From: an uncultured Bacilli bacterium | GTDB taxonomy: Bacteria > Bacillota_I > Bacilli_A > RF39 > UBA660 | DNA length: 49,950 bases | Direction: 5' to 3' | Assembly: GCA_944331835.1 (NCBI GenBank) | Contig: CALVIU010000001.1 | Coordinates: forward strand, 1 to 49,950 | Part shown: in pieces, positions 1 through 49,950 of the stretch | Layout of the letters: each line of letters opens with the position of its first letter | How positions within the stretch are numbered: position 1 is the stretch's first letter | Program-made: the position numbers and the translations under genes | Notes under the pieces: model-generated | What the model was told of the DNA's origin: nothing | The model's input: the letters and a program-made list of their open reading frames with translations, nothing else | Databases searched by the model: none

Positions 1-84
1 AATGATAAATCAATTATACCAAACAAATGTATGTGCGTCAAGCAAATTTTTCGAAAAAGTATGACTTTCCTATTATACAAAAAG
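1..84 (-). mobile_element. Partial left end of a second IS200/IS605-family (tnpB-type) element; its body lies off-window to the left
   Basis: Positions 1-84 align collinearly with 48806-48889, the region upstream of tnpB at 47645-48793. Differences are a few substitutions and one 1-nt indel. The palindrome TTTTTCGAAAAA (47-58) matches TTTTTTCAAAAAA (48850-48862). Similarity stops abruptly at about 84 / 48889. Confidence 0.6.
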
Positions 85-397
85 AAATAAGAATCATCTT
101 ACTTCTTTATTTTATATCATTAACTAGTCTTTATCGTCTAGAAGATGCTTCTCTACTCTCATTTATAAAAATGCTTAATCAAATTTTCTTCTGTTTACTC
201 ATTTTTCTAATTTAGCCAGTTCACCCTAATCCAACATTCATTAGTAAAAAATGATTGCTCTTAACATTTTGAATATAATATCCGAGATTGTTATCAGACT
301 AAAATCTACCATTTAATGTTTCTTCATCAAATTCATGAGGATCTTAAAAAAACTTTTAATAATAACATATTTTTCCCCTTTGATACTTTATATTCTG

Positions 398-3300
398 TCA
401 ATTTTTGGGTTTTAAACCTAAATAAAGTTCACTTTCTCCATCCAAAGTTGGAAATTCACAATTAAATAATTCTTTATATCTACTAACTAAAATATAAAAT
501 AAATTTATTCCTTTATTAAGTTCTTGTAAAGTATTATCTTCACTTATATTAAATATCTCAGCAATCTCTTGAACAGAGTGGATATTCCCGTCATAAATTC
601 CTAAACGTAGTGAAGTCATTAATTGACACTTTAATGGAAGCAACTTAATAAATTCTTTAAAGAAAGGATGCTTAAATGGGCTTTCAATAGTTTCATATTC
701 CTTGAAAGTTAAAATTTCTATACTTTCGCTAGGAACTTTTTCTGCTACTTCTCCCTTTGATCGAATATCATTTAAAATATTATTCAGTACTGGAATATAT
801 TTTGTTATGTCTACCCCAACTTTTTTGCTTTTATCTAAATTAATACCAAAAATATCCTGTAATTCTATTAATAACTCTGAGTTTAACGATTCTTTTATTT
901 TATCAAGTTCATCATCACTACACATTAATATTCTACTCAAGAAATTTGCTAAATACTCTTGATAATTAGCCACAAATAAAGAAACATAACTTTGCATCTC
1001 ATCACTTTCTGATATATTAGCATCATTACCTAAATTTTCACCAAATACTAAAGCTAGTTTATAATAACTTGCTTTAAAATTAAGCTTATAATAAAAAACA
1101 TAGTCCATAAATTCTTTAAAAGATACCCCTAATAAAGCTTTTAAATTGATTATTTTATTTCCATCCTTTTTCTTTTTTCGTTTTCTTATATAACTAATTA
1201 TTTGTTCAAATTCACTTTTCAAATTTTTATCTAAAGTATTAAGGTCCACTACTCTATCAAAATTTGGTCCAAATAAATTTACCATAAATTTATATGCCAT
1301 AGAATTTTTATTCATAGCCATTATATTTGCTAACTCTTCATCACTGCATTTAAGAATGTCTTTTAGACTTACAACATTTTTATGTTTCTTATCAATCTTT
1401 TTCCTAAACCTCTCTAAACCAACAAAATAAGTTCTTTTTTCTCCCAAAGTTAATTCACTAAAGTTATTTTCTTCTTCTAAAAAAGTATTACCATATAACT
1501 TGACAAAAACGTTATGTCTTAAAGAAGGCTTTTTAATATCATTTAAAATATAAGTAATATCTTCTTCACTTGCCCCTAAAATATCTTTTAAAAACTTTGG
1601 TCTACTTATATTTATTAATTTTTCTTTTAAATTTGGATATAATGCATCTAACTTTTGCAACTCATCATTTGATAAATTAATTTCATTTAAAGGACTACTA
1701 AGACCTATACCATAATATTTACTCCAAAATTGATATTCCTCACTTTGAAATAATAATATAGCTAAAGTAAAAATATCTTCATCACTACATTCCAGTTTTT
1801 CTTTCAAATAAACCTTATTCCTTCTACCATTAATTTTAGTATCAACTGGTATATAATTTGAATTATTAATAAATCTTTGTAACTTCTTCATAGCTACTGC
1901 ATACTTTGAATGCATACGCGTTGGAATTGGGTTGCATTCATCTAAATTTTTACCATGCCTAAGCAAAATAATTATCCGATCTTTTTCAGACATTTCACTT
2001 AATATTTTTAAAACTAACTCCTTATCTTCTTTTGTAATATCCCAAACCTCCCGCTTTTTTTCCTCTTTTAAATTCTCATCATTAACATAACCACTAAATT
2101 TATCTTTAGCTACATTTCTAAACTTTCTTAAAATCCTATCTATTATCTGCCGAACTCGTTCTCCAGTAACACCAACTACTAAACTAATTTCTTCTAAATT
2201 ATGTTCCCTGTCATATAACGGATTATATTTTCCCGGTTCTTGAATGCCATACCGCATTCTTATAATTTTTTCTTCTCTTTCATTTAGGGCACTTTCTAAA
2301 AATTTATTTAAATATGAAGGAAGCATTGATTGAATCACATTATCTTCGACGTTCTCCGAACTTGCCAAGAAATTATCCATTCTCGTTTTCCCTTTATCAT
2401 TATTTTTATCAATTACTTCAGCATCAATAGATAACGTAACATTAGGAAGTCCCAATATATTTTTTATAACAATTTCATCGAATCCTGTAGCATCACTAAT
2501 TTCTTTGGGACTAACTTTCCTACCTAATTCACTTTCTAAATTCTTCCTAGCCATAAATATTTTATTTCTAAGTTCCATAGTATGAAGTGGTATTTTAATT
2601 GTATTTCCTAAATTAGCAATAGACTTAATTATTGCTTGTCTAATCCAAAATATTGCATAAGTGGAAAATCTATAACCTTTGTCATAATCGAATTTTTCAA
2701 CAGCTTTCATTAAACCATTATTTCCCTCTTGAATTAAATCAAGAAAATCTAATCCTCTACCAATATACTTCTTAGCAACACTTACTACTAATCTTAAATT
2801 AGAAGTAATAATATTATCACGATAAAACTTATATTTTTTATCTAATTTTTTTCGTTCCTCTTCACTTAAATTAGTAACTAACTTTTCCTTAATTTCTTCA
2901 ATTTTTTGGAAATAATCCACAATCTCATCATAAGACAAAATTGGATATTCTCCAATTTCCCGCAAATAAGTCCTAATACTATCAGTAGTATAATATTCAC
3001 TTTTATCAGGAATATCTTCTATTTTCTCTTCTATATCATCGACATATATTCCTTTAACTATAGTATAAGAAGTTAAAAAATTAATAACTTCTTCATTATC
3101 TACTAACTTAGATAAATAATCATAATTTATTTTATCTTTACCATCAAATAATTCACTTAATATTTCATCTAACTCAGGATATTTCTTAAGTAAACTTGCT
3201 AAATAATTGATATCAAACATAATATCAAATTTATATAATGCATTTATTATATAACTTAAATTTTTTATTAAAGTTCTCTTTTTATTTTGGAGTTGCTCTA

Positions 3301-3478
3301 TAAACCAAGCCATTTCTAAATTATTATAGTCTTGTTTTAAATGATTTAAGACAAGACTATAAGCAGTATTTAAATTTATAATATCTAGACCTATTAAAGA
3401 TTCAAAATAATTTCTATCTTTTTTATAAAATGAAAAACTTCTTTGTAGTCTTTTTATAATATCTGTTCTACTTAACAT
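398..3478 (-). CDS. Giant sigma-70 family protein (1026 aa): N-terminal unknown domain, sigma regions 1.2-4.2, and a ~570 aa repeat-containing C-terminal extension ending in a second region-4-like HTH
   Basis: ORF-track protein. Residues ~165-455 carry TDSIRTYLREIGEYPILS (r1.2), NLRLVVSVAKKYIGRGLDFLDLIQEGNNGLMKAVEKFDYDKGYRFSTYAIFWIRQAI (r2), IKIPLHTMELRNKI (r3.0) and EREEKIIRMRYG...VTGERVRQIIDRILRKF (r4). A strong SD (GGGGGGAGGAA) precedes the ATG. The gene lies 30 nt downstream of the preceding paralogue, so it is probably co-transcribed with it. Confidence 0.8.
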   Translation of the reverse strand: MLSRTDIIKRLQRSFSFYKKDRNYFESLIGLDIINLNTAYSLVLNHLKQDYNNLEMAWFIEQLQNKKRTLIKNLSYIINALYKFDIMFDINYLASLLKKYPELDEILSELFDGKDKINYDYLSKLVDNEEVINFLTSYTIVKGIYVDDIEEKIEDIPDKSEYYTTDSIRTYLREIGEYPILSYDEIVDYFQKIEEIKEKLVTNLSEEERKKLDKKYKFYRDNIITSNLRLVVSVAKKYIGRGLDFLDLIQEGNNGLMKAVEKFDYDKGYRFSTYAIFWIRQAIIKSIANLGNTIKIPLHTMELRNKIFMARKNLESELGRKVSPKEISDATGFDEIVIKNILGLPNVTLSIDAEVIDKNNDKGKTRMDNFLASSENVEDNVIQSMLPSYLNKFLESALNEREEKIIRMRYGIQEPGKYNPLYDREHNLEEISLVVGVTGERVRQIIDRILRKFRNVAKDKFSGYVNDENLKEEKKREVWDITKEDKELVLKILSEMSEKDRIIILLRHGKNLDECNPIPTRMHSKYAVAMKKLQRFINNSNYIPVDTKINGRRNKVYLKEKLECSDEDIFTLAILLFQSEEYQFWSKYYGIGLSSPLNEINLSNDELQKLDALYPNLKEKLINISRPKFLKDILGASEEDITYILNDIKKPSLRHNVFVKLYGNTFLEEENNFSELTLGEKRTYFVGLERFRKKIDKKHKNVVSLKDILKCSDEELANIMAMNKNSMAYKFMVNLFGPNFDRVVDLNTLDKNLKSEFEQIISYIRKRKKKKDGNKIINLKALLGVSFKEFMDYVFYYKLNFKASYYKLALVFGENLGNDANISESDEMQSYVSLFVANYQEYLANFLSRILMCSDDELDKIKESLNSELLIELQDIFGINLDKSKKVGVDITKYIPVLNNILNDIRSKGEVAEKVPSESIEILTFKEYETIESPFKHPFFKEFIKLLPLKCQLMTSLRLGIYDGNIHSVQEIAEIFNISEDNTLQELNKGINLFYILVSRYKELFNCEFPTLDGESELYLGLKPKN

Positions 3479-3508
3479 TGTAATTCCTCCCCCCGCAAAA
3501 TTGGTATA

Positions 3509-5599
3509 TTAATCATTATGTCGCTTCAATTCTAAAAGAGATTCATCATCTACAGCTGGGAAATCCATACCAAATGATTCTTTATATCCACTAGCCAAAG
3601 TACTAAATAGAATTTTAACTTTATCAAGCTCTTGCGAAACTTCATTCTCATTTACCTCAAATACTTCCGCAATCTCAGGAATAGAATGAATATTTCCATC
3701 ATAAATACCTAAACGAAGGGATGCCATTAATTGACACCTTAATGGAAGCACTTTTATTAATTCTTTAAAAAACGGATGTTTTAATGGACTCTCAATAGTG
3801 TCATATTCTTTAGAAGTTAAAATTTCCGGATTAGTATTTTCTTTTACTTCTTCAGTTTGCATTACTGGTACTACTTCTGGCACTTGTTCTGAAGAAATAG
3901 CTGTTACTTCTTCGGAGCTTCTTAAAGTATTTAATATATTATTTAAATCATCTAAGTATAAATTAATATCCAAATTTGTTTGTCTAACTTCATCTAAATT
4001 TTTTCCATAAGCTTCTTGGAGTTTTAATAAAATATTACTATCATGTTCTTGCAAATATTTTTTTAACATTACTAATTCATCATTAGAACAAACTATAATA
4101 TTACTTAAATGTTTACTTTGATAAGTACTATATCCTGCTGTAAATTCATCAATAATGCCTTTAATATCATCTTTAATTAGATACGAAATTACTGCTTTAT
4201 CTAAATTATTCCCAAAAATATCTTTTAATTTTTGATAATGATCAGGATAATTTCCAAAATAATACTTTACATACGAAGAAAAATCTGGAACATCTAAAAC
4301 TAAAGACACTTTTTTTTCTTTTCTAATATTAGCCAATTTAGAATACAAAAACTGCAAACGAAGTCTAAACTCTTTTTTTTCTTCTTTTGATAAAGAACTA
4401 CGATCAATTTTTCCTTTAAAATTCTCTCCCGCAATTGAAGAAAAATATTGATATACTTTACTAGAATGACGAACATTCATAACCGCCGCAAATTCTTCAT
4501 CATTACAATCAAGAATTTCTTGTAAAGTTTGGTCTTGTTGTTCTCTAGTATCTTCCAACTTTTGTCGTAACACATGAAATCCTGCCCATAATTTATCACT
4601 TTTTTCTGTTTTAAACATGCTTAAATCCGTAATTAAAGAAGAAAAATCACTACCAAAAGTTTGAATAAAAGCGTTATAACGAATTGATTCTTTTCTAAAA
4701 AATCTAGTTAATTGTTTTACTTCCTCATCGGTTGCTCCCAATATATCTTTTAAATATGAATATTGTTCTAAATTATTTAACTTTTCTTTTAAAATTGGAT
4801 ACAACAATTCTAATTTTTCATAATCTTCCAAAGGCATTTCTAGTTCATTAGCTACTTTAGTTAAATTAGAGCCATAATATCTAAATAAAATATCCATATC
4901 AGCATTTTTTATAAGATTTATTGCTAAATCATAAATAACATCTTTAGAGCAACCCAATTTTTCTTTCAAAAACACCCTACTTCTCTTACCATCTTTAATA
5001 ATAGTTATAGGATTTTTCCGATTTATAACGCGAGTAGTATTTGTTTCAGGAACATAATTAGGGTCATTTATCATTCTTTTCAGTTTTTTAATTGCCCTAT
5101 AAATAATCTGATTATCAGATTCACCGACATAATTATTCTCATCTAAGTTTTTTCCAAAACGCGAATAAAAAGCTTTTACTTCAAGTGCGGGTAATTGTTC
5201 AATTTTTTCAATTATTTGTTCCTTATGCTTTACCACCCAAGCTTTTACTTGAATCGTTTCTTCTTTACATTCCTCTACTATATTTTCCTCTTTAGCTTTA
5301 GTATTATGATCATTACTATTTAATTTTGTTAAATGCTTAGATATTTTTTTTAAAGCTTTAGCCTCAATTTCTCTTACCTTATCTGTAACCAATGCCAACT
5401 TATCCCCAATTTCTTTTATATCATGTTTACCATCATATAACGGATTAAATTTTCCTGGTTCTTGAATACCCAAACGCATCCTAATTATTCTTTCTTCCTT
5501 TTTAGTCAAACACCTACTTAAAATATTATTCAATTCTTCTTTAGGTATTTCGTTTAAAACTTCTTCTAAATTATCATCACTTACAATAAAATCACTCAT
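3509..5599 (-). CDS. Sigma-70 paralogue lacking regions 1.2/2/3 (696 aa): region 4, repeat extension and terminal region-4-like HTH
   Basis: The N-terminus aligns with the region 3/4 junction of the neighbours (LNNILSRCLTKKEERIIRMRLGIQEPGKFNPLYDGKHDIKEIGDKLALVTDKVREIEAKALKKI). No NLRLV/DLIQEGN/WWIRQAI motifs are present. The rest is collinear with the neighbours' C-terminal extensions. The 180-nt upstream gap is too short to hide a decayed region 2. Confidence 0.75.
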   Translation of the reverse strand: MSDFIVSDDNLEEVLNEIPKEELNNILSRCLTKKEERIIRMRLGIQEPGKFNPLYDGKHDIKEIGDKLALVTDKVREIEAKALKKISKHLTKLNSNDHNTKAKEENIVEECKEETIQVKAWVVKHKEQIIEKIEQLPALEVKAFYSRFGKNLDENNYVGESDNQIIYRAIKKLKRMINDPNYVPETNTTRVINRKNPITIIKDGKRSRVFLKEKLGCSKDVIYDLAINLIKNADMDILFRYYGSNLTKVANELEMPLEDYEKLELLYPILKEKLNNLEQYSYLKDILGATDEEVKQLTRFFRKESIRYNAFIQTFGSDFSSLITDLSMFKTEKSDKLWAGFHVLRQKLEDTREQQDQTLQEILDCNDEEFAAVMNVRHSSKVYQYFSSIAGENFKGKIDRSSLSKEEKKEFRLRLQFLYSKLANIRKEKKVSLVLDVPDFSSYVKYYFGNYPDHYQKLKDIFGNNLDKAVISYLIKDDIKGIIDEFTAGYSTYQSKHLSNIIVCSNDELVMLKKYLQEHDSNILLKLQEAYGKNLDEVRQTNLDINLYLDDLNNILNTLRSSEEVTAISSEQVPEVVPVMQTEEVKENTNPEILTSKEYDTIESPLKHPFFKELIKVLPLRCQLMASLRLGIYDGNIHSIPEIAEVFEVNENEVSQELDKVKILFSTLASGYKESFGMDFPAVDDESLLELKRHND

Positions 5600-5707
5600 A
5601 TTACCGCTTTCCTTTTCTACTCTAACTTACTTATATTTTTTTCAAATCATTATTTTAAATCACTTTGAAAATAGTTTATATCATCCCCCAAAACTAACAA
5701 ATTTAAA

Positions 5708-5736
5708 ATTATAATAATTTTGCTAATAAAACACAA
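5708..5736 (-). promoter_or_regulatory. Candidate sigmaA-type promoter for the 696-aa/1026-aa sigma gene pair
   Basis: The minus strand reads TTGTGT-N17-TATAAT (plus-strand ACACAA at 5731-5736, ATTATA at 5708-5713), about 110 nt upstream of the ATG at 5599. Confidence 0.3.
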
Positions 5737-5779
5737 ATCGTTTTTGATTAGTTAATAAAAATAGATTAAGATTACTTCA

Positions 5780-8700
5780 TTATTTATCATTTAACCTTAA
5801 AAGCATTGTACTTTCACCATCTAAAGTAGGAAAATCTTTACCGTATAATTCATGATATTTTAACACCAATGTTTGAAATAAACTAATGCCTTTTTCTGTT
5901 TTCATTAAAACTTCTTGCTCACTAATATTAAATAATTCAGCAAGTTCACTTAAAGAGTGAATCATACCATCATAAAGACCTAAGCGAAGAGCAGTAATTA
6001 TTTGATATTCTAAAGGTAAAAGTTTTACAAACTCTTTAAAGAAAGGATGTTTAAATGGAGTTAATTTAGTAACATATTCTTGTTCTGTTAATATTTCTAC
6101 TGGTTCAGTTACTCGCTTACCTTCAAGCCTTAGTGTTTCTAAACATTCTTTTAATCTATTTAAATAAGGAGCAATATCTTCATGAATATTTTTCGGTTCT
6201 TCTGAAAGATTTTCACCAAATATTTTTTGAAGAGATGCCAAAAATTCTTCATCACATGCTAATCGTTTTTGGAGTTCTATTAATTCAGAAGATGTACAAC
6301 CTAAAATAGCAATTAAGAAATTATTTTTATAAACAGAGTAATCAGATATAAATATATTAATAAGATTTTTTATAGTATCTTTTTCTTCTTTATAATTGAC
6401 ATCAACTTTCAAAGTTAAATCCTCACCAAAATACTTAGATAATTCGTGATAGTTAGATAAGTAATATTCTTTATAAAATGCAACATAACTAGCAAACTTG
6501 CTTTCATTAATACCTAAAACATTGATTAAACTTAAACTTCTTTCTTCCCGAATTTTTTTATAACGTTTTCTTAAATAAGTTATATTGATATTCCAAGTCT
6601 TTCTAGCACTAGCATCTAAGGAAGATAAATCTATTTCCCCACTAAAATCATTACCAAAAAGATTAGTAAAATATTGATGAATTACGCCTTCTTTAAGATT
6701 CATGATTTCAGGTAATTCTTCTTTAGAGCAAGCTAGGACATCTAGTAATGTTACTTTGGAATTTTTTCGATATGCTTCTAACTTTTTCTTTAAAGATGCT
6801 AAACCATTATAATAACAATGTCTTTCATTTGCTCCTAATTTTTGGGAGTTACGGGGACTAGCTAAAGACTCTCCAAATAGTTTAGTAAGTACGCTATAAA
6901 TTTTAGTATTGGGATCTATTGGATTAGTCTTCGTTAAATAAGTCATTTCTTCATCTGTTGCTTCCAAAATATCTTTTAAATATATTGCTTTTTGTTCCTC
7001 TGGAATATCATGTATATCTTCTTTTGGCAATAAAGATGAAGAAGCCCCTCTATTAAGACGATAATTTTGAATTTCTTTTTTAGCAGCAAGAAGTCCTTTA
7101 AAAAAAGATTCTTTTTCTGTTTTCTTTGTAAACATCAATTTTACATTATCAGTTAAGCCACTTCCAAATTTATCGCTAAGAATACGATATCTAATGGTAT
7201 TTTTATTAGCAAAATTAGCTAGATAAAATACTTCTTCATCTGTTGCTCCTAAAACTTCTTTTAAAGATGGAGATTGGTTTAAATTAGCTAATTTTTCTTT
7301 TAATATTGGATAAACTGCTTCAAGAGCATTATAATCTTCTTCTGGCATGGCAATTTCATCTATAGCCATGGATAAATCAGAACCATAACAATAAAACAAA
7401 ATATCCATATTAGGTAAATTAATTATATTTAAGGCTAATAAATCTATTGTTTCTTTTGAACACCCTAATTTATCATGTAAATAACATATACTTCTCTTGC
7501 CATTTAAAACGGTTACAACCGGAACATTTTTTCCAAATTTGATATTTTCAATTCTTATTCTGTATGCTTCATTTTCTAGCATTTTTTTTATTCTCTTTGC
7601 AGCATTATAAGCCATTATGGATACTTTTCTACTAACAGGATTGGATTCATCTAAATTTTTACCAAAACGCGCATATAGAGCTGATTGTTCTTCTTCAGAT
7701 AAAAGCTCAATACACTTCTTTATTTTTTCTATATCCCCATTAACTATTTCACTAAATTTATATGGTGTCATTCTAAACGCCCTTCCTTTCTCTTGTTTAG
7801 ACTTTTTTTCTACTGGTTTGGCAACTTCGTTCATTTTATTTTCACTAAAATATCCTGTCAATCCTATTTTAGAAGTATGTGATGATAATCTTTTTAATGC
7901 TTTTGATTCAATCTGCCTAATGCGCTCGCGAGTTAGAGATAAAGTGTCTCCTACTTTCTGTAATGAATGTTCACCATCATATAAAGGATTAAATTTACCA
8001 GGTTCTTGAATACCAAAACGCATGCGAATTACTTTTTCTTGTTTTGGGGTTAGACACTTACTTAAAATATCATTTAAATATTCTGGTAATAACCCATTTA
8101 TAACATTATCTTCAAGATTTTCTTCGCTTTTAATATAATTACTCATTTTAGAACTATCAGTTTCTCTATCTGCCCTCGGCAATGTAGCATCTAATGATAC
8201 AATTACCTTAGAATCTTCTAAACAAGAATTAACATCATTAACACTAATTCCCAGTTTATTAGCGATTTCTTCTGCAGATGGATCACGACTTAAATTCATT
8301 TCTAATTCTTTTTGGGTATTATAAACTTTTTTTATTATTTCATAGCGATGAACAGGTAATCTGATTAAGTTACTATCATTAGCTATACTTCTGGTAATAG
8401 CTTGTCTTATCCACCATGTAGCATAAGTAGAAAAATGATATCCAAACTTATAATTAAATTTTTCAAAAGCTGTTATCAAGCCTTTATTTCCTTCTTGAAT
8501 TAAATCTAAAAAATCTATACCTCTACCACTGTATCTTTTAGCAATATTAACAACTAAACGTAAATTAGTATTTATTATAAGATTACGATAACAATTATAT
8601 CTCTTTTTTAATTTAACCCTTTCTTCATTAGTTATATCTTCTTTTAAAGAATTAGTAATAGTTTCAATTGCTTTAAAACATTCAATTATTTGATCATGTG

Positions 8701-9238
8701 GTAAAATTGCATACTCTTTAATCTCCAATAAATACATTTTAACACTATCACTTGTATAGTGATTATCAGGGATACCTAAAAAATCTATATCTTCTAAATC
8801 TTCATCAAATTTACCTTTAATAGTAGCATATAAACCTAAAAAATTGATAGCCTCTTCACTGTCTACTAAACTAGCTAAATAATCATAATTAACACTTGTC
8901 TTATCTTTAAATATATCAGCAAGCAGTTCTTCTAACACTGGATATTTTTTTAATAAGGCATTTAAATAATCAATGTCTATCACCAAGTTATACTTTTTTA
9001 AACACTCTAATAAATATCTTAATGAACTAAGTAAAGATTTTTTATTGTCTTGAAGTTTTTCAACAAACCAATCCATATCAAAATTTTGCCAATTGTTTCT
9101 TAAATCATTTAAAACAATAACAGCAGCTTCTTTGTAACTAATAATATTTAAAGATAATATAGTTTCAAAATAGTCCGTATCTTTTTTATAGAAAGCAAAT
9201 TCTCGCATTAATCTATTTTTAATATTTAATCTAACCAT
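5780..9238 (-). CDS. Giant sigma-70 family protein (1152 aa), the most RpoD-like of the three, with a ~690 aa C-terminal extension
   Basis: Motifs: NLRLVVNIAKRYSGRGIDFLDLIQEGNKGLITAFEKFNYKFGYHFSTYATWWIRQAITRSIAN (an intact RpoD-box-like r2.3/2.4), LIRLPVHRYEIIKKV, and KQEKVIRMRFGIQEPGKFNPLYDGEHSLQKVGDTLSLTRERIRQIESKALKRL (canonical r4.2 RERIRQIE). SD GGAGGG precedes the ATG at 9238. Confidence 0.85.
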   Translation of the reverse strand: MVRLNIKNRLMREFAFYKKDTDYFETILSLNIISYKEAAVIVLNDLRNNWQNFDMDWFVEKLQDNKKSLLSSLRYLLECLKKYNLVIDIDYLNALLKKYPVLEELLADIFKDKTSVNYDYLASLVDSEEAINFLGLYATIKGKFDEDLEDIDFLGIPDNHYTSDSVKMYLLEIKEYAILPHDQIIECFKAIETITNSLKEDITNEERVKLKKRYNCYRNLIINTNLRLVVNIAKRYSGRGIDFLDLIQEGNKGLITAFEKFNYKFGYHFSTYATWWIRQAITRSIANDSNLIRLPVHRYEIIKKVYNTQKELEMNLSRDPSAEEIANKLGISVNDVNSCLEDSKVIVSLDATLPRADRETDSSKMSNYIKSEENLEDNVINGLLPEYLNDILSKCLTPKQEKVIRMRFGIQEPGKFNPLYDGEHSLQKVGDTLSLTRERIRQIESKALKRLSSHTSKIGLTGYFSENKMNEVAKPVEKKSKQEKGRAFRMTPYKFSEIVNGDIEKIKKCIELLSEEEQSALYARFGKNLDESNPVSRKVSIMAYNAAKRIKKMLENEAYRIRIENIKFGKNVPVVTVLNGKRSICYLHDKLGCSKETIDLLALNIINLPNMDILFYCYGSDLSMAIDEIAMPEEDYNALEAVYPILKEKLANLNQSPSLKEVLGATDEEVFYLANFANKNTIRYRILSDKFGSGLTDNVKLMFTKKTEKESFFKGLLAAKKEIQNYRLNRGASSSLLPKEDIHDIPEEQKAIYLKDILEATDEEMTYLTKTNPIDPNTKIYSVLTKLFGESLASPRNSQKLGANERHCYYNGLASLKKKLEAYRKNSKVTLLDVLACSKEELPEIMNLKEGVIHQYFTNLFGNDFSGEIDLSSLDASARKTWNINITYLRKRYKKIREERSLSLINVLGINESKFASYVAFYKEYYLSNYHELSKYFGEDLTLKVDVNYKEEKDTIKNLINIFISDYSVYKNNFLIAILGCTSSELIELQKRLACDEEFLASLQKIFGENLSEEPKNIHEDIAPYLNRLKECLETLRLEGKRVTEPVEILTEQEYVTKLTPFKHPFFKEFVKLLPLEYQIITALRLGLYDGMIHSLSELAELFNISEQEVLMKTEKGISLFQTLVLKYHELYGKDFPTLDGESTMLLRLNDK

Positions 9239-9260
9239 TTGAAACCCTCCATGTAAAATA

Positions 9261-9289
9261 ATTGTAACATAATTATTTCATTATTCCAA
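9261..9289 (-). promoter_or_regulatory. Candidate sigmaA-type promoter for the 1152-aa sigma gene
   Basis: The minus strand reads TTGGAA-N17-TACAAT, with TG at the extended -10 position (plus-strand TTCCAA 9284-9289, ATTGTA 9261-9266). It ends about 22 nt upstream of the ATG, inside the 75-bp divergent gap shared with sigK. Confidence 0.45.
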
Positions 9290-9313
9290 TAAAATTTATT
9301 AGAGGTACAAATT

Positions 9314-10006
9314 ATGTTTTTAAATTTACTTAATATTTTAAAAAATATGCTATTCTTTACTGGAAGCTATTCCAACAGTATATTTCCTGAACCACTTAGT
9401 ATGGAAGAAGAAGAATTCTACATAAATAAAATGCTTGAAGGAGATAAAAATGCTCGTAATAAATTAATAGAACACAATTTAAGATTGGTTGCCCATATCG
9501 TGAAAAAATTTGACTCTAAAGATAATACAGATGATTTAATAAGTATTGGAACAATTGGGCTTATTAAAGGAATTGATTCCTACAAAAACAATAAACAAAC
9601 TCGCATCACCACATATGCAGCAAGGTGTATTCAAAATGAATTATTGATGCATTTTCGCAGCAATAAAAAACAAGGAATAACTGTATCTTTAAATGATGCT
9701 ATCGGATTTGATAAAGAAGGAAACGAAATCAACCTAATTGATGTCATTAAAGACAAACAAAAGGATTTATTTGAAGATTTACAAATAAAAGATAATGTAG
9801 CCTTATTAAATAAATACTTAAAAATATTAAATGAACGTGAAAAAGAAATAGTCGTTAAAAGATATGGGCTATATAATACTAAAGAAATGACCCAAAAAGA
9901 AATAGCTAAAGAATTAAAAATTTCAAGAAGCTATGTTTCTCGAATTGAAAAAAGAGCCCTTACTAAAATGCTCACTGAATTTATCAAAAACAAAAATATA
10001 ACCTAA
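9314..10006 (+). CDS. sigK: Sporulation sigma factor SigK (pro-sigma-K), uninterrupted
   Basis: Close to my recollection of B. subtilis SigK: pro-sequence junction FTGSY/SNSIFPEPLS, HNLRLVAHIVKKF, DLISIGTIGLIKGIDSY, TYAARCIQNELLMHFR, ISRSYVSRIEKRALTKM. SD AGAGG precedes the ATG. Confidence 0.85.
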   Translation: MFLNLLNILKNMLFFTGSYSNSIFPEPLSMEEEEFYINKMLEGDKNARNKLIEHNLRLVAHIVKKFDSKDNTDDLISIGTIGLIKGIDSYKNNKQTRITTYAARCIQNELLMHFRSNKKQGITVSLNDAIGFDKEGNEINLIDVIKDKQKDLFEDLQIKDNVALLNKYLKILNEREKEIVVKRYGLYNTKEMTQKEIAKELKISRSYVSRIEKRALTKMLTEFIKNKNIT

Positions 10007-10022
10007 TTTACTTTAAGCAAAA

Positions 10023-10050
10023 AAACATTGCCACTTTCTTGACAATGTTT
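10023..10050. terminator. Hairpin between the convergent sigK and KH-domain genes (possible bidirectional terminator)
   Basis: AAACATTG (10023-10030) pairs perfectly with CAATGTTT (10043-10050). An A-run lies upstream and T-rich sequence downstream. Confidence 0.5.
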
Positions 10051-10294
10051 AATAAGCATCAATATTTACTTTAACTTTATTCATATTATTAGCTAAAGCA
10101 AATGCTTGAATAATCGTTCTAAGAGCACTAGCATTTTTACCATTCTTACCTATAATATTTTTCATTTCTGATGCTGGAACAATTATTTCAATTATCTTAG
10201 TATCTTCATCAGAATCAAAACATTCTACTTTAACAGAATCTGGTTCTTTAACTAATGCTTTAACTAAAAAATCCGTATACTCAACAATACCCAT
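10049..10294 (-). CDS. khpA: KH-domain RNA-binding protein (YlqC/KhpA-like)
   Basis: Contains IIGKNGKNASALRTI (a GXXG KH motif). It lies immediately downstream of rpsP, as in Bacillus rpsP-ylqC. The start is trimmed to the ATG at 10294 (MGIVEYTDF...), 1 nt after the rpsP stop; the longer track ORF would overlap rpsP. Confidence 0.8.
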   Translation of the reverse strand: MGIVEYTDFLVKALVKEPDSVKVECFDSDEDTKIIEIIVPASEMKNIIGKNGKNASALRTIIQAFALANNMNKVKVNIDAY

Positions 10295-10295
10295 A

Positions 10296-10568
10296 TTACT
10301 TACCTTTTTTTGCTTCATTAAATTCTTTTAAAATACCTTCTTTTTTAAGAAGTGCTTTAACAGTATCAGTTGGTTGAGCTCCATTATTTAACCACTTTAT
10401 TGCTATTTCTTTATCAATTTTTATTTCTGCAGGATTAGCAACTGGATTATATGTTCCAACAGTTTCGATAAAACGTCCATCTCTTGGGCTTCTTGAATCT
10501 GCAGCAACTATACGATAAAATGGTTTTTGTTTAGCTCCCATTCTTTTTAATCTTAATTTTACAGCCAT
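10296..10568 (-). CDS. rpsP: 30S ribosomal protein S16
   Basis: Begins [44 protein letters not shown] lies upstream. Confidence 0.95.
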
Positions 10569-10598
10569 ATTCTCTCCTCCTTCATTAAGCTATAAATA

Positions 10599-10644
10599 AT
10601 TTATCACAATTAACAATATGTGTCAACCATTTTTTGTTGACACA
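10599..10644 (-). promoter_or_regulatory. Candidate rpsP promoter overlapping a 9-bp hairpin that follows the upstream HD gene
   Basis: The minus strand reads TTGACA (10621-10626), N16, then ATAAAT (10599-10604) preceded by TG. A hairpin TGTGTCAAC/GTTGACACA (10619-10644) directly abuts the HD-gene stop. Confidence 0.4.
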
Positions 10645-11280
10645 TTATTTGTGTGCTCTTATCAAACTTAATTCCTTTTCTATAAATTTTTCTTTATCAG
10701 CAACAAGTTTCTGCATACTATTTAAAAAATCTTGATACTTTTGGTCCGGAAAATACATCTTAGCATATCCCCCCTTACCATATTTTGATGCTAACTTTTT
10801 ATATGCGTATTCAATTATATCTAAATCGCTTAGATTCTCATCTTTATGTTTATTGCGTTGAAACAAAATAATTCCCCAAAGAGCAATATCAATATCTATG
10901 GCTCTATCCGCCGATGATACTAATTTACCATAAACACTTCTTGCTTCATACTCTAAACTTGCTCGATGATCAATAATAGCTTCATAAATAATTTGTCTAT
11001 CTTCATCACTGAAAAAATACTTCATTACCTCATCTTGATAAAACATATCCGCAGAAACTTGTTCATGATTCTCAGAATCAACTTTATATCCCAAATCATG
11101 AAATGCCGCAATAACATAAACCATATTAGGATTCAAATTTAAATGAAATAATTCATTTAATTCAAAACTCCTACTTATTACATTCTTAATATGTTCTATC
11201 CTGTGTCCTTCGATATTTGTATCATATTGTGGAAATATCTTGTCCTTAATATACTTAACTATATTTTCGTTTAAACCCAT
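10645..11280 (-). CDS. HD-domain phosphohydrolase family protein
   Basis: Motifs: H..IEHIKNV, AAFHDLGY (the HD motif) and IIDHRAS. Confidence 0.7.
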   Translation of the reverse strand: MGLNENIVKYIKDKIFPQYDTNIEGHRIEHIKNVISRSFELNELFHLNLNPNMVYVIAAFHDLGYKVDSENHEQVSADMFYQDEVMKYFFSDEDRQIIYEAIIDHRASLEYEARSVYGKLVSSADRAIDIDIALWGIILFQRNKHKDENLSDLDIIEYAYKKLASKYGKGGYAKMYFPDQKYQDFLNSMQKLVADKEKFIEKELSLIRAHK

Positions 11281-11335
11281 GACTGTTTCCTCCCTTTCTG
11301 TCTAATATATCATAAATTTAAGTATTTAAAAAGCA

Positions 11336-11872
11336 TCAATTCGATGCTTCATTTAAATAGTCTTCATTTATTTCATCTAATACTGACTCATCTGATTCAT
11401 CAAAAATTTCTTCATAATCATCTTCATCATCCTCTACACTAACCTTTACTTTAGTATCTCCCACTATTTCAACTCCTAATTCCTTTTCAATATCAAGTTT
11501 AACAGTTGTTCCTTCAACATTTACATTAGAAACCGTCGGCTGACGAAGACATCTCACAATTATTTCTGATGCATCTGCTAAATTATGATCTTCCTTTAAA
11601 GGAATATTCATCGTATCACTATAAGTAAAGTTTCTAGTTGTTACTGCTGTACTTTTATCCCCATTATATGAATACCAAACATTGACATCAAATGAGCCAT
11701 TAACTATAACTTTACCACTAGACCCTTTTGTTCCATTAAATTTATGATTGATTACCCAACAACCTAAAACAGTATTTGGTATTTCTTCTGGTTCCAAAGA
11801 AAATGTATTACCACTTGTTTTTTTTGCCTTACCAATTACTGCTTTTGTAACTATTTCCTTAAAACTAGACAT
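11336..11872 (-). CDS. cotE: Outer spore coat morphogenetic protein CotE
   Basis: Collinear with my recollection of B. subtilis CotE: FKEIVTKAVIGKAKK, LGCWVINHKF, DVNVWYSY, LRQP, IVGDTKVKV, and an acidic C-terminal tail. Confidence 0.85.
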   Translation of the reverse strand: MSSFKEIVTKAVIGKAKKTSGNTFSLEPEEIPNTVLGCWVINHKFNGTKGSSGKVIVNGSFDVNVWYSYNGDKSTAVTTRNFTYSDTMNIPLKEDHNLADASEIIVRCLRQPTVSNVNVEGTTVKLDIEKELGVEIVGDTKVKVSVEDDEDDYEEIFDESDESVLDEINEDYLNEASN

Positions 11873-11958
11873 AAAATCACCTTCCTAATTAAATATATGC
11901 AACATCTAGACTTTTGAACACATTATTGCTATAATATAGATAAATAAATGGAGGAACT

Positions 11959-12894
11959 ATGAAAATATTTATTATAAGTATAATTTTACTTACCTTATTA
12001 ACTGGTTGTACTAAAGAAGAAAGTATATTTAACCCCCAAGAAGAACCAACTTTAACTGAAGAAGAAAAAAGAAATATCGAAGTTATCAATCATTTAAACG
12101 ATTTAATTGCCAATTCTAATACCAATCGTTCATTTACTTATGTAATCACTATCGATGATGACACATATACATATTCCGGAGAAATATTTGAAAATGTAAC
12201 TAAAGGAACTTACACTCACAACAATACAACTACCAACTATCAAATTGAAAACTCTAAAGTTTATGATTCTACTACTTTAGAAGAAATAGATATTTATGGT
12301 AATATCAATACAGAGTTAATAAATATAACTCATTATCAAATTAGTAGTAATTCCTATACTTGTACCATGAATACAAATACTGCAATATGTCAAGCCAAAG
12401 GCCCTAATCATAACATAACATTTACCTTTGATGATAAACACATAACTAATATAGTTTATACTGAAGGAGAAAATATTAATTACAATCTAACTTATAGTAA
12501 TTTTGATAATATCGAATTTATTCCCAAAATTACCTATAACTATCTAAATCTAACCTATAATAAAACCAACAACATAAAAAAAGAAACATTATTAAATGAT
12601 TACAACAAACCATATAATATCTATTACTACTATGTAAATAATGTCACTATAGAAATTGATAATAAAAAAATTCCTATCACTGATACTATCGAAATTTTTA
12701 GCACACCTATGTATATCCTAGATTATAGCAAATATATTATTGATACTGACAATATTAGTAAAGTTGAATTATATATTTATGAAAATGATTTTATAATCAT
12801 AATTATTAATAATAAGAAAGAAGGTTATTCATATTATCTGTCTACTTACAACTACACCGAAGAAATTTTACAAGACTTTGTTGCCATTAACTAA
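11959..12894 (+). CDS. Putative lipoprotein, N/T/Y-rich, function unknown
   Basis: Signal peptide with lipobox LLTGC. SD GGAGGA lies upstream, and the extended -10 TGCTATAAT lies further upstream. Confidence 0.6.
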   Translation: MKIFIISIILLTLLTGCTKEESIFNPQEEPTLTEEEKRNIEVINHLNDLIANSNTNRSFTYVITIDDDTYTYSGEIFENVTKGTYTHNNTTTNYQIENSKVYDSTTLEEIDIYGNINTELINITHYQISSNSYTCTMNTNTAICQAKGPNHNITFTFDDKHITNIVYTEGENINYNLTYSNFDNIEFIPKITYNYLNLTYNKTNNIKKETLLNDYNKPYNIYYYYVNNVTIEIDNKKIPITDTIEIFSTPMYILDYSKYIIDTDNISKVELYIYENDFIIIIINNKKEGYSYYLSTYNYTEEILQDFVAIN

Positions 12895-12926
12895 CTTAAA
12901 TGATACAATTAACATGGTGATGATTT

Positions 12927-13301
12927 ATGAAAGATGATTGTTTATTTTGTAAAATTGCAAATAAAAAAGTAGATGCTAAAATACTATATGAAGATGAAGA
13001 CTTGATGGTAATTCTAGATGCTTATCCTGATACTGATGGCCATACTTTAGTGATACCTAAAAAACATTATGAAGATATTTATAGCATAGATCCTGAAGTA
13101 TTTTTAAAAATATTTACTACCGGCAAAGAAAAAGCCCAAACTTTAATGAACAAATTAGATAAAAATTCATTAACATTTTTAGTAAATTATGGTGATGCTC
13201 AAGCCATCAAACATTTCCATTTACATTTACTACCTGATTTTATGCATAAAGAACACAAATATAGTAAAGAAGAAATATATGATAAATTAATGAAGGATTG
13301 A
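12927..13301 (+). CDS. HIT family (histidine triad) protein
   Basis: Contains CLFCKI and the histidine triad HFHLHLLP. Confidence 0.85.
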   Translation: MKDDCLFCKIANKKVDAKILYEDEDLMVILDAYPDTDGHTLVIPKKHYEDIYSIDPEVFLKIFTTGKEKAQTLMNKLDKNSLTFLVNYGDAQAIKHFHLHLLPDFMHKEHKYSKEEIYDKLMKD

Positions 13302-13303
13302 TT

Positions 13304-14536
13304 ATGACAAGAAGAAAAAAGAAGTTAAAAAAGAAAGCAATATTTAGCACAATTATCCTATTAGCTATCGTATTAGTTGGAGCATTTTTAGGTTACAATT
13401 ACTTATTTAATGATGATTCATCAAACAATTCAACTAACAATAACAATAATAATGGTAACAACAATCAAGTAGAAAAACCAAAAGAAAATGAAGTATATAA
13501 CCTTAGTTTATTAGCCACTGGTGATGCTTTAATTCACAATGCTGTATATTGGGAATATGCTATTGGGGATAAAAATACTGGCCCATATAATTTTGATGGA
13601 GCTTTAGATTATGTAAGAGATATTGTATCCGAATACGATATTGCTTATTATAATCAAGAAACTCCTTTTGCTGGAGGAAATCCATCAGGATACCCAAGAT
13701 TTTCTACTCCAACAGAATTTGGTGATGCGATGATTAAGGCTGGATTTAATATGGTTTCTCTAGCCACCAATCATACAATGGATAAAGGAGAAAATGGTGT
13801 TCTAAATTTCTACAATTATTTTAAAGATAAAGATGATATAGTTTATAATGGTATAGCTGATAGTGAAGAATCTCGTAACAATTTTATAATTGGTGAAAAA
13901 AACAATATAACTTATACAATGCTATCTTATACTACTTCGACGAATGGTTTACCAGTTCCTTCTGGAAAAGATTACTTAGTAAATGTTTATGATGAAGAAC
14001 AAGTTAAAGAAGATATTGAAGCAGTAAGAGATAAAGTTGATGTATTAATTGTAGCAATGCACTGGGGTGTAGAATATGCTACTAATCCAAATGATAGTCA
14101 AAAAGAAATAGCACAGTATCTAGCAGACCTTGGAGTAGACATTATTATAGGATGTCACCCTCACGTTCTTCAACCTATTACTTGGATTGACGATACATTA
14201 GTAATGTATTCTTTAGGTAATTTTATATCTAATCAATATGGAACAGATGATTACAACAAACTAGTTGGATTCATGGCAACTCTCGATATAACAAAAACAG
14301 TTACTCCGGAAGGAGAAGTAACCATTGATATAGGTAACCTAGGTGGAGAATTAATATTTACCAAATATAATGGTAATCCAATTACAACATCTAACCATGA
14401 TGGTCATGTCGTAATACCATTTAGTAAAATGACTGATGATAGATACCTAAGTGATTACCAAAGAATATATGAAAAATACTCAGGAATACTCGAAAGTATG
14501 GGAACAGATTTAAACATAGTTCCTCTACCATCATAA
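13304..14536 (+). CDS. CapA/PgsA-family metallophosphatase-like membrane-anchored protein
   Basis: N-terminal TM segment, then LATGDALIH, LATNHTMD, MHWGVEY and GCHPHVLQP. The start is moved to the ATG at 13304; the track start at 13298 is a TTG overlapping the HIT stop. Confidence 0.7.
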   Translation: MTRRKKKLKKKAIFSTIILLAIVLVGAFLGYNYLFNDDSSNNSTNNNNNNGNNNQVEKPKENEVYNLSLLATGDALIHNAVYWEYAIGDKNTGPYNFDGALDYVRDIVSEYDIAYYNQETPFAGGNPSGYPRFSTPTEFGDAMIKAGFNMVSLATNHTMDKGENGVLNFYNYFKDKDDIVYNGIADSEESRNNFIIGEKNNITYTMLSYTTSTNGLPVPSGKDYLVNVYDEEQVKEDIEAVRDKVDVLIVAMHWGVEYATNPNDSQKEIAQYLADLGVDIIIGCHPHVLQPITWIDDTLVMYSLGNFISNQYGTDDYNKLVGFMATLDITKTVTPEGEVTIDIGNLGGELIFTKYNGNPITTSNHDGHVVIPFSKMTDDRYLSDYQRIYEKYSGILESMGTDLNIVPLPS

Positions 14537-14564
14537 AAAGTGCAAGATGTTGCACTTTTTTTAT
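14537..14564 (+). terminator. Rho-independent terminator after the capA-like gene
   Basis: Stem AAAGTGCAA/TTGCACTTT with loop GATG, followed by a T-run. Confidence 0.7.
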
Positions 14565-14579
14565 TATATTTTTGCTTCC

Positions 14580-14635
14580 ATGTCGAATTTTGACGGACAC
14601 TTTTTCTTGCATTTGTATTTACATTACTTTAGAAT
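14580..14635 (+). promoter_or_regulatory. Conserved motif plus sigmaA-type promoter of sORF module 1
   Basis: ATGTCGAATTTTGACGGAC (14580-14598), then TTGCAT (14607-14612), N17, TAGAAT (14630-14635). The order and spacing are the same as in module 2 at 34281-34336 (motif start to -35 is 27 nt in both). Confidence 0.5.
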
Positions 14636-14641
14636 AAATAA

Positions 14642-14921
14642 CCGTTACCGGAGAGTGTTGTGCTGATGCAACTGAGTAATTTCTTTGCTACTCAAACATT
14701 GGGGGTTTTGGAAAGAAAGGGGCAAAAGATATGAACAAAGAAGAAAATAAAAGTACTCTTTTAGTAATAATAATCTTATTAATTGTAGTAATACTACGTT
14801 TAATATAGAAAAATAGACACTAGCCTTGTTCAGGTATAGTGTCTCAAACCAAAAATTTGCAGGCATTATCCACTAGGGGTAACACTTACATGTATAATAT
14901 AACAAATTTATATGTTTTTTT
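14642..14921 (+). other. Structured sORF-bearing transcript, module 1 (candidate type I toxin-like mRNA)
   Basis: The predicted 5' end is at AACCGTTACC. The 5' segments GTTACC (14644-49), AGTG (14654-57) and GATGC (14665-69) are complementary to the 3' segments GGTAAC (14878-83), CACT (14871-74) and GCATT (14863-67). A perfect 8-bp hairpin AGACACTA/TAGTGTCT (14815-14844) follows the sORF. A terminator hairpin ACATGTA/TATATGT plus T7 lies at 14888-14921. Confidence 0.4.
14731..14808 (+). CDS. 25-aa hydrophobic peptide MNKEENKSTLLVIIILLIVVILRLI (candidate small membrane toxin)
   Basis: Hand-translated; too short for the ORF track. SD AAAGGGG lies 7 nt upstream of the ATG. The peptide has one predicted TM helix. 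It is the paralogue of the sORF at 34436-34516; both start MN. Confidence 0.4.
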   Translation: MNKEENKSTLLVIIILLIVVILRLI

Positions 14922-15013
14922 CAAGTATATTCAATATCGAACTTTGTCGAACAAACTTATATTATACTTTAAAATAAATTTACCTATAGAAATTAAGTAA
15001 TTATATTCCCCTT

Positions 15014-16291
15014 TCATTCTTTAATTGCTTTAAATAACTTACTCCAAACTTTACCACTTGAATAATTTAAAATACCAGCCTTGTAAACTCTCAATCCAAA
15101 TTTAAGTAATACATATATGAATAAAATTAATATAACAACTGATATTATTACATCAATTATTGTAATTTGTCCTAAAACAAATAATGTCGGCGAAATAAAC
15201 ACTGATAAGAAAGGAATATAAGAAATTATTCTAATAAATATAGAACCATCAAACATTGCTGACATAATTGCTAAATAATAACCTGCAACTGAAATAAGCA
15301 TTATTGGAGTTTGCAATTGATTAAAATCTTCAATATTGACAGTCATTGAAGCAAGTATCCCCGCCACTAAAGCATAAGCTACAAATGATAAAATAATTAA
15401 TATCAATGTAATGGGAATAACTAATATTAAAGTATTAGTAAGACCACTAGAGTTAATCATTCCAAAAATACTGCTAATATCAAAACCTAACGAATCTCCC
15501 CCCAAAGATAAACTGACTAAATAAGCAATTACACAATAAATAATTAATAAAACACCTTGTAAAATTACAAATAAATTACTAGCTAAAACTTTCGACATCA
15601 AATGTGCCTTCGGAGAAACATTAGCAATAATTATTTCCATACTTCTAGTAGTCTTTTCTTCACATATTTCTCCCCCAACCATTTGCACTAAGAAAACAAT
15701 TAACATAAAAAATGGAAGAATAAGAGTTGGAAATATACTACTCATAACCATATCCATATTTTCATCAGTAGTTGCTTCCTCATTTAATATTGTTCTATCT
15801 ATTGTAATACTAGCTGATATATTTGCCAAAATTTCAGGATCAATATTAGAATTAATCATTCCAATAGTTGTCTTTGTACTATTCAATGCTTGTAATATTA
15901 TTTGATAAGTTAAATTATCTATCTTATCATTGCTAATTAACTCAGCCTTTAAATATTCTACTTCATCACTGTTTAAAACAATTACTAATTGATTATCTTC
16001 TAAAGATTCTTTTATACTATCAATATCATCATTTGCAGTACTTACTTCAAAATTTTCATCTTCTGCATAAACATTTAAATTTTCTTCAAATAGCTGATAA
16101 GCATTAGCGTTATCAACCACAATAATATTTGTGTTATTTTCAAAATCTCCACCAAAAAATTCAATTATTGAAGAAATATTTAATAAAGCTACTATTGCTA
16201 TTAAAAGAATTACATTAGTTACAATAAACCATTTAGATTTTACTTTCTTATTAAAACTAAGTTTAGTTAAATACCAAAATTTTTTATTCAT
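15014..16291 (-). CDS. ABC-2 type transporter permease (NatB-like)
   Basis: N-terminal TM segment, a large extracytoplasmic loop, then a cluster of 5-6 TM segments. The start is the ATG at 16291 (MNKKFWYL), with GGAGG 5 nt upstream, overlapping the ATPase stop (ATGAATAA). Confidence 0.8.
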   Translation of the reverse strand: MNKKFWYLTKLSFNKKVKSKWFIVTNVILLIAIVALLNISSIIEFFGGDFENNTNIIVVDNANAYQLFEENLNVYAEDENFEVSTANDDIDSIKESLEDNQLVIVLNSDEVEYLKAELISNDKIDNLTYQIILQALNSTKTTIGMINSNIDPEILANISASITIDRTILNEEATTDENMDMVMSSIFPTLILPFFMLIVFLVQMVGGEICEEKTTRSMEIIIANVSPKAHLMSKVLASNLFVILQGVLLIIYCVIAYLVSLSLGGDSLGFDISSIFGMINSSGLTNTLILVIPITLILIILSFVAYALVAGILASMTVNIEDFNQLQTPIMLISVAGYYLAIMSAMFDGSIFIRIISYIPFLSVFISPTLFVLGQITIIDVIISVVILILFIYVLLKFGLRVYKAGILNYSSGKVWSKLFKAIKE

Positions 16292-17180
16292 GAATACCTC
16301 CAACACTTGCTATAAATATTTCATTTAAACTTGGACTTACTACATCATATTTAGTTATATTAGAATTTTTTATAATATTGAATACCTTCGGAGCAACTTC
16401 CTTATTAGCAATTTTCACTTCTAATTCTCCCCTAGTTTTTTCAACACTTATAACTCCCTTAAGTTTCTTAATTGCTGAAATATCGATATCTTCTCCTTTA
16501 ATCATTATATTTTTCTTAGCATAATTTTCTTTAATATCATCTAATTTGCCATCTAATATAGTATTCCCTTTAACAAGTAATATAAGTTTTTCACAAAAAT
16601 CTTCAATATATTCCATTTGATGTGATGAGAATATAATTGAACAACCCTTTTCTTTCAAATAATATATAGCATCTTTCATAAGTTTAACATTAATTGGATC
16701 TAATCCTGTAAAAGGTTCATCAAGTATCAATAGTTTTGGTTCATTGATGATAGCTGAGATAAACTGAATCTTTTGCTGATTACCTTTAGATAATTCTTTA
16801 ATCTTTCTATTTTTATAAGAAGTTATTTCAAATTTTTCTAACCAATAATCAAGTCTTTTATCAATTGTATCTTTATCCAATCCTTTTAATGTACCATAAA
16901 ATTCAATTTGTTCTTGAACAGTTAACTTAGTTAGTAAACTTCGCTCTTCTGTAACAAAACCAATATTATCAGTTTCACTATAATCAATTTTCTTACCATC
17001 TAAAGTAACTTTTCCTTCATTAGCATCTATTAGTCCCATAATAATTCTAAATGTCGTTGTCTTACCAGCACCATTTTCACCCAAAAGACCAAATATTTCG
17101 CCAGCATCGACAGTAAAAGATAAATTATTAACAGCTACATTTTCACCATATTTTTTAGTAATATTTTCCACTTTTAACAT
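16284..17180 (-). CDS. ABC transporter ATP-binding protein (NatA-like)
   Basis: Walker A GENGAGKTT, signature LSKGNQQK, Walker B LLILDEP. Confidence 0.9.
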   Translation of the reverse strand: MLKVENITKKYGENVAVNNLSFTVDAGEIFGLLGENGAGKTTTFRIIMGLIDANEGKVTLDGKKIDYSETDNIGFVTEERSLLTKLTVQEQIEFYGTLKGLDKDTIDKRLDYWLEKFEITSYKNRKIKELSKGNQQKIQFISAIINEPKLLILDEPFTGLDPINVKLMKDAIYYLKEKGCSIIFSSHQMEYIEDFCEKLILLVKGNTILDGKLDDIKENYAKKNIMIKGEDIDISAIKKLKGVISVEKTRGELEVKIANKEVAPKVFNIIKNSNITKYDVVSPSLNEIFIASVGGIHE

Positions 17181-17216
17181 ATAATACCTCCGTTAGTATT
17201 ATCTCATATATAACAA

Positions 17217-17241
17217 ATAAAAAAAAGAGGTAACCCTCTTT
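17217..17241 (-). terminator. Rho-independent terminator after the yjcZ-like genes
   Basis: The minus strand reads AAGAGG-GTTA-CCTCTT followed by T7. The hairpin abuts the stop codon at 17240-17242. Confidence 0.6.
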
Positions 17242-17362
17242 AATAAAATGCTCCGCCCCAAATAATGGCAAGCAGTATGAATAATATTAAAACAATAAAA
17301 GCATAATTTGCTGTAAATCCATTACCACCACATGGGTCGCAGTCTTTTCTTGGACAACTCAT
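17240..17362 (-). CDS. YjcZ-family tiny sporulation membrane protein (40 aa) MSCPRKDCDPCGGNGFTANYAFIVLILFILLAIIWGGAFY
   Basis: Hand-translated; absent from the ORF track. A perfect SD AAAGGAGG lies 8 nt upstream. The FIVLILFILLAII core matches the YjcZ/TIGR01732 tiny-TM pattern (G-rich stretch followed by ALIVVLFILLIIVG), as recalled. Confidence 0.65.
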   Translation of the reverse strand: MSCPRKDCDPCGGNGFTANYAFIVLILFILLAIIWGGAFY

Positions 17363-17384
17363 TTTAAAACCTCCTTTAATCTAT

Positions 17385-17471
17385 TTAAATAAAGGCCCCT
17401 ACTATAATTATTAAAAGAATAAACAATACTAAAATTATAGCAGCACCTAGGCCATTTCCACAATGATTCAT
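17385..17471 (-). CDS. YjcZ-family tiny sporulation membrane protein (28 aa) MNHCGNGLGAAIILVLFILLIIIVGAFI
   Basis: Hand-translated; absent from the ORF track. SD AAGGAGGA lies upstream. It is in tandem with the previous gene. Confidence 0.65.
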   Translation of the reverse strand: MNHCGNGLGAAIILVLFILLIIIVGAFI

Positions 17472-17615
17472 AAAACTTTCCTCCTTTATTTGTCTTTTCA
17501 TTAGTATCTTATGGTAAGTTTATAGAAGTGTGAGTGCTTTTTCCTGTGAAAATATAGTGATTTTCTTGTATTTAATTATAATTCTTGCTATAATATTTCT
17601 GGAAAAGGAGATATT

Positions 17616-18647
17616 ATGAAGAAAAAAATAATTGGATTATGTGCTATTTTACTTCTTGCTAGTGGTTGTGGTAAAGTACCTACATTAGAAAATGGTCAAG
17701 AAGCAATCGTAACTTTTGAAAATGGCGAAATGATTAGTGTCGATGACTTTTATCAAATGATTAAAGATGATTTTGGTTTACAAGCTCTAATCACAATGAT
17801 TGATACTTATGTATTAGAAACTGAATTTGCTGATTATAAGGATACAGCAAGAGAATCTGGAGATGCTATGGTTGATGCTTATATCGAATCATATGGTGGT
17901 GAAGATGCCTTACTTGCTCAACTTCAACAATTAGGTTATCAAACTATAGATGCTTACCGTGATTACTGGTATCTATCAATGTTACAAAGTCATGCTATCG
18001 AAGAATATGCTAAAGATCAAATAACTGATGAACAAATTCAAGAATACTATGATAATGATGTTATTGGAGACATGGAAATTAACCATATTTTAATTACTCC
18101 AAATGTTGATGAAGACGCAACTGATGAAGAAACCGATGCTGCTGAAGAAGAAGCACAAGCAACTGTTGAAGAAATAATAGCTAAACTTGATGAAGCTAAA
18201 GCAAATGGTGAAGATATCGAAGAGATTTTCGGAGAACTTGCTGCTGAATACTCAGAAGATGAATCTACAAAAGACGATAATGGTTCATTAGGAAGAATTA
18301 ATTACGGTAGTGATTTAGGAAGTGAATATGATGAACTAGTTGCAGCTGCTGCTGAACTTGCAGATGGCGAATATTCTACTGAAGTCATTACTACTGAACT
18401 AGGATACCATGTAATATTAAGAGTAAAAAGTTATGAAAAAGAAGCTTTAGATGATTTAAAAGATGAAATTCTTCAAACTTTAGCAGAAGAATATGTAAAT
18501 GATAATGCAGATGCTGGGCTTAATGCTTTACAACATTACAGAAGAGAATATGGAATGGAAATCCAAGATGATGAAATAAATAGACAATATTCAAACTATA
18601 TTCAAAGCTTATTACTACAAATTCAAGAATCCTCAAGTAGTAATTAA
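17616..18647 (+). CDS. prsA: Foldase lipoprotein PrsA (parvulin-type peptidyl-prolyl isomerase)
   Basis: Lipobox LLASGC. PpiC domain with EINHILI, GSLGRINYG and GYHVILRV. SD AAGGAG upstream. Confidence 0.85.
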   Translation: MKKKIIGLCAILLLASGCGKVPTLENGQEAIVTFENGEMISVDDFYQMIKDDFGLQALITMIDTYVLETEFADYKDTARESGDAMVDAYIESYGGEDALLAQLQQLGYQTIDAYRDYWYLSMLQSHAIEEYAKDQITDEQIQEYYDNDVIGDMEINHILITPNVDEDATDEETDAAEEEAQATVEEIIAKLDEAKANGEDIEEIFGELAAEYSEDESTKDDNGSLGRINYGSDLGSEYDELVAAAAELADGEYSTEVITTELGYHVILRVKSYEKEALDDLKDEILQTLAEEYVNDNADAGLNALQHYRREYGMEIQDDEINRQYSNYIQSLLLQIQESSSSN

Positions 18648-18658
18648 ACAAACTTATA

Positions 18659-18688
18659 AAGCGATTGATTTTAAAATCATCGCTTTTT
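18659..18688 (+). terminator. Terminator after prsA
   Basis: Stem AAGCGAT/ATCGCTT followed by TTT. Confidence 0.5.
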
Positions 18689-18697
18689 AGTTGCAAG

Positions 18698-18719
18698 AAA
18701 AAACTAACCATAAGGTTAG
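18698..18719 (-). terminator. Terminator of the 426-aa gene, overlapping its stop codon
   Basis: The minus strand reads CTAACC-TTAT-GGTTAG followed by T6. Confidence 0.55.
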
Positions 18720-19996
18720 CCGTTAGTAGATCCTATATCTTCTGCTTTACAATCTCCAAAAGGATCAAACAAACAATCTGTACAATCCGTAAACTCTGAA
18801 TCAGAGAAAGCTTCGCTTGCCCCATTTACTAAGGATAATAAGAAATTAAGTATTGTTGGAATTAAAAATATTATTATTGCAATTAATATTCTCTTAATCA
18901 AAGATACAACTGCTTCTTTCGGCGCTTTATCATCGCTTGATATTGTAGCTTTAGCAAAATCAACAGTACCTAAAATAATCAATAACAATGGGACTACTAA
19001 CTTAGCTACATAAAGTATATAACCTACTATTTGAAATGTTTTACGAACACCCTTTTGTTCGCAAAAATTTATTTCTTCAATTTCCAATCCCAATTGTTCA
19101 TTACCTATGCCATCATCAACTATTGGTGCATCAGGATCATATTCCTCTGCTTCTCCCATTTCAATACTTCCTTGGGTCTCATCATCATCATATGCTGCAA
19201 TATAATATACTGTAGAATCATAATTAATTTTAATATTTTTAATAGAATAATCACCATTATTATTACTATAAATTCTCTCAGGATTTAATATTATATATGT
19301 GTTATTATTATATGTAGTTGTAAGACCATTGCTATCCCTAGCAGTTGAACCACCATACATAGAATTTTGATCAGTTATCACAAAATATCTCCCAACAGTA
19401 TTATTGCTCAAAGATTCAAATCCTAATTCTATATTTACAGTATTACCTAAAATTTCTTTAGAAAATGTTTTACAGTATATGGCACTTTCAATATGACATT
19501 TTCCAGAATCCTCATCATCTTGCGAATTACTAGAACTATCATTATTCCCCGATGAACTTCTAGTAGAATATGTATAACATGTTTGATTAGATGGACACGT
19601 ATCATCAATAAAGTAATCTCCATTTGAATACATATAAAGATTACTTGGACAAGTATTAGTAACTGAATAATTATCTAGGAATGAAGCATAATCAAAATTA
19701 TTATAATAAAGTCTAAAACCATTTACTTCATGATAATTTTGAAAACTATTACTATTTACAATTAAATTGCTTCCACCGTTATTATAAGATGCATATATTC
19801 CTCTATTACTTCCCGAAAAAGTTATAGATGTTATGTAATTACTAGGAGTAGAAGCACTAATTAAAGAATAAGAACAATTAATTCCTTCATCTAAAATATC
19901 TTTATATTCCGAATAAATATCATCCCAATTTTCACAACCGCACAACATTAACATAAAAACAAATAACACAATTACTTTTATTTTCATTTCGTTCAC
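18716..19996 (-). CDS. Lipoprotein-signal protein with an N/S/Y-rich ectodomain and a C-terminal two-TM Cys-tailed module paralogous to the 25653-26099 product
   Basis: Lipobox-like MLMLCGC. Internal repeat TCPSN..Y / TCPSNQTCY. C-terminal residues 311-426, FCEQKGVRKTFQIVGY...GTVDFAKATISSDDKAPKEAVVSLIKR...PTIL...CTDCLFDPFGDC, align with the 148-aa protein. Confidence 0.7.
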   Translation of the reverse strand: MNEMKIKVIVLFVFMLMLCGCENWDDIYSEYKDILDEGINCSYSLISASTPSNYITSITFSGSNRGIYASYNNGGSNLIVNSNSFQNYHEVNGFRLYYNNFDYASFLDNYSVTNTCPSNLYMYSNGDYFIDDTCPSNQTCYTYSTRSSSGNNDSSSNSQDDEDSGKCHIESAIYCKTFSKEILGNTVNIELGFESLSNNTVGRYFVITDQNSMYGGSTARDSNGLTTTYNNNTYIILNPERIYSNNNGDYSIKNIKINYDSTVYYIAAYDDDETQGSIEMGEAEEYDPDAPIVDDGIGNEQLGLEIEEINFCEQKGVRKTFQIVGYILYVAKLVVPLLLIILGTVDFAKATISSDDKAPKEAVVSLIKRILIAIIIFLIPTILNFLLSLVNGASEAFSDSEFTDCTDCLFDPFGDCKAEDIGSTNG

Positions 19997-20036
19997 TCTC
20001 TTTGCTTAAATTATAACATAATCATTATAAACAAGT

Positions 20037-20801
20037 CTATAAATAATTATTTATATCGATATTGTAATCAAAACCTTTACTATAAAGATACATTTTAACT
20101 TTTAATTCTAAATCTTTCCCTTGATATTTCTTACTACATTTTTTTATTGCTTTATTTATTTCCTTATTTAATATTTCTTCATCATTTTGATAATCAATAT
20201 TATTAAGCAATTTATTAATCATTTCTAGATTATATCCTAAATTAATTAAATCACTTTTTATTTTATTAATTAACATTTTCTTAGATAAATTATGATTAGA
20301 CTTTATTTTTTTATTTATAATTTTTATTATTTTTTCTTCCCATAAATCATTACAGTATTTATCTATATATGTATTAACAATTTCCTCTTTAAATCCTAGT
20401 TTAATCAATTCCTGTCTAATTTTTCTAGGTCCTTTCAATGTTAAATTCACTTGATCACTAATATATGCTTTTATATAAATATCATCATTTAAATATTTTT
20501 GGTTTTCTAATCTCTTTATAGTATTTAATACAACATTATTAGTATACCCTAACTTTTTTAATTTATCTTCTATTTCTTTTTTAGTTCGAAGTTTTGCTTT
20601 AATATAACTTAATGCTTTATAATATGCCGCTGATTCATTATTAAACGCTAACATCTCCTGTAAAGTTTTATCATCAAAAGTCTTATTTACCAATAAGTTA
20701 TATTTAATTATTGTATCATCATAAAAACTTAGTGAAGTATTATCACTAAGTAATATTTGATATAGATTATTTTTTTTCTTGCTTATTTTTTTTATCTCCA
20801 T
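20037..20801 (-). CDS. recX: Regulatory protein RecX
   Basis: Typical Firmicutes RecX size (~254 aa). Repeated three-helix segments (YYKALSYIKAKLRTKKEIEDKLKKLGY...VLNTIKRLENQKYLNDDIYIKAYI). Confidence 0.65.
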   Translation of the reverse strand: MEIKKISKKKNNLYQILLSDNTSLSFYDDTIIKYNLLVNKTFDDKTLQEMLAFNNESAAYYKALSYIKAKLRTKKEIEDKLKKLGYTNNVVLNTIKRLENQKYLNDDIYIKAYISDQVNLTLKGPRKIRQELIKLGFKEEIVNTYIDKYCNDLWEEKIIKIINKKIKSNHNLSKKMLINKIKSDLINLGYNLEMINKLLNNIDYQNDEEILNKEINKAIKKCSKKYQGKDLELKVKMYLYSKGFDYNIDINNYL

Positions 20802-21781
20802 TAGTTATTTTCTTTCGTTATATAAGCCTTACATGCATCATCCAAGTCTTTAGCCAAATCTTCCATTACTTTATAATCTTTACTGCGACATCCTGATGCA
20901 AACTTATGTCCTCCCCCATTATATTTACTAGCCACTTCATTTATAACTGGTCCACGACTTCTAATATTTGCTTTGTATATTTCATTTCGCTCATCATAAA
21001 CAACAAACATCCAACATAATAGTTCTTTGATAAAGTAAAAATCATTTACTTGATTTGAAACAATTGTTGCTTCAACATTATACTTCTTTAAATCTTCTGC
21101 TGATACATAAATAAATCCAAAATAATTATCACTTATTTCGATATGATTAATTAAAAAAGCTCTAAATTTTTCTTCAACAATACTTCTTTCATATAAGTTA
21201 TCATATAAAGGTACAAAGTCAATTTTACTAGTTGTAAGTAAATTATAAACCGTTTTAAATGTTTCTGTACTAGTATTTTGTAGTAAAAATCTATCACTAT
21301 CAAAAACCATTCCTGTATATAGATTCTCAGCAATCTTTTGATCCATTACTAACTTAGTTTCCATAATCAAATTAGCAATCATTTCACAAGTACTACTCAT
21401 TGCCTCATCCGTCCAGTCGACATCTCCGATAATATCTTCTGCTGGATGATGATCTATTTTTAATATCGCTTGATACTCCAAACCTTCAATACCATCAACT
21501 CGAAAAAAGTTTGGAACATCTAATACTATTAATAAAGGATTATTTAATTCAGTTAAATCTGGTTTATCTAAATTCCCAAGATATTTAAACTTTGAAACTC
21601 CTGCCCCAATAGCATAAACTTTTTTATCAGGAAAAGTAAGTCTGATAGAATCTCTTAATGCTATTTGACTAGCAATAGCATCTGGATCGGGTCCAATATG
21701 TCTAGCCAGTACTATTTCATCATAATCTTTGATTATCTTAAATATTTTTTTGTATAATTCTCTTTTAATTATACTCACCAC
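20801..21781 (-). CDS. nrnA: DHH/DHHA1 family phosphoesterase (NrnA-like oligoribonuclease / pAp phosphatase)
   Basis: Motifs HIGPDPDAIAS, KIDHHP and GGGHKFASG. Confidence 0.8.
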   Translation of the reverse strand: MVSIIKRELYKKIFKIIKDYDEIVLARHIGPDPDAIASQIALRDSIRLTFPDKKVYAIGAGVSKFKYLGNLDKPDLTELNNPLLIVLDVPNFFRVDGIEGLEYQAILKIDHHPAEDIIGDVDWTDEAMSSTCEMIANLIMETKLVMDQKIAENLYTGMVFDSDRFLLQNTSTETFKTVYNLLTTSKIDFVPLYDNLYERSIVEEKFRAFLINHIEISDNYFGFIYVSAEDLKKYNVEATIVSNQVNDFYFIKELLCWMFVVYDERNEIYKANIRSRGPVINEVASKYNGGGHKFASGCRSKDYKVMEDLAKDLDDACKAYITKENN

Positions 21782-21784
21782 TTT

Positions 21785-22972
21785 CTAATTTCCTTTTTGT
21801 GCAAGCTCCATTGTATCAATAGCAATCATCAATTCTTCATTAGTTGGAACTACATAAACTGGTATTTTAGAGTTATCAGTTGTAATAAGTCTAAATTCTC
21901 CTCTAAAATCATTCTTAGATTCATCAATTTCTACTCCTAGTGAAGAAATACGATCCAAAATCATCTTTCGCATTGGTTTACTATTTTCACCAACTCCAGC
22001 AGTTAAACAAATAACATCAGCCCCATTTAATAAATTATTATACATAGCAATATAATTAGCAATCTTTTGGGCATATATTTCTTGAGCCAAAATTGCTCTT
22101 TCATTACCCTCATCAGCAGCTACTTCAACATCTCTTGAATCACTACTTACTCCGCTTACTCCAAGTAATCCACTTTTCTTATTAAGTTCATTTGTAAGTT
22201 CACTTAATGACTTTCCAGTCTTCTTATTCATATATTCTAAGATACTAGCATCGATATCTCCACTACGAGTTCCCATCATAATACCTGCAAGTGGTGTAAA
22301 TCCCATAGATGTATCTACAACTTTACCTGAATCTATCGCCGTAACGCTACCACCATTACCAATATGACAAGAAATTACCTTTAAATCATTTCTTTCAAAA
22401 TATTCGCTAATAGTTTTATTGATAAATCTATGGCTTGTTCCATGGAATCCATACTTTCTTACTTGATATTCCTCATACCATTCATATGGTACTGGATATA
22501 AATATTCAGTTGCAGCCATAGTTGTATGAAAAGCCGTATCAAATACACCTACTTGAATAACTCCAGGTAAGACTTCCATAAATGCTCTAACTCCCATAAT
22601 ATTTGCAGGATTATGAAGCGGCGCCAAATCATTATATTTAGATATTCTTTCTAAAATATCTTCATTTAAAACTACAGATGCTGTAAATTCTTGACCGCCA
22701 TGAACTAATCTATGACCTACTCCTTCAATATCACTCAAAGAACTAATAATATTTAAATTGACTAATTCATCCATTAAAACTTTTACTGCAACAGCGTGAT
22801 CAGCAAGATCACTTTCTTTAGTAATTTTTTCACCATTATATTTAATAGTATAAAAACTACCATCAAGACCAATTTTTTCAAAATAGCCACTAGCAATAAC
22901 TTCTTGTGCTGGCATTTCAATCAATGTAAATTTAAGTGATGAAGAACCAGCATTTACTGATAATATTTTCAT
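21785..22972 (-). CDS. ackA: Acetate kinase
   Basis: Motifs MKILSVNAGSSSLKF, GHRLVHGG, FHGTSH and VPTNEELMIA. Confidence 0.95.
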   Translation of the reverse strand: MKILSVNAGSSSLKFTLIEMPAQEVIASGYFEKIGLDGSFYTIKYNGEKITKESDLADHAVAVKVLMDELVNLNIISSLSDIEGVGHRLVHGGQEFTASVVLNEDILERISKYNDLAPLHNPANIMGVRAFMEVLPGVIQVGVFDTAFHTTMAATEYLYPVPYEWYEEYQVRKYGFHGTSHRFINKTISEYFERNDLKVISCHIGNGGSVTAIDSGKVVDTSMGFTPLAGIMMGTRSGDIDASILEYMNKKTGKSLSELTNELNKKSGLLGVSGVSSDSRDVEVAADEGNERAILAQEIYAQKIANYIAMYNNLLNGADVICLTAGVGENSKPMRKMILDRISSLGVEIDESKNDFRGEFRLITTDNSKIPVYVVPTNEELMIAIDTMELAQKGN

Positions 22973-23017
22973 TTATTTTCACCTCCCTTTTATTATACAA
23001 AAAAAAAGATATTTTTA

Positions 23018-23263
23018 CTATCCTTTTCCTGAAAATTCCTTATTTTTTACGTTATTTTGATTGGTATAAGTTACTTTCTTATCATAATCAATTACTCTTC
23101 TCAAACTACTTTCCAAATTATATCCATAAGGATTACTTAATTCCATTGCTAACTTTTCTAATCTACTACTATTAGTTACATCATACCCTTTATAATAGTA
23201 GTCACTTGCTTTAAACATAACATCACCACTATTATTATGGTAATATTTATATTTTTTAAACAT
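23018..23263 (-). CDS. Hypothetical 81-aa Y/N/K-rich protein
   Basis: ORF-track ORF in an otherwise empty gap between thiI and ackA. I recognise no motif. Confidence 0.4.
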   Translation of the reverse strand: MFKKYKYYHNNSGDVMFKASDYYYKGYDVTNSSRLEKLAMELSNPYGYNLESSLRRVIDYDKKVTYTNQNNVKNKEFSGKG

Positions 23264-23313
23264 TTATCATTTTATTTTCAATTTGTTCTCTTAATATTAA
23301 ACTTTTTTATTCT

Positions 23314-24504
23314 TTACAATATATCTTCGTAAGTCTTATCTTCTTCTACACCAACACAAATTACTTCATGTCCCTTTATTGCTTCATGAATCAACTCTTT
23401 ATATGGTATTAATTTTTCATATTCTTGTGCTTTTATACTACTTGGATTAATTACTGGATGATCCGGAACAAAAATAGTACAACAATCTTCATAAGGTAAA
23501 GTACTTATATCATATGTTCCAATTTTTTTTGCCAAATCTATTATCTCTAATTTATCAAAACAAGCTACTGGTCTTATCACCGGCATCTTTACTACTTCAT
23601 TAATAACTCGCATACTTGTTAAAGTTTGACTGGCAACTTGCCCAATAGATTCCCCATTAACTAGTATATTACATTTATTATTATGAGCAATAATAGCACT
23701 AATCCGATACATCATTCTACGCATTATTGTAATCAAATACTCATGGGGAATATTTTTAAGAATTTCTTCTTGAATGTGCGTAAAATTAATTACATGTAAT
23801 TTAACTTGCGAATTATATTTAGCAAGTACTCGTGATAACTTAATTACTTTTTCTTTAGCAAATTCACTAGTGTGCGGCGGACTTTCAAAATAGATTCCTT
23901 CTATTTTTACTCCTCTTTTAATAGTAAGGTAACCTGCAACTGGAGAATCAATTCCTCCACTTAACATGAGAAGACCCTTACCAAGTGTTCCAACTGGATA
24001 ACCTCCAAGACCAGATAAGCCATTAAAATAATAAAGTACTTCATTTTTTCTAATTTCTACACTTACTAAAAGTTCTGGATTATGAACATCGACACTTATT
24101 CCTTCAATATTTTTTAAAATATGCCCTCCGATAGTTCTACTAACTTCCATACTATTTATTGGATAATTTTTATCACTTCTTTTAGTAACTACTTTAAAAG
24201 TTTTAAACTCTTTATCTTTAATTAATTCTAAAACATGTTCCTTTATATTAGTTATTTCTCTTTCATCACTTATATAACCTACAATTACTTCATGTATTCC
24301 AAAAATACATTTTAATCTTTCAACAGTCTTTTCAATATCTTCTTCATTTACTTCAATAAACATTCTACCAAAATCATAAGTAATTGTATGTTTTATATCA
24401 CTTAAATTATTACTTATATTATTCTTTAAAGATTTTAAGAAATAATTAATATTATCTTTCTTAGTTGAAAGCTCTCCATATTTAATAATTATAATATGTT
24501 TCAT
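23314..24504 (-). CDS. thiI: tRNA 4-thiouridine synthase ThiI
   Basis: THUMP-like N-terminal region. PP-loop SGGIDSPVAGY. It follows cysteine desulfurase, as in Bacillus nifZ-thiI. Confidence 0.9.
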   Translation of the reverse strand: MKHIIIIKYGELSTKKDNINYFLKSLKNNISNNLSDIKHTITYDFGRMFIEVNEEDIEKTVERLKCIFGIHEVIVGYISDEREITNIKEHVLELIKDKEFKTFKVVTKRSDKNYPINSMEVSRTIGGHILKNIEGISVDVHNPELLVSVEIRKNEVLYYFNGLSGLGGYPVGTLGKGLLMLSGGIDSPVAGYLTIKRGVKIEGIYFESPPHTSEFAKEKVIKLSRVLAKYNSQVKLHVINFTHIQEEILKNIPHEYLITIMRRMMYRISAIIAHNNKCNILVNGESIGQVASQTLTSMRVINEVVKMPVIRPVACFDKLEIIDLAKKIGTYDISTLPYEDCCTIFVPDHPVINPSSIKAQEYEKLIPYKELIHEAIKGHEVICVGVEEDKTYEDIL

Positions 24505-24512
24505 AAATCCCC

Positions 24513-25640
24513 CTATCTAACCATACTTAATTTTTCATATACTTCTTTAAATATACTTAAAAATTTATTTACTTCCTCCGTTGTTGTAACATAAGACAAA
24601 CTAATTCTTATTGTATGTTTGCTTCTTTTCACATCATCATATATCGCAGCTACACTATGAGATACTTCCCCACTAGCACAAGCCGTATTAGTACTTACAT
24701 ATATTTCATATTTTTCCAAAGCATGAATCATCGTTTCTGGCATGACATTCATAATACTAATATTTAATATGTGCGGAATTGAATACTTAGTTTTATTAAT
24801 TTTAATATTAGGATACTTTTCCATAACATTTACTATTTTATCATTTAATAATCCCACAAATCTTTCTCTTTTTTCCAAATCATTACAAGCAAGTCTGACT
24901 GCTTTTGATAATGCAGCAATCAAAGGAAGTGGTGGTGTCCCTGGTTTTAAATCATTACTCTTACCAGAACCATAGATAAGTGGTGTTATTTTTACCATAC
25001 TACTTTTATAAAGAAATCCAATCCCTTTAGAGCCAAATATCTTATGGGCTGACATACTTGCCAAATCGACATCATGAAAATTAACTGGCACTTTTCCAAT
25101 TGCTTGAGTCATATCAGAATGAAAAATTGTCGCAATATTTTCTTTTTTAATGATTTGTCTTATCATTTTAAGTGGCTGACGAACTCCAGTTTCCGAGTTT
25201 ACTGCACAGATACTTACTAAAATTGTATCTTCTCGCACCTTTTCTTTCAAATCATCAAAATCGATCAAACCTTCTTGATCATTATTGACATAATCGATTA
25301 TAAAGCCAATGCTTTTTAAATAATCGCAAATTGCATAAATCGAAGGATGTTCTAATTTTGAAACAATAATATGTTTTCCCTTTTTGTGATGTGCCATAGC
25401 AACCCCAATTAAAGCCATATTATTAGCCTCAGTTGCTCCACTAGTATAAACGATTTCATTACTATTAACCCCAAAAATATCGGCGATTTGCTTCGTCGCA
25501 CTTTCTAACAAATCCGCCGATTTTTTCCCTAAAGAATGAATTGAATTGGCATTACCAATAAATTCCTTAGTAACTTTCGAAATTGTATCTAACACTTCAT
25601 AAGATACTGGAGTGGTAGCACTATAATCCAAATATATCAT
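24513..25640 (-). CDS. Cysteine desulfurase (NifS/IscS/NifZ family, class V aminotransferase)
   Basis: Motifs IYLDYSATTP, PLP lysine context SAHKIFGSKGIG, and active-site TNTACASG. Confidence 0.9.
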   Translation of the reverse strand: MIYLDYSATTPVSYEVLDTISKVTKEFIGNANSIHSLGKKSADLLESATKQIADIFGVNSNEIVYTSGATEANNMALIGVAMAHHKKGKHIIVSKLEHPSIYAICDYLKSIGFIIDYVNNDQEGLIDFDDLKEKVREDTILVSICAVNSETGVRQPLKMIRQIIKKENIATIFHSDMTQAIGKVPVNFHDVDLASMSAHKIFGSKGIGFLYKSSMVKITPLIYGSGKSNDLKPGTPPLPLIAALSKAVRLACNDLEKRERFVGLLNDKIVNVMEKYPNIKINKTKYSIPHILNISIMNVMPETMIHALEKYEIYVSTNTACASGEVSHSVAAIYDDVKRSKHTIRISLSYVTTTEEVNKFLSIFKEVYEKLSMVR

Positions 25641-25652
25641 AGCATTTCCTCC

Positions 25653-26099
25653 CTAATTACCTGATGCCCTTAAATCTTCGGCTTGTTTAATATAAGCATC
25701 ACAAGAACCACTAGTTGGATCAAGTAAACATGTTTCACATGCTTCAATCTCATTTAAACCACCAGTAATATTATCAATCATATCAAAGATTACTTTAACA
25801 ATAGTTGGAACAAAGAAAATTGCCATACCTACAATTGCTCTTTTTAAAAGTGATACGGCAGCACCTTTAACACCTTTATCATCGCCACTTAACACGGCTT
25901 TAACAAAATCAATTACCCCAAAAACAATAATAATTATTGGTATTAGTATTTTTAAAACAAATATTCCATATCCAACAAATTGCCATATAGCTGAAGTTCT
26001 TACACAAAACTGTGGATCTGTCGTAGCAGCCATAGCATCAGGCATAAAAATACCAAAACCTAAAAAGATAGTTACCAAAAACAAAAATTTCTTCTTCAT
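25653..26099 (-). CDS. Secreted/two-TM small membrane protein with a conserved Cys-containing tail (148 aa), function unknown
   Basis: Signal peptide ending ...PDAMA/AT. Two TM helices flank VIDFVKAVLSGDDKGVKGAAVSLLKR. Tail CETCLLDPTSGSCD. The gene is packed at 8-12 nt gaps between ezrA and the cysteine desulfurase gene. Confidence 0.7.
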   Translation of the reverse strand: MKKKFLFLVTIFLGFGIFMPDAMAATTDPQFCVRTSAIWQFVGYGIFVLKILIPIIIIVFGVIDFVKAVLSGDDKGVKGAAVSLLKRAIVGMAIFFVPTIVKVIFDMIDNITGGLNEIEACETCLLDPTSGSCDAYIKQAEDLRASGN

Positions 26100-26107
26100 A
26101 ATATCTC

Positions 26108-27832
26108 CTACTTATATTCTTCTAGCAAACGTTTATGGATACCAGGTTCAACAATATTTATGGCATTTATGGCATTTTCCAAACTACTCTTGAAGTTACC
26201 TTTAGCAAACATATTTTCTGCCTTTACCAATCCAAAATCAACTTCTTTATTTGTTACACGATACCTATTTCCATAAACAATTGCTACCTCTGCCATTCTC
26301 GCGGTTTTAACCGTTTCATTAATCGTATTATAAACTTTTAAAACCAAATCCCTAGCCGTATCAACTCGTAAATTTAAAATTTTAATCGAAATTGGTCTTT
26401 TATCTAAAGCTTTAATAAGCTCATCAATTGCTTCCATCGCCTCTGCTAGTTCAACATAATAATTTTTAGGTACTGCTGGTAATTTAAATGAACGAATTTT
26501 ATCTTTTGTTTGATTTAAAATCTTCTTAATTTCTTCAAGTTGTTCTCTTGCTCGAAGTTCATCTTCTTTTAAACTTCCCAAAGTCTTCAAAGCACCATTT
26601 AATTTTTCTTCCGTCTTAACCAATTTAGAATTAATAATTTCCATTTCTCGAGCCAACTTAGAATAAGATAAAATATGACTTCTTGCAACATCAACTATTT
26701 TATCATAACTTGCCCGAATATTCATTATTTCTTGTTTAATTTCTGCAATAACTGCCACTTCATCATCAGTTAAATCATAACTATATTTAATATCATCTAT
26801 CTTTTTATATAATTCATTGTTTACTTTTTCTAACTTAGTAGCCTTAATTAAAATACTTCTACTATAATCTTCATATATTTTTTTACTTATTCTTTCTTTA
26901 TCAAAATCATTATATAAAGAATCAAAATAATCATGCATTGTTTTAAGTTCAAATAATGAATCCTCAATATTTAAAACGTTTAATCTTTGAAATATATCTT
27001 GAATTTTTTTATCAGCTTCTGCTATATTATAGTCAATATTTAAATATTCCAAATTGTAGCCTTCCCGCGTCATCTTTTCAACTATATTCTTTATATCTTC
27101 TATCTTTTTAGGAATTAAATTTTTACCTAAATTTACTATTGGTCTCGTTTCATCTACAACAACTTTTAAATTATCGATAATATCGGCAATTGCCTTAACA
27201 ATTTTACCTACTTCAGTATAGGCATTTTGTTCCATCGCAACTTCAAAAGTTTGAAATAGCTTATCAACATTTTCAAATTGTAATTCTATCGGCACTTTAA
27301 TTAATGCATAATCTTCTTCATAATCTTTGTAATTAGCAACAATTTCACGATATTGTGCCTTAAGTTTTGTAATTGTTTCTCTATTTCTTTCTTCACTTAA
27401 TGTAACATCTTTTATTTCATCTAGTAAAAAAGAAGCCTTAGTCTTTAAATTATTTAAATCAAAATCCGCTTTTAAAATAAGACCTTTTAACTCTTTAAAG
27501 TTTCGATCTTCAAATAATTCTTCAATCTCATTAATTGTATCTGTTATCTTCGGCATTTCAACATCTCGAATATTATTAAATCTTTTTTTCCAATCATCTA
27601 ATTTTGCCCGCATTTCATCATTATTAACTAAAGCTTCAACTTTATTTAATTCCGAAAGCATACTTGCTGAAATAACCAAATTCTTTTCCTTTTCTAATTC
27701 ATCTATTTGTTTCTTTAATTTATTTTTTTCTTTACGATTTATTAAATTTAAAATAACAATCACGACTATAACAGTTACTATATAATAAGCAACCGCTAGT
27801 AACAAAAAAGTTGTTCTTCCCATTACATTCAC
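26108..27832 (-). CDS. ezrA: Septation ring formation regulator EzrA
   Basis: Single N-terminal TM segment followed by ~540 aa of coiled coil. Size (574 aa) and synteny with cysteine desulfurase-thiI match Bacillus. Confidence 0.8.
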   Translation of the reverse strand: MNVMGRTTFLLLAVAYYIVTVIVVIVILNLINRKEKNKLKKQIDELEKEKNLVISASMLSELNKVEALVNNDEMRAKLDDWKKRFNNIRDVEMPKITDTINEIEELFEDRNFKELKGLILKADFDLNNLKTKASFLLDEIKDVTLSEERNRETITKLKAQYREIVANYKDYEEDYALIKVPIELQFENVDKLFQTFEVAMEQNAYTEVGKIVKAIADIIDNLKVVVDETRPIVNLGKNLIPKKIEDIKNIVEKMTREGYNLEYLNIDYNIAEADKKIQDIFQRLNVLNIEDSLFELKTMHDYFDSLYNDFDKERISKKIYEDYSRSILIKATKLEKVNNELYKKIDDIKYSYDLTDDEVAVIAEIKQEIMNIRASYDKIVDVARSHILSYSKLAREMEIINSKLVKTEEKLNGALKTLGSLKEDELRAREQLEEIKKILNQTKDKIRSFKLPAVPKNYYVELAEAMEAIDELIKALDKRPISIKILNLRVDTARDLVLKVYNTINETVKTARMAEVAIVYGNRYRVTNKEVDFGLVKAENMFAKGNFKSSLENAINAINIVEPGIHKRLLEEYK

Positions 27833-27939
27833 CTTACTACAACTAGTTTACCATATAATCGACAATTTTTAAAGACAATTTAAAATTTGCATATAAAAAA
27901 TTTAAGTACATATACTTTACTAGATTAACGGAGGCGAAT

Positions 27940-28425
27940 ATGATAAACAAACAAAATCTTTGGTTTATAACATTATTTTCATTAATTTTAGTATTAGGAA
28001 TTTATTATGTCAGTATGGGTGATGAGACAATCAGCGTTCTAGCTGGAGATAATGATGTAAGTGAAGTTGTTGAGGTTAGTGAATCAGATGTAATTGTAGC
28101 CCTACAAGTTGAAGATGATGAATCAGTATTAAAACAAATGACGGAATACCAAAATATTTTATTAGATGCTGAGGCAACTATCGAAGAAAAAAATGATGCA
28201 TACAATGCCCTACAAGCTTTAAGTAATTCTCAAAGTGAATGTGAAAAGATTGAAAAACTAATAACTGATGAATATAAATATGATAACTTTGTCAAAATTG
28301 AAGGAGACACTATAAGTATTGTCATTGCCTCAAGTAAACACGATAAGGAACTAGCTAATAAAATAATCAGATCAGTCCAAAGTCTTTATGACACCCAAAA
28401 ATATATTACCGTAAAATTTGAATAA
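27940..28425 (+). CDS. SpoIIIAH-like sporulation protein (orphan, not within a spoIIIA operon in this window)
   Basis: The N-terminus KQNLWFITLFSLILVLGIYYV resembles the SpoIIIAH-family start. An acidic linker is followed by a C-terminal alpha/beta region (DNFVKIEGDTISIVIASSKHDKELANKII). SD GGAGG upstream. Confidence 0.5.
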   Translation: MINKQNLWFITLFSLILVLGIYYVSMGDETISVLAGDNDVSEVVEVSESDVIVALQVEDDESVLKQMTEYQNILLDAEATIEEKNDAYNALQALSNSQSECEKIEKLITDEYKYDNFVKIEGDTISIVIASSKHDKELANKIIRSVQSLYDTQKYITVKFE

Positions 28426-28498
28426 TTACATAAACCCGCACGCTTAACTAAATGCTTCATAAAATATTATGAAGCTATTTTAGTTTAGGGAGGATAAT

Positions 28499-28705
28499 AT
28501 GAACAAGAAGATATTAACCGATAGAGAACAAGAAGTTTTCGAATTATTAGTATTAAACAAAACAACTACAGAAATTGCTGAATTTTTAGGAATAAGCGAA
28601 AAAACAGTTCGCAATCATATATCTAACACTATCCAAAAACTAGGAGTCAAAGGAAGAGCCCAAGCTGTAGTTGAACTAATAAAATTAGGTGAAATAACAA
28701 TTTAA
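28499..28705 (+). CDS. gerE: Spore germination/late mother-cell transcription regulator GerE (LuxR-type HTH)
   Basis: LTDREQEVFELLVLNKTTTEIAEFLGISEKTVRNHISNTIQKLGVKGRAQAVVELIKLGE is near-collinear with my recollection of B. subtilis GerE. SD GGGAGG upstream. Confidence 0.85.
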   Translation: MNKKILTDREQEVFELLVLNKTTTEIAEFLGISEKTVRNHISNTIQKLGVKGRAQAVVELIKLGEITI

Positions 28706-28707
28706 TT

Positions 28708-28727
28708 AAGACTTCGGTCTTTTTTTT
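28708..28727 (+). terminator. Rho-independent terminator after gerE
   Basis: AAGAC-TTCG-GTCTT followed by T8. Confidence 0.8.
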
Positions 28728-28759
28728 ATTGATTATAATATAATTAAACAGGTGAGATT

Positions 28760-29692
28760 ATGTTAAAAAAATCATCTTTAAGAAGAATCATGGTAGCAAC
28801 CCTTGCTCTATTTATTTTACTTATTATTTACTTTTTCCCCACAACTACGCCGATTGAAGAATCACTATCCTATATTGAAAAACAAGAAATGCCTATATTT
28901 CTCGTTGATAGTTTAGAATATATTGCTAGAACATCAATTGTTCAAGAAAGCAAAACAACCGACGAACTAATTTTAGAGGTAATTGAATCACTTACTATAG
29001 GTAGTGAAAAATCAAGTTATATTCGAGATGGCTTTAAAGGAATTATCCCCGAAGGGACCAAAGTTCTTGATACCAATCTCGAAAATGGTATTTTGACAAT
29101 TAACTTTAACAAAAATTTTTTAAATGTCTCTATTAAGGATGAAGAAAAAATGTTAGAAGCCTTAATATATTCTATTTTAGAAATTTCAGGAATAAAAAAA
29201 CTAAGTATTGAAGTTGAAGGAGAAAAATTAAAAAATTTACCAAACTCTAAGAAAAAACTACCAGAATTTCTAGATAAAAATTATGGAGTTAACAAAATAT
29301 ATAATTTAGATTCCATCAAAGACACTAGCAAAACTACTATTTATTATCTTAGTAAACATAATGATTATTATTACTATGTTCCAGTAACTAAAGTATCTAA
29401 TGAAACTGGAGAAAAAGCAGAAATAATCATTAAAGAATTGAAATCTACCCCAATATATCATACTAATCTAATCAGTTATCTTGCGGCATCTACCAATCTT
29501 ACAAACTACGAATTACTTGAAAATAGTATAAGTCTTTCATTTGACAATCATTTACTAGCCAACTTAAATGATGAAGATATGCTTGAAGAAGTAAAATATT
29601 CAATTGCGCTATCTTTACGTGATAGCTATGGCATTGAAGAAGTTTTATTTAATTATCCTGATAGTGACCAAGAAGTAATGGCTTTTAATTAA
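28760..29692 (+). CDS. gerM: GerM-like germination/sporulation protein (two GerMN-like segments)
   Basis: N-terminal TM anchor. Segments ...GILTINFNKNFLN... and ...SISLSFDNHLLANL... resemble the GerMN domain signatures. Confidence 0.5.
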   Translation: MLKKSSLRRIMVATLALFILLIIYFFPTTTPIEESLSYIEKQEMPIFLVDSLEYIARTSIVQESKTTDELILEVIESLTIGSEKSSYIRDGFKGIIPEGTKVLDTNLENGILTINFNKNFLNVSIKDEEKMLEALIYSILEISGIKKLSIEVEGEKLKNLPNSKKKLPEFLDKNYGVNKIYNLDSIKDTSKTTIYYLSKHNDYYYYVPVTKVSNETGEKAEIIIKELKSTPIYHTNLISYLAASTNLTNYELLENSISLSFDNHLLANLNDEDMLEEVKYSIALSLRDSYGIEEVLFNYPDSDQEVMAFN

Positions 29693-29740
29693 AATTCTCA
29701 CCCTACTAAAGCAATATTCCAGATTTTTAGCTAAAATTAT

Positions 29741-29770
29741 TTGACTTTAATCACTCAACTATTATATAAT
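29741..29770 (+). promoter_or_regulatory. Candidate rpsD promoter
   Basis: TTGACT (29741-46), N18, TATAAT (29765-70). Confidence 0.55.
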
Positions 29771-29776
29771 ATATTC

Positions 29777-29931
29777 GCACAAGTTTTATGGCAGTGTTAT
29801 ATCGAATTATAATGTGTTTAAAACGCAATGCGGAATAAAGTATCTAGGACTGCCCTAGAAAAATTAATTTAAACTCCCTATAATTTCGGTATAACGGATA
29901 AATCTTTTGCAATATAAAGAAAGGAGATATT
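29777..29931 (+). promoter_or_regulatory. Long rpsD 5' leader with pairing potential (possible S4 autoregulatory leader)
   Basis: A ~155-nt leader that is locally GC-enriched. GGCAGT (29790-95) is complementary to ACTGCC (29849-54). A competing CTAGG/CCTAG hairpin lies at 29844-29857. Confidence 0.3.
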
Positions 29932-30534
29932 ATGGCAAGATACACAGGACCTGCTTATAAAAAGTCTCGTCGTTTAGGTTTTTCAACATTAGAAAACGGT
30001 AAAGAACTTGCTAAAAGACCTTATGCACCAGGACAACATGGCCAAGATCGTCGTAAGAAACTTAGTGAATATGGTATCCAAATGCAAGAAAAACAAAAAG
30101 TACGTATTCTATATGGTTTAAACGAAAAACAATTTCGTCGTACTTTTGAAAGAGCATCTAAGATGAAAGGTATCGCTGGGGAAAATTTACTAGTTTTACT
30201 TGAATCAAGACTTGATAACATGGTATATCGTCTTGGAATGGCTAGAACTAGACGTAGTGCTCGTCAAATAGTAAATCATGGTCATATTTTAGTAAATGGT
30301 AAAAAGGTTGATATTCCATCATACACTACTAAAGTTGGAGATGTAATTTCTGTTAAAGAAAACTCTAAAAACCATCCAGCTATTATCGATTCACTTGAAC
30401 AAAATAGAACTGTTCCAGCATTCTTAGAAATGGATAAGAAAAATTTAACTGGAAAATATTTAAGAACTCCAGAAAGAACTGAACTTAATCCAGAAATTAA
30501 TGAACAACTTATCGTTGAATTCTACAACAGATAA
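29932..30534 (+). CDS. rpsD: 30S ribosomal protein S4
   Basis: Begins [16 protein letters not shown]. Contains the S4 domain [42 protein letters not shown]. Confidence 0.95.
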
Positions 30535-30540
30535 TAAAAA

Positions 30541-30570
30541 AAGCCAAGATTATTCTTGGTTTTCTTTTGG
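30541..30570. terminator. Hairpin/terminator between the convergent rpsD and M16 peptidase genes
   Basis: CCAAGA-TTAT-TCTTGG followed by TTTTCTTTT. Confidence 0.6.
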
Positions 30571-31830
30571 CTTAAATACACTAATTGCTACATTATCATT
30601 ATTAATATAGTTAATAACACTTTCTAATTTTTCTTGATTAATACTAGCAACTCTAATCTTTAAATCAGTAATAATTTCTCCTTCATTAATAATATCATCT
30701 TGTATTTTCATATTAACTTGTTCAATATCTTCATAATCCAAAATAAGGGTCGCAATTGCAGCATTTCTCTTACGAACTATATCTTTTTCATCAACTTCTA
30801 AATTATCAAATTTTTCTCTAATTAGTTTTATTACTTCATCCTGATAATTAGTATTTGCAGTTATAGTTATAACCATATATTCTTCATATATATCTAAACT
30901 ATAACCCATACTTGTAACAAGCCCCTTCAATATCAAATCCGACCTAAATTCACTCGTCGAACCAAAGTTAATATTAAGTATCAAATCACATAACAACTTT
31001 AAATCTATCGTTTCCACATTTTTAAATTTATTTACAGGTATTTTTAAAGAATACTTAACCCGCGGATAAGTTATTCCGACATTTTCTTCCATATAATCTT
31101 TAGTAACTTTCTTAGGTTCACTTTCACTAATAATATCCACTTCTTGAAATTCTCTAAATTCTTTTTTCGCTAAATTATCTTCAACCGTCTTTGCCATTTC
31201 ATAGGGATTAAAGTTACCCGTTATCGTTAAAAACATATTTTTAGGATGATAAAACGTATCATAAACAATCTCTACATCATCTAAACTTATTTCTTTTATA
31301 TCCTCTACTTCTCCCGTTATCAAATTTCGATAATTAGATTTTTGTAAAACATTTTTTAAGTTATCATAAAATATTTTAGAATATGGATCATCATTACTCA
31401 TATTTGCTTCTTCAACGATTATCCCCTTTTCCTTACTAATCATTTTCTTTGTAAAATAAGGATTATACACAAAATCCAACAACAAATTTAAATTCTCTAT
31501 TTTATTTTGGGTAGCAAATACAATATAAGAAGTATATTTAAAAGTTGTAAAAGCATTAGAGTCTCCCCCTATTTTTATAAACTCATCATGAGCAGTTACA
31601 TCTTCTTTCATATTAAATTTGATATGTTCTAAGAAATGAGCCAGTCCATTAGGAACCGTATAAACTTTCTTACCTACTTTAAACTTAGTATGAATTGAAC
31701 CATACTTCACCGACAAACTAGCAAAACAACCATTAACTTTTTCATTGACCCACATGTATACCTTTAAACCATTTTTAGTAGTATATTCATATATTTTTTC
31801 TTCTAATCCTTCTAAAACTATCTCTTTCAA
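30550..31830 (-). CDS. M16 family zinc peptidase (catalytic subunit type)
   Basis: Contains the inverted zincin motif HFLEH within GLAHFLEHIKF. It overlaps the upstream partner by 4 nt (ATGA). Confidence 0.8.
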   Translation of the reverse strand: MKEIVLEGLEEKIYEYTTKNGLKVYMWVNEKVNGCFASLSVKYGSIHTKFKVGKKVYTVPNGLAHFLEHIKFNMKEDVTAHDEFIKIGGDSNAFTTFKYTSYIVFATQNKIENLNLLLDFVYNPYFTKKMISKEKGIIVEEANMSNDDPYSKIFYDNLKNVLQKSNYRNLITGEVEDIKEISLDDVEIVYDTFYHPKNMFLTITGNFNPYEMAKTVEDNLAKKEFREFQEVDIISESEPKKVTKDYMEENVGITYPRVKYSLKIPVNKFKNVETIDLKLLCDLILNINFGSTSEFRSDLILKGLVTSMGYSLDIYEEYMVITITANTNYQDEVIKLIREKFDNLEVDEKDIVRKRNAAIATLILDYEDIEQVNMKIQDDIINEGEIITDLKIRVASINQEKLESVINYINNDNVAISVFKPKENQE

Positions 31831-33098
31831 TTTTCTTCCCCCTTTCCTTCTAAAACATATATAGTATTAAGTTTTAATTTCTTTGCAACATCAATAACAT
31901 CTTCTCTAGTAACTTTATTTATAAGTTCTTTTCTTTTATCTAAATCTGGTAAATTATCAAATATATTAAATACATAATTATTAAGTATCGAAACATTATT
32001 ATCTTGTGCTAAATCCAAAGACATAACTAAATTTAGTTTAGCATCATTTAACTCATCATCACTAAAATCTCCATTAATCATATCTTTTAAACATTTCTTA
32101 ACTAAACTACTAGCTTTTTTGACATTCTTATCCTCCAAAGAAACATGAATAACTAACAATTTATCATACTTCATATATAAACTACTAATGCTATAGCATA
32201 AACTATTTTCTTCTCTAATTTGTTTATATAATTTACTAGTAAGTCCTCCATTACCAAAAATATAATTAAACACTTGGAATGTTACATGTCTTGCTTCATC
32301 ACTTAAATTACCAACATTATAAATCATAACCATATTGGCTTGAATATTATCTGATTTATCACTTTGTACTATTTCTTTTTTTCTTACACTATTATCAACC
32401 AACAAATCCAATGTCGCAGTATTAATATAACGATGATGAAAATATTTCTTTATTAGACTAACTACTTCATCCATATCTAAATTACCAATAACAAAAATAT
32501 CACAAACACATTCTTTAAATAGAGATTTATAAGTCTTATATAAAGAACTAGGAGTAATTTTATCTACATCTTCTAAAGACCCTAAAACTGAATAACTAGT
32601 TGGACTATCCGGATTCATACTATTAAAAGCATTTCTAACTGAATACTTAAAAGAATTATCCTTAATACTATTAATATCCCTAATAATTCTTTCCTTAACA
32701 ATATTAAATTGTTTTAAATCAAATTCTTCATTTACTACATTAGGTTTTAATAATAATTCAAAAGGAAGTTTAATTACGTCTTCTAAATAATTCTTATCTT
32801 CAATAAAACCCGGATTAATAAAATCAAGTATCATATTACAATTTAAAACATTACCAGTTTTAACAGTAATCGCATAAGCACTAGTTTTATAAAGTTCTTC
32901 AAAACGGACAATCAAATCTCGCCGTAACGGATATTTTTCTGATGACTCCGACAACATATCCATCAAAAATGTATAAGCACATAATTCTTCCTTAACTACC
33001 GGTTTTCGAAACATTATTTCCATATGTGCTGTTTTAAACTTATCCGTCTTTATCGTATGAACATTAAAAGAATTACATTTATACGTTTTATAAATCAT
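31827..33098 (-). CDS. M16 family peptidase-like protein lacking HxxEH (non-catalytic partner type)
   Basis: Size and pairing with the downstream M16 gene fit, and no HxxEH motif is seen. The start is moved to the ATG at 33098 (MIYKTYKC...), which is preceded by GAGGTGGA. Confidence 0.7.
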   Translation of the reverse strand: MIYKTYKCNSFNVHTIKTDKFKTAHMEIMFRKPVVKEELCAYTFLMDMLSESSEKYPLRRDLIVRFEELYKTSAYAITVKTGNVLNCNMILDFINPGFIEDKNYLEDVIKLPFELLLKPNVVNEEFDLKQFNIVKERIIRDINSIKDNSFKYSVRNAFNSMNPDSPTSYSVLGSLEDVDKITPSSLYKTYKSLFKECVCDIFVIGNLDMDEVVSLIKKYFHHRYINTATLDLLVDNSVRKKEIVQSDKSDNIQANMVMIYNVGNLSDEARHVTFQVFNYIFGNGGLTSKLYKQIREENSLCYSISSLYMKYDKLLVIHVSLEDKNVKKASSLVKKCLKDMINGDFSDDELNDAKLNLVMSLDLAQDNNVSILNNYVFNIFDNLPDLDKRKELINKVTREDVIDVAKKLKLNTIYVLEGKGEEN

Positions 33099-34233
33099 TT
33101 TCCACCTCTTCCTTATTATTATCATTTTTTACATATTTATTATACTCATTAACACAATAATCATCAGTCATACCCGCAATATAATCAATTACTATTCTTT
33201 CTTTACTATTATTATTTTTATATTCTTCACTCATATTATATAAATATGATTTTATTATATTTGAATCCCGATTATTATTTTTTATATCTTCCAGATACTT
33301 ATTAAATAAAGTATTAAGTATTATTTCTAACTTTTCTCTTTCTTTCTTTGTATATGCTAATGCATATATATTTTTATAATTAAAATCTTTTAATTCAACT
33401 ATTGCTTTATATACTCCATCACTTAGTTTAATATAATCTTTCCCTAAACTATTTTCTATTACATCCTTAATTATAGTATTTACTATTTCTCTATTACTAC
33501 TTCCTAAGTGTTTTTTTACACTATCTGGAATATCATTAAAACTGACAATATTAAGACGCATAGCATCTTCAATATCTCTTCCCAAATATGCTATTAAATC
33601 ACTAATTCTAACCACACAACCTTCCAAAGTCATTGCTCTTAATTTTTTAATTATACCTCTATCTTTATAACTTAAATTATATTCTTCAAAAAATTCTTCT
33701 TTAGTTTTCTTCCTTGGTACATATTCATTTTGAGGAAGTTCCCCATTATGACACATTATAGCATCAAGTGTTTGTAAAGTAATATCTTTACCCATTCCAT
33801 AATTTTCAATATACATAAGAAGTCTTACACTATGAATATTGTGATTAAAAAATCCTTCACCACAATTAAGACTTATCTTATTAAGTATTTCTTCTCCAAC
33901 ATGCCCGAATGGAGTATGACCTAAATCATGACCGAGTGCACTTGCCTCAATCAAGTCTTCATTTAGAGCAAGTGCCCTTCCTATAGTTCTAGCAATTTTA
34001 CTAACATATTGCACGTGAATCATTCTCTTAGTCAAGTGATCATTACTTTTAAACGAAAATACTTGCGTTTTATCACTATATCTAGTAAATGCAAGTGTAT
34101 ATATAATTCTATCTATATCCCTAAAAAAAGGCGTTCTAAAATCATTACTTACTTTCCGTAAATATATAGCATCATCATCACATGTTGCATACTTACTTAA
34201 ATATTTATTATGATTATGCATATTCCCATCCAT
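33088..34233 (-). CDS. dGTPase-like HD-domain triphosphohydrolase
   Basis: Motifs RTPFFRDIDRIIY, HVQYVS and SALGHDLGHTPFGHVGE. The start is moved to the ATG at 34233 (MDGNMHNH...), which is preceded by GGTGG. The 22 aa further upstream in the track ORF run into the divergent promoter region. Confidence 0.8.
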   Translation of the reverse strand: MDGNMHNHNKYLSKYATCDDDAIYLRKVSNDFRTPFFRDIDRIIYTLAFTRYSDKTQVFSFKSNDHLTKRMIHVQYVSKIARTIGRALALNEDLIEASALGHDLGHTPFGHVGEEILNKISLNCGEGFFNHNIHSVRLLMYIENYGMGKDITLQTLDAIMCHNGELPQNEYVPRKKTKEEFFEEYNLSYKDRGIIKKLRAMTLEGCVVRISDLIAYLGRDIEDAMRLNIVSFNDIPDSVKKHLGSSNREIVNTIIKDVIENSLGKDYIKLSDGVYKAIVELKDFNYKNIYALAYTKKEREKLEIILNTLFNKYLEDIKNNNRDSNIIKSYLYNMSEEYKNNNSKERIVIDYIAGMTDDYCVNEYNKYVKNDNNKEEVENDL

Positions 34234-34280
34234 ATTTACCACCATCATAATCATAACAATTATTCGAATATTTGTCCATA

Positions 34281-34336
34281 ATGTCGAACTTTGTCGCACT
34301 ATTTTTGTTGCTTTTATACTACTTTAATTCTAGAAT
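34281..34336 (+). promoter_or_regulatory. Conserved motif plus sigmaA-type promoter of sORF module 2
   Basis: ATGTCGAACTTTGTCGCAC (34281-34299), then TTGCTT (34308-13), N17, TAGAAT (34331-36). The layout matches module 1. Confidence 0.5.
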
Positions 34337-34342
34337 ATTTAA

Positions 34343-34600
34343 CTGTTACCCATAGTGGGAGCGTCTACTTTGCTTTGCTGGATTCCAGCTATCAGGGGGA
34401 ACCTTGGGAGTCAGGTTTGAAAGGAAGGTGGAGTCATGAACGATAATGAATTTTATTTAGTAATGATAGTGATTATACTCGGTTTAATAGCTGATATAAA
34501 AGACAAAAGACGCTAACAATAGCGTCGAAACATAGTAGATGCTACCCACCCACTTACATATATAATATATCAAAATACATAAATTTATTCAAGTATTTTT
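34343..34600 (+). other. Structured sORF-bearing transcript, module 2 (candidate type I toxin-like mRNA)
   Basis: The predicted 5' end is at AACTGTTACC. GTGGGAGCGTCTAC (34355-68) pairs with GTAGATGCTACCCAC (34535-49) in a ~14-bp closing helix with one bulge, enclosing the SD and the sORF. Hairpins: GCTGG/CCAGC (34377-89) and GACGCTA/TAGCGTC (34502-26, overlapping the sORF stop). The 3' end is uncertain because only a weak AATAC/GTATT+T hairpin lies at 34574-34600. Confidence 0.4.
34436..34516 (+). CDS. 26-aa hydrophobic peptide MNDNEFYLVMIVIILGLIADIKDKRR (candidate small membrane toxin)
   Basis: Hand-translated; absent from the ORF track. SD AAGGAAGGTGGAG lies upstream. The peptide has one TM helix followed by a charged tail. 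Confidence 0.4.
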   Translation: MNDNEFYLVMIVIILGLIADIKDKRR

Positions 34601-34664
34601 ATAAGACTTTCTCTTATTATTTCCTTCTCTTATTACATACTTATTTTCTAAAAAACTCTCGGTT

Positions 34665-35444
34665 TTAAATAAATTTACAATGTTTACACAATTCTTCATG
34701 TTTTTTATTATTTCTGAATCCTTGTAAAATAGTTTTATATCTTTCTTTATCCTGAATATCCTTTATATCTTCATTAAATATATTGCCTAAATTAATAATA
34801 CCTTTACTATCTAAACAACAAGGTATTATGGTACCATCAACTAGTATCCCCAAGTGGTCTTTTAAAGCATAACAAGTACCTACTTCATTATAGTAATTAT
34901 TATTTAGATCTGGCCAAATAAATTCCGTATCAAAATCTATAAAAATGTTTTTATCTAATGTAGTATGTCCATCTATTTTAACTTTATATTTATCCTCCAA
35001 TAATTTAATTATTTTCTTTTTATATGGACTATTAACCCAAATACGATAATTAATATATGTATTATCCTTTAAATTATCAGCCACTTCCAATATATCTTGC
35101 ATATATTCTTCTAAACTTTTAGTATATATTTCATTAAAACTATGTAAAGATATATTTATCTGACGAATATTTTTATTATTAATAATTTTTTTAATTAAAT
35201 AACCATTAGTAGTTATATTAACAAAGTAATCTTTACTAGCCATATCAATAAATTCATTAATTAATGGATGTAATAAAGGTTCTCCCATTACATGGAAGTA
35301 TAAGTAATTGGTAGTATTCTTCAATTTACTCAATATAACTTCAAAATTATCTTTACTCATAAACATTCCCTTACGAGTATTTTTAATACAAAAACTACAA
35401 TTTAAATTACATAAATTAGTTATTTCGACATAAATTTTTTTCAT
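34665..35444 (-). CDS. Radical SAM protein with SPASM-like Cys-rich C-terminus
   Basis: CNLNCSFC (a CxxxCxxC motif) at residues 12-19. C-terminal segments CYALKD...IPCCLDS and CKHC. Confidence 0.75.
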   Translation of the reverse strand: MKKIYVEITNLCNLNCSFCIKNTRKGMFMSKDNFEVILSKLKNTTNYLYFHVMGEPLLHPLINEFIDMASKDYFVNITTNGYLIKKIINNKNIRQINISLHSFNEIYTKSLEEYMQDILEVADNLKDNTYINYRIWVNSPYKKKIIKLLEDKYKVKIDGHTTLDKNIFIDFDTEFIWPDLNNNYYNEVGTCYALKDHLGILVDGTIIPCCLDSKGIINLGNIFNEDIKDIQDKERYKTILQGFRNNKKHEELCKHCKFI

Positions 35445-35536
35445 ATAATCTATTTTATCACAAAAGTTTCGGTTTAACGTATTTATTTTAAAGCTTTTTT
35501 AAGTTATAATATACATATAAGAATCGAGGGTTAATT

Positions 35537-36238
35537 ATGGCTTTTATTGATGTTAAAAATCTATCAAAAATTTATCAAATGGGAGAAGTAAAAATTAAGG
35601 CAATTGAAAATGTAAGTTTTTCAATTGATGAAGGAGAACTTGTTGTCATACTTGGCCCATCAGGTGCCGGGAAGACAACAATATTAAACATACTTGGTGG
35701 CATGGATTCCCCAACAAGTGGAAAGATTATTGTTGATGAAACAGATATTTCCAAATATAATCGTAAAGAATTAACTAAATATCGTCGCTATGATATTGGT
35801 TTTGTCTTCCAATTTTATAATCTTGTTGGAAATCTAACAGCACTTGAGAATGTTGAACTTGCTAACCAAATTTGCAAAAATCCCAGAGATAGCAAAGAAA
35901 CATTAAAAAGTGTTGGCCTAGGAGATAGAATGGATCACTTCCCTGCTCAACTTTCCGGCGGTGAACAACAAAGAGTATCCATTGCAAGAGCCCTAGCCAA
36001 AAATCCTAAAATTTTACTTTGTGATGAACCTACCGGAGCCCTAGATAGTAAGACCGGCAAAATGATTATTGAACTTTTGCAAGACACTTGTCATCAAACT
36101 AAAACCACTACTATTATCATTACTCATAATGCTATAATTGCTGAAATTGCAGATAAAGTAATAAGAGTCAAAAATGGAACAATCGAATCAACCCTAGTTA
36201 ACAAAAATCCTAAACCTGTTAAGGAGATTGATTGGTAA
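35537..36238 (+). CDS. ABC transporter ATP-binding protein (MacB/FtsE-like)
   Basis: Walker [10 protein letters not shown], signature LSGGEQQR, Walker B ILLCDEP. Confidence 0.9.
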
Positions 36239-39200
36239 TGTTAATATTTAAAAATGCTCTTAAAAAAATTAAAAATCAGTTAGGAAGATTTATTTCTCTT
36301 GTATTTATTGTAGCCCTTGGTTCAGCATTTTTCGCCGGTGTCCGTGAAACATCTTCTGACATGATTAAAACTCTGGATGAATACTATGATGAAACTAATC
36401 TTATGGACTTTCGTATTGTTAGTACCATGGGCCTTACCGACGATGATTTAAATGCCTTAAAAGAATTGGATAATTCCTATATTGTCGAAGAAAACTACTC
36501 TTACGAAACAGTAATTGATGGTGATGCCACTAAAATCTATGGCTTAACTGAAAACATCAACAATGTAACTCTAATTGATGGAACTATGCCTCAAAATAAT
36601 AATGAATGTTTAGTTATGGAAGGTTCATACAATATCGGTGATACCATCACTATCGAAGATAGTAATTATACTGATTATCTAAGCACTAATACTTTTAAAG
36701 TAACAGGTATAGTAAGAAGTAGCATGTATATCTATAAAAACTTTGGAATCTCAACTGTTTCCGATGGTAAACTAGATAATGTTATTTATATACCTAAAGA
36801 TACATTTACTTTAGAATACTATACCGAAATTTATTTAATTGCTAAGGAATCTCAAGATGCTACATCATACGAAGATGACTATCAAGAACAAATTTCTTCT
36901 TTACTTGCAGAATTAGAAGAACTTGCTCCAATTCAAGAAACCAAGAGATATGAGCAAATTAAAACTGAAGCCATGGAGAGTATCTATGACGCTCGCGAGG
37001 AATTAGATAAAACAAAAGAGGAAAATGAAAAAAAATTTGCTGATGCACTAGCAGAACTCAATAGCGCCCAACGGGAAATTAATAATGGTTACAACGAAAT
37101 AGAATCCGGCCTTAGTGAACTAGAAAATAAAAGAATATCTATTGAACAAGAATTCGCCACTCAAGAAGCAACTTTAAATGATAGTCTTAACACTATTAAC
37201 ACTACACTTTCATCACTAGGTATCCCTACTACTAGTATTAATGATTCTCTTAATGCTTTAAATACTCAAGTAACTAATATTAAAAATATATTGAACACTT
37301 TAGATCCAACCAGTGAAGAATATGCCTATTACAATAACATTCTTACTAATTTAAATACCTTAATTACTAGTTTAAATGAAATTAATAACGGATTTAATTC
37401 ATTAAACGAAGGAAAAAACACTTGGAATAATACCTATAACGAAACATTAAATACTTTAAATGAAAATAAAGCAACCCTAGATGAATCCCAAATAACACTT
37501 AATAATTCATTTAATGAATATAATGAAAACTATGCATTATTTCAAGATGAAATAAATAAAGGACTTCAAGAAATAGCAGATGCTGAAGCTGAAATTGCAA
37601 CCCTAGAAAAACCTGAATGGTATTTATTTGACCGTGAAGATAACTCTGGCTATACTACATTTTTAGAATCAGCCACTAAAATAGATTCTATTGCTGCTGT
37701 ATTTCCAATATTCTTCATTGCTGTTGCTTTTCTAATGTGCCTTAACACTATGACAAGAATGATCGAAGAAGAAAGAACTGAAATTGGTATATTTACATCA
37801 CTCGGTATTAGTAAATATAAAATTATATTAAGTTATGCATTCTATGTTTTACTAGCAACATCCCTAGGTATTATCATTGGTTTATCTATTGGATACACAG
37901 TAATTCCCCATATACTATATAATGTCTATACTAATGCCTTTATCTTACCTAGTCTTAAAACTTACGCTAATATTCCAGTATGCATAACTATTATTGAAGT
38001 ATGCTTACTAACAATGAGCCTAGTTACAATTTATGCCGTAAATAGGAACTTCAAATATGCTCCAGCTACTCTACTAAGACCAGTCAGTCCTAAAAGCGGT
38101 CGTAAAGTATTACTTGAAAAAATAAACTTTATTTGGAAACGCATATCTTTTTCTTGGAAAGTTACATTTCGTAATCTATTCCGTTATAAAAAAAGAATTA
38201 TCATGACTCTCATTGGTATCTCTGGTTGTACCGCTCTTCTTTTAACAGGCTTCGGAATTCGTGATAGTATATCTAAAATTCTAGATATTCAGTTTAAAGA
38301 AATTCAAACTTATGATTCTATGCTTATTCTAAATGAAGAATTAACTTCTCCAAGTAATGAAATAAATAGCCACTTACAAAATGAAGGTATAGAAAATCCC
38401 CTATATACTCATATGGAAACATTGACATTTAGAACTGATAACAAAACTATCGATTGCTATGCCTTAGGATTTGAAACAACAGAAATTGATGAATATTTCC
38501 ATCTAACTGACACAAATAACAATCCATTAACTTTATCAGATAATGGTGCCATAGTAACTGAAAAAATTGCTGATTTATTAGATGTATCCAACGGAGATAC
38601 TATAACTCTAAGGGACAGCAATAACGAAATATACATCGTAAAAATCGCTGGCATTAGTAAAAATTATATCAACAATTACATTTATATGAGTAAAGAATAC
38701 TATGACATAGCTTTTAGAGATATAACTTATAATACTATTATAACCAACATAGATAACAAAGGAGATACTCTTCTTAATAGTAATTACTTTAGTAACATTC
38801 AATATACCGAAGATAGCATATCGATGTTACAAGATATAATTGATAGTATGAATAGTATCGTATTTTTAATAATTGGCTTTTCTTCATTCCTAGCCATAAC
38901 TGTTTTATATAATTTAACAACAATTAATATCAGTGAAAGACTACGAGAAATTGCCACTTTAAAAGTACTTGGATTTAATGATAAAGAAATATCCATGTAT
39001 GTTTATAGAGAAACTATAATACTTACTATAATTGGCATATTTATTGGTATATTCTTTGGATTTGCTTTAAATTATTTTGTTTTAACAGTTGCTGAAACAG
39101 ATGAACTAATCTTTATTAAAGACATAAACTACTTAAGTTACATCTACGCCTTATTAATAATGATTATATTTACTATTGTTGTTCAACTAATAACATCATT

Positions 39201-39249
39201 TATTTTAAAGAAAATTAATATGATAGATTCTTTAAAATCAGTTGAATAG
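36238..39249 (+). CDS. FtsX-family ABC permease with two FtsX modules and a ~250-aa coiled-coil N/T/L-rich ectodomain insert
   Basis: The TM1-ectodomain-3TM unit occurs twice. The start is moved to the ATG at 36238, which overlaps the ATPase stop (TAATG). Confidence 0.85.
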   Translation: MLIFKNALKKIKNQLGRFISLVFIVALGSAFFAGVRETSSDMIKTLDEYYDETNLMDFRIVSTMGLTDDDLNALKELDNSYIVEENYSYETVIDGDATKIYGLTENINNVTLIDGTMPQNNNECLVMEGSYNIGDTITIEDSNYTDYLSTNTFKVTGIVRSSMYIYKNFGISTVSDGKLDNVIYIPKDTFTLEYYTEIYLIAKESQDATSYEDDYQEQISSLLAELEELAPIQETKRYEQIKTEAMESIYDAREELDKTKEENEKKFADALAELNSAQREINNGYNEIESGLSELENKRISIEQEFATQEATLNDSLNTINTTLSSLGIPTTSINDSLNALNTQVTNIKNILNTLDPTSEEYAYYNNILTNLNTLITSLNEINNGFNSLNEGKNTWNNTYNETLNTLNENKATLDESQITLNNSFNEYNENYALFQDEINKGLQEIADAEAEIATLEKPEWYLFDREDNSGYTTFLESATKIDSIAAVFPIFFIAVAFLMCLNTMTRMIEEERTEIGIFTSLGISKYKIILSYAFYVLLATSLGIIIGLSIGYTVIPHILYNVYTNAFILPSLKTYANIPVCITIIEVCLLTMSLVTIYAVNRNFKYAPATLLRPVSPKSGRKVLLEKINFIWKRISFSWKVTFRNLFRYKKRIIMTLIGISGCTALLLTGFGIRDSISKILDIQFKEIQTYDSMLILNEELTSPSNEINSHLQNEGIENPLYTHMETLTFRTDNKTIDCYALGFETTEIDEYFHLTDTNNNPLTLSDNGAIVTEKIADLLDVSNGDTITLRDSNNEIYIVKIAGISKNYINNYIYMSKEYYDIAFRDITYNTIITNIDNKGDTLLNSNYFSNIQYTEDSISMLQDIIDSMNSIVFLIIGFSSFLAITVLYNLTTINISERLREIATLKVLGFNDKEISMYVYRETIILTIIGIFIGIFFGFALNYFVLTVAETDELIFIKDINYLSYIYALLIMIIFTIVVQLITSFILKKINMIDSLKSVE

Positions 39250-39251
39250 AA

Positions 39252-39287
39252 AATAACCTCGAAATCACCTTGAGGTTATTTATATTT
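39252..39287 (+). terminator. Terminator after the ABC permease
   Basis: Perfect 9-bp stem AATAACCTC/GAGGTTATT followed by T-rich sequence. Confidence 0.7.
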
Positions 39288-39335
39288 GTCGTAACGTTTA
39301 CTTCTTACTTAACTCTGGACAGTTTTTAAAATAAA

Positions 39336-39360
39336 AGTTAGAGGAATTATACCTCTAACT
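39336..39360. terminator. Second perfect 9-bp hairpin in the same gap (orientation unclear)
   Basis: AGTTAGAGG-AATTATA-CCTCTAACT, flanked by A/T runs on both sides. Confidence 0.35.
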
Positions 39361-39461
39361 TAAAATTATTCTTAATTTCTTACCTTCTATTCTTTTTGGT
39401 ATTATCAAAGCTATGTATATTGCGTCTTCAGATATTGCTAATTCTTTATCTGGTGAATATA

Positions 39462-39719
39462 ATGAACCAAATTAAATTCTATCAAAAAACGCATATAGAT
39501 TTTGGCATAATAAACATTTTAATCCTTATATATTATGGGATAAAATTATTTTTTATATTATTAATTCCTGCGTTGTTAAACATAATTCTAATAAAGTTTA
39601 CCTTACTTTTGATTACATATTTTCTCATTTTTCTTATTTTTCTCCATTGTATTAGGAAAATAGAAAAAACAATCTTAATTTTTGAGATTGTCATTTATTT
39701 TTTAACAAAAGCAATTTAA
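39462..39719 (+). CDS. Possible 85-aa multi-TM hydrophobic protein
   Basis: An ATG at 39462 is preceded by GGTGA. The sequence is very AT-rich and I/L/F-rich, so it could be a compositional artefact. Confidence 0.3.
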   Translation: MNQIKFYQKTHIDFGIINILILIYYGIKLFFILLIPALLNIILIKFTLLLITYFLIFLIFLHCIRKIEKTILIFEIVIYFLTKAI

Positions 39720-39788
39720 ACCACATGTAGTTAACTTGTAAATTTACAATTATCATATTTACAAATGATGTTTTTGTAATACTAAAAA

Positions 39789-40343
39789 TTAACAAATTTG
39801 CACAAAACAATCTTCCAAACCAGTAAAATCGCTTTCTGTAACATTTAATATATGAAAAGGTATTTTTTCTACAATATACTTATTTAAATCCCCAACAATC
39901 CAATCATCAAAAATATCATGAGGATCTTCTACTATAAAATAATTTCCAATCAAAGCATTACAAAATACACAATTATTAGATGTACAATATTTATTTTGTG
40001 TTTTACTAAAATTTCTATTAATTGTCTTATAATTCTTTTTTAAATATTCATCGATAGGTGAAACAGAATCTAAACCTAAATTATCTAATTCCACATATTT
40101 ATCCATATATGGCTTTATTTGCTTGTTTATAAAATAAGTATAAACCATTGTTTTTTTATGACATTTCCAACATTCATGTTCCCATCCATAAATATTAATT
40201 CCATCTTGTTTCAAAATTGCATATAAAATTTTATTTAGTTTTATAGTATTTCTACAACTAGGAAATCTATTACAAGCCCCAAATAATCCATATTGACCAA
40301 GTTTTATAATCATATTTCCCTGACCACATTTTTCGCATTTCAT
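39789..40343 (-). CDS. Zinc-finger protein: N-terminal topoisomerase-type C4 zinc finger plus an uncharacterised Cys-containing C-terminal domain
   Basis: CEKCGQGNMIIKLGQYGLFGACNRFPSCRNT fits the zf-C4_Topoisom pattern (CxxC...G.F..C..yP.C). A second CWKC...CVFC pair follows. SD GGAGGTGATGA upstream. Confidence 0.6.
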   Translation of the reverse strand: MKCEKCGQGNMIIKLGQYGLFGACNRFPSCRNTIKLNKILYAILKQDGINIYGWEHECWKCHKKTMVYTYFINKQIKPYMDKYVELDNLGLDSVSPIDEYLKKNYKTINRNFSKTQNKYCTSNNCVFCNALIGNYFIVEDPHDIFDDWIVGDLNKYIVEKIPFHILNVTESDFTGLEDCFVQIC

Positions 40344-40392
40344 TAATCATCACCTCCATTTTATTATATCAAACAAACATTTTTTAACAATT

Positions 40393-40416
40393 TAAAAAGC
40401 GCTAACTAATAGCGCC
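40393..40416 (-). terminator. Rho-independent terminator after the nrdD glycyl-radical fragment
   Basis: The minus strand reads GCGCTA-TTAGT-TAGCGC followed by T5. Confidence 0.8.
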
Positions 40417-40436
40417 TTCTTTCAATTAACTAATTG

Positions 40437-40628
40437 TTATTTTTCACAAGAGCAAGAAGCAAAAGTATGTTTAACTCTATCATGTTCTTCAGCTCTCTTA
40501 GCATTATTAAATCTATCAACAGTACCAACTAAGTATCCAGTTATTCTTCTGATACTTTCAAAACCTACTCCTTCTCCAGTCATTCTTTCTTTTTTAACTT
40601 CTTCTGTAACAACCTTTTCATTTTTCAT
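40437..40628 (-). CDS. nrdD: Detached C-terminal glycyl-radical domain of the anaerobic ribonucleotide reductase (63 aa)
   Basis: SIRRITGYLVGTVDRFNNAKRAEEHDRVKH matches the class III RNR glycyl-radical signature (RxxGYxG ... R.KH). Its ATG lies 6 nt after, and in frame with, the TAA that ends the 772-aa ORF. Confidence 0.75.
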   Translation of the reverse strand: MKNEKVVTEEVKKERMTGEGVGFESIRRITGYLVGTVDRFNNAKRAEEHDRVKHTFASCSCEK

Positions 40629-40634
40629 AATATA

Positions 40635-42953
40635 TTATTCCTTCCCTTCTAATCTTTTTAATAAATCTACACTAACCGGTTCCCCAGCTCTTCTACCACA
40701 TCTTGGGCAGACATCCTTAATAATTCCAATATAACCACATACTGGATCTCTATCTACTGGATGATTAATTGCTCCATATCCAATATCACTATCATGCATT
40801 ACTCTAACAATACTTTCAAATGCTTCTAAGTTATCTGATGGATCTCCATCAAGTTCAATATAGCTTATATGTCCAGCATTTGTATATTTATGATATACTC
40901 CTTCGATAGCAAGTTTATCTGCTATTGAAATATTATAGTATACTGGTACATGGAATGAATTTGTATAATATGCTCTATCAGTTACTCCTGGTATCTTACC
41001 ATAAATATCTCTATCAATATTTACAAATCTACCAGAAAGACTTTCAGCTGGAGTTGCTAGCAATGTAAAATTCAAATTATATTTTTCTGAATATTCATCA
41101 CATCTTTTTCTCATATGAGAAATAATTTCTTCTCCTAATTTTTGAGCTTCTTTACTTTCTCCATGATGTTTACCAATTAACGCTTTCAAGCATTCCGCAA
41201 GACCAATAAATCCAATTGAAAGGGTTCCATGTTTCAATACCTTCTTAACTTTATCATTTATTTTAAGTTTATCACTATCCATCCAAACACCTTGTCCCAT
41301 TAAAAATGGAAAATTATAAACTCTTTTATTACATTGAACTTCAAATCTTTCTAACAATTGATCTTTTACCAAATCCATTAGTTCATCAAGTTCTTCATAG
41401 AATCCCTTCATATCAGCCTTATCTAAAGCATTAGCTCCAACAATACCATGTTTAATACCTAGTCTTGGCAAATTCATTGAAGTAAATGATAAATTACCTC
41501 TCCCTGGTGTAATTTGTTTATCCGGATCTACTACATTACCAAGAACCCTAGTACGACAACCCATATAACCTACTTCTGTTCGATAATCATCAGGTTTATA
41601 ATATGGTTTATTAAAACTTGAATCTAAGAATGACCAGTTAGGAAATAATCTTTTGGCAGATACTCTTAAACTTAATTTAAATAAATCATAGTTAGGATCT
41701 TCTGAATTATAGTTAACTCCTTCTTTTACTTTAAATATTGATATTGGAAATATTGGAGTTTCACCATGACCAAGTCCTGCTTCTGCTGCTAACATATAAT
41801 TTTTTGTAACCATTCTTCCTTCACTTGATGTATCTGTCCCAAAGTTTATTGAAGAAAATGGTACTTGTGCCCCTGCTCTTGAATGCATTGTATTTAAATT
41901 ATGAACAAAAGCTTCCATTGCTTGATATGTTCTCTTATCAGTTTTTTCTTTAGCTTTATTAATAGACATTTCAAACATTCTTTTTAATTGTTCTGAATTC
42001 TTATAGAACTTTTCAAAATAATCAACTGTAATATCTATAGTATTAATCTTACTAATTTCTCTTTCTAAAACATTTGAATTAATAAAATCGTTTATATCTT
42101 CAAAATCGATATAATCATTAATCATTTGTTTTAACATTTTCTTAAATGTTTTTAAAACCCCTGGAGCTAAATAATAATCAAATGCTGGAATACTTTGACC
42201 ACCATGTTGATCATTTTGATTTGATTGAATAGCTATCGCTGCTAAAGCTGAATAAGACATAATATCATTTGGTTCTCTTAAGTGTCCATGACCTGTTGAA
42301 AAACCATTTTTAAATAACTTATCCAAATCAATTTGCATACAAGTTGTTGTACCCATTGCTAGGAAATCCATATCATGAATATGAATATAACCATCATCAT
42401 GAGCATCAGCAAACTTTTTCTTCATTAAATAAGTCTTCGAAAATTCCTTTGATACATTAGAACCAAATTGTAACATTGTACCCATTGCTGAGTTACCATC
42501 AATATTACCATTTTCTCTTTTTGTATCATCTTCTGCAGCACTCTTTAAAGCTAAACCTTCTAAAGTTTTCAAAAACTTATGACTTCTCTTATCTTCTGTA
42601 AAAGCTGCTCTTGATTGTGCTCTTTTATCTCGATAATCAGAAAAACTTTCAAAAACATCTTCAAATCCATCTTTCTTTAAAGTATCTTCGATAATATCTT
42701 GAATCTCTTCAATTTTAATTCTTTCCTTATCTTGATAATCTTTTTTAATTGTTTCGATAACATCCTGATAAACACGCTGAATTTCATTTGAACCATACTT
42801 AGTTCTTTCTTCGCCATCGTCATCAGTTTCTTTAATGCTATCAAAGCCTTTTTTAATAGCCATAGCTATTTTGGTTCCATTAAAACCAACCTTTGAACCA
42901 TTTCTTTTGACAACTTTAATTGTCTCAAAAAATTCATCTTCTAAATTTGGCAT
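40635..42953 (-). CDS. nrdD: Anaerobic ribonucleoside-triphosphate reductase NrdD, catalytic body (772 aa) ending after the Zn-ribbon
   Basis: N-terminal ATP-cone (VVKRNGSKVGFNGTKIAMAI). Class III RNR blocks follow (GTTTCMQIDL, GNLSFTSMNLPR, YYTNSFHVPV). The C-terminus is PVCGYIGIIKDVCPRCG. Confidence 0.9.
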   Translation of the reverse strand: MPNLEDEFFETIKVVKRNGSKVGFNGTKIAMAIKKGFDSIKETDDDGEERTKYGSNEIQRVYQDVIETIKKDYQDKERIKIEEIQDIIEDTLKKDGFEDVFESFSDYRDKRAQSRAAFTEDKRSHKFLKTLEGLALKSAAEDDTKRENGNIDGNSAMGTMLQFGSNVSKEFSKTYLMKKKFADAHDDGYIHIHDMDFLAMGTTTCMQIDLDKLFKNGFSTGHGHLREPNDIMSYSALAAIAIQSNQNDQHGGQSIPAFDYYLAPGVLKTFKKMLKQMINDYIDFEDINDFINSNVLEREISKINTIDITVDYFEKFYKNSEQLKRMFEMSINKAKEKTDKRTYQAMEAFVHNLNTMHSRAGAQVPFSSINFGTDTSSEGRMVTKNYMLAAEAGLGHGETPIFPISIFKVKEGVNYNSEDPNYDLFKLSLRVSAKRLFPNWSFLDSSFNKPYYKPDDYRTEVGYMGCRTRVLGNVVDPDKQITPGRGNLSFTSMNLPRLGIKHGIVGANALDKADMKGFYEELDELMDLVKDQLLERFEVQCNKRVYNFPFLMGQGVWMDSDKLKINDKVKKVLKHGTLSIGFIGLAECLKALIGKHHGESKEAQKLGEEIISHMRKRCDEYSEKYNLNFTLLATPAESLSGRFVNIDRDIYGKIPGVTDRAYYTNSFHVPVYYNISIADKLAIEGVYHKYTNAGHISYIELDGDPSDNLEAFESIVRVMHDSDIGYGAINHPVDRDPVCGYIGIIKDVCPRCGRRAGEPVSVDLLKRLEGKE

Positions 42954-43261
42954 TTACTACACCCTACCTTCCTTACGATTTCATTATAGTATAGAGATTT
43001 TAAAAAGTCTATCATTTTTTAAAAAAATAATTTTTTCATTTTTTTAAAATTCTCAGTTTTCACCTAATTTATCTAGCAACTCGTTTTGTAAAAAACGCTG
43101 TTTTTTCAGCATATATAAGCCAAAAATCAAACCTTTATCAAAAAAAATACATTTTTTACATTTTTTTACTTTTTCAAATTTTGATTTTTTGCAAAATTTA
43201 CATATCAAGAATTTTACACTTTTTTTCTCATAGTAAATTATTTGAAAAATTTACTAATTTA

Positions 43262-43289
43262 TTGCAGTTTTTAGATATTTTGTTATAAT
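43262..43289 (+). promoter_or_regulatory. Candidate murC promoter
   Basis: TTGCAG, N16, TATAAT, with TG at the extended -10 position. Confidence 0.5.
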
Positions 43290-43314
43290 ATAGTAGAACT
43301 TAAGGAGGTAAATT

Positions 43315-44679
43315 ATGTTTCAAAATAAAACTATCCATTTTATTGGTATCGGAGGCATTTCGATGAGTGGAATCGCCGAAATTGTTAAATCACTCGGAGC
43401 TAATGTCACAGGAAGTGATATCACCGAAAGTGAACTTACCCAAAAATTATCTGAAGACGGTATGGCTATCAAATATGGTCATCATCCTGAAATGATTGAG
43501 AATGCTGATATTGTTGTTTATACTGCAGCCATTCATGAAGATGATCCTGAACGAATTGAAACTAAAAAACTTAACAAAGAAAATTATGAACGTGCGGAAT
43601 TTCTAGGAATCATATCCCAAGAATATCAAAATTGTCTATGCATATCTGGAACTCATGGCAAAAGCACCACTACTGGTATGGTCTCTTTAATATTTCTTGA
43701 AGCCAAATTAAGTCCGACGATTCAAATCGGTGCTATGCTATCCCAAATAAATGGCAATACCTACATCGGAGATAACAATTATTTAATTATGGAATCATGT
43801 GAATATGTCGATTCATTCCTTCATTTTCATCCTACAGGTATAATTATTACCAACATTGATAATGATCACTTAGATTATTTTAAAAACTTAGATAATATTA
43901 AAAAGTCATTTAATAAATATGTTAATTTACTACCTGAAAATGGTATCCTAGTCAAAAATAATGATGATACTAATTCTAATAATATCGAAAATGGTTATGA
44001 AGGAAAAATAATTACCTATGGTATAAAAAATAATTCCGACTTTATGGCTAAAAATATTAGTAAAAATGATTTAGGTCATTATAGTTTTGATATCTACTAT
44101 CATGATGAATTATTAACAACAATCAATTTAAATATAAATGGCTATCATAACGTTTATAATACTCTTGCAGCATTTGCTTTAAGTTATAATTATATTAAGG
44201 ATATTAATACAATTAAAAATGGTTTAGAAAAATATCGTGGTGTAGGAAGAAGATTTGAATACCTTGGGACATATAATGGGGCTTATATTTATGATGATTA
44301 TGCTCATCACCCTACTGAAATTAAAACGACTTTAGAATCAGTTAAAGAAGTTAAGCATAATAAAGACTATTGCATATTCCAATCTCATACTTACTCTAGA
44401 ACTAAAGAACACCTCGATGCTTTCGCTGATGTATTATCCAAATTTGACAATATCATCATTGCCCCAATCTATCCTGCTAGAGAAATAAATACTTTTAATA
44501 TTAGTGAAGATATGTTAGTAGATAAAATAAAAGAAAAGAATCCTAACGTAATATATTTAGATTCATTTGCTAAAATAACTGATTATATAAAAAATAACGT
44601 GCAAGAAAAAGATTTAGTTATCACCGTTGGAGCAGGACCAGTTAATAAAATAAGTCAAGATTTAGTTAAAGAAAACTAA
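43315..44679 (+). CDS. murC: UDP-N-acetylmuramate--L-alanine ligase
   Basis: Motifs HFIGIGGISMSGIA, GTHGKSTTT and DDYAHHPTEI. SD AAGGAGG upstream. Confidence 0.9.
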   Translation: MFQNKTIHFIGIGGISMSGIAEIVKSLGANVTGSDITESELTQKLSEDGMAIKYGHHPEMIENADIVVYTAAIHEDDPERIETKKLNKENYERAEFLGIISQEYQNCLCISGTHGKSTTTGMVSLIFLEAKLSPTIQIGAMLSQINGNTYIGDNNYLIMESCEYVDSFLHFHPTGIIITNIDNDHLDYFKNLDNIKKSFNKYVNLLPENGILVKNNDDTNSNNIENGYEGKIITYGIKNNSDFMAKNISKNDLGHYSFDIYYHDELLTTINLNINGYHNVYNTLAAFALSYNYIKDINTIKNGLEKYRGVGRRFEYLGTYNGAYIYDDYAHHPTEIKTTLESVKEVKHNKDYCIFQSHTYSRTKEHLDAFADVLSKFDNIIIAPIYPAREINTFNISEDMLVDKIKEKNPNVIYLDSFAKITDYIKNNVQEKDLVITVGAGPVNKISQDLVKEN

Positions 44680-44737
44680 ATCTTTTTCATTTGCCAAAAG
44701 TAGTACAAAAGAAATAATTGAATAAAATCAAAACGAC

Positions 44738-45739
44738 TTAGTTTCCACCAACCAAGTCGTTCTTTAATTTATTTCGATATTTTTCTAGTACATTCAAAAT
44801 TTCCGTACTAGTTTTACATTCACATATTTGTTTCTTTATTTCTTTATTCTCTGGTAAACCCTTTAAATAATTGAGAATATGTCCACGCATCTCTAAAACT
44901 GCTTGTTTTTCACATTTATCTTTTATTAATTCTTGTAAATGATATTCCATCATATTGATTCTTTCATCACACATAATATTTTTAGGTTCTTCTCCACTTT
45001 CCAAATAATTAACACATTCTCTAATTAACCAAGGATTCCCCATAACACCCCGTCCAATCATAACAGCAATGCACCCAGTCTCATCAAGCATTCTCTTAGC
45101 ATCGTAACAAGACAAAATATCGCCATTACCTATGACAGGAATTTTAACTGACCCAACTACATCTTTAATTATTTGCCAGTTTGCTTTACCACTATAGCCC
45201 TGAGTCCTAGTCCGTGCATGAATTGCTATTGCCTTGGCTCCTGCTCTTTCAATAATCTTGGCTACTTCACAAGCATTGATACTAGAATCATCCCAACCGC
45301 TACGAATCTTTACAGTAACTGGAACATTTACTGCTGCAACTACCGCTGATACAATTTTTTCTATTCTATCTGGATTTTTAAGAAGAGCACTTCCTGCTTC
45401 ATTTTTTAAAGCAACTTTTGGAACAGGGCACCCCATATTAATATCGATTATTGCCTTAGGATATAATTCATTTATAATCTTTGCAGCATTAGCCATAACT
45501 TCAGGATTAGATCCAAATATTTGAATTGCAACAGGAACTTTCAAATTTTCAATTCCCTTTAACATTTCTAATGTCTTTTGATTATTACGGGATATAGCCT
45601 CAGCACTAATAAGCTCCGTAACTACATAACCCACACCCATATCTTCACATATCTTCATATATGTTGGATTAGAAACTCCTGCCATCGGAGCTAAAACCAC
45701 TTGATTTTTTATTTCAATATTACCAATATTCCATTTCAT
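44738..45739 (-). CDS. dusB: tRNA-dihydrouridine synthase (DusB-like)
   Basis: Motifs VVLAPMAGVSN, DINMGCP and IPVIGNGDI. The start is moved to the ATG at 45739, which is preceded by AAGGTGG. Confidence 0.85.
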   Translation of the reverse strand: MKWNIGNIEIKNQVVLAPMAGVSNPTYMKICEDMGVGYVVTELISAEAISRNNQKTLEMLKGIENLKVPVAIQIFGSNPEVMANAAKIINELYPKAIIDINMGCPVPKVALKNEAGSALLKNPDRIEKIVSAVVAAVNVPVTVKIRSGWDDSSINACEVAKIIERAGAKAIAIHARTRTQGYSGKANWQIIKDVVGSVKIPVIGNGDILSCYDAKRMLDETGCIAVMIGRGVMGNPWLIRECVNYLESGEEPKNIMCDERINMMEYHLQELIKDKCEKQAVLEMRGHILNYLKGLPENKEIKKQICECKTSTEILNVLEKYRNKLKNDLVGGN

Positions 45740-45827
45740 ATTTACCACCTTAAAATTAAAGTAAAAATTCTAATCTAATTTATCATATTTACCCATTTTT
45801 GTCTAGCAAATAAATATTTTCTTTATC

Positions 45828-46682
45828 CTATTCAATTAATTTAGAATCGTCAATATATTTATAATTTAATTTATTTTGATTAGAAACAATAGATTTACCT
45901 AATTTTTCTTCAAGATTATCTTTAGCAACTTTCGCAACATTGCCACCAGCTTTAGCAATTTTCTTATTTTCATTTAAGCCATGTGGTTTATGTTCTTTTA
46001 CAAGCTCTCTAGTAGCAATTTCACCTAAATCTGTAAGAGCTATTTCAATATCAGACATATTATCTCGCAAAGATTCTTTTCTTAACCCTTTAAAACCCTT
46101 ATACTCTTTAGCAGTCATACCAGACCATTCTTTATATATTTCATTAGTTAGCACACCAAATTCATATCCTTCAGTAATACCAGCACTTTTCCATGCATCA
46201 GTAAGTTTATTACGATTGATTATGCCTTTAAGTCTTGCTTCAATCCATTCATCATCATAACCTCTACTCCGATAATAATTAATGGCCCTATCTACAGCTA
46301 ACTCTGGGTCAAATACCTCATCTATTCTTTCTCTACCTAATCTGGCAAGCCATAATTTAAATGGTTCTGCTTTAGGACTAGGAATAGACTCAATCAACCT
46401 TAATATTCCTTCAGTATCTAAAGTATCAGTTTCCCTTAATTTGCCATCTTGAGCTTTCATTTTCAACCGTCGACATTTTGTCGACAGTTCACTTTTTTCT
46501 TCTTCAGTCATTCTAATTTTTAATTTAAACCAATAATCTCTAGGATTAGAACTCCCTGTTAGTACACTAATTACATCAACCACACTAAAATAATATTCTT
46601 CTTTTTCATTATCCCAAATACTTCTTATTTGAGAACCTTCAAATAACTTTGTTATTGTTTCTAATTTTTGTTTTCCATACAT
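45828..46682 (-). CDS. Bro-N / DinD-like (DNA-damage-inducible protein D family) protein
   Basis: The N-terminus IRSIWDNEKEEYYFSVVDVISVL is Bro-N-like. The C-terminal segment LRDNMSDIEIALTDLGEIATRELVK...AKAGGNVAKVAKDNLEEKLGKSIVS resembles my recollection of the DinD C-terminal region. The start is moved to the ATG at 46682, which is preceded by AAAGGAAAGGTAGGT. Confidence 0.6.
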   Translation of the reverse strand: MYGKQKLETITKLFEGSQIRSIWDNEKEEYYFSVVDVISVLTGSSNPRDYWFKLKIRMTEEEKSELSTKCRRLKMKAQDGKLRETDTLDTEGILRLIESIPSPKAEPFKLWLARLGRERIDEVFDPELAVDRAINYYRSRGYDDEWIEARLKGIINRNKLTDAWKSAGITEGYEFGVLTNEIYKEWSGMTAKEYKGFKGLRKESLRDNMSDIEIALTDLGEIATRELVKEHKPHGLNENKKIAKAGGNVAKVAKDNLEEKLGKSIVSNQNKLNYKYIDDSKLIE

Positions 46683-46925
46683 ACCTACCTTTCCTTTTAG
46701 CATTTTAACAAAGCATAACATATCATAGCGTAATGTTTTGGTACTATGATTTAACCTTGTTTCCAAAGTTCTTCTCCTTCCTATAAGTATTTCGCCCAAA
46801 ATATAAATCATAAATAAAAACTAAAATCTAGGTAGGCCTTAATATCTAACTAAATTATATCATTAAGCTTGCATTATGCAAAGAAAAAAGATTGAAAACA
46901 AACTATATTTGCCTCAATCTTTAAA

Positions 46926-47486
46926 TCATTTACTTAAAATTCCCATATCTCCAGGATTAATCAAAAAAGCATTAGCATCATCGGTATCTAGATGTACTTC
47001 ATAATAACCATCGTCACTTACTTTAGCATGAACATCTATTACACCACTCTTATCACCAGGAATCGAAAGTTTTAATACTTCATCATCAACTACACCTAGT
47101 TCTTGAGCCTTTGCAGGATTCATATGCACATGCCTATCAGCTATAATACAAAAAGCTCCAGTAACTTCACCTTTTTCTGTACAGATAGTTACTGTTTCTG
47201 CATCATCAAGATGTCCACTCTTCCTAACTGGTGGTCTAACACCTAATTTTCTTGCATCAGTCATAGATATTTCTACTTGATTATAGCTTCTTAAAGGACC
47301 AATTATTCTAACATTTTCAAAGACACCCTTAGCAGTTTTAACCGTAACTGTTTCATTCGCCGCAAATTGACCAACTTGATTTAAAGGATTTCTCACTGTT
47401 AAATCATGATCAAATAACTTGGCATGAGCATCACGCGTTAAATGCACATGTCTTGCACTAATATTAATACTTACTTTTTCTTCCAT
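46926..47486 (-). CDS. pduL: Phosphate propanoyl/acetyl-transferase PduL
   Basis: Duplicated PduL signature: INISARHVHLT...VRIIGP and IIADRHVHMN. The start is moved to the ATG at 47486 (MEEKV...), which is preceded by GGTGA. The 21 aa further upstream in the track ORF run into the IS right end. Confidence 0.8.
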   Translation of the reverse strand: MEEKVSINISARHVHLTRDAHAKLFDHDLTVRNPLNQVGQFAANETVTVKTAKGVFENVRIIGPLRSYNQVEISMTDARKLGVRPPVRKSGHLDDAETVTICTEKGEVTGAFCIIADRHVHMNPAKAQELGVVDDEVLKLSIPGDKSGVIDVHAKVSDDGYYEVHLDTDDANAFLINPGDMGILSK

Positions 47487-47544
47487 TTTCTTCACCATTC
47501 TAATAATACCAGAACAAAAGTCAAACAAGTTTGACTGACCTTGC

Positions 47545-47644
47545 ATCACTACAAGGCATTTCTACTTCATAGGACTCTTTGAGTCCTCCATAGACCAACT
47601 TCGGATGGTCGCCACCCTACTATTTTTTTGTTCTTCTATTTATA
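47545..47644 (-). ncRNA. Putative omega/reRNA scaffold of TnpB (3' portion)
   Basis: This locally GC-rich block lies immediately 3' of the tnpB stop. Minus-strand hairpins: GACCA-TCCGAAGT-TGGTC, a perfect GGACTC-AAA-GAGTCC, and CCTTG-TAGTGATG-CAAGG. The true 5' end probably lies inside the tnpB 3' coding region. Confidence 0.4.
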
Positions 47645-48793
47645 TTATAAACTATTTACATACATTTTTAAACCCTCAAACATTATATTTATACTAGCAT
47701 TAACATCACGATCATGTAACACACCACACTTAGGACATTCCCAACTTCTTATACTTAAATCCTTTACTTTTTTATTTTGATATCCACATACTGAACAAGT
47801 TTGACTACTTGGATAAAATCTATTTATTGTAAGCAATTTCTTATTTTGCCAATTACATTTATATTCTAAGACTCGCTTTATCTCAGATAGCGGAATGTTT
47901 GTTAAGGATTTTGCCATTGAATGAAGTTGATACATGCCTCTAATGTTTAAATTTTCCATAACAATAATATCATTTTCTTTAACTAATTTGTTTGTTACAT
48001 CATGTATTAAATGTTTACGAATGTTTTTGAGTTTCATATATGCTCTTTGTATCTTTAATTTTATCTTATATCTATTTTTACTACTAGGTTTGCATCTAGA
48101 TAGTCCCTTTTGTAATCCTTTGATTCTTTTCTTTACTTCTAATGATGCTAAACTGTTTTCTATTTTTTCATTGAAACTTGTTATAATGATATCTTTTATT
48201 CCTAAATCAAGCCCTACTATACTTCTTGGAATAAATTCAGGTAATATTAATGGTTCTTCTACTAATACGCTTACATAATATTTATTTGCTTTCCTTCTTA
48301 TAACTGCGCTTTTTATATTACCAATAAAACTTGTTTTATTTCTATATCCTCTAAATTTTACTTCTTTTAGTTTTGGTAACGCAATTATTTTATTTTTAAA
48401 ATCTACTTTTATACTTTCATAACTTTTATCTTTATATGTATTTTTTATATTATTTGTTTTATAACTATTTCCTATATCTTTGTTTTTAAACCTAGGAAAT
48501 CCATTTTGTTTACTATAAAATCTTTTATAGGCATCATCTAGACTAAATAGTGCTGACCTTAAAGAACAACTATCCACTTCACTTAACCAAGGATACTCCT
48601 TGCACAATCCAGGTAATTTTTTTATTTGGTCATAACAAGATTTAGATTTACCTGCTCTTTTATAATCATTTATTCTATCACTCAAAAAATGATTATACAC
48701 AAATCTAGTACATCCAATAGTTTTATTAATTAATTCTTTTTGTTTATCTGTAGGATATAATCTTAAAATATATCCTTTTAATATTGTCTGCAT
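47645..48793 (-). CDS. tnpB: TnpB (OrfB_IS605) RNA-guided endonuclease, catalytic residues apparently intact
   Basis: Begins ILRLYPTDKQKELINKTIGCTRFVYNHFL. RuvC-I is VGLDLGIKD and RuvC-II is VMENLNIRGM. Zn-ribbon CSVCGYQN...CPKCG. RuvC-III is HDRDVNASINI. Confidence 0.9.
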   Translation of the reverse strand: MQTILKGYILRLYPTDKQKELINKTIGCTRFVYNHFLSDRINDYKRAGKSKSCYDQIKKLPGLCKEYPWLSEVDSCSLRSALFSLDDAYKRFYSKQNGFPRFKNKDIGNSYKTNNIKNTYKDKSYESIKVDFKNKIIALPKLKEVKFRGYRNKTSFIGNIKSAVIRRKANKYYVSVLVEEPLILPEFIPRSIVGLDLGIKDIIITSFNEKIENSLASLEVKKRIKGLQKGLSRCKPSSKNRYKIKLKIQRAYMKLKNIRKHLIHDVTNKLVKENDIIVMENLNIRGMYQLHSMAKSLTNIPLSEIKRVLEYKCNWQNKKLLTINRFYPSSQTCSVCGYQNKKVKDLSIRSWECPKCGVLHDRDVNASINIMFEGLKMYVNSL

Positions 48794-48893
48794 AATTCCC
48801 CCTGAATGATAAATTAATTATATCAAACAAATGTATGTATGTAAAGTGATTTTTTCAAAAAAGTATAACTTTCCTATTATATAAAAAAGCAAA

Positions 48894-48915
48894 AGAAAAA
48901 AGCAGTTTCCTGCTT
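48894..48915 (-). terminator. Terminator of the 293-aa gene, immediately abutting the IS left end
   Basis: The minus strand reads AAGCAG-GAAA-CTGCTT followed by T6. The hairpin overlaps the stop codon at 48914-16. Confidence 0.7.
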
Positions 48916-49795
48916 AATTTACTCTTTTTAACAAAGCATTTTCTTCTTGATAATGCTTATCCACTAGTCCTTTTATAAATAATACTTCATTTAATGTATC
49001 ACTATCATTAGCAAATTTAACTTGTAAATCTTCCCTAGAAGTTGTAATAATAAATTCTAAATTTAAAGAATCCATATCACTATTTTCTTTATAAACTAAT
49101 TGTTTTAAAAGATAATTTACAAATTGTTGAAACTCTAATTCATCTTGATTTAACCTTGCTAATATTAAGTCTCTATCAATTTCTGAAAAACTAATATTTT
49201 TCAAAGCAAAGGTTCTATAATCACTCGCCGTTTTATATCTTCTGACAACACCAGCGTTTTTAACTTCTCCATTAAAGAAAGCTTCATACTCATATTCATT
49301 TACAGATACATCTAAATCTTTAGCATGTACTCTAGCTACTATTGGACTTTCCATCGCTAATAGTTCTGTATAATTTACACTAAGTTTATTTTCTTCAACA
49401 CCATAATTGCTACTAATCAAAGTCATTATTTTATCTTTTTGATAATCTTCTAATTTCAAGTTACCATTATCTAGTATTAAAGAAAGAAAATCTATATAGG
49501 TTCCATGAATATCTATTGAACTAGCAACATCTTGTCTCCTGATAACCAAATCAACTAAATTACTATAAAAATATTCTGGTACACTAGCTGGCAAACGAAG
49601 CATCATAAAACAAATCATTGGTGCTCTAAAAGATAAAACTGATGAATTAGCAATCTTATCTATTTCCATAGCCTCACTTAAAAATACTGGATTTTCACAA
49701 ATTGCCTTCCACAATTCTCTAACTTTACTTAAATCCTTGTTTACAAACATTTCTTCATATAATTGATAATCTAATTTTTCTGTTAAAACTTTCAT
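48914..49795 (-). CDS. Hypothetical protein (293 aa), no recognised motif
   Basis: A long ORF with SD AAAGGGG upstream and its own terminator. Confidence 0.5.
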   Translation of the reverse strand: MKVLTEKLDYQLYEEMFVNKDLSKVRELWKAICENPVFLSEAMEIDKIANSSVLSFRAPMICFMMLRLPASVPEYFYSNLVDLVIRRQDVASSIDIHGTYIDFLSLILDNGNLKLEDYQKDKIMTLISSNYGVEENKLSVNYTELLAMESPIVARVHAKDLDVSVNEYEYEAFFNGEVKNAGVVRRYKTASDYRTFALKNISFSEIDRDLILARLNQDELEFQQFVNYLLKQLVYKENSDMDSLNLEFIITTSREDLQVKFANDSDTLNEVLFIKGLVDKHYQEENALLKRVN

Positions 49796-49950
49796 TTAAA
49801 AATACCCCTTTCGCAAAAAATGCAAGAGGTATTATACCACAATTATTCTATAATGTCTACCCCTAAAATTTTTCCTGTTAATCCTTTTTTAAAAAGATAC
49901 CTTATCATTAATAAAAAAGATTCCGATATATATTGTATAATATCTCTTTG

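What the first reader, a model, noticed from the sequence alone, without database searches (positions are those of the whole stretch)
14580..14921. Intergenic module 1: promoter, folded leader and 25-aa hydrophobic sORF resembling a type I toxin mRNA
The capA-like to ABC-permease gap contains a locally GC-enriched block. It holds a near-consensus promoter (TTGCAT-N17-TAGAAT), and an sORF with a strong SD encoding MNKEENKSTLLVIIILLIVVILRLI (one TM helix). A perfect 8-bp hairpin sits right after the stop, a T7 terminator follows, and segments at the predicted 5' end are complementary to segments just upstream of the terminator. Long-range 5'/3' pairing that encloses the SD of a tiny membrane peptide is the hallmark of hok-type and several Gram-positive type I toxin mRNAs. 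The whole layout is repeated at 34281-34600, so it is a family and not a chance ORF. I could not identify an antisense RNA partner by eye.
Basis: partly seen in the sequence, partly recalled or inferred. Interest (0 to 1): 0.65.

Follow-up and report, generated by a model that had tools for sequence, protein, structure and literature searches.

The report
Multicopy small-toxin and antisense-RNA module

Summary
Module 1 (14581-14951) is one of at least 10 copies in this 1.25-Mb genome, and a covariance model finds the unit in 44 of 56 species of the genus. The sORF is a real coding gene: it is intact in 35 of 36 copies, differences are richest at third codon positions, and dN/dS is mostly 0.1-0.4. 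The 5'/3' closing helix shows covariation across 65 copies and is selected on the + strand RNA.

The missing antisense partner is present. A conserved minus-strand promoter (TTGAAw-N17-TGnTATATT) reads back into the 3' arm. The hairpin after the stop codon is that RNA's terminator, with a U-run on the minus strand in 36 of 36 copies.

The layout matches the 3'-overlapping Gram-positive type I systems (bsrG/SR4, txpA/RatA), not hok. The helix does not hold the SD. Folding predicts the 5' arm is an anti-SD that is released when the antisense RNA captures the 3' arm.

A conserved tandem TGTCGAA box upstream of the promoter looks like a pair of Spo0A boxes.

No Rfam, Pfam or NCBIfam match was found.

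The parts
14581..14597 (+). Tandem box TGTCGAA-TTT-TGACGGA with a 10-bp period, ending 10 nt upstream of the -35 hexamer. Candidate pair of Spo0A (0A) boxes.
   Evidence: Read. TGNCG-N5-TGNC[GA] is present in 32 of 37 copies. The 0A core is TGTCGAA (PMC3485338). The genome has spo0A.
14607..14635 (+). Sense promoter: TTGCAT, 17-nt spacer, TAGAAT. Predicted start near 14641-14643.
   Evidence: The consensus of 37 copies is cTTGcatTT...TAGAAT. The -35 matches only 3 of 6 bases, so it was not listed by the scan.
14644..14672 (+). 5' arm of the closing helix (GTTACC..AGTG..GTGCT..TGCAA). Predicted anti-SD when it is freed.
14701..14722 (+). Conserved GGGGG (14701-14705) and the SD AAAGGGG (14716-14722).
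14731..14808 (+). sORF of 25 aa, MNKEENKSTLLVIIILLIVVILRLI, with stop TAG at 14806-14808. Candidate toxin.
   Evidence: Intact in 35 of 36 copies. Codon-position differences are 476/305/745 and dN/dS is mostly 0.1-0.4.
14809..14844 (-). Intrinsic terminator of the antisense RNA: hairpin 14815-14844 followed on the minus strand by a U-run (14813-14809).
   Evidence: At least 5 A in the 8 nt before the hairpin in 36 of 36 copies, against at least 5 T after it in 1 of 36. Stem covariation G-C to A-U is 20:15. The equivalent terminator of module 2 was called by the scan. Fold.
14857..14883 (+). 3' arm of the closing helix (TTGCAGGCATTATCCACTAGGGGTAAC). Also the template of the antisense RNA's 5' part.
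14808..14889 (-). Predicted cis-antisense RNA of about 82 nt (candidate antitoxin). It is complementary to the 3' arm, the hairpin and the stop codon.
   Evidence: Promoter, terminator. It folds as a 5' hairpin plus a terminator hairpin. The ends are predicted, not mapped.
14896..14924 (-). Antisense promoter: TTGAAA (14924-14919), 17-nt spacer, TGT-TATATT (14904-14896).
   Evidence: 10 of 12 bases, with TG. A clear TTGnnn -35 with a T/A-rich -10 in 32 of 37 copies and a weaker -35 in four more. Module 2's equivalent is.
14935..14951 (+). Second tandem box TATCGAA-CTT-TGTCGAA, 10 nt upstream of the antisense -35 hexamer.
   Evidence: In tandem arrays this position holds the box of the next module.
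34282..34592 (+). Module 2, with the same layout. Box 34282-34298; promoter 34308-34336; sORF 34436-34516 (MNDNEFYLVMIVIILGLIADIKDKRR); minus-strand terminator 34526-34509; antisense promoter 34592-34564. The outer 12 nt of the 3' arm are deleted.

Best explanation
Module 1 is a chromosomal type I toxin-antitoxin-like cassette of an uncatalogued family.

**Toxin mRNA.** A sigma-A-type promoter makes an mRNA of about 245 nt. Its first ~30 nt pair with its last ~30 nt, and it encodes a 25-aa single-helix membrane peptide.

**Antisense RNA.** A convergent promoter makes an RNA of about 80 nt. Its terminator overlaps the toxin's stop codon and last codons. Its body is the exact complement of the mRNA's 3' arm, so its 5' part copies the mRNA's 5' arm.

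**Proposed mechanism (inferred).**
1. While the 3' arm is absent (nascent RNA) or held by the antisense RNA, the free 5' arm folds onto the SD and lowers translation.
2. In the free full-length mRNA, the 3' arm takes the 5' arm and the SD opens.
3. Antisense binding therefore both re-closes the SD and creates a long perfect duplex for RNase III.
4. The peptide, if made, would insert into the membrane and damage it.

**Possible upstream control.** A tandem TGTCGAA box upstream of the sense promoter suggests input from Spo0A.

**Shown here:** the parts exist, are conserved, the sORF codes, and the helix covaries.
**Inferred:** transcription, the refolding switch, RNase III cleavage, toxicity, and Spo0A binding.
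For: **Family and spread**
- At least 10 copies in the genome.
- Hits in 44 of 56 genomes of the genus, 1-11 copies each.

**The sORF codes**
- Intact in 35 of 36 copies.
- Indels between peptide types and at the C-terminus fall in multiples of three; the one 1-nt deletion is the frameshifted copy.
- Differences by codon position are 476/305/745, and dN/dS is mostly 0.1-0.4.

**The closing helix is real and on the + strand**
- 23 pairs across 65 copies; 93.1% of cells paired against 88.4% shuffled (0/500).
- 12 pairs with changes on both sides against 6.8 in shuffles; slid controls 32-47% paired.
- About 157 G.U cells against about 23 A.C cells.
- The sense duplex is more stable than its opposite-strand equivalent in 26 of 36 copies.

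**The antisense gene**
- A -35, 17-nt spacer and extended -10 are found in both window copies; a clear TTGnnn -35 is present in 32 of 37 copies and a weaker one in four more.
- The terminator hairpin has a U-run only on the minus strand, 36/36 against 1/36.
- The RNA folds as a 5' hairpin plus a terminator.

**The predicted switch**
- The unpaired probability of the SD window is 0.38 in the full-length mRNA and 0.29 with the 3' part masked (Wilcoxon p 3e-6; the copies are not independent).
- In the type A and type C copies examined (three and one), the SD's pairing partner moves to the 5' arm.

**Supporting context**
- An RNase III gene is present.
- The layout matches what T1TAdb describes for Gram-positive families: asRNA on the 3' side overlapping the ORF, and mRNA of 200-400 nt (PMC8594479).
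- The copy at this site is an insertion. Eight species have a ~45-nt empty site, and the closest relative's copy has a frameshifted sORF. This is the turnover expected of TA cassettes.
Against: - Both transcripts and their ends are predictions.
- Toxicity is untested.
- No + strand terminator was found after the 3' arm, so the mRNA's 3' end is unknown.
- Module 1's closing helix is weak (-22.8 kcal/mol).
- The predicted change in SD accessibility is modest, and it is absent in types B and D.
- The sequences compared are related copies, so the shuffle and Wilcoxon figures overstate independence.
- The peptide has no homology to any known toxin.
Confidence: 0.7

Rival explanations
1. An ordinary small membrane protein gene under cis-antisense control, not a toxin. 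One example would be a stationary-phase or sporulation-linked membrane peptide whose dose is set by the antisense RNA.
For: - The peptide is under purifying selection.
- The upstream box resembles Spo0A boxes, and the organism has spo0A and spoIIGA.
- Small sporulation peptides of similar size exist (own knowledge: SpoVM, 26 aa).
- The only weak library hits are to small regulatory membrane proteins: MgtU, E 0.0007, below the cut-off.
Against: - Ten diverged copies per 1.25-Mb genome, tandem arrays, frameshifted copies, patchy site occupancy and recent insertion. These features fit addiction-type cassettes better than a housekeeping peptide.
- The extreme I/L/V composition is typical of type I toxins such as Ibs (own knowledge).
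Confidence: 0.17
2. A small non-autonomous mobile or recombining repeat. Its inverted arms and flanking direct boxes would serve DNA-level spread, with the sORF and the RNAs secondary.
For: - The module is an insertion next to a terminator at a site that is empty in 8 species.
- The tandem box flanks module 1 on both sides.
- There are chimeric copies such as L051 and a box-to-3'-arm deletion remnant at C58:3982.
Against: - The arms show about 157 G.U cells against about 23 A.C cells, and the sense strand is favoured. A DNA-level inverted repeat would not show this.
- The promoters lie outside the arms and are conserved.
- No transposase or target duplication was seen.
- There is no match in phages or plasmids.
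- This reading is not exclusive of the TA reading.
Confidence: 0.08
3. A structured non-coding RNA whose open frame is incidental.
For: The RNA has a strong closing helix and a low folding energy (z -2.67).
Against: - The frame is kept in 35 of 36 copies, and indels between peptide types fall in multiples of three.
- Third-position differences are in excess and dN/dS is below 1.
- A conserved SD sits at the right distance.
- There is no Rfam match.
Confidence: 0.03

Closest known systems
bsrG/SR4 of Bacillus subtilis (Jahn and Brantl 2013, PMC3834814), with txpA/RatA, bsrE/SR5 and yonT/SR6
   Same: - A Gram-positive organism, a small hydrophobic peptide and a convergent antisense RNA that overlaps the 3' end of the toxin mRNA and the end of the ORF (T1TAdb text).
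- SR4 both promotes mRNA decay and tightens a helix over the SD on binding. That dual action is what folding predicts here.
   Different: - No sequence or model similarity.
- The peptide is shorter: 25-28 aa against 38 aa for BsrG (own knowledge).
- The mRNA ends are clamped by a covarying helix of 23 conserved pairs.
- The antisense RNA copies the 5' arm.
- The cassette is multicopy across the chromosome rather than prophage-borne, and has no match in phages.
- Tandem 0A-like boxes lie upstream.
hok/sok (E. coli plasmid R1) and aapA1/IsoA1 (Helicobacter pylori; Arnion et al. 2017, PMC5416894)
   Same: A long-distance 5'/3' interaction in a toxin mRNA of 200-250 nt, and folding states that differ between nascent and full-length RNA.
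   Different: - In those systems the full-length fold blocks translation and 3' processing activates the mRNA. The antisense RNA acts at the translation start region.
- Here the helix excludes the SD, the SD is predicted to be more open with the helix, and the antisense RNA sits at the 3' end.
- No homology.
fst/RNAII (par of Enterococcus faecalis pAD1)
   Same: Convergent toxin and antitoxin RNAs in a Firmicute, with repeats shared by the 5' parts of both RNAs.
   Different: - The repeats of par give complementary 5' ends, and the two RNAs share a bidirectional terminator (own knowledge).
- Here the repeats are inverted, so the 5' ends are alike rather than complementary.
- The hairpin terminates only the minus strand.
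- No match to any Pfam family, which includes the Fst toxin family.
Ibs/Sib (E. coli)
   Same: A very short peptide, almost purely I/L/V, in a multicopy chromosomal cassette.
   Different: Sib covers the whole ORF. Here only the last codons are covered. The phylum differs and there is no homology.

Membership tests
Type I toxin-antitoxin system (generic) | Small (<60 aa) hydrophobic peptide encoded on a structured mRNA of 200-400 nt | tested here: met
   25 aa with one hydrophobic stretch. The RNA is about 245 nt, MFE -56.8, z -2.67. Coding is supported.
Type I toxin-antitoxin system (generic) | An antisense RNA gene complementary to the toxin mRNA | tested here: met
   A conserved minus-strand promoter and intrinsic terminator bracket about 80 nt that overlap the 3' arm and the stop codon. 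This is sequence-level evidence only.
Type I toxin-antitoxin system (generic) | Both RNAs are actually transcribed | not testable with these tools
Type I toxin-antitoxin system (generic) | The peptide is toxic when over-expressed, and the antisense RNA prevents this | not testable with these tools
   Needs an experiment.
3'-overlapping Gram-positive families (bsrG/SR4, txpA/RatA, yonT, bsrE, sprG/SprF) | [quoted passage not shown] | tested here: met
   The terminator stem and U-run cover the stop codon and last codons. The definition is from PMC8594479.
3'-overlapping Gram-positive families (bsrG/SR4, txpA/RatA, yonT, bsrE, sprG/SprF) | Sequence or profile similarity of the toxin or antitoxin to a family member | tested here: not met
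   No Rfam hit at the gathering threshold or at E up to 10. No Pfam or NCBIfam hit above the cut-offs.
hok/sok and aapA/IsoA type | A long-distance 5'/3' interaction in the full-length mRNA | tested here: met
   Covariation test on 65 copies.
hok/sok and aapA/IsoA type | That interaction keeps the SD closed and the mRNA inert | tested here: not met
   The SD lies outside the helix. Its predicted unpaired probability is 0.38 with the helix and 0.29 without it. This is thermodynamic prediction only.
hok/sok and aapA/IsoA type | The antisense RNA lies within the mRNA at or near the translation start | tested here: not met
   The antisense gene is at the 3' end.
fst/RNAII (par) | A shared bidirectional terminator and complementary 5' repeats | tested here: not met
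   The U-run is on the minus strand only, 36/36 against 1/36. The arms are inverted repeats, so the two 5' ends are alike.
Spo0A-controlled promoter (0A boxes) | 7-bp core TGTCGAA, with G2, C4 and G5 kept | tested here: met
   TGTCGAA plus TGACGGA at 14581-14597. The tandem box is present in 32 of 37 copies. The core and its contacts are from PMC3485338.
Spo0A-controlled promoter (0A boxes) | The organism has Spo0A, and the motif sits at accepted Spo0A targets | tested here: inconclusive
   spo0A is present with two perfect boxes upstream. A degenerate tandem box lies directly upstream of spoIIGA. A box lies upstream of dnaA. No SpoIIE domain was found. The regulon was not surveyed fully.
Spo0A-controlled promoter (0A boxes) | Spo0A binds and changes transcription | not testable with these tools
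   Needs EMSA or reporter assays.

The most novel reading that the evidence does not exclude
The family is a Spo0A-gated type I toxin system with a three-way RNA switch.
- A tandem 0A box would tie toxin mRNA synthesis to entry into stationary phase or sporulation. In many copies the box also lies next to the antisense promoter.
- The antisense RNA would act as a molecular mimic of the mRNA's own 5' arm. By taking the 3' arm (the anti-anti-SD), it would release the 5' arm (the anti-SD) onto the ribosome-binding site and also trigger RNase III cleavage.

This would be the reverse of hok/aapA1 logic. It would also be a developmental link not described for type I systems.
Probability: 0.25. Interest if true: 0.75.

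Novelty: new member of a known kind. Interest (0 to 1): 0.55.

Why it matters
- Type I systems are catalogued almost entirely from cultured model bacteria. T1TAdb lists 24 families.
- Peptides of 25-28 aa are probably too short for routine gene calling (own knowledge), so this family is likely unannotated.
- The family is abundant, at 1-11 copies in 44 of 56 species of a genus of small-genome, spore-forming gut Bacilli. It has enough natural variation to read its RNA structure directly from covariation.
- If the predicted refolding switch and the Spo0A link hold, it would give a compact, testable example of an antitoxin RNA that works by mimicking part of its target. It would also show a toxin tied to a developmental regulator.

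Tried and rejected
- **Rfam:** nothing credible at the gathering threshold on the whole window or at E up to 10 on the module.
- **Pfam and NCBIfam on eight peptide variants:** only sub-threshold hits to hydrophobic stretches.
- **BLAST-level search of relatives:** it under-counted the family at 11 of 41 genomes. The covariance model corrected this.
- **RNAalifold on the full MAFFT alignment:** it found only the outer helix and the terminator, because the inner arm was misaligned. I therefore joined the two ends of each RNA and named the helix by hand.
- **The + strand T7 as a terminator:** rejected.
- **A bidirectional terminator as in par:** rejected.
- **A DNA-level inverted repeat or MITE:** judged unlikely from the G.U against A.C asymmetry.
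- **Phage or plasmid origin:** no match.
- **Two genome-search runs failed**. An order-level survey was therefore replaced by a class-level sample.
- **SpoIIE domain search:** found nothing, so the Spo0A-target check rests on spo0A, spoIIGA and dnaA only.

Full report
**What is at the site**

The gap between a capA-like gene (13298-14536, +) and a convergent ABC permease gene (15014-16306, -) was read directly. It contains these parts, in order:
- a tandem box TGTCGAA-TTT-TGACGGA (14581-14597);
- TTGCAT (14607-12), a 17-nt spacer, TAGAAT (14630-35);
- a 5' segment starting AACCGTTACC (14640);
- a GGGGG run and the SD AAAGGGG (14716-22);
- a 25-codon sORF (14731-14808, MNKEENKSTLLVIIILLIVVILRLI);
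- a hairpin (14815-14844);
- a 3' segment ending GGGGTAAC (14883) that is complementary to the 5' segment.

The T7 run at 14912-18 is not preceded by a G+C-rich hairpin. It lies in and just downstream of the -35 hexamer of a promoter on the other strand.

**It is a family**

- The unit recurs at 34282-34592.
- It occurs at eight more places in the 1.25-Mb, 28.5% G+C assembly. Three of these are in tandem on contig 5, one is a frameshifted copy on contig 52, and there is a deletion remnant on contig 58.
- A strict pattern scan of one genome from each of 185,579 species found it only in uncultured gut Bacilli MAGs. These include Candidatus Onthocola stercoravium and Candidatus Coprovivens excrementavium.
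- A covariance model built from 36 non-redundant copies hit 44 of 56 genomes of the genus, with 1-11 copies each.
- In a sample of 101 genomes from 79 genera of the class, it hit only one other genome. On reading, that hit has the same layout but quite different arm sequences and a 47-aa peptide.
- There is no match in Rfam, Pfam, NCBIfam, phages or plasmids.

**The sORF codes**

- It is intact in 35 of 36 copies.
- Indels between peptide types and at the C-terminus are in multiples of three; the one 1-nt deletion is the frameshifted copy L042.
- There are four main peptide types. All have a short polar N-terminus and a run of about 16 I/L/V residues. Three of the four end in a K/R-rich tail.
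- Differences between copies fall 476/305/745 on codon positions 1/2/3, and pairwise dN/dS is mostly 0.1-0.4.

**The closing helix is real and belongs to the + strand RNA**

- MFE folds of nine genome copies all close the ends.
- Cognate arm duplexes average -35.1 kcal/mol, against -29.4 for non-cognate pairs.
- I joined the first 36 and last 46 nt of 65 distinct copies, aligned them, and named a 23-pair helix.
  - 93.1% of cells pair, against 88.4 +/- 0.4% in shuffles (0/500).
  - 12 pairs have changes on both sides, against 6.8 in shuffles (0/500).
  - Slid controls pair at 32-47%.
- These copies are related, so the shuffle figures are not probabilities. The slid controls and the many compensatory types (for example CCCAU/AUGGG, CCCGA/UCGGG and CCUGU/ACAGG) do not depend on that.
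- G.U cells number about 157, against about 23 A.C cells.
- The sense duplex beats its opposite-strand equivalent in 26 of 36 copies. A DNA-level palindrome would not show this bias.
- Module 1's own helix is weak (-22.8 kcal/mol), because its inner 5' arm has changed.
- Module 2 has lost the outer 12 nt of its 3' arm.

**The antisense partner**

- On the minus strand, both window copies have a -35, a 17-nt spacer and a TG-extended -10: TTGAAA...TGTTATATT at 14924-14896, and TTGAAT...TGATATATT at 34592-34564.
- The consensus over 37 copies is TTGaA.A-N-TTTGtTATATTATAtATGTAAGTGTTACC. A clear TTGnnn -35 is present in 32 copies and a weaker one in four more.
- The hairpin after the stop codon is preceded on the + strand by at least 5 A in 8 nt in 36 of 36 copies. 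It is followed by at least 5 T in only 1 of 36. So it is a terminator for the minus strand only.
- Its stem covaries, G-C to A-U at 20:15.
- The predicted RNA (about 82 nt here, about 65 nt in module 2) folds as a 5' hairpin plus a terminator hairpin.
- It is complementary to the mRNA's 3' arm, the hairpin, the stop codon and the last codons.
- Because the arms are inverted repeats, its 5' part has nearly the same sequence as the mRNA's 5' arm.

**How it probably works**

The organisation is the one T1TAdb gives for Gram-positive families: the asRNA lies on the 3' side and overlaps the ORF (PMC8594479).

- Partition-function folding of 34 copies gives the SD and start window an unpaired probability of 0.38 in the full-length mRNA.
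- The value is 0.29 when the 3' part is masked, as it would be when bound by the antisense RNA or not yet transcribed.
- In the type A and type C copies examined (three and one), the SD's pairing partner then switches to the 5' arm: UGCCU..GCUU pairs with AAAGG.AGGCA.
- I therefore read the 5' arm as an anti-SD, the 3' arm as an anti-anti-SD, and the antisense RNA as the agent that removes the anti-anti-SD.
- Antisense binding also forms a 65-85-bp duplex, and an RNase III gene is present.
- This parallels the dual action shown for SR4 on bsrG (PMC3834814). It is opposite to hok and aapA1, where the full-length fold is the inert form (PMC5416894).
- All of this is inference from thermodynamic prediction. 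In the type B and type D copies examined (one each), the SD is paired to the leader in both states.

No + strand terminator was found after the 3' arm, so the mRNA's 3' end is open.

**The upstream box**

- The consensus is aTGTCGAAtTTTGTCGnAC. It ends about 10 nt before the -35 in most copies, is present in 32 of 37 copies, and is almost unchanged in the diverged sister-genus copy.
- It consists of two 7-mers with a 10-bp period that match the Spo0A core TGTCGAA, with G2, C4 and G5 kept (PMC3485338).
- The genome encodes Spo0A and SpoIIGA.
- Two perfect boxes lie upstream of spo0A, a degenerate tandem box abuts the spoIIGA promoter, and boxes lie upstream of dnaA and a cspA-like gene.
- A second box (14935-14951) sits 10 nt upstream of the antisense -35. 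In arrays that position holds the next module's box.
- Spo0A control is a lead, not a finding.

**Turnover**

- Of 30 species with the orthologous capA-like gene, only this genome and its closest relative carry a module there.
- Eight species show a ~45-nt empty site that consists of one bidirectional terminator.
- The relative's copy has a frameshifted sORF.
- Chimeric copies exist: L051 has mismatched arms at -19 kcal/mol.

This pattern fits selfish TA-like cassettes that spread by recombination.

**Limits**

- Toxicity and antisense control are untested.
- Earlier notes of this scan reached the same general reading for related loci. I treated them as leads and tested the claims on my own data.

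Noticed in passing
window 34540-34555: Module 2 lacks the outer 12 nt of the 3' arm: ACTATGGGTAAC is deleted between AC microhomologies. The orthologous copy in a related species (L033) is complete. Its closing helix is therefore shortened to the inner part.
   Followed up: partly
genome contig C58:3982-4045 (L012): A deletion remnant. A perfect tandem TGTCG box is fused directly to a type A 3' arm (AGGCATTATCCACTCGGGATAAC). The promoter, leader and sORF are missing.
   Followed up: no
genome contigs C16:19560-19760, C26:9990-10055, C8:238, C12:4817: TGTCGAA-type boxes sit upstream of spo0A (two perfect), spoIIGA (degenerate tandem, abutting an extended -10), dnaA and a cspA-like gene. One-mismatch tandem boxes also precede a DivIVA/GpsB-like gene and a signal-peptidase-like gene. 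This is a candidate Spo0A regulon in an uncultured small-genome bacillus.
   Followed up: partly
L121:1440-1790 (sister genus, same family): A diverged relative of the module. It has the same tandem box, promoter, GGGGG-SD region and a fully compensatory pair of arms (GAGCGTTAGGA / TCCTAACGCTC). Its peptide is 47 aa, and the ORF runs into the 3' arm.
   Followed up: partly
L127:980-1530 (closest relative, same site as module 1): The orthologous copy of module 1 has a frameshift in the sORF (MNKEENISTLLVIVIFNCS...). The arms, hairpin and antisense promoter are intact.
   Followed up: no
window 17240-17501, minus strand: Two adjacent small ORFs (40 and 38 aa) have a Gly/Cys-rich head and a hydrophobic tail (..FIVLILFILLAIIWGGAFY and ..AIILVLFILLIIIVGAFI). 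From memory they resemble YjcZ-type sporulation peptides.
   Followed up: no
genome contig C52:5016-5383: A type A copy whose sORF is frameshifted (MKEEIIKNF*) and whose 3' part differs. The contig ends soon after.
   Followed up: no
genome (whole): No SpoIIE (PF07228) domain was detected, although spo0A and spoIIGA are present. The assembly is 91% complete, so this may be a gap.
   Followed up: no

Follow-up and report, generated by a model that had tools for sequence, protein, structure and literature searches.

Type I toxin-antitoxin systems are well known, and their biological roles are debated. To our knowledge, a clear physiological trigger is apparent in few of them, the main example being the LexA-controlled toxins of Escherichia coli. 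In Bacillus subtilis, the toxins BsrG and TxpA are 38 aa and 59 aa long, respectively. The B. subtilis systems txpA/RatA, bsrG/SR4, bsrE/SR5 and yonT/SR6 are located on prophage or skin elements; in each, the mRNA of a small hydrophobic peptide, with a Shine-Dalgarno (SD) sequence masked by short G+C pairing, converges on a small antisense RNA with which it overlaps at the 3' end, and RNase III is involved (PMC6562991). In hok/Sok of plasmid R1 and aapA1/IsoA1 of Helicobacter pylori, which belong to Proteobacteria and Campylobacterota, pairing between the 5' and 3' ends holds the full-length mRNA inert until 3' processing, and the antisense RNA is directed at the 5', translation-initiation region of the processed message (PMC5416894, PMC6733600). 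A third arrangement is that of Fst (the par locus of pAD1, with RNA I and RNA II; PF13955).

Two groups of regulated promoters are also relevant here. In the E. coli genes tisB, symE and dinQ, sites for LexA (SOS) lie over the core of the toxin promoter, and the antitoxin promoter is apparently constitutive (PMC6562991). Spo0A-controlled sigma-A promoters carry tandem 0A boxes (consensus TGTCGAA, 3-bp spacer) next to the core promoter, and they include promoters that are activated (spoIIG, spoIIE) as well as promoters that are repressed (abrB, and A2c and A2b of phages phi29/Nf) (PMC2731898).

The locus described here, module 2, is one copy of a repeated mini-gene in which a 26-residue membrane peptide is encoded on a tightly folded mRNA. 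It lies inside a 320-bp gap in the window, i.e. the whole stretch of 49,950 nucleotides of an uncultured Bacilli bacterium that was analysed. A sequence-only reading had proposed that module 2 is homologous to a module 1, with a promoter, start motif, SD, small open reading frame (sORF), stop hairpin and helix arms arranged in the same order. Inspection of the sequence located every one of these elements at the coordinates given (Table 1), including the upstream motif ATGTCGAACTTTGTCGCAC (34281–34299) and AACTGTTACC (34341–34350) in the transcript-start area. The alignment of the two modules gave 74% column identity with islands of identity at the same elements, in agreement with the proposed homology. 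Taken with the results below, module 2 probably represents a type I toxin-antitoxin-like cassette of some 330 bp that is multi-copy and restricted to its genus; the family is undescribed, and its layout is apparently that of a type I toxin-antitoxin system.

Table 1. Features of module 2 in window coordinates, with the basis of each assignment.
Feature	Coordinates	Strand	Basis
Two tandem Spo0A-box-like heptamers, TGTCGAA (34282–34288) and TGTCGCA (34292–34298)	34282–34298	+	Sequence
Sigma-A-type promoter of the toxin mRNA, TTGCTT (34308–34313), 17 nt, TAGAAT (34331–34336)	34308–34336	+	Sequence; fixed place, kept in 33/33 copies
Predicted toxin mRNA	34342–34552	+	5' end inferred as the AA of TAACTGTTACC; fold and covariation
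GUUACCCAU, invariant 5'-terminal helix strand of the family, orphaned in module 2	34346–34354	+	Alignment A2; unpaired in fold
Closing helix, 5' arm GTGGGAGCGTCTAC	34355–34368	+	Sequence, fold, covariation
Anti-SD candidate GAUUCCA, pyrimidine-rich, pairing with the SD in the minimum-free-energy fold	34381–34387	+	Inferred
SD region UGGAGUC, core GGAG, abutting the AUG at 34436	34429–34435	+	Sequence, fold
sORF, 26 aa, MNDNEFYLVMIVIILGLIADIKDKRR: polar N-terminus, hydrophobic core of ~15 residues, basic KDKRR tail	34436–34516	+	Translation
G+C-rich hairpin GACGCTAACAATAGCGTC over the stop codon	34509–34526		Terminator scan, covariation
Closing helix, 3' arm GTAGATGCTACCCAC	34535–34549	+	Sequence, fold, covariation
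Predicted antisense (antitoxin) RNA, ~59 nt, two hairpins	34499–34557	-	Ends inferred from promoter and terminator
Convergent antisense promoter, TTGAAT (34592–34587), 17 nt, TGA-TATATT (-10 at 34569–34564)	34564–34592	-	Promoter scan

The 1.25-Mb genome contains 10 full copies of the cassette together with fragments, which provides the copies-per-genome count that had been proposed as a check. The copies have unrelated neighbours, and some are arranged in tandem arrays. Sister species within this genus of uncultured gut Bacilli contain dozens of further copies; BLAST detected matches in 18 of 25 genomes of the genus and in none of 16 that were drawn from other families in the class. Presence is patchy among the sister species, and pseudogenised copies are frequent. 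A degenerate-pattern search of genome contigs returned mostly chance matches, and among the matches listed the real ones came from "uncultured Bacilli" MAGs and a Candidatus Onthocola record. No Rfam family reached its gathering threshold anywhere in the window, and relaxed Rfam searches with modules 1 and 2 gave chance-level matches only.

That the sORF behaves as a coding sequence is supported by comparison of the copies. It is intact in 31 of the 33 copies and frameshifted in the other two, its start codon and SD are conserved, and the nucleotide differences among the 33 copies are distributed over the codon positions as 112/76/267, with 59% at the third position. The family peptides are 23–29 aa long, which is shorter than BsrG and TxpA and well within the range (<60 aa) of the small, hydrophobic, membrane-directed peptides of type I systems. 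Searches of Pfam and NCBIfam with six of them gave no meaningful match at E values up to 10, a profile of 18 peptides matched no PDB sequence, and an exact look-up of eight peptides in a collection of 15 billion proteins found none of them. The peptide is regarded as a candidate toxin that matches no known toxin family.

The closing helix of module 2, formed by the two arms, consists of 14 bp with one bulged A and spans 195 nt. It is present in both the minimum-free-energy and the centroid fold of the RNA from 34341 to 34556, for which a folding energy of -63.8 kcal/mol was calculated (z = -3.77; none of 200 shuffles was equally good). Among the 33 distinct copies, 91.5% of the cells in the helix were paired, versus 31.7–50.1% when the partners were slid by 1–3 columns. 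Changes on both sides were observed in 18 pairs (127 cells), counts that overstate the number of independent events, the 33 aligned copies being mutually related; the compensatory changes looked for by the sequence-only reading are thus present. None of 500 shuffles matched the observed percentage paired, the both-side changes or the covariation score. The helix model used for the covariation was written by hand from one copy, with slid and shuffled partners as controls; from the raw MAFFT alignment, RNAalifold retrieved no more than the invariant GUUACC/GGUAAC portion, owing to indels. Pairing of each 5' arm with its own 3' arm was stronger than with the arms of other copies (-21.9 vs -16.8 kcal/mol; 0 of 20000 permutations). 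Another 14 distinct copies on gut metagenome contigs, which are independent of the structure definition, have the helix as well and add new compensating variants. The hairpin at the AUG and the terminator hairpin were likewise backed by covariation.

In the plus-strand reading, the closing helix contains 75 G·U pairs as against 16 A·C mismatches, indicating that it forms in the plus-strand RNA. Together with the covariation and the preference for cognate arms, this supports the earlier claim that the closing helix is selected as an RNA structure. Since the terminal helix covaries, both arms belong to one plus-strand RNA, and the toxin mRNA must therefore reach the end of the 3' arm at 34549. 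No intrinsic terminator was found on the plus strand after the 3' arm, and the 3' end given for the mRNA in Table 1 is therefore provisional. The promoter of this RNA has near-consensus hexamers at a 17-bp spacing and may for this reason work without an activator.

A multi-copy unit with an imperfect inverted repeat of 26–30 bp, found in tandem and at varied sites, might also be a miniature mobile element, in which case the arms would be its terminal inverted repeats and the covariation would result from co-evolution with a transposase. The strand asymmetry of the mismatches is not expected of repeats that act at the DNA level. Copies remain homologous beyond the arms, as far as both promoters and the boxes, and the inverted repeat therefore does not mark the boundaries of the unit. 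Module 2 adjoins the same dGTPase gene in three species and has thus been inherited in place, and neither a blastn search of phage and plasmid collections with the intact orthologue nor a pattern scan of viral contigs gave a match. Terminal inverted repeats of a mobile element are very unlikely on these grounds and were rejected.

The neighbouring gene raises a further explanation, which the sequence-only reading had itself named as one that would overturn its proposal: the region could be nothing but promoter and leader sequence for the divergent dGTPase-like gene (33088–34233, minus strand), with no plus-strand transcript. Minus-strand hexamers that abut the boxes would suit such a function. 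Against this, the whole 320-bp unit occurs beside unrelated genes at 10 loci, also in tandem arrays, its conserved features lie downstream of the dGTPase gene and are oriented away from it, and the coding signature and the G·U asymmetry both belong to the plus strand. This explanation is hardly tenable.

Comparison with the rest of the family showed that module 2 carries a deletion. Eleven nucleotides (ACTATGGGTAA) that are present in the syntenic orthologue of a sister species (L021) are missing between CCCACC and CACTTACAT. In L021 and nearly all other copies, GUUACC at the 5' end pairs with GGUAAC at the 3' end, giving a helix of about 26–30 bp, whereas the helix of module 2 has about half this length. 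Because of the deletion, the first 14 nt of the module 2 RNA are unpaired, and GUUACCCAU is left without its 3' partner, the counterpart of which in L021 is ATGGGTAAC. The fold of module 2 is weaker than that of L021 by 22 kcal/mol (-63.8 vs -86.0). The helix of about 14 bp with one bulge over ~195 nt that had been reported earlier is therefore real, but it is a truncated form of the family helix, a fact that was overlooked in that report.

These observations indicate that module 2 could be a weakened copy. They would also suit a decaying, non-functional copy of an otherwise real family, in which the 9 bp at the end of the helix and some of the antisense 5' region were lost with the deletion; the deletion is seen against L021 and against all intact copies, and dead copies are known elsewhere in the family (the two frameshifted sORFs, and three of the 14 metagenome copies in which an intact peptide ORF was not found). 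However, the sORF, the SD, both promoters, the boxes, the terminator and the 14-bp helix are all intact in module 2, and the remaining helix closes the RNA in both types of fold. Complete decay is unlikely on this evidence. As a naturally truncated allele of the cassette, module 2 is usable as a ready-made helix mutant.

The predicted accessibility of the SD and the AUG was moderately low only (mean unpaired probability of the SD 0.33, compared with 0.37 overall). A CU-rich box occupies the anti-SD position in every copy of alignment A2. The centroid and minimum-free-energy folds of module 2 differ here, and an alternative placement of the anti-SD candidate is within the local hairpin GCUGGAUUCCAGC. 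A role of the closing helix as a gate of SD accessibility was considered and dropped: removal of either arm in silico gave no change towards opening, and loss of the 3' arm took the value from 0.33 to 0.24, i.e. without a rise. As arm removal leaves the accessibility of SD and AUG as it is, thermodynamics alone gives no support for a role of the helix in translation control.

The sequence-only reading had described a hairpin overlapping the stop codon. This hairpin was found, but the convergent antisense promoter and the terminator function had not been named. In 32 of 33 copies a TTGnnn-17-TATATT promoter with TGn (extended -10) occurs, and its distance to the 3' arm is constant. The U-run beside the stop-codon hairpin is located on the minus strand only (34508–34499), which identifies the hairpin as the terminator of the predicted antisense RNA. 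Like both promoters and the boxes, the terminator is conserved in the family; three of its seven pairs covary, and in the plus-strand reading A·C mismatches exceed G·U pairs (10 vs 4). The predicted antisense RNA has a folding energy of -20.2 kcal/mol (z = -3.78) and is fully complementary to the mRNA from its last ~5 codons through the hairpin and spacer to the 3' arm. It is by virtue of this convergent promoter and terminator that the locus is a toxin-antitoxin candidate.

This arrangement is close to that of the B. subtilis systems. As in these, the cassette is predicted to produce a convergent toxin mRNA and small antisense RNA with complementarity confined to the 3' ends (antisense from 34557 to 34499), the host is a Firmicute, the peptide is small and hydrophobic, the SD is masked by short G+C pairing in the minimum-free-energy fold, and RNase III is available, its gene being encoded in the genome (C23:1298–1672, 130 bits). 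Similarity to txpA/RatA-type systems was not found at the level of sequence or Rfam families. The antisense RNA of the cassette is also shorter (about 60–90 nt), the loci are chromosomal and intergenic, and the toxin promoter is accompanied by Spo0A boxes. A further difference is the long 5'/3' closing helix of the cassette mRNA, as a result of which the 5' half of the antisense RNA repeats the sequence of the 5' arm of the mRNA.

Like hok/Sok and aapA1/IsoA1, the cassette has a full-length toxin mRNA that is closed by a long-distance 5'-3' helix. In those systems activation by 3' processing goes together with an antisense RNA aimed at the 5' region; in the cassette the predicted antisense lies at the 3' end and would target the 3' arm. 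Moreover, unlike in hok/Sok and aapA1/IsoA1, removal of an arm in silico does not open the SD, and the host is a member of the Firmicutes.

With Fst/par the cassette has in common a peptide whose hydrophobic helix leads into a charged tail, convergence on a shared hairpin and an antisense RNA of ~60–65 nt. The cassette differs in having no match to PF13955, no direct repeats that would provide 5' complementarity, no pairing with the initiation region and, on its shared hairpin, a U-run on the antisense side only. Duplex energies between the antisense RNA and the translation-initiation region were no better than those of shuffled sequences (mean z = +0.44; 0 of 33 below -2), and par-type pairing was dropped. 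The earlier comparison of the peptide with Fst/Ldr toxins was right about the hydrophobic helix and the charged tail; membership of that family was rejected, as there was neither a profile match at E up to 10 nor pairing with the initiation region.

The motif upstream of the promoter had been noticed at its correct place but not recognised as tandem Spo0A boxes. The two heptamers of module 2 agree with the published 0A consensus and 3-bp spacer (PMC2731898). They are 10 bp apart from start to start and begin 58 and 48 nt upstream of 34340, the base used as reference for box positions in the upstream alignment. At least two boxes in 10-bp phase were present in 30 of 33 copies, and a perfect TGTCGAA in 26 of 33; in diverged copies the boxes begin 72, 52 and 42 nt before this base, and up to three of them are perfect. 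The genome contains a single spo0A gene (one Spo0A_C match, 128.8 bits, in a 279-aa frame at C16) with two perfect boxes in its own upstream region, and spoIIGA is also present.

The cassette thus has the tandem boxes, the 3-bp spacer and the adjoining sigma-A promoter of spoIIG, spoIIE, abrB, A2c and A2b, and differs from the known Spo0A-controlled promoters in its normal 17-bp core spacing and in the positions of the boxes (58 and 48 nt before the reference base in the group of copies that includes module 2, and 72, 52 and 42 nt before it in diverged copies). Judged by these positions, activation of the toxin promoter by Spo0A~P is somewhat more likely than repression. With tisB, symE and dinQ the cassette shares putative regulator sites on the toxin promoter and an apparently constitutive antitoxin promoter; its motif is that of Spo0A (sporulation) instead of LexA (SOS), and it lies upstream of the -35 instead of over the core promoter. 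It was also observed that minus-strand promoter-like hexamers (TGGACA-17-TATGAT, 34278–34250) adjoin the boxes, and the dGTPase-like gene may share them.

Spo0A boxes suit a developmental gene, and the cassette might encode a harmless small membrane protein, for instance a sporulation-stage membrane factor, tuned by Spo0A and a cis-antisense RNA and not part of a toxin-antitoxin pair. Small sporulation membrane proteins are common among Firmicutes (see the review PMC10730256), and the peptide has no match to toxin families. On the other hand, type I toxin loci typically show what is seen here, namely ten or more diverged copies for a genome of 1.25 Mb, arrangement in tandem, frequent pseudogenes and patchy presence, all of which would be unusual in a housekeeping developmental factor; elaborate closure of the mRNA and a dedicated antisense RNA are a standard restraint on a harmful product. 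A harmless protein is an unlikely explanation in view of this pattern, and the type I-like cassette is preferred.

For this cassette the following mode of action is proposed. The sigma-A promoter behind the two phased Spo0A boxes would produce a toxin mRNA of about 210–265 nt, the ends of which would pair and enclose the CU-rich anti-SD, the SD, a weak AUG hairpin and the 26-codon ORF. The product would be a membrane peptide with one helix and a basic tail, presumably toxic. The strong convergent promoter beyond the 3' arm is predicted to give an antisense RNA of ~60 nt, a perfect complement of the last ~60 nt of the mRNA. By concealing both RNA ends the closing helix may stabilise the message, which, with the SD and AUG paired, would be poorly translated. 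Binding of the antisense RNA to the 3' arm and hairpin would lead to cleavage by RNase III and degradation of the mRNA. This step, including its dependence on RNase III, is modelled on txpA/RatA and bsrG/SR4 (mechanism precedents in PMC6562991, PMC5416894). Spo0A~P, if it binds the boxes as their sequence suggests, would modulate toxin transcription at the entry into sporulation.

A more tentative proposal, possible though doubtful at present, is that the cassettes are type I toxins wired to the sporulation decision, with an antisense RNA that acts in part by displacing a strand of the closing helix. Spo0A~P would then lift the toxin mRNA beyond the neutralising capacity of the constitutive antisense RNA, and the peptide would act at a set developmental moment, e.g. 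in growth arrest, commitment to sporulation or lysis of the mother cell. Because the antisense RNA carries the sequence of the mRNA 5' arm, it could open the closing helix by displacement and expose both mRNA ends to nucleases. If true, this would be a mode of antitoxin action undescribed in the known systems.

The RNA design of the cassette joins 5'-3' closure, as in hok and aapA1, to a 3'-overlapping antisense RNA, as in B. subtilis, two features that the known systems have separately. For uncultured gut Bacilli, the protein and RNA libraries now available lack its peptides of 23–29 aa and their RNAs. With phased Spo0A boxes on the toxin promoters of about ten copies retained in the minimal, 1.25-Mb genome of a spore-forming gut bacterium, the family may offer a testable link between toxins and development.

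Each element that the sequence-only reading had listed for module 2, the cassette in the 320-bp gap at 34281-34600, was found where that reading had placed it (see table). The fold of 34341-34556 had an energy of -63.8 kcal/mol (z = -3.77, with none of 200 shuffles as good), and the closing helix was present in both the MFE and the centroid structures. Module 1, a second cassette in the same window (about 14580-14925), folds like module 2. Alignment of the two showed 74% column identity, with conserved islands coinciding exactly with functional elements, which bears out the homology proposed earlier.

Features of module 2 (window coordinates)
Feature	Position	Strand	Basis or remark
Upstream motif ATGTCGAACTTTGTCGCAC	34281-34299	+	read on sequence
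Promoter of predicted toxin mRNA, TTGCTT-N17-TAGAAT	34308-34336	+	read on sequence
AACTGTTACC	34341-34350	+	read on sequence
G-rich/SD region	directly 5' of sORF	+	read on sequence
Closing helix	34355-34368 x 34535-34549		14 bp, one bulge, span 195 nt
sORF, 26 codons	34436-34516	+	read on sequence
Hairpin across stop codon	34509-34526		read on sequence
Predicted antisense RNA, ~59 nt	34557 to 34499	-	promoter and terminator
Antisense promoter TTGAAT-17-TGA-TATATT	34592-34564	-	just past 3' arm

For the comparative analysis, 33 distinct copies were aligned from the predicted start through the 3' arm, and a structure written by hand was scored on this alignment: two segments of closing helix, a hairpin at the AUG and the stop-codon hairpin. 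Standard pairs filled 91.5% of cells, against 31.7-50.1% when the 3' partners were slid by 1-3 columns. Both-side changes occurred in 18 of 37 pairs (127 cells), a count that overstates independent events because the sequences are related; the slid controls and the strand asymmetry described below are independent of kinship. In 500 column shuffles, neither the share of paired cells nor the both-side changes nor the covariation score ever reached the value of the real alignment. The arms vary among subfamilies, yet each matches its own partner (UAGUGGGAGCGUCUAC/GUAGAUGCUACCCACCACUA, UAGUGGUAGUGCCUGC/GCAGGCAUUAUCCACUA, UAUUGGUGAGGCAUCG/CGAUGCUACCCAAUG). Without any alignment, the variable part of the 5' arm paired with its own 3' arm at a mean of -21.9 kcal/mol, compared with -16.8 kcal/mol when partners were permuted (none of 20000 permutations went as low). 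A DNA-level inverted repeat is disfavoured by the mismatches, which are strand-specific: the non-Watson-Crick cells read on the plus strand comprised 75 G·U and 16 A·C, arguing for pairing in the plus-strand RNA. A further 14 distinct copies from gut metagenome contigs, which had no part in defining the structure, showed the same helix with new compensating variants. Covariation, own-partner preference and strand asymmetry thus support the earlier claim of selection, and we regard the closing helix as a selected RNA structure.

As to function, a thermodynamic test gave no support for the closing helix directly hiding the SD, so that protection of the RNA ends is the safer reading. RNAalifold returned an alternative in which UAGCGUC, the 3' strand of the hairpin at the stop codon, pairs with GAUGCUA of the 3' closing arm (alignment columns 243-249 x 268-274, window 34520-34526 x 34538-34544); some positions had changed on both sides, with CG in 22 copies and UA in eight. 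This hairpin strand is similar to the mRNA 5' arm, so the RNA may fold transiently in another way while it is being transcribed.

In the family, the helix extends over 26-30 bp with one or two bulges, from an invariant GUUACC, 5 nt from the predicted 5' end, to GGUAAC. The syntenic orthologue of module 2 in a sister species reads ...CCCACC ACTATGGGTAA CACTTACAT..., whereas module 2 reads ...CCCACC CACTTACAT..., which identifies module 2 by sequence as a truncated allele that has lost 11 nt. This leaves its 5'-terminal GUUACCCAU without a partner and the first 14 nt unpaired in the fold (-63.8 kcal/mol, against -86.0 kcal/mol for the orthologue). Apart from this loss the copy is intact throughout.

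An in-register ORF of 23-29 codons was kept in 31 of the 33 copies, the other two being frameshifted. Start codons were ATG in 32 copies and GTG in one, with an SD 7-12 nt upstream. Differences by codon position (112/76/267, pairs less than 25% divergent) carry the signature of a coding sequence, as had been proposed for the sORF. The peptides include the type MND(N/K)xF..hydrophobic..(K/E)KRR (module 2), the type MNKEENxSTLLVIIILLIVVILRLI (module 1) and, in sister species, MNE(D/E)xFxQV..hydrophobic..KKDANK and similar forms. Six family peptides had no match in Pfam or NCBIfam, a profile of 18 peptides had none among PDB sequences, and exact look-up of eight peptides in a collection of 15 billion proteins found none. 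In this genome, C53:4906-5092 encodes a third type of peptide, LTKKDFLILSLVMIIFLLLFLLFVVLIEQKSNKFD, behind a strong SD; this locus and a degenerate copy (C52:5066-5383) have a 3' region in common. Contigs C53 and C52 end in the same sequence, suggesting a repeat that broke the assembly.

A minus-strand promoter (TTGnnn-17-TATATT with extended -10 TG) was present in 32 of 33 copies, always equally far from the arm, in variable surroundings. The stop-codon hairpin is followed by a U-run on the minus strand only (34508-34499), and its rare non-Watson-Crick cells (10 A·C vs 4 G·U) also favour that strand. Together, this promoter and terminator hairpin predict a short antisense RNA, which folds into two hairpins (-20.2 kcal/mol, z = -3.78). 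The full length of this RNA would be complementary to the mRNA, from the last five or so codons through the hairpin and spacer to the 3' arm. Because the two mRNA arms are complementary to each other, the 5' half of the antisense RNA would nearly repeat the 5' arm in sequence. Across the 33 copies, the antisense RNA was not specially complementary to the region of translation initiation. RNase III is encoded in the genome.

The upstream motif holds TGTCGAA and TGTCGCA, 10 bp from start to start. The Spo0A box has the consensus TGTCGAA and occurs in tandem with a 3-bp spacer (PMC2731898); by consensus and spacer, the motif is a pair of tandem Spo0A-type boxes. At least one perfect box was found in 26 of 33 copies, and two or more boxes in 10-bp phase in 30. 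Relative to the reference base (34340 in module 2), boxes of the module 2 group start at 58 and 48 nt upstream, and those of diverged copies from sister species and metagenomes at 72, 62, 52 and 42 nt upstream; the diverged copies often have three perfect boxes, the last ending 4 nt before the -35. The single word TGTCGAA was not enriched genome-wide (132 found vs about 119 expected, an estimate from base composition); a relaxed tandem pattern occurred 14 times, eight of them in cassette promoters. From the box positions, activation of the toxin promoter seems somewhat more likely than repression, though the core promoter is already near consensus and may need no activator.

The host has a single spo0A gene, and spoIIGA is present. 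In front of the spo0A start codon (contig C16), at a distance of about 60-110 nt, lie two perfect inverted boxes (TTCGACA) 33 nt apart, consistent with autoregulation as in Bacillus subtilis. The same tandem pair, TGTCGAACTTTGTCG (C12:4803-4817, minus strand), precedes a cold-shock protein gene, and the next gene resembles that of a ribosome hibernation factor; the tandem motif is therefore not exclusive to the cassettes. The likely promoter of the divergent dGTPase-like gene (TGGACA-17-TATGAT, 34250-34278, minus strand) abuts the module 2 boxes, which may therefore serve both promoters; that gene probably starts at the ATG at 34233, not at the GTG at 34299.

BLAST, motif scans and an nhmmer profile detected ten full copies in the 1.25-Mb, 28.5% G+C assembly (two on C1, one on C2, three in tandem on C5, two on C11, and one each on C49 and C52), as well as fragments. 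Matches were found in 18 of 25 genomes of the genus, several of them multi-copy; 16 genomes sampled across other families in the class had none. A strict pattern (AACYGTTAYC, 195-225 nt, GGTAAC) run over 401 genomes from 145 genera of the order confined real cassettes to this genus; matches elsewhere were coding-like and as frequent as those of a reversed-pattern control. The named relatives are "uncultured Bacilli bacterium" gut MAGs and a Candidatus Onthocola stercoravium record, one copy of which is identical to a copy in this genome over the ~280 bases available, to the locus end. In two sister species, too, module 2 adjoins the dGTPase-like gene (amino-acid identity 96% and 86%), indicating that the locus was inherited in place.

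Possible remnants and other features were also seen. A third tandem box pair, ATATCGAACTTTGTCGAAC (window 14934-14952), just past the antisense promoter of module 1, is followed by no recognisable -35/-10 or leader and resembles the leftover 5' end of a neighbouring cassette since lost, compare the tandem arrays on C5 and at another locus, L022. At C58:3983-4060 a tandem box pair is joined directly to a cassette 3' arm (GGCATTATCCACTCGGGATAACACTTATG), in sequence a recombined or internally deleted remnant. At C19:9292-9370 a cassette-like promoter (TGACGATAAATGTCGAC boxes, TTGCTT, TATAAT, leader start AAATAACAGTTAC) precedes a longer gene, whose product begins MNYYNEIKTKLIDN... and presumably resembles the YhcG/DUF1016 nuclease family; the promoter might move as one unit with the start of the leader. 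All module-1-type copies contain TTATCCACT in the 3' arm (14866-14874 in module 1), which matches eight of nine positions of the DnaA-box consensus, TTATCCACA, and may be coincidence.

The copies thus conserve a promoter with Spo0A-type boxes, an end-paired RNA, an sORF for a membrane-type peptide, and a convergent promoter and terminator, a layout that on sequence is that of a type I toxin-antitoxin system. The closed mRNA would be stable and poorly translated; in the module 2 MFE fold the SD is paired with a CU-rich anti-SD, and in the alignment the AUG is covered by a covarying hairpin. The antisense RNA would bind the mRNA 3' end and trigger RNase III-dependent decay, as described for txpA/RatA and bsrG/SR4 (PMC6562991), and Spo0A~P would shift the balance of toxin to antitoxin as sporulation begins.

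This B. subtilis 3'-overlap class is closest in geometry, while 5'-3' mRNA closure is shared with hok and aapA1 (PMC5416894), and a regulator site on the toxin promoter with the LexA-controlled E. coli toxins. The earlier interpretation was largely right in its outline, although it missed the antisense RNA, the Spo0A boxes and the deletion, and its likening of the peptide to Fst/Ldr toxins fails both by sequence (no Pfam match) and by RNA logic (no initiation-region pairing). No Rfam family matched the whole window at the gathering threshold, relaxed searches of the two modules returned nothing above chance level, and a literature search on type I toxins together with Spo0A turned up no description of such a system. 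The cassette would represent a new family of moderate interest, and of greater interest if the link to sporulation is true.

Follow-up and report, generated by a model that had tools for sequence, protein, structure and literature searches.

The region between positions 40437 and 42953 of the window, by which we mean the whole 49,950-nucleotide stretch of DNA analysed here, holds two consecutive genes on the reverse strand (Table 1). The first is the body of nrdD, which encodes the catalytic subunit of a class III ribonucleotide reductase (RNR); its 772-aa product ends in ...CPRCGRRAGEPVSVDLLKRLEGKE, after the zinc ribbon, and its stop codon is the TAA at 40635-40637. Following a spacer of six nucleotides (TATATT, 40629-40634), the second gene starts in the same frame with the ATG at 40626-40628 and encodes a 63-aa peptide, MKNEKVVTEEVKKERMTGEGVGFESIRRITGYLVGTVDRFNNAKRAEEHDRVKHTFASCSCEK. 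The glycyl-radical motif is missing from the 772-aa ORF and sits, as RRITGY, in the small one. The SD-like sequence GGGAAGGAA occupies 40638-40646, with its AGGA core about 10 nt upstream of the small-gene ATG. The original prediction had described this arrangement of ORFs, the location of the motif and the SD site, and we could confirm it in every detail.

Table 1. Features of the split nrdD locus, with positions in the window.
Feature	Position	Strand	Remark
Promoter-like site TAGACT-17-TATAAT, upstream of nrdD	42983..43011	-	consensus match only
nrdD body, 772-aa ORF, class III RNR catalytic subunit without glycyl-radical motif	40635..42953	-	
ATP-cone domain, residues 12-112, allosteric activity regulation	42618..42920	-	PF03477, E = 1.7e-14
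NRDD barrel domain, residues 147-767	40653..42515	-	PF13597 match
C-terminal metal-binding ribbon C739 ... C749-P-R-C752, three cysteines in this clade	40698..40739	-	
Body tail RAGEPVSVDLLKRLEGKE, 16-18 aa, missing from contiguous NrdD	40638..40691	-	alignment with contiguous relatives
Coupling junction: SD-like GGGAAGGAA, TAA, TATATT, small-gene ATG	40626..40646	-	
Small-subunit gene, 63-aa stand-alone glycyl-radical-domain (GRD) peptide	40437..40628	-	same frame as body
Small-peptide leader, residues 1-17	within 40437..40628	-	predicted disordered
GRD core, small-peptide residues 18-54	40467-40577	-	
Radical Gly31 of the small peptide	codon 40536-40538	-	
Cys-containing tail, small-peptide residues 55-63	within 40437..40628	-	
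Intrinsic-terminator-like hairpin GCGCT-ATTAGTT-AGCGC, then TTTTT; closes the two-gene transcription unit	40394..40415	-	

The body matches the family models for NrdD almost to their ends: PF13597 (NRDD) with 630.5 bits (cut-off 26.2) over model positions 1-538 of 562, and NF005497 with 1018 bits (cut-off 764) over positions 3-710 of 746. The small ORF, for which PF13597 is the sole Pfam match, fills exactly the missing end of both (533-562 in PF13597, 711-744 in NF005497). Body and small ORF thus add up to one complete NrdD, without overlap or gap, which we count in favor of a two-piece enzyme. The barrel of the body contains the finger-loop motif M464-G-C466-R-T-R-V (C466 codon at 41556-41558), which aligns with the MGCRTRV of the Prevotella copri NrdD (8P23). 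In an alignment with 25 relatives, both split and contiguous, C466, C205 and N487 are invariant; by the roles known from T4 and E. coli NrdD, we take these residues to be the thiyl cysteine, the second active-site cysteine and the active-site asparagine, respectively. Within the genus, the metal ribbon has a dN/dS of 0.02. The 120 best body homologues, which come from many contigs, are 743-775 aa long or shorter fragments, with lengths of 771-775 aa in 116 of them.

The small peptide belongs to a large family of homologues of 47-70 aa. At least 7995 small proteins match it, as do 540 cluster representatives at E ≤ 1e-10; of these, almost all of the best 150 measure 55-136 aa. The small ORF has been kept in hundreds of independent assemblies, so the ORF pair is not a chance one, and purifying selection on the GRD core is strong within the genus (dN/dS = 0.07 at dS of about 1.06). 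Neither Pfam nor NCBIfam has a dedicated model for these small GRD genes. In annotation, split bodies resemble truncated NrdD; their small partners frequently go unnoticed or carry the label 'hypothetical'. In a phage collection, the only matches to the peptide were in five unannotated fecal phage contigs.

Between the last cysteine of the ribbon and the radical glycine lie 54 positions in read-through numbering, as originally predicted. In P. copri NrdD, the GRD follows CPKCGS after just 3 residues; here, roughly 44 extra positions are taken up by a body tail of 16-18 aa, the stop codon and the small protein's leader (about 20 aa). The original prediction placed the stop within an extra linker, and an extra stretch is indeed present, but it is more than a plain insertion. 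The half nearer the radical glycine consists of the small protein's leader, which is poorly conserved, and the half nearer the ribbon, formed by the body tail, has the appearance of a leftover from an earlier GRD once built into the body: long body tails are similar to the beginning of the GRD (hhalign P = 1e-4), as is the tail of this body (anchored shuffle p = 0.008). Within the genus the tail has a dN/dS of 0.29, and in an AlphaFold2 model of the read-through fusion it forms a helix at residues 762-769, followed by disorder. To judge from these comparisons, the tail is a candidate for a vestige of the first strand of the older GRD; it is also a candidate docking element.

The same two-ORF split is present in 17 other species of the genus, whose bodies are 78-94% identical to this one. 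Their stops are TAA or TAG, their gaps measure 1-15 nt, and the three relative frames (0, +1 and +2) are represented about equally; in each species, the small ORF has an ATG of its own as well as an SD. Where the original prediction had looked to close relatives for a sense codon at the stop position in otherwise identical sequence, the relatives show these two ORFs instead. It had also named another intact nrdD, or reliance on a class I/II RNR, as speaking against a two-piece enzyme. In the genome of the gut bacterium to which the window belongs, which is 91% complete, so that for this one genome an absence applies to the assembled part, we found neither a second NrdD nor a class I/II RNR (no match to PF02867), and among 31 genomes of the genus none has a class I/II RNR. 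Since the genome has no other NrdD, the peptide would be the enzyme's only radical domain and thus an obligate subunit. NrdG is present (TIGR02491, 157.6 bits, cut-off 126.1; G000:C52:2602-3036), unlinked to nrdD.

Beyond the genus, 59 of the 80 best genome loci have the layout nrdD body, small GRD gene, nrdG, among them those of Scatolibacter rhodanostii, Bacterium 1XD42-1, Fibrobacter and Desulfovibrio. Carriers of this three-gene operon comprise Oscillospirales isolates, Lachnospiraceae, Fibrobacter and Desulfovibrio, as well as genomes labelled Agathobaculum and a record with a protein labelled Intestinibacillus massiliensis. The gap between body and small gene in other lineages is 100-175 nt long and contains several stops. 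One Fibrobacter genome has the split NrdD as its only RNR. Scatolibacter, 1XD42-1 and Desulfovibrio falkowii have it alongside a class I/II RNR, and the growth of these cultured carriers is therefore no proof of a working split enzyme. In a tree of the bodies, split and contiguous forms are interleaved, which requires at least five changes of state and leaves a single origin of the split unsupported. This pattern reflects either re-fusions or repeated splits, or else recombination or transfer that has blurred the tree. A full-text search of the openly accessible literature returned no paper describing a split NrdD.

From these comparisons, we conclude that the two ORFs very probably encode a functional two-subunit class III (anaerobic) RNR. 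Of the two readings given in the original prediction, comparative genomics thus supports the one in which the radical domain would be supplied in trans. Several other explanations have to be weighed against it.

Programmed recoding, by read-through here and by frameshifting in relatives, would yield a fused NrdD of 838 aa with a long linker, the small ORF not being the working form. The two ORFs of the window do lie in frame, their junction is predicted to be disordered, making a fused chain sterically possible, and the interleaving of contiguous and split forms in the tree suggests that both states are viable. However, the small ORF retains its ATG and upstream SD in every species, and neither an RNA family (Rfam) nor a structure signal was found at the junction. 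The stop context in the window is TAA-T, which in E. coli gives the most efficient termination. Further, no single recoding mechanism can accommodate three about equally common frames and a freely varying gap length within one genus, nor do the long gaps of other lineages, with their several stops, favor recoding. We therefore consider it highly improbable.

The peptide could also be a spare part of the GrcA type, which serves only to repair NrdD chains that have lost their own GRD to oxygen cleavage. In agreement with this, one locus (L044) encodes a full-length NrdD together with a 94-aa GRD protein and nrdG, a second GRD match in a frame of 92-114 aa occurs in 14 of 400 genomes of the class, and D. 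falkowii has four GRD mini-genes. Those stand-alone proteins, however, form a sub-type of their own, set apart by an additional N-terminal domain of about 50 aa. Moreover, the body studied here has no GRD that could be repaired, and its genome has no second NrdD, making a mere repair function very unlikely.

Taken alone, the locus in the window, with two ORFs that share a frame and are one stop codon apart, looks like the product of a point mutation. This was the other reading of the original prediction: a recent nonsense mutation or an assembly error, with a pseudogene or mis-sequenced nrdD and the 63-aa ORF as its orphaned 3' end. It is almost certainly wrong, given 17 split congeners with differing stops, gaps and frames, bodies of 772/773 aa from hundreds of independent contigs, the purifying selection on the GRD core, and the lack of any other RNR in the genome and of class I/II enzymes in the genus. 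In addition, a single base change cannot explain the extra positions between ribbon and GRD relative to contiguous NrdD. A remnant of an intron, intein or homing endonuclease at the junction was rejected, with a gap of 6 nt, flanks of 16-20 aa and no Rfam match.

The best reading, in our opinion, is therefore an obligate two-subunit enzyme made by translational coupling. One transcript would give both chains, with ribosomes ending at the TAA of the body and restarting 6 nt downstream at the SD-preceded ATG; such stop-and-restart coupling leads us to expect roughly equal amounts of the two. The ATP-cone, the metal ribbon and the ten-stranded barrel, which holds the thiyl cysteine C466, would come from the 772-aa protein, and the GRD with the radical on Gly31 from the 63-aa protein. 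The peptide would dock non-covalently in the barrel, at the site taken by the C-terminal GRD in ordinary NrdD. NrdG, encoded elsewhere in the genome, would set the radical on Gly31, from where it would move to C466 for nucleotide reduction. The methionine of the finger loop suggests formate as the reductant. We infer that both ORFs are translated, that the peptide docks and is activated, either free or bound, and that the enzyme is catalytically active. In the AlphaFold2 model of the read-through fusion, the barrel is predicted with confidence, but the GRD has pLDDT values of 50-80 and the glycine loop values below 50, and docking is not established thereby.

The two-subunit enzyme probably originated when the GRD-coding 3' end of nrdD was duplicated, or when a stand-alone GRD gene was acquired beside nrdD; the built-in copy then probably decayed, leaving the 16-residue tail of the body. 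The resemblance of this tail to a GRD vestige suggests a duplication after which the original copy decayed. A more far-reaching proposal, which we consider unlikely as a whole, is that the detached GRD is adaptive, an exchangeable 'radical cartridge'. The free 7-kDa peptide would be charged by NrdG and dock reversibly, the body tail mimicking an oxygen-cleaved NrdD, and after oxygen damage only the peptide would need to be replaced, not the 88-kDa enzyme. Here, too, the GRD would have been duplicated and its built-in copy would have decayed; the GRD proteins of 94-98 aa beside full-length NrdD would represent a spare-part stage on the same path.

To our knowledge, all glycyl radical enzymes characterised so far carry the radical glycine on the catalytic chain, and the only detached radical domains we know of are the GrcA/YfiD spare parts of pyruvate formate-lyase (PFL). 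If the two-subunit reading is true, an RNR whose 6-7-kDa radical domain is always separate and co-translated would be a natural two-component essential enzyme. In this genus, and in at least one genome of Fibrobacter, deoxyribonucleotides would be supplied by split NrdD alone. The enzyme would also offer a simple system for studying the activase's access to the buried glycine loop, the docking of the GRD, and whether the radical part can be turned over independently of the barrel.

Compared to known systems, the split enzyme shares the ATP-cone, barrel, MGCRTRV, ribbon, RxxGY motif and NrdG with single-chain class III RNRs, such as the NrdD of P. copri (8P23) and of T4 (1H78). The match to 8P23 is highly significant (E = 3.9e-178, residues 14-754), with a separate match to the GRD (799-830). 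In contrast to these proteins, its GRD is on a separate polypeptide, the link between ribbon and GRD is longer, and in the genome of the window nrdG is not adjacent to nrdD.

A further parallel is to the autonomous glycyl-radical proteins GrcA/YfiD of E. coli and Y06I of phage T4, which are described as rescuing oxygen-cleaved PFL (PMC8683613; review PMC13450708). Like these, the peptide is a small stand-alone protein with a disordered N-terminus followed by a GRD, which by prediction must insert in trans into a large barrel and be activated by a radical-SAM activase. The body, ending 2 residues past the position equivalent to the radical glycine, likewise resembles PFL after oxygen cleavage, when the first half of the GRD is still attached. 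Yet the peptide is homologous to the GRD of NrdD (PF13597), not to that of PFL (Gly_radical, PF01228), and it is obligate, there being no GRD-bearing NrdD in the genome. The analogy to GrcA/YfiD drawn in the original prediction thus holds for a small stand-alone GRD acting in trans but not for a spare, as this is the only radical domain present. According to a 2026 review, formate lyases are the only enzymes with known spare parts, and for other glycyl radical enzymes their existence is 'yet to be determined' (PMC13450708).

An RNR catalytic chain made from two adjacent, co-oriented genes, conserved across species, has a precedent in the split class II enzyme NrdJa/NrdJb of Pseudomonas aeruginosa (Crona et al. 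2015, as cited in PMC9669993), where an extra C-terminal element of the first piece is thought, according to the citing paper, to aid association of the pieces (PMC9669993). That enzyme, however, has a PF02867 barrel, depends on B12 and uses no glycyl radical, whereas the one described here is of class III. The detached pieces differ as well: in NrdJa/NrdJb it is a redox and zinc-finger C-terminal domain, here it is the radical-carrying element itself.

The junction agrees with the original prediction in every detail: an nrdD ORF of 772 aa that lacks the glycyl-radical motif (the body) ends in TAA and is followed in frame by a 63-aa ORF that carries the motif. On the minus strand, the six bases TATATT separate the stop codon, which is directly preceded by GGGAAGGAA, from the ATG of the small ORF. 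The two ORFs sit end to end on the NrdD models of Pfam and NCBIfam; on NF005497 (NCBIfam, 746 positions), the large ORF matches positions 3-710 and the small one 711-744. In Prevotella copri NrdD (8P23), the nearest match with a solved structure, three residues connect the CPKCGS ribbon to the radical domain, compared to which the window has about 44 extra positions, stop included. The gene past the terminator-like hairpin occupies the place held by nrdG, the activase gene, in most relatives; nrdG itself lies on another contig of the window's genome (G000:C52:2602-3036).

Features of the split nrdD locus in the window
Feature	Position	Strand	Remarks
nrdD body, 772 aa	40635-42953	minus	ends ...CPRCGRRAGEPVSVDLLKRLEGKE-TAA
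Small ORF, 63 aa	40437-40628	minus	same frame as body; contains SIRRITGYLVGTVDRFNNAKRAEEHDRVKH
C-terminal metal ribbon of body	40698-40739	minus	three Cys (DPVC...CPRC), versus four in P. copri NrdD (CLDC...CPKC)
Promoter-like site	42983-43011	minus	upstream of nrdD; consensus match only
Terminator-like hairpin	40394-40415	minus	end of two-gene unit
Gene for 184-aa product	39789-40343	minus	topoisomerase-type C4 zinc ribbon (PF01396, E = 5e-12); further Cys pairs

Using the read-through protein (body and small ORF joined) as query, we searched 40 related genomes and read the junctions. The same two ORFs occur in 17 other species of the genus (identity 78-94%), where the body stop is TAA or TAG and the gap to the ATG is 1, 2, 4, 5, 6, 8, 10, 11, 13, 14 or 15 nt. 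Relative to the body, the small ORF is in frame 0 in three species, +1 in eight and +2 in six, the window counted, and an SD-like GGAAAGGAA or AGGAGG always lies shortly upstream of it. Contiguous NrdD (CPGCNRTEEDGVLFERIRRITGY...), with the radical domain on the same chain, was found in three more distant relatives: two belong to other families of the class, the third to a different family within the same order. The 120 best body homologues in a collection of 5.8 billion proteins, from many independent contigs, are almost all 771-775 aa long. Together with these homologues, the variable gaps and frames and the small ORF's own SD argue against read-through or frameshifting as the route to the NrdD protein. 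The other reading first considered, a pseudogene due to a recent nonsense mutation, or a sequencing error, is ruled out by the same split, with its varied stops, gaps and frames, in the 17 congeners and by the length of the independent homologues.

For 20 genus-level sequences, dN/dS contrasts sharply between segments: 0.07 (dS ~1.06) in the radical-domain core of the small ORF and 0.02 in the metal ribbon of the body, against 0.29 in the body tail, ~0.9 in the small-ORF leader and ~1.0 in its C-terminal tail. In the window's genome (1.25 Mb, 91% complete) we found neither a second NrdD nor a class I or II RNR, and class I/II RNRs were found in none of 31 genomes of the genus. Most split congeners matched the fused query only with body and small ORF. 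NrdG is encoded in the genome. With no other RNR found, the split enzyme is the only visible deoxyribonucleotide route in the window's genome, as in most split-carrying congeners; this is the strongest argument, albeit an indirect one, that it works. Conservation of the split, selection and sole-RNR status support the proposal of a two-piece enzyme and, judging from these sequence comparisons, the window's NrdD is very probably a genuine two-subunit enzyme.

This NrdD is missing from about one third of the congeners (G001, G002, G007, G008, G012, G020, G021, G023). Most of them have two distant NrdD-like genes side by side (frames of ~665 and ~800 aa, 26-34% identity), so that at least two different class III systems are in use in the genus; in G001, the radical-domain peptide had no match at E <= 1e-5.

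The body retains all catalytic landmarks: in the alignment, no split or contiguous relative departs from the finger-loop MGC466RTRV, C205 or N487. A passage of PMC9669993 associates the finger-loop methionine with formate-dependent NrdD. The three-Cys ribbon is likewise common to split and contiguous members of the window's NrdD clade. The small protein comprises a poorly conserved, K/E-rich leader of ~17 residues, a nearly invariant 37-residue core (GEGVGFERIRRITGYLVGTxDRFNNAKRAEEHDRVKH) and a variable tail, often with a CxC or CC pair. Cys pairs (CSC, CC, CDC, CxC) are a recurrent feature at the C-terminal end of the small proteins (window 40437-40463) and in many Bacilli and Clostridia body tails (L032, L033, L035, L038, L049, L052, L055, L060, L067, L082, L087, L097), reminiscent of the redox cysteine pairs at the C-terminus of class I/II RNRs; not every member has them, and some contiguous relatives have them as well (CNCD, CSC). 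In an AlphaFold2 model of the read-through fusion, confidence is high for the barrel; residues 762-769 of the body tail make up a short helix, residues 771-787 at the junction are disordered, and the radical domain, predicted as a hairpin plus helix, reaches no more than 50-80 pLDDT. Docking is compatible with this model but not demonstrated by it.

Beyond the gene structure, we infer a scheme of four steps as the most economical mechanism. One transcript would run from the promoter-like site to the terminator-like hairpin; termination and reinitiation at the 6-nt junction would yield two chains; the peptide would insert non-covalently at the place of the C-terminal domain of ordinary NrdD; and NrdG would generate a radical on Gly31 that is relayed to C466. 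That the peptide is an adaptive 'exchangeable cartridge' is speculative and, in our estimate, improbable.

At least 7995 proteins of 35-110 aa match the 63-aa protein. A complete HMMER search of 1.84 billion cluster representatives gave 540 matches at E <= 1e-10, the best 150 of which are nearly all 55-136 aa long. Genomes labelled Agathobaculum spp. and Intestinibacillus massiliensis supply the named members, with an operon of nrdD body (773-784 aa), small gene (63-68 aa) and nrdG. In a scan of one genome per species, using an alignment of small proteins as query, a radical-less body lay directly upstream in 59 of the best 80 loci (47 of these 59 with nrdG directly downstream as well); seven of the 80 had contiguous NrdD, and in 14 the radical-domain gene stood alone, nrdD being absent within 4 kb. 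Among the split carriers are uncultured gut Bacilli of the window's own clade (labelled Bacilli or Tenericutes), Butyricicoccus, Neglecta, Acutalibacter, Scatolibacter rhodanostii Marseille-P3890, Bacterium 1XD42-1, Lachnospiraceae, Peptococcaceae, Fibrobacter and Desulfovibrio; sampled genomes of the window's family comprise ~19 split and ~8 contiguous cases. The split enzyme is again the sole RNR in one Fibrobacter genome; Scatolibacter, 1XD42-1 and Desulfovibrio falkowii have a class I/II RNR beside it. In the tree, the nrdD loci of several MAG records labelled Muribaculaceae (L031, L033, L106), Holdemanella biformis (L090) and Anaerobiospirillum (L048) nest in gut Bacilli or Clostridia clades; these contigs are probably mis-binned or mislabelled and no evidence of transfer.

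As to the origin of the split, contiguous close relatives align as CGR-x-E-x-x-GV-x-FERIRRITGY, split bodies as CGR-x-x-GE-G-V-S-V-E-K-L-K-x-L... and the small proteins start ...GEGVGFERIRRITGY, so that GEGVx(hydrophobic)E(+)(hydrophobic) is present twice, at the start of the body tail and of the radical domain. Long body tails of the Butyricicoccus type (GEGVPLEKLKKLGLYKNYNSTTIGYHGDQNEEADR...) align colinearly with the complete radical domain (40 columns; hhalign P = 1e-4, probability 58%), Y aligning with Y and EEADR with EEHDR, with the radical glycine lost. The window's short tail GEPVSVDLLKRLEGKE aligns ungapped to GEGVGFERIRRITGYL (anchored shuffle test p = 0.008), its conserved G falling at the radical-glycine position. 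Locus L044 has the order full-length NrdD, 94-aa stand-alone radical-domain protein (4159-4443), nrdG, nrdR; the 94-aa protein shares an identical 32-residue core with the adjoining NrdD, and the locus is a plausible intermediate between the contiguous and split states. These observations are suggestive, though no proof, of an origin in which the radical-domain end was duplicated, or a stand-alone copy captured, and the built-in copy then decayed and was truncated. In the body tree, the window's genus falls into an all-split Bacilli clade (28 rows, SH-aLRT 95) whose sister is a contiguous relative, and the Clostridia/Fibrobacter/Desulfovibrio group intermixes 35 split with 7 contiguous members. 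The tree forces at least five changes, hence the state has switched several times; a contiguous gene could easily be regained by deletion between the two GEGV repeats.

The L044 protein, lying between NrdD and nrdG, belongs to a second type of stand-alone NrdD-type radical-domain protein, of 92-122 aa, with an extra N-terminal domain of ~50 residues (MEIKVIGGELSKKEIDAYV...FTVDGEYVDVNYTY), also found at L084, L086, L089, L094, L101, L069, L095, L096 and L105. In Ruminococcus and other MAGs its gene is an orphan, neither nrdD nor nrdG lying within 4 kb. This type is a candidate for a true class III RNR spare part. The isolate genome of Desulfovibrio falkowii 13CB8C (G433, genome of L099) has a class II RNR, split NrdD and three orphan radical-domain mini-genes with open frames of 57-113 aa (radical-domain positions C1:1582311-1584555, 1520642, 2330929, 2372179). 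In Candidatus Crickella equi (L107:3278-4740), a 226-aa gene and a 195-aa gene flank an orphan radical-domain gene of 53 aa; the product of the 195-aa gene begins with a rubredoxin-type CxxC...CxxC motif and may be rubrerythrin-like, which would hint at a link between the radical-domain gene and oxidative stress.

Our search of the full-text literature, with subscription-only papers outside its scope, found no description of a split NrdD. According to a passage of a 2026 review of glycyl radical enzymes, spare parts are known only for formate lyases, their existence for others being 'yet to be determined' (PMC13450708). The window is one member of a large, apparently undescribed class III RNR variant; the architecture, not unique to the window, comes as a surprise for the field and lends itself to simple tests. 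Among RNRs, the closest precedent is class II NrdJa/NrdJb, likewise split but with another part of the enzyme detached (as described in PMC9669993). In function, GrcA/YfiD (and T4 Y06I) comes closest, a radical domain that serves as a spare part for pyruvate formate-lyase cleaved by oxygen. Like it, the window's peptide is small, has a predicted disordered N-terminus and is proposed to insert a radical domain in trans; unlike it, the peptide is by homology of NrdD type rather than PFL type and, since the body itself lacks a radical domain, would be obligate.
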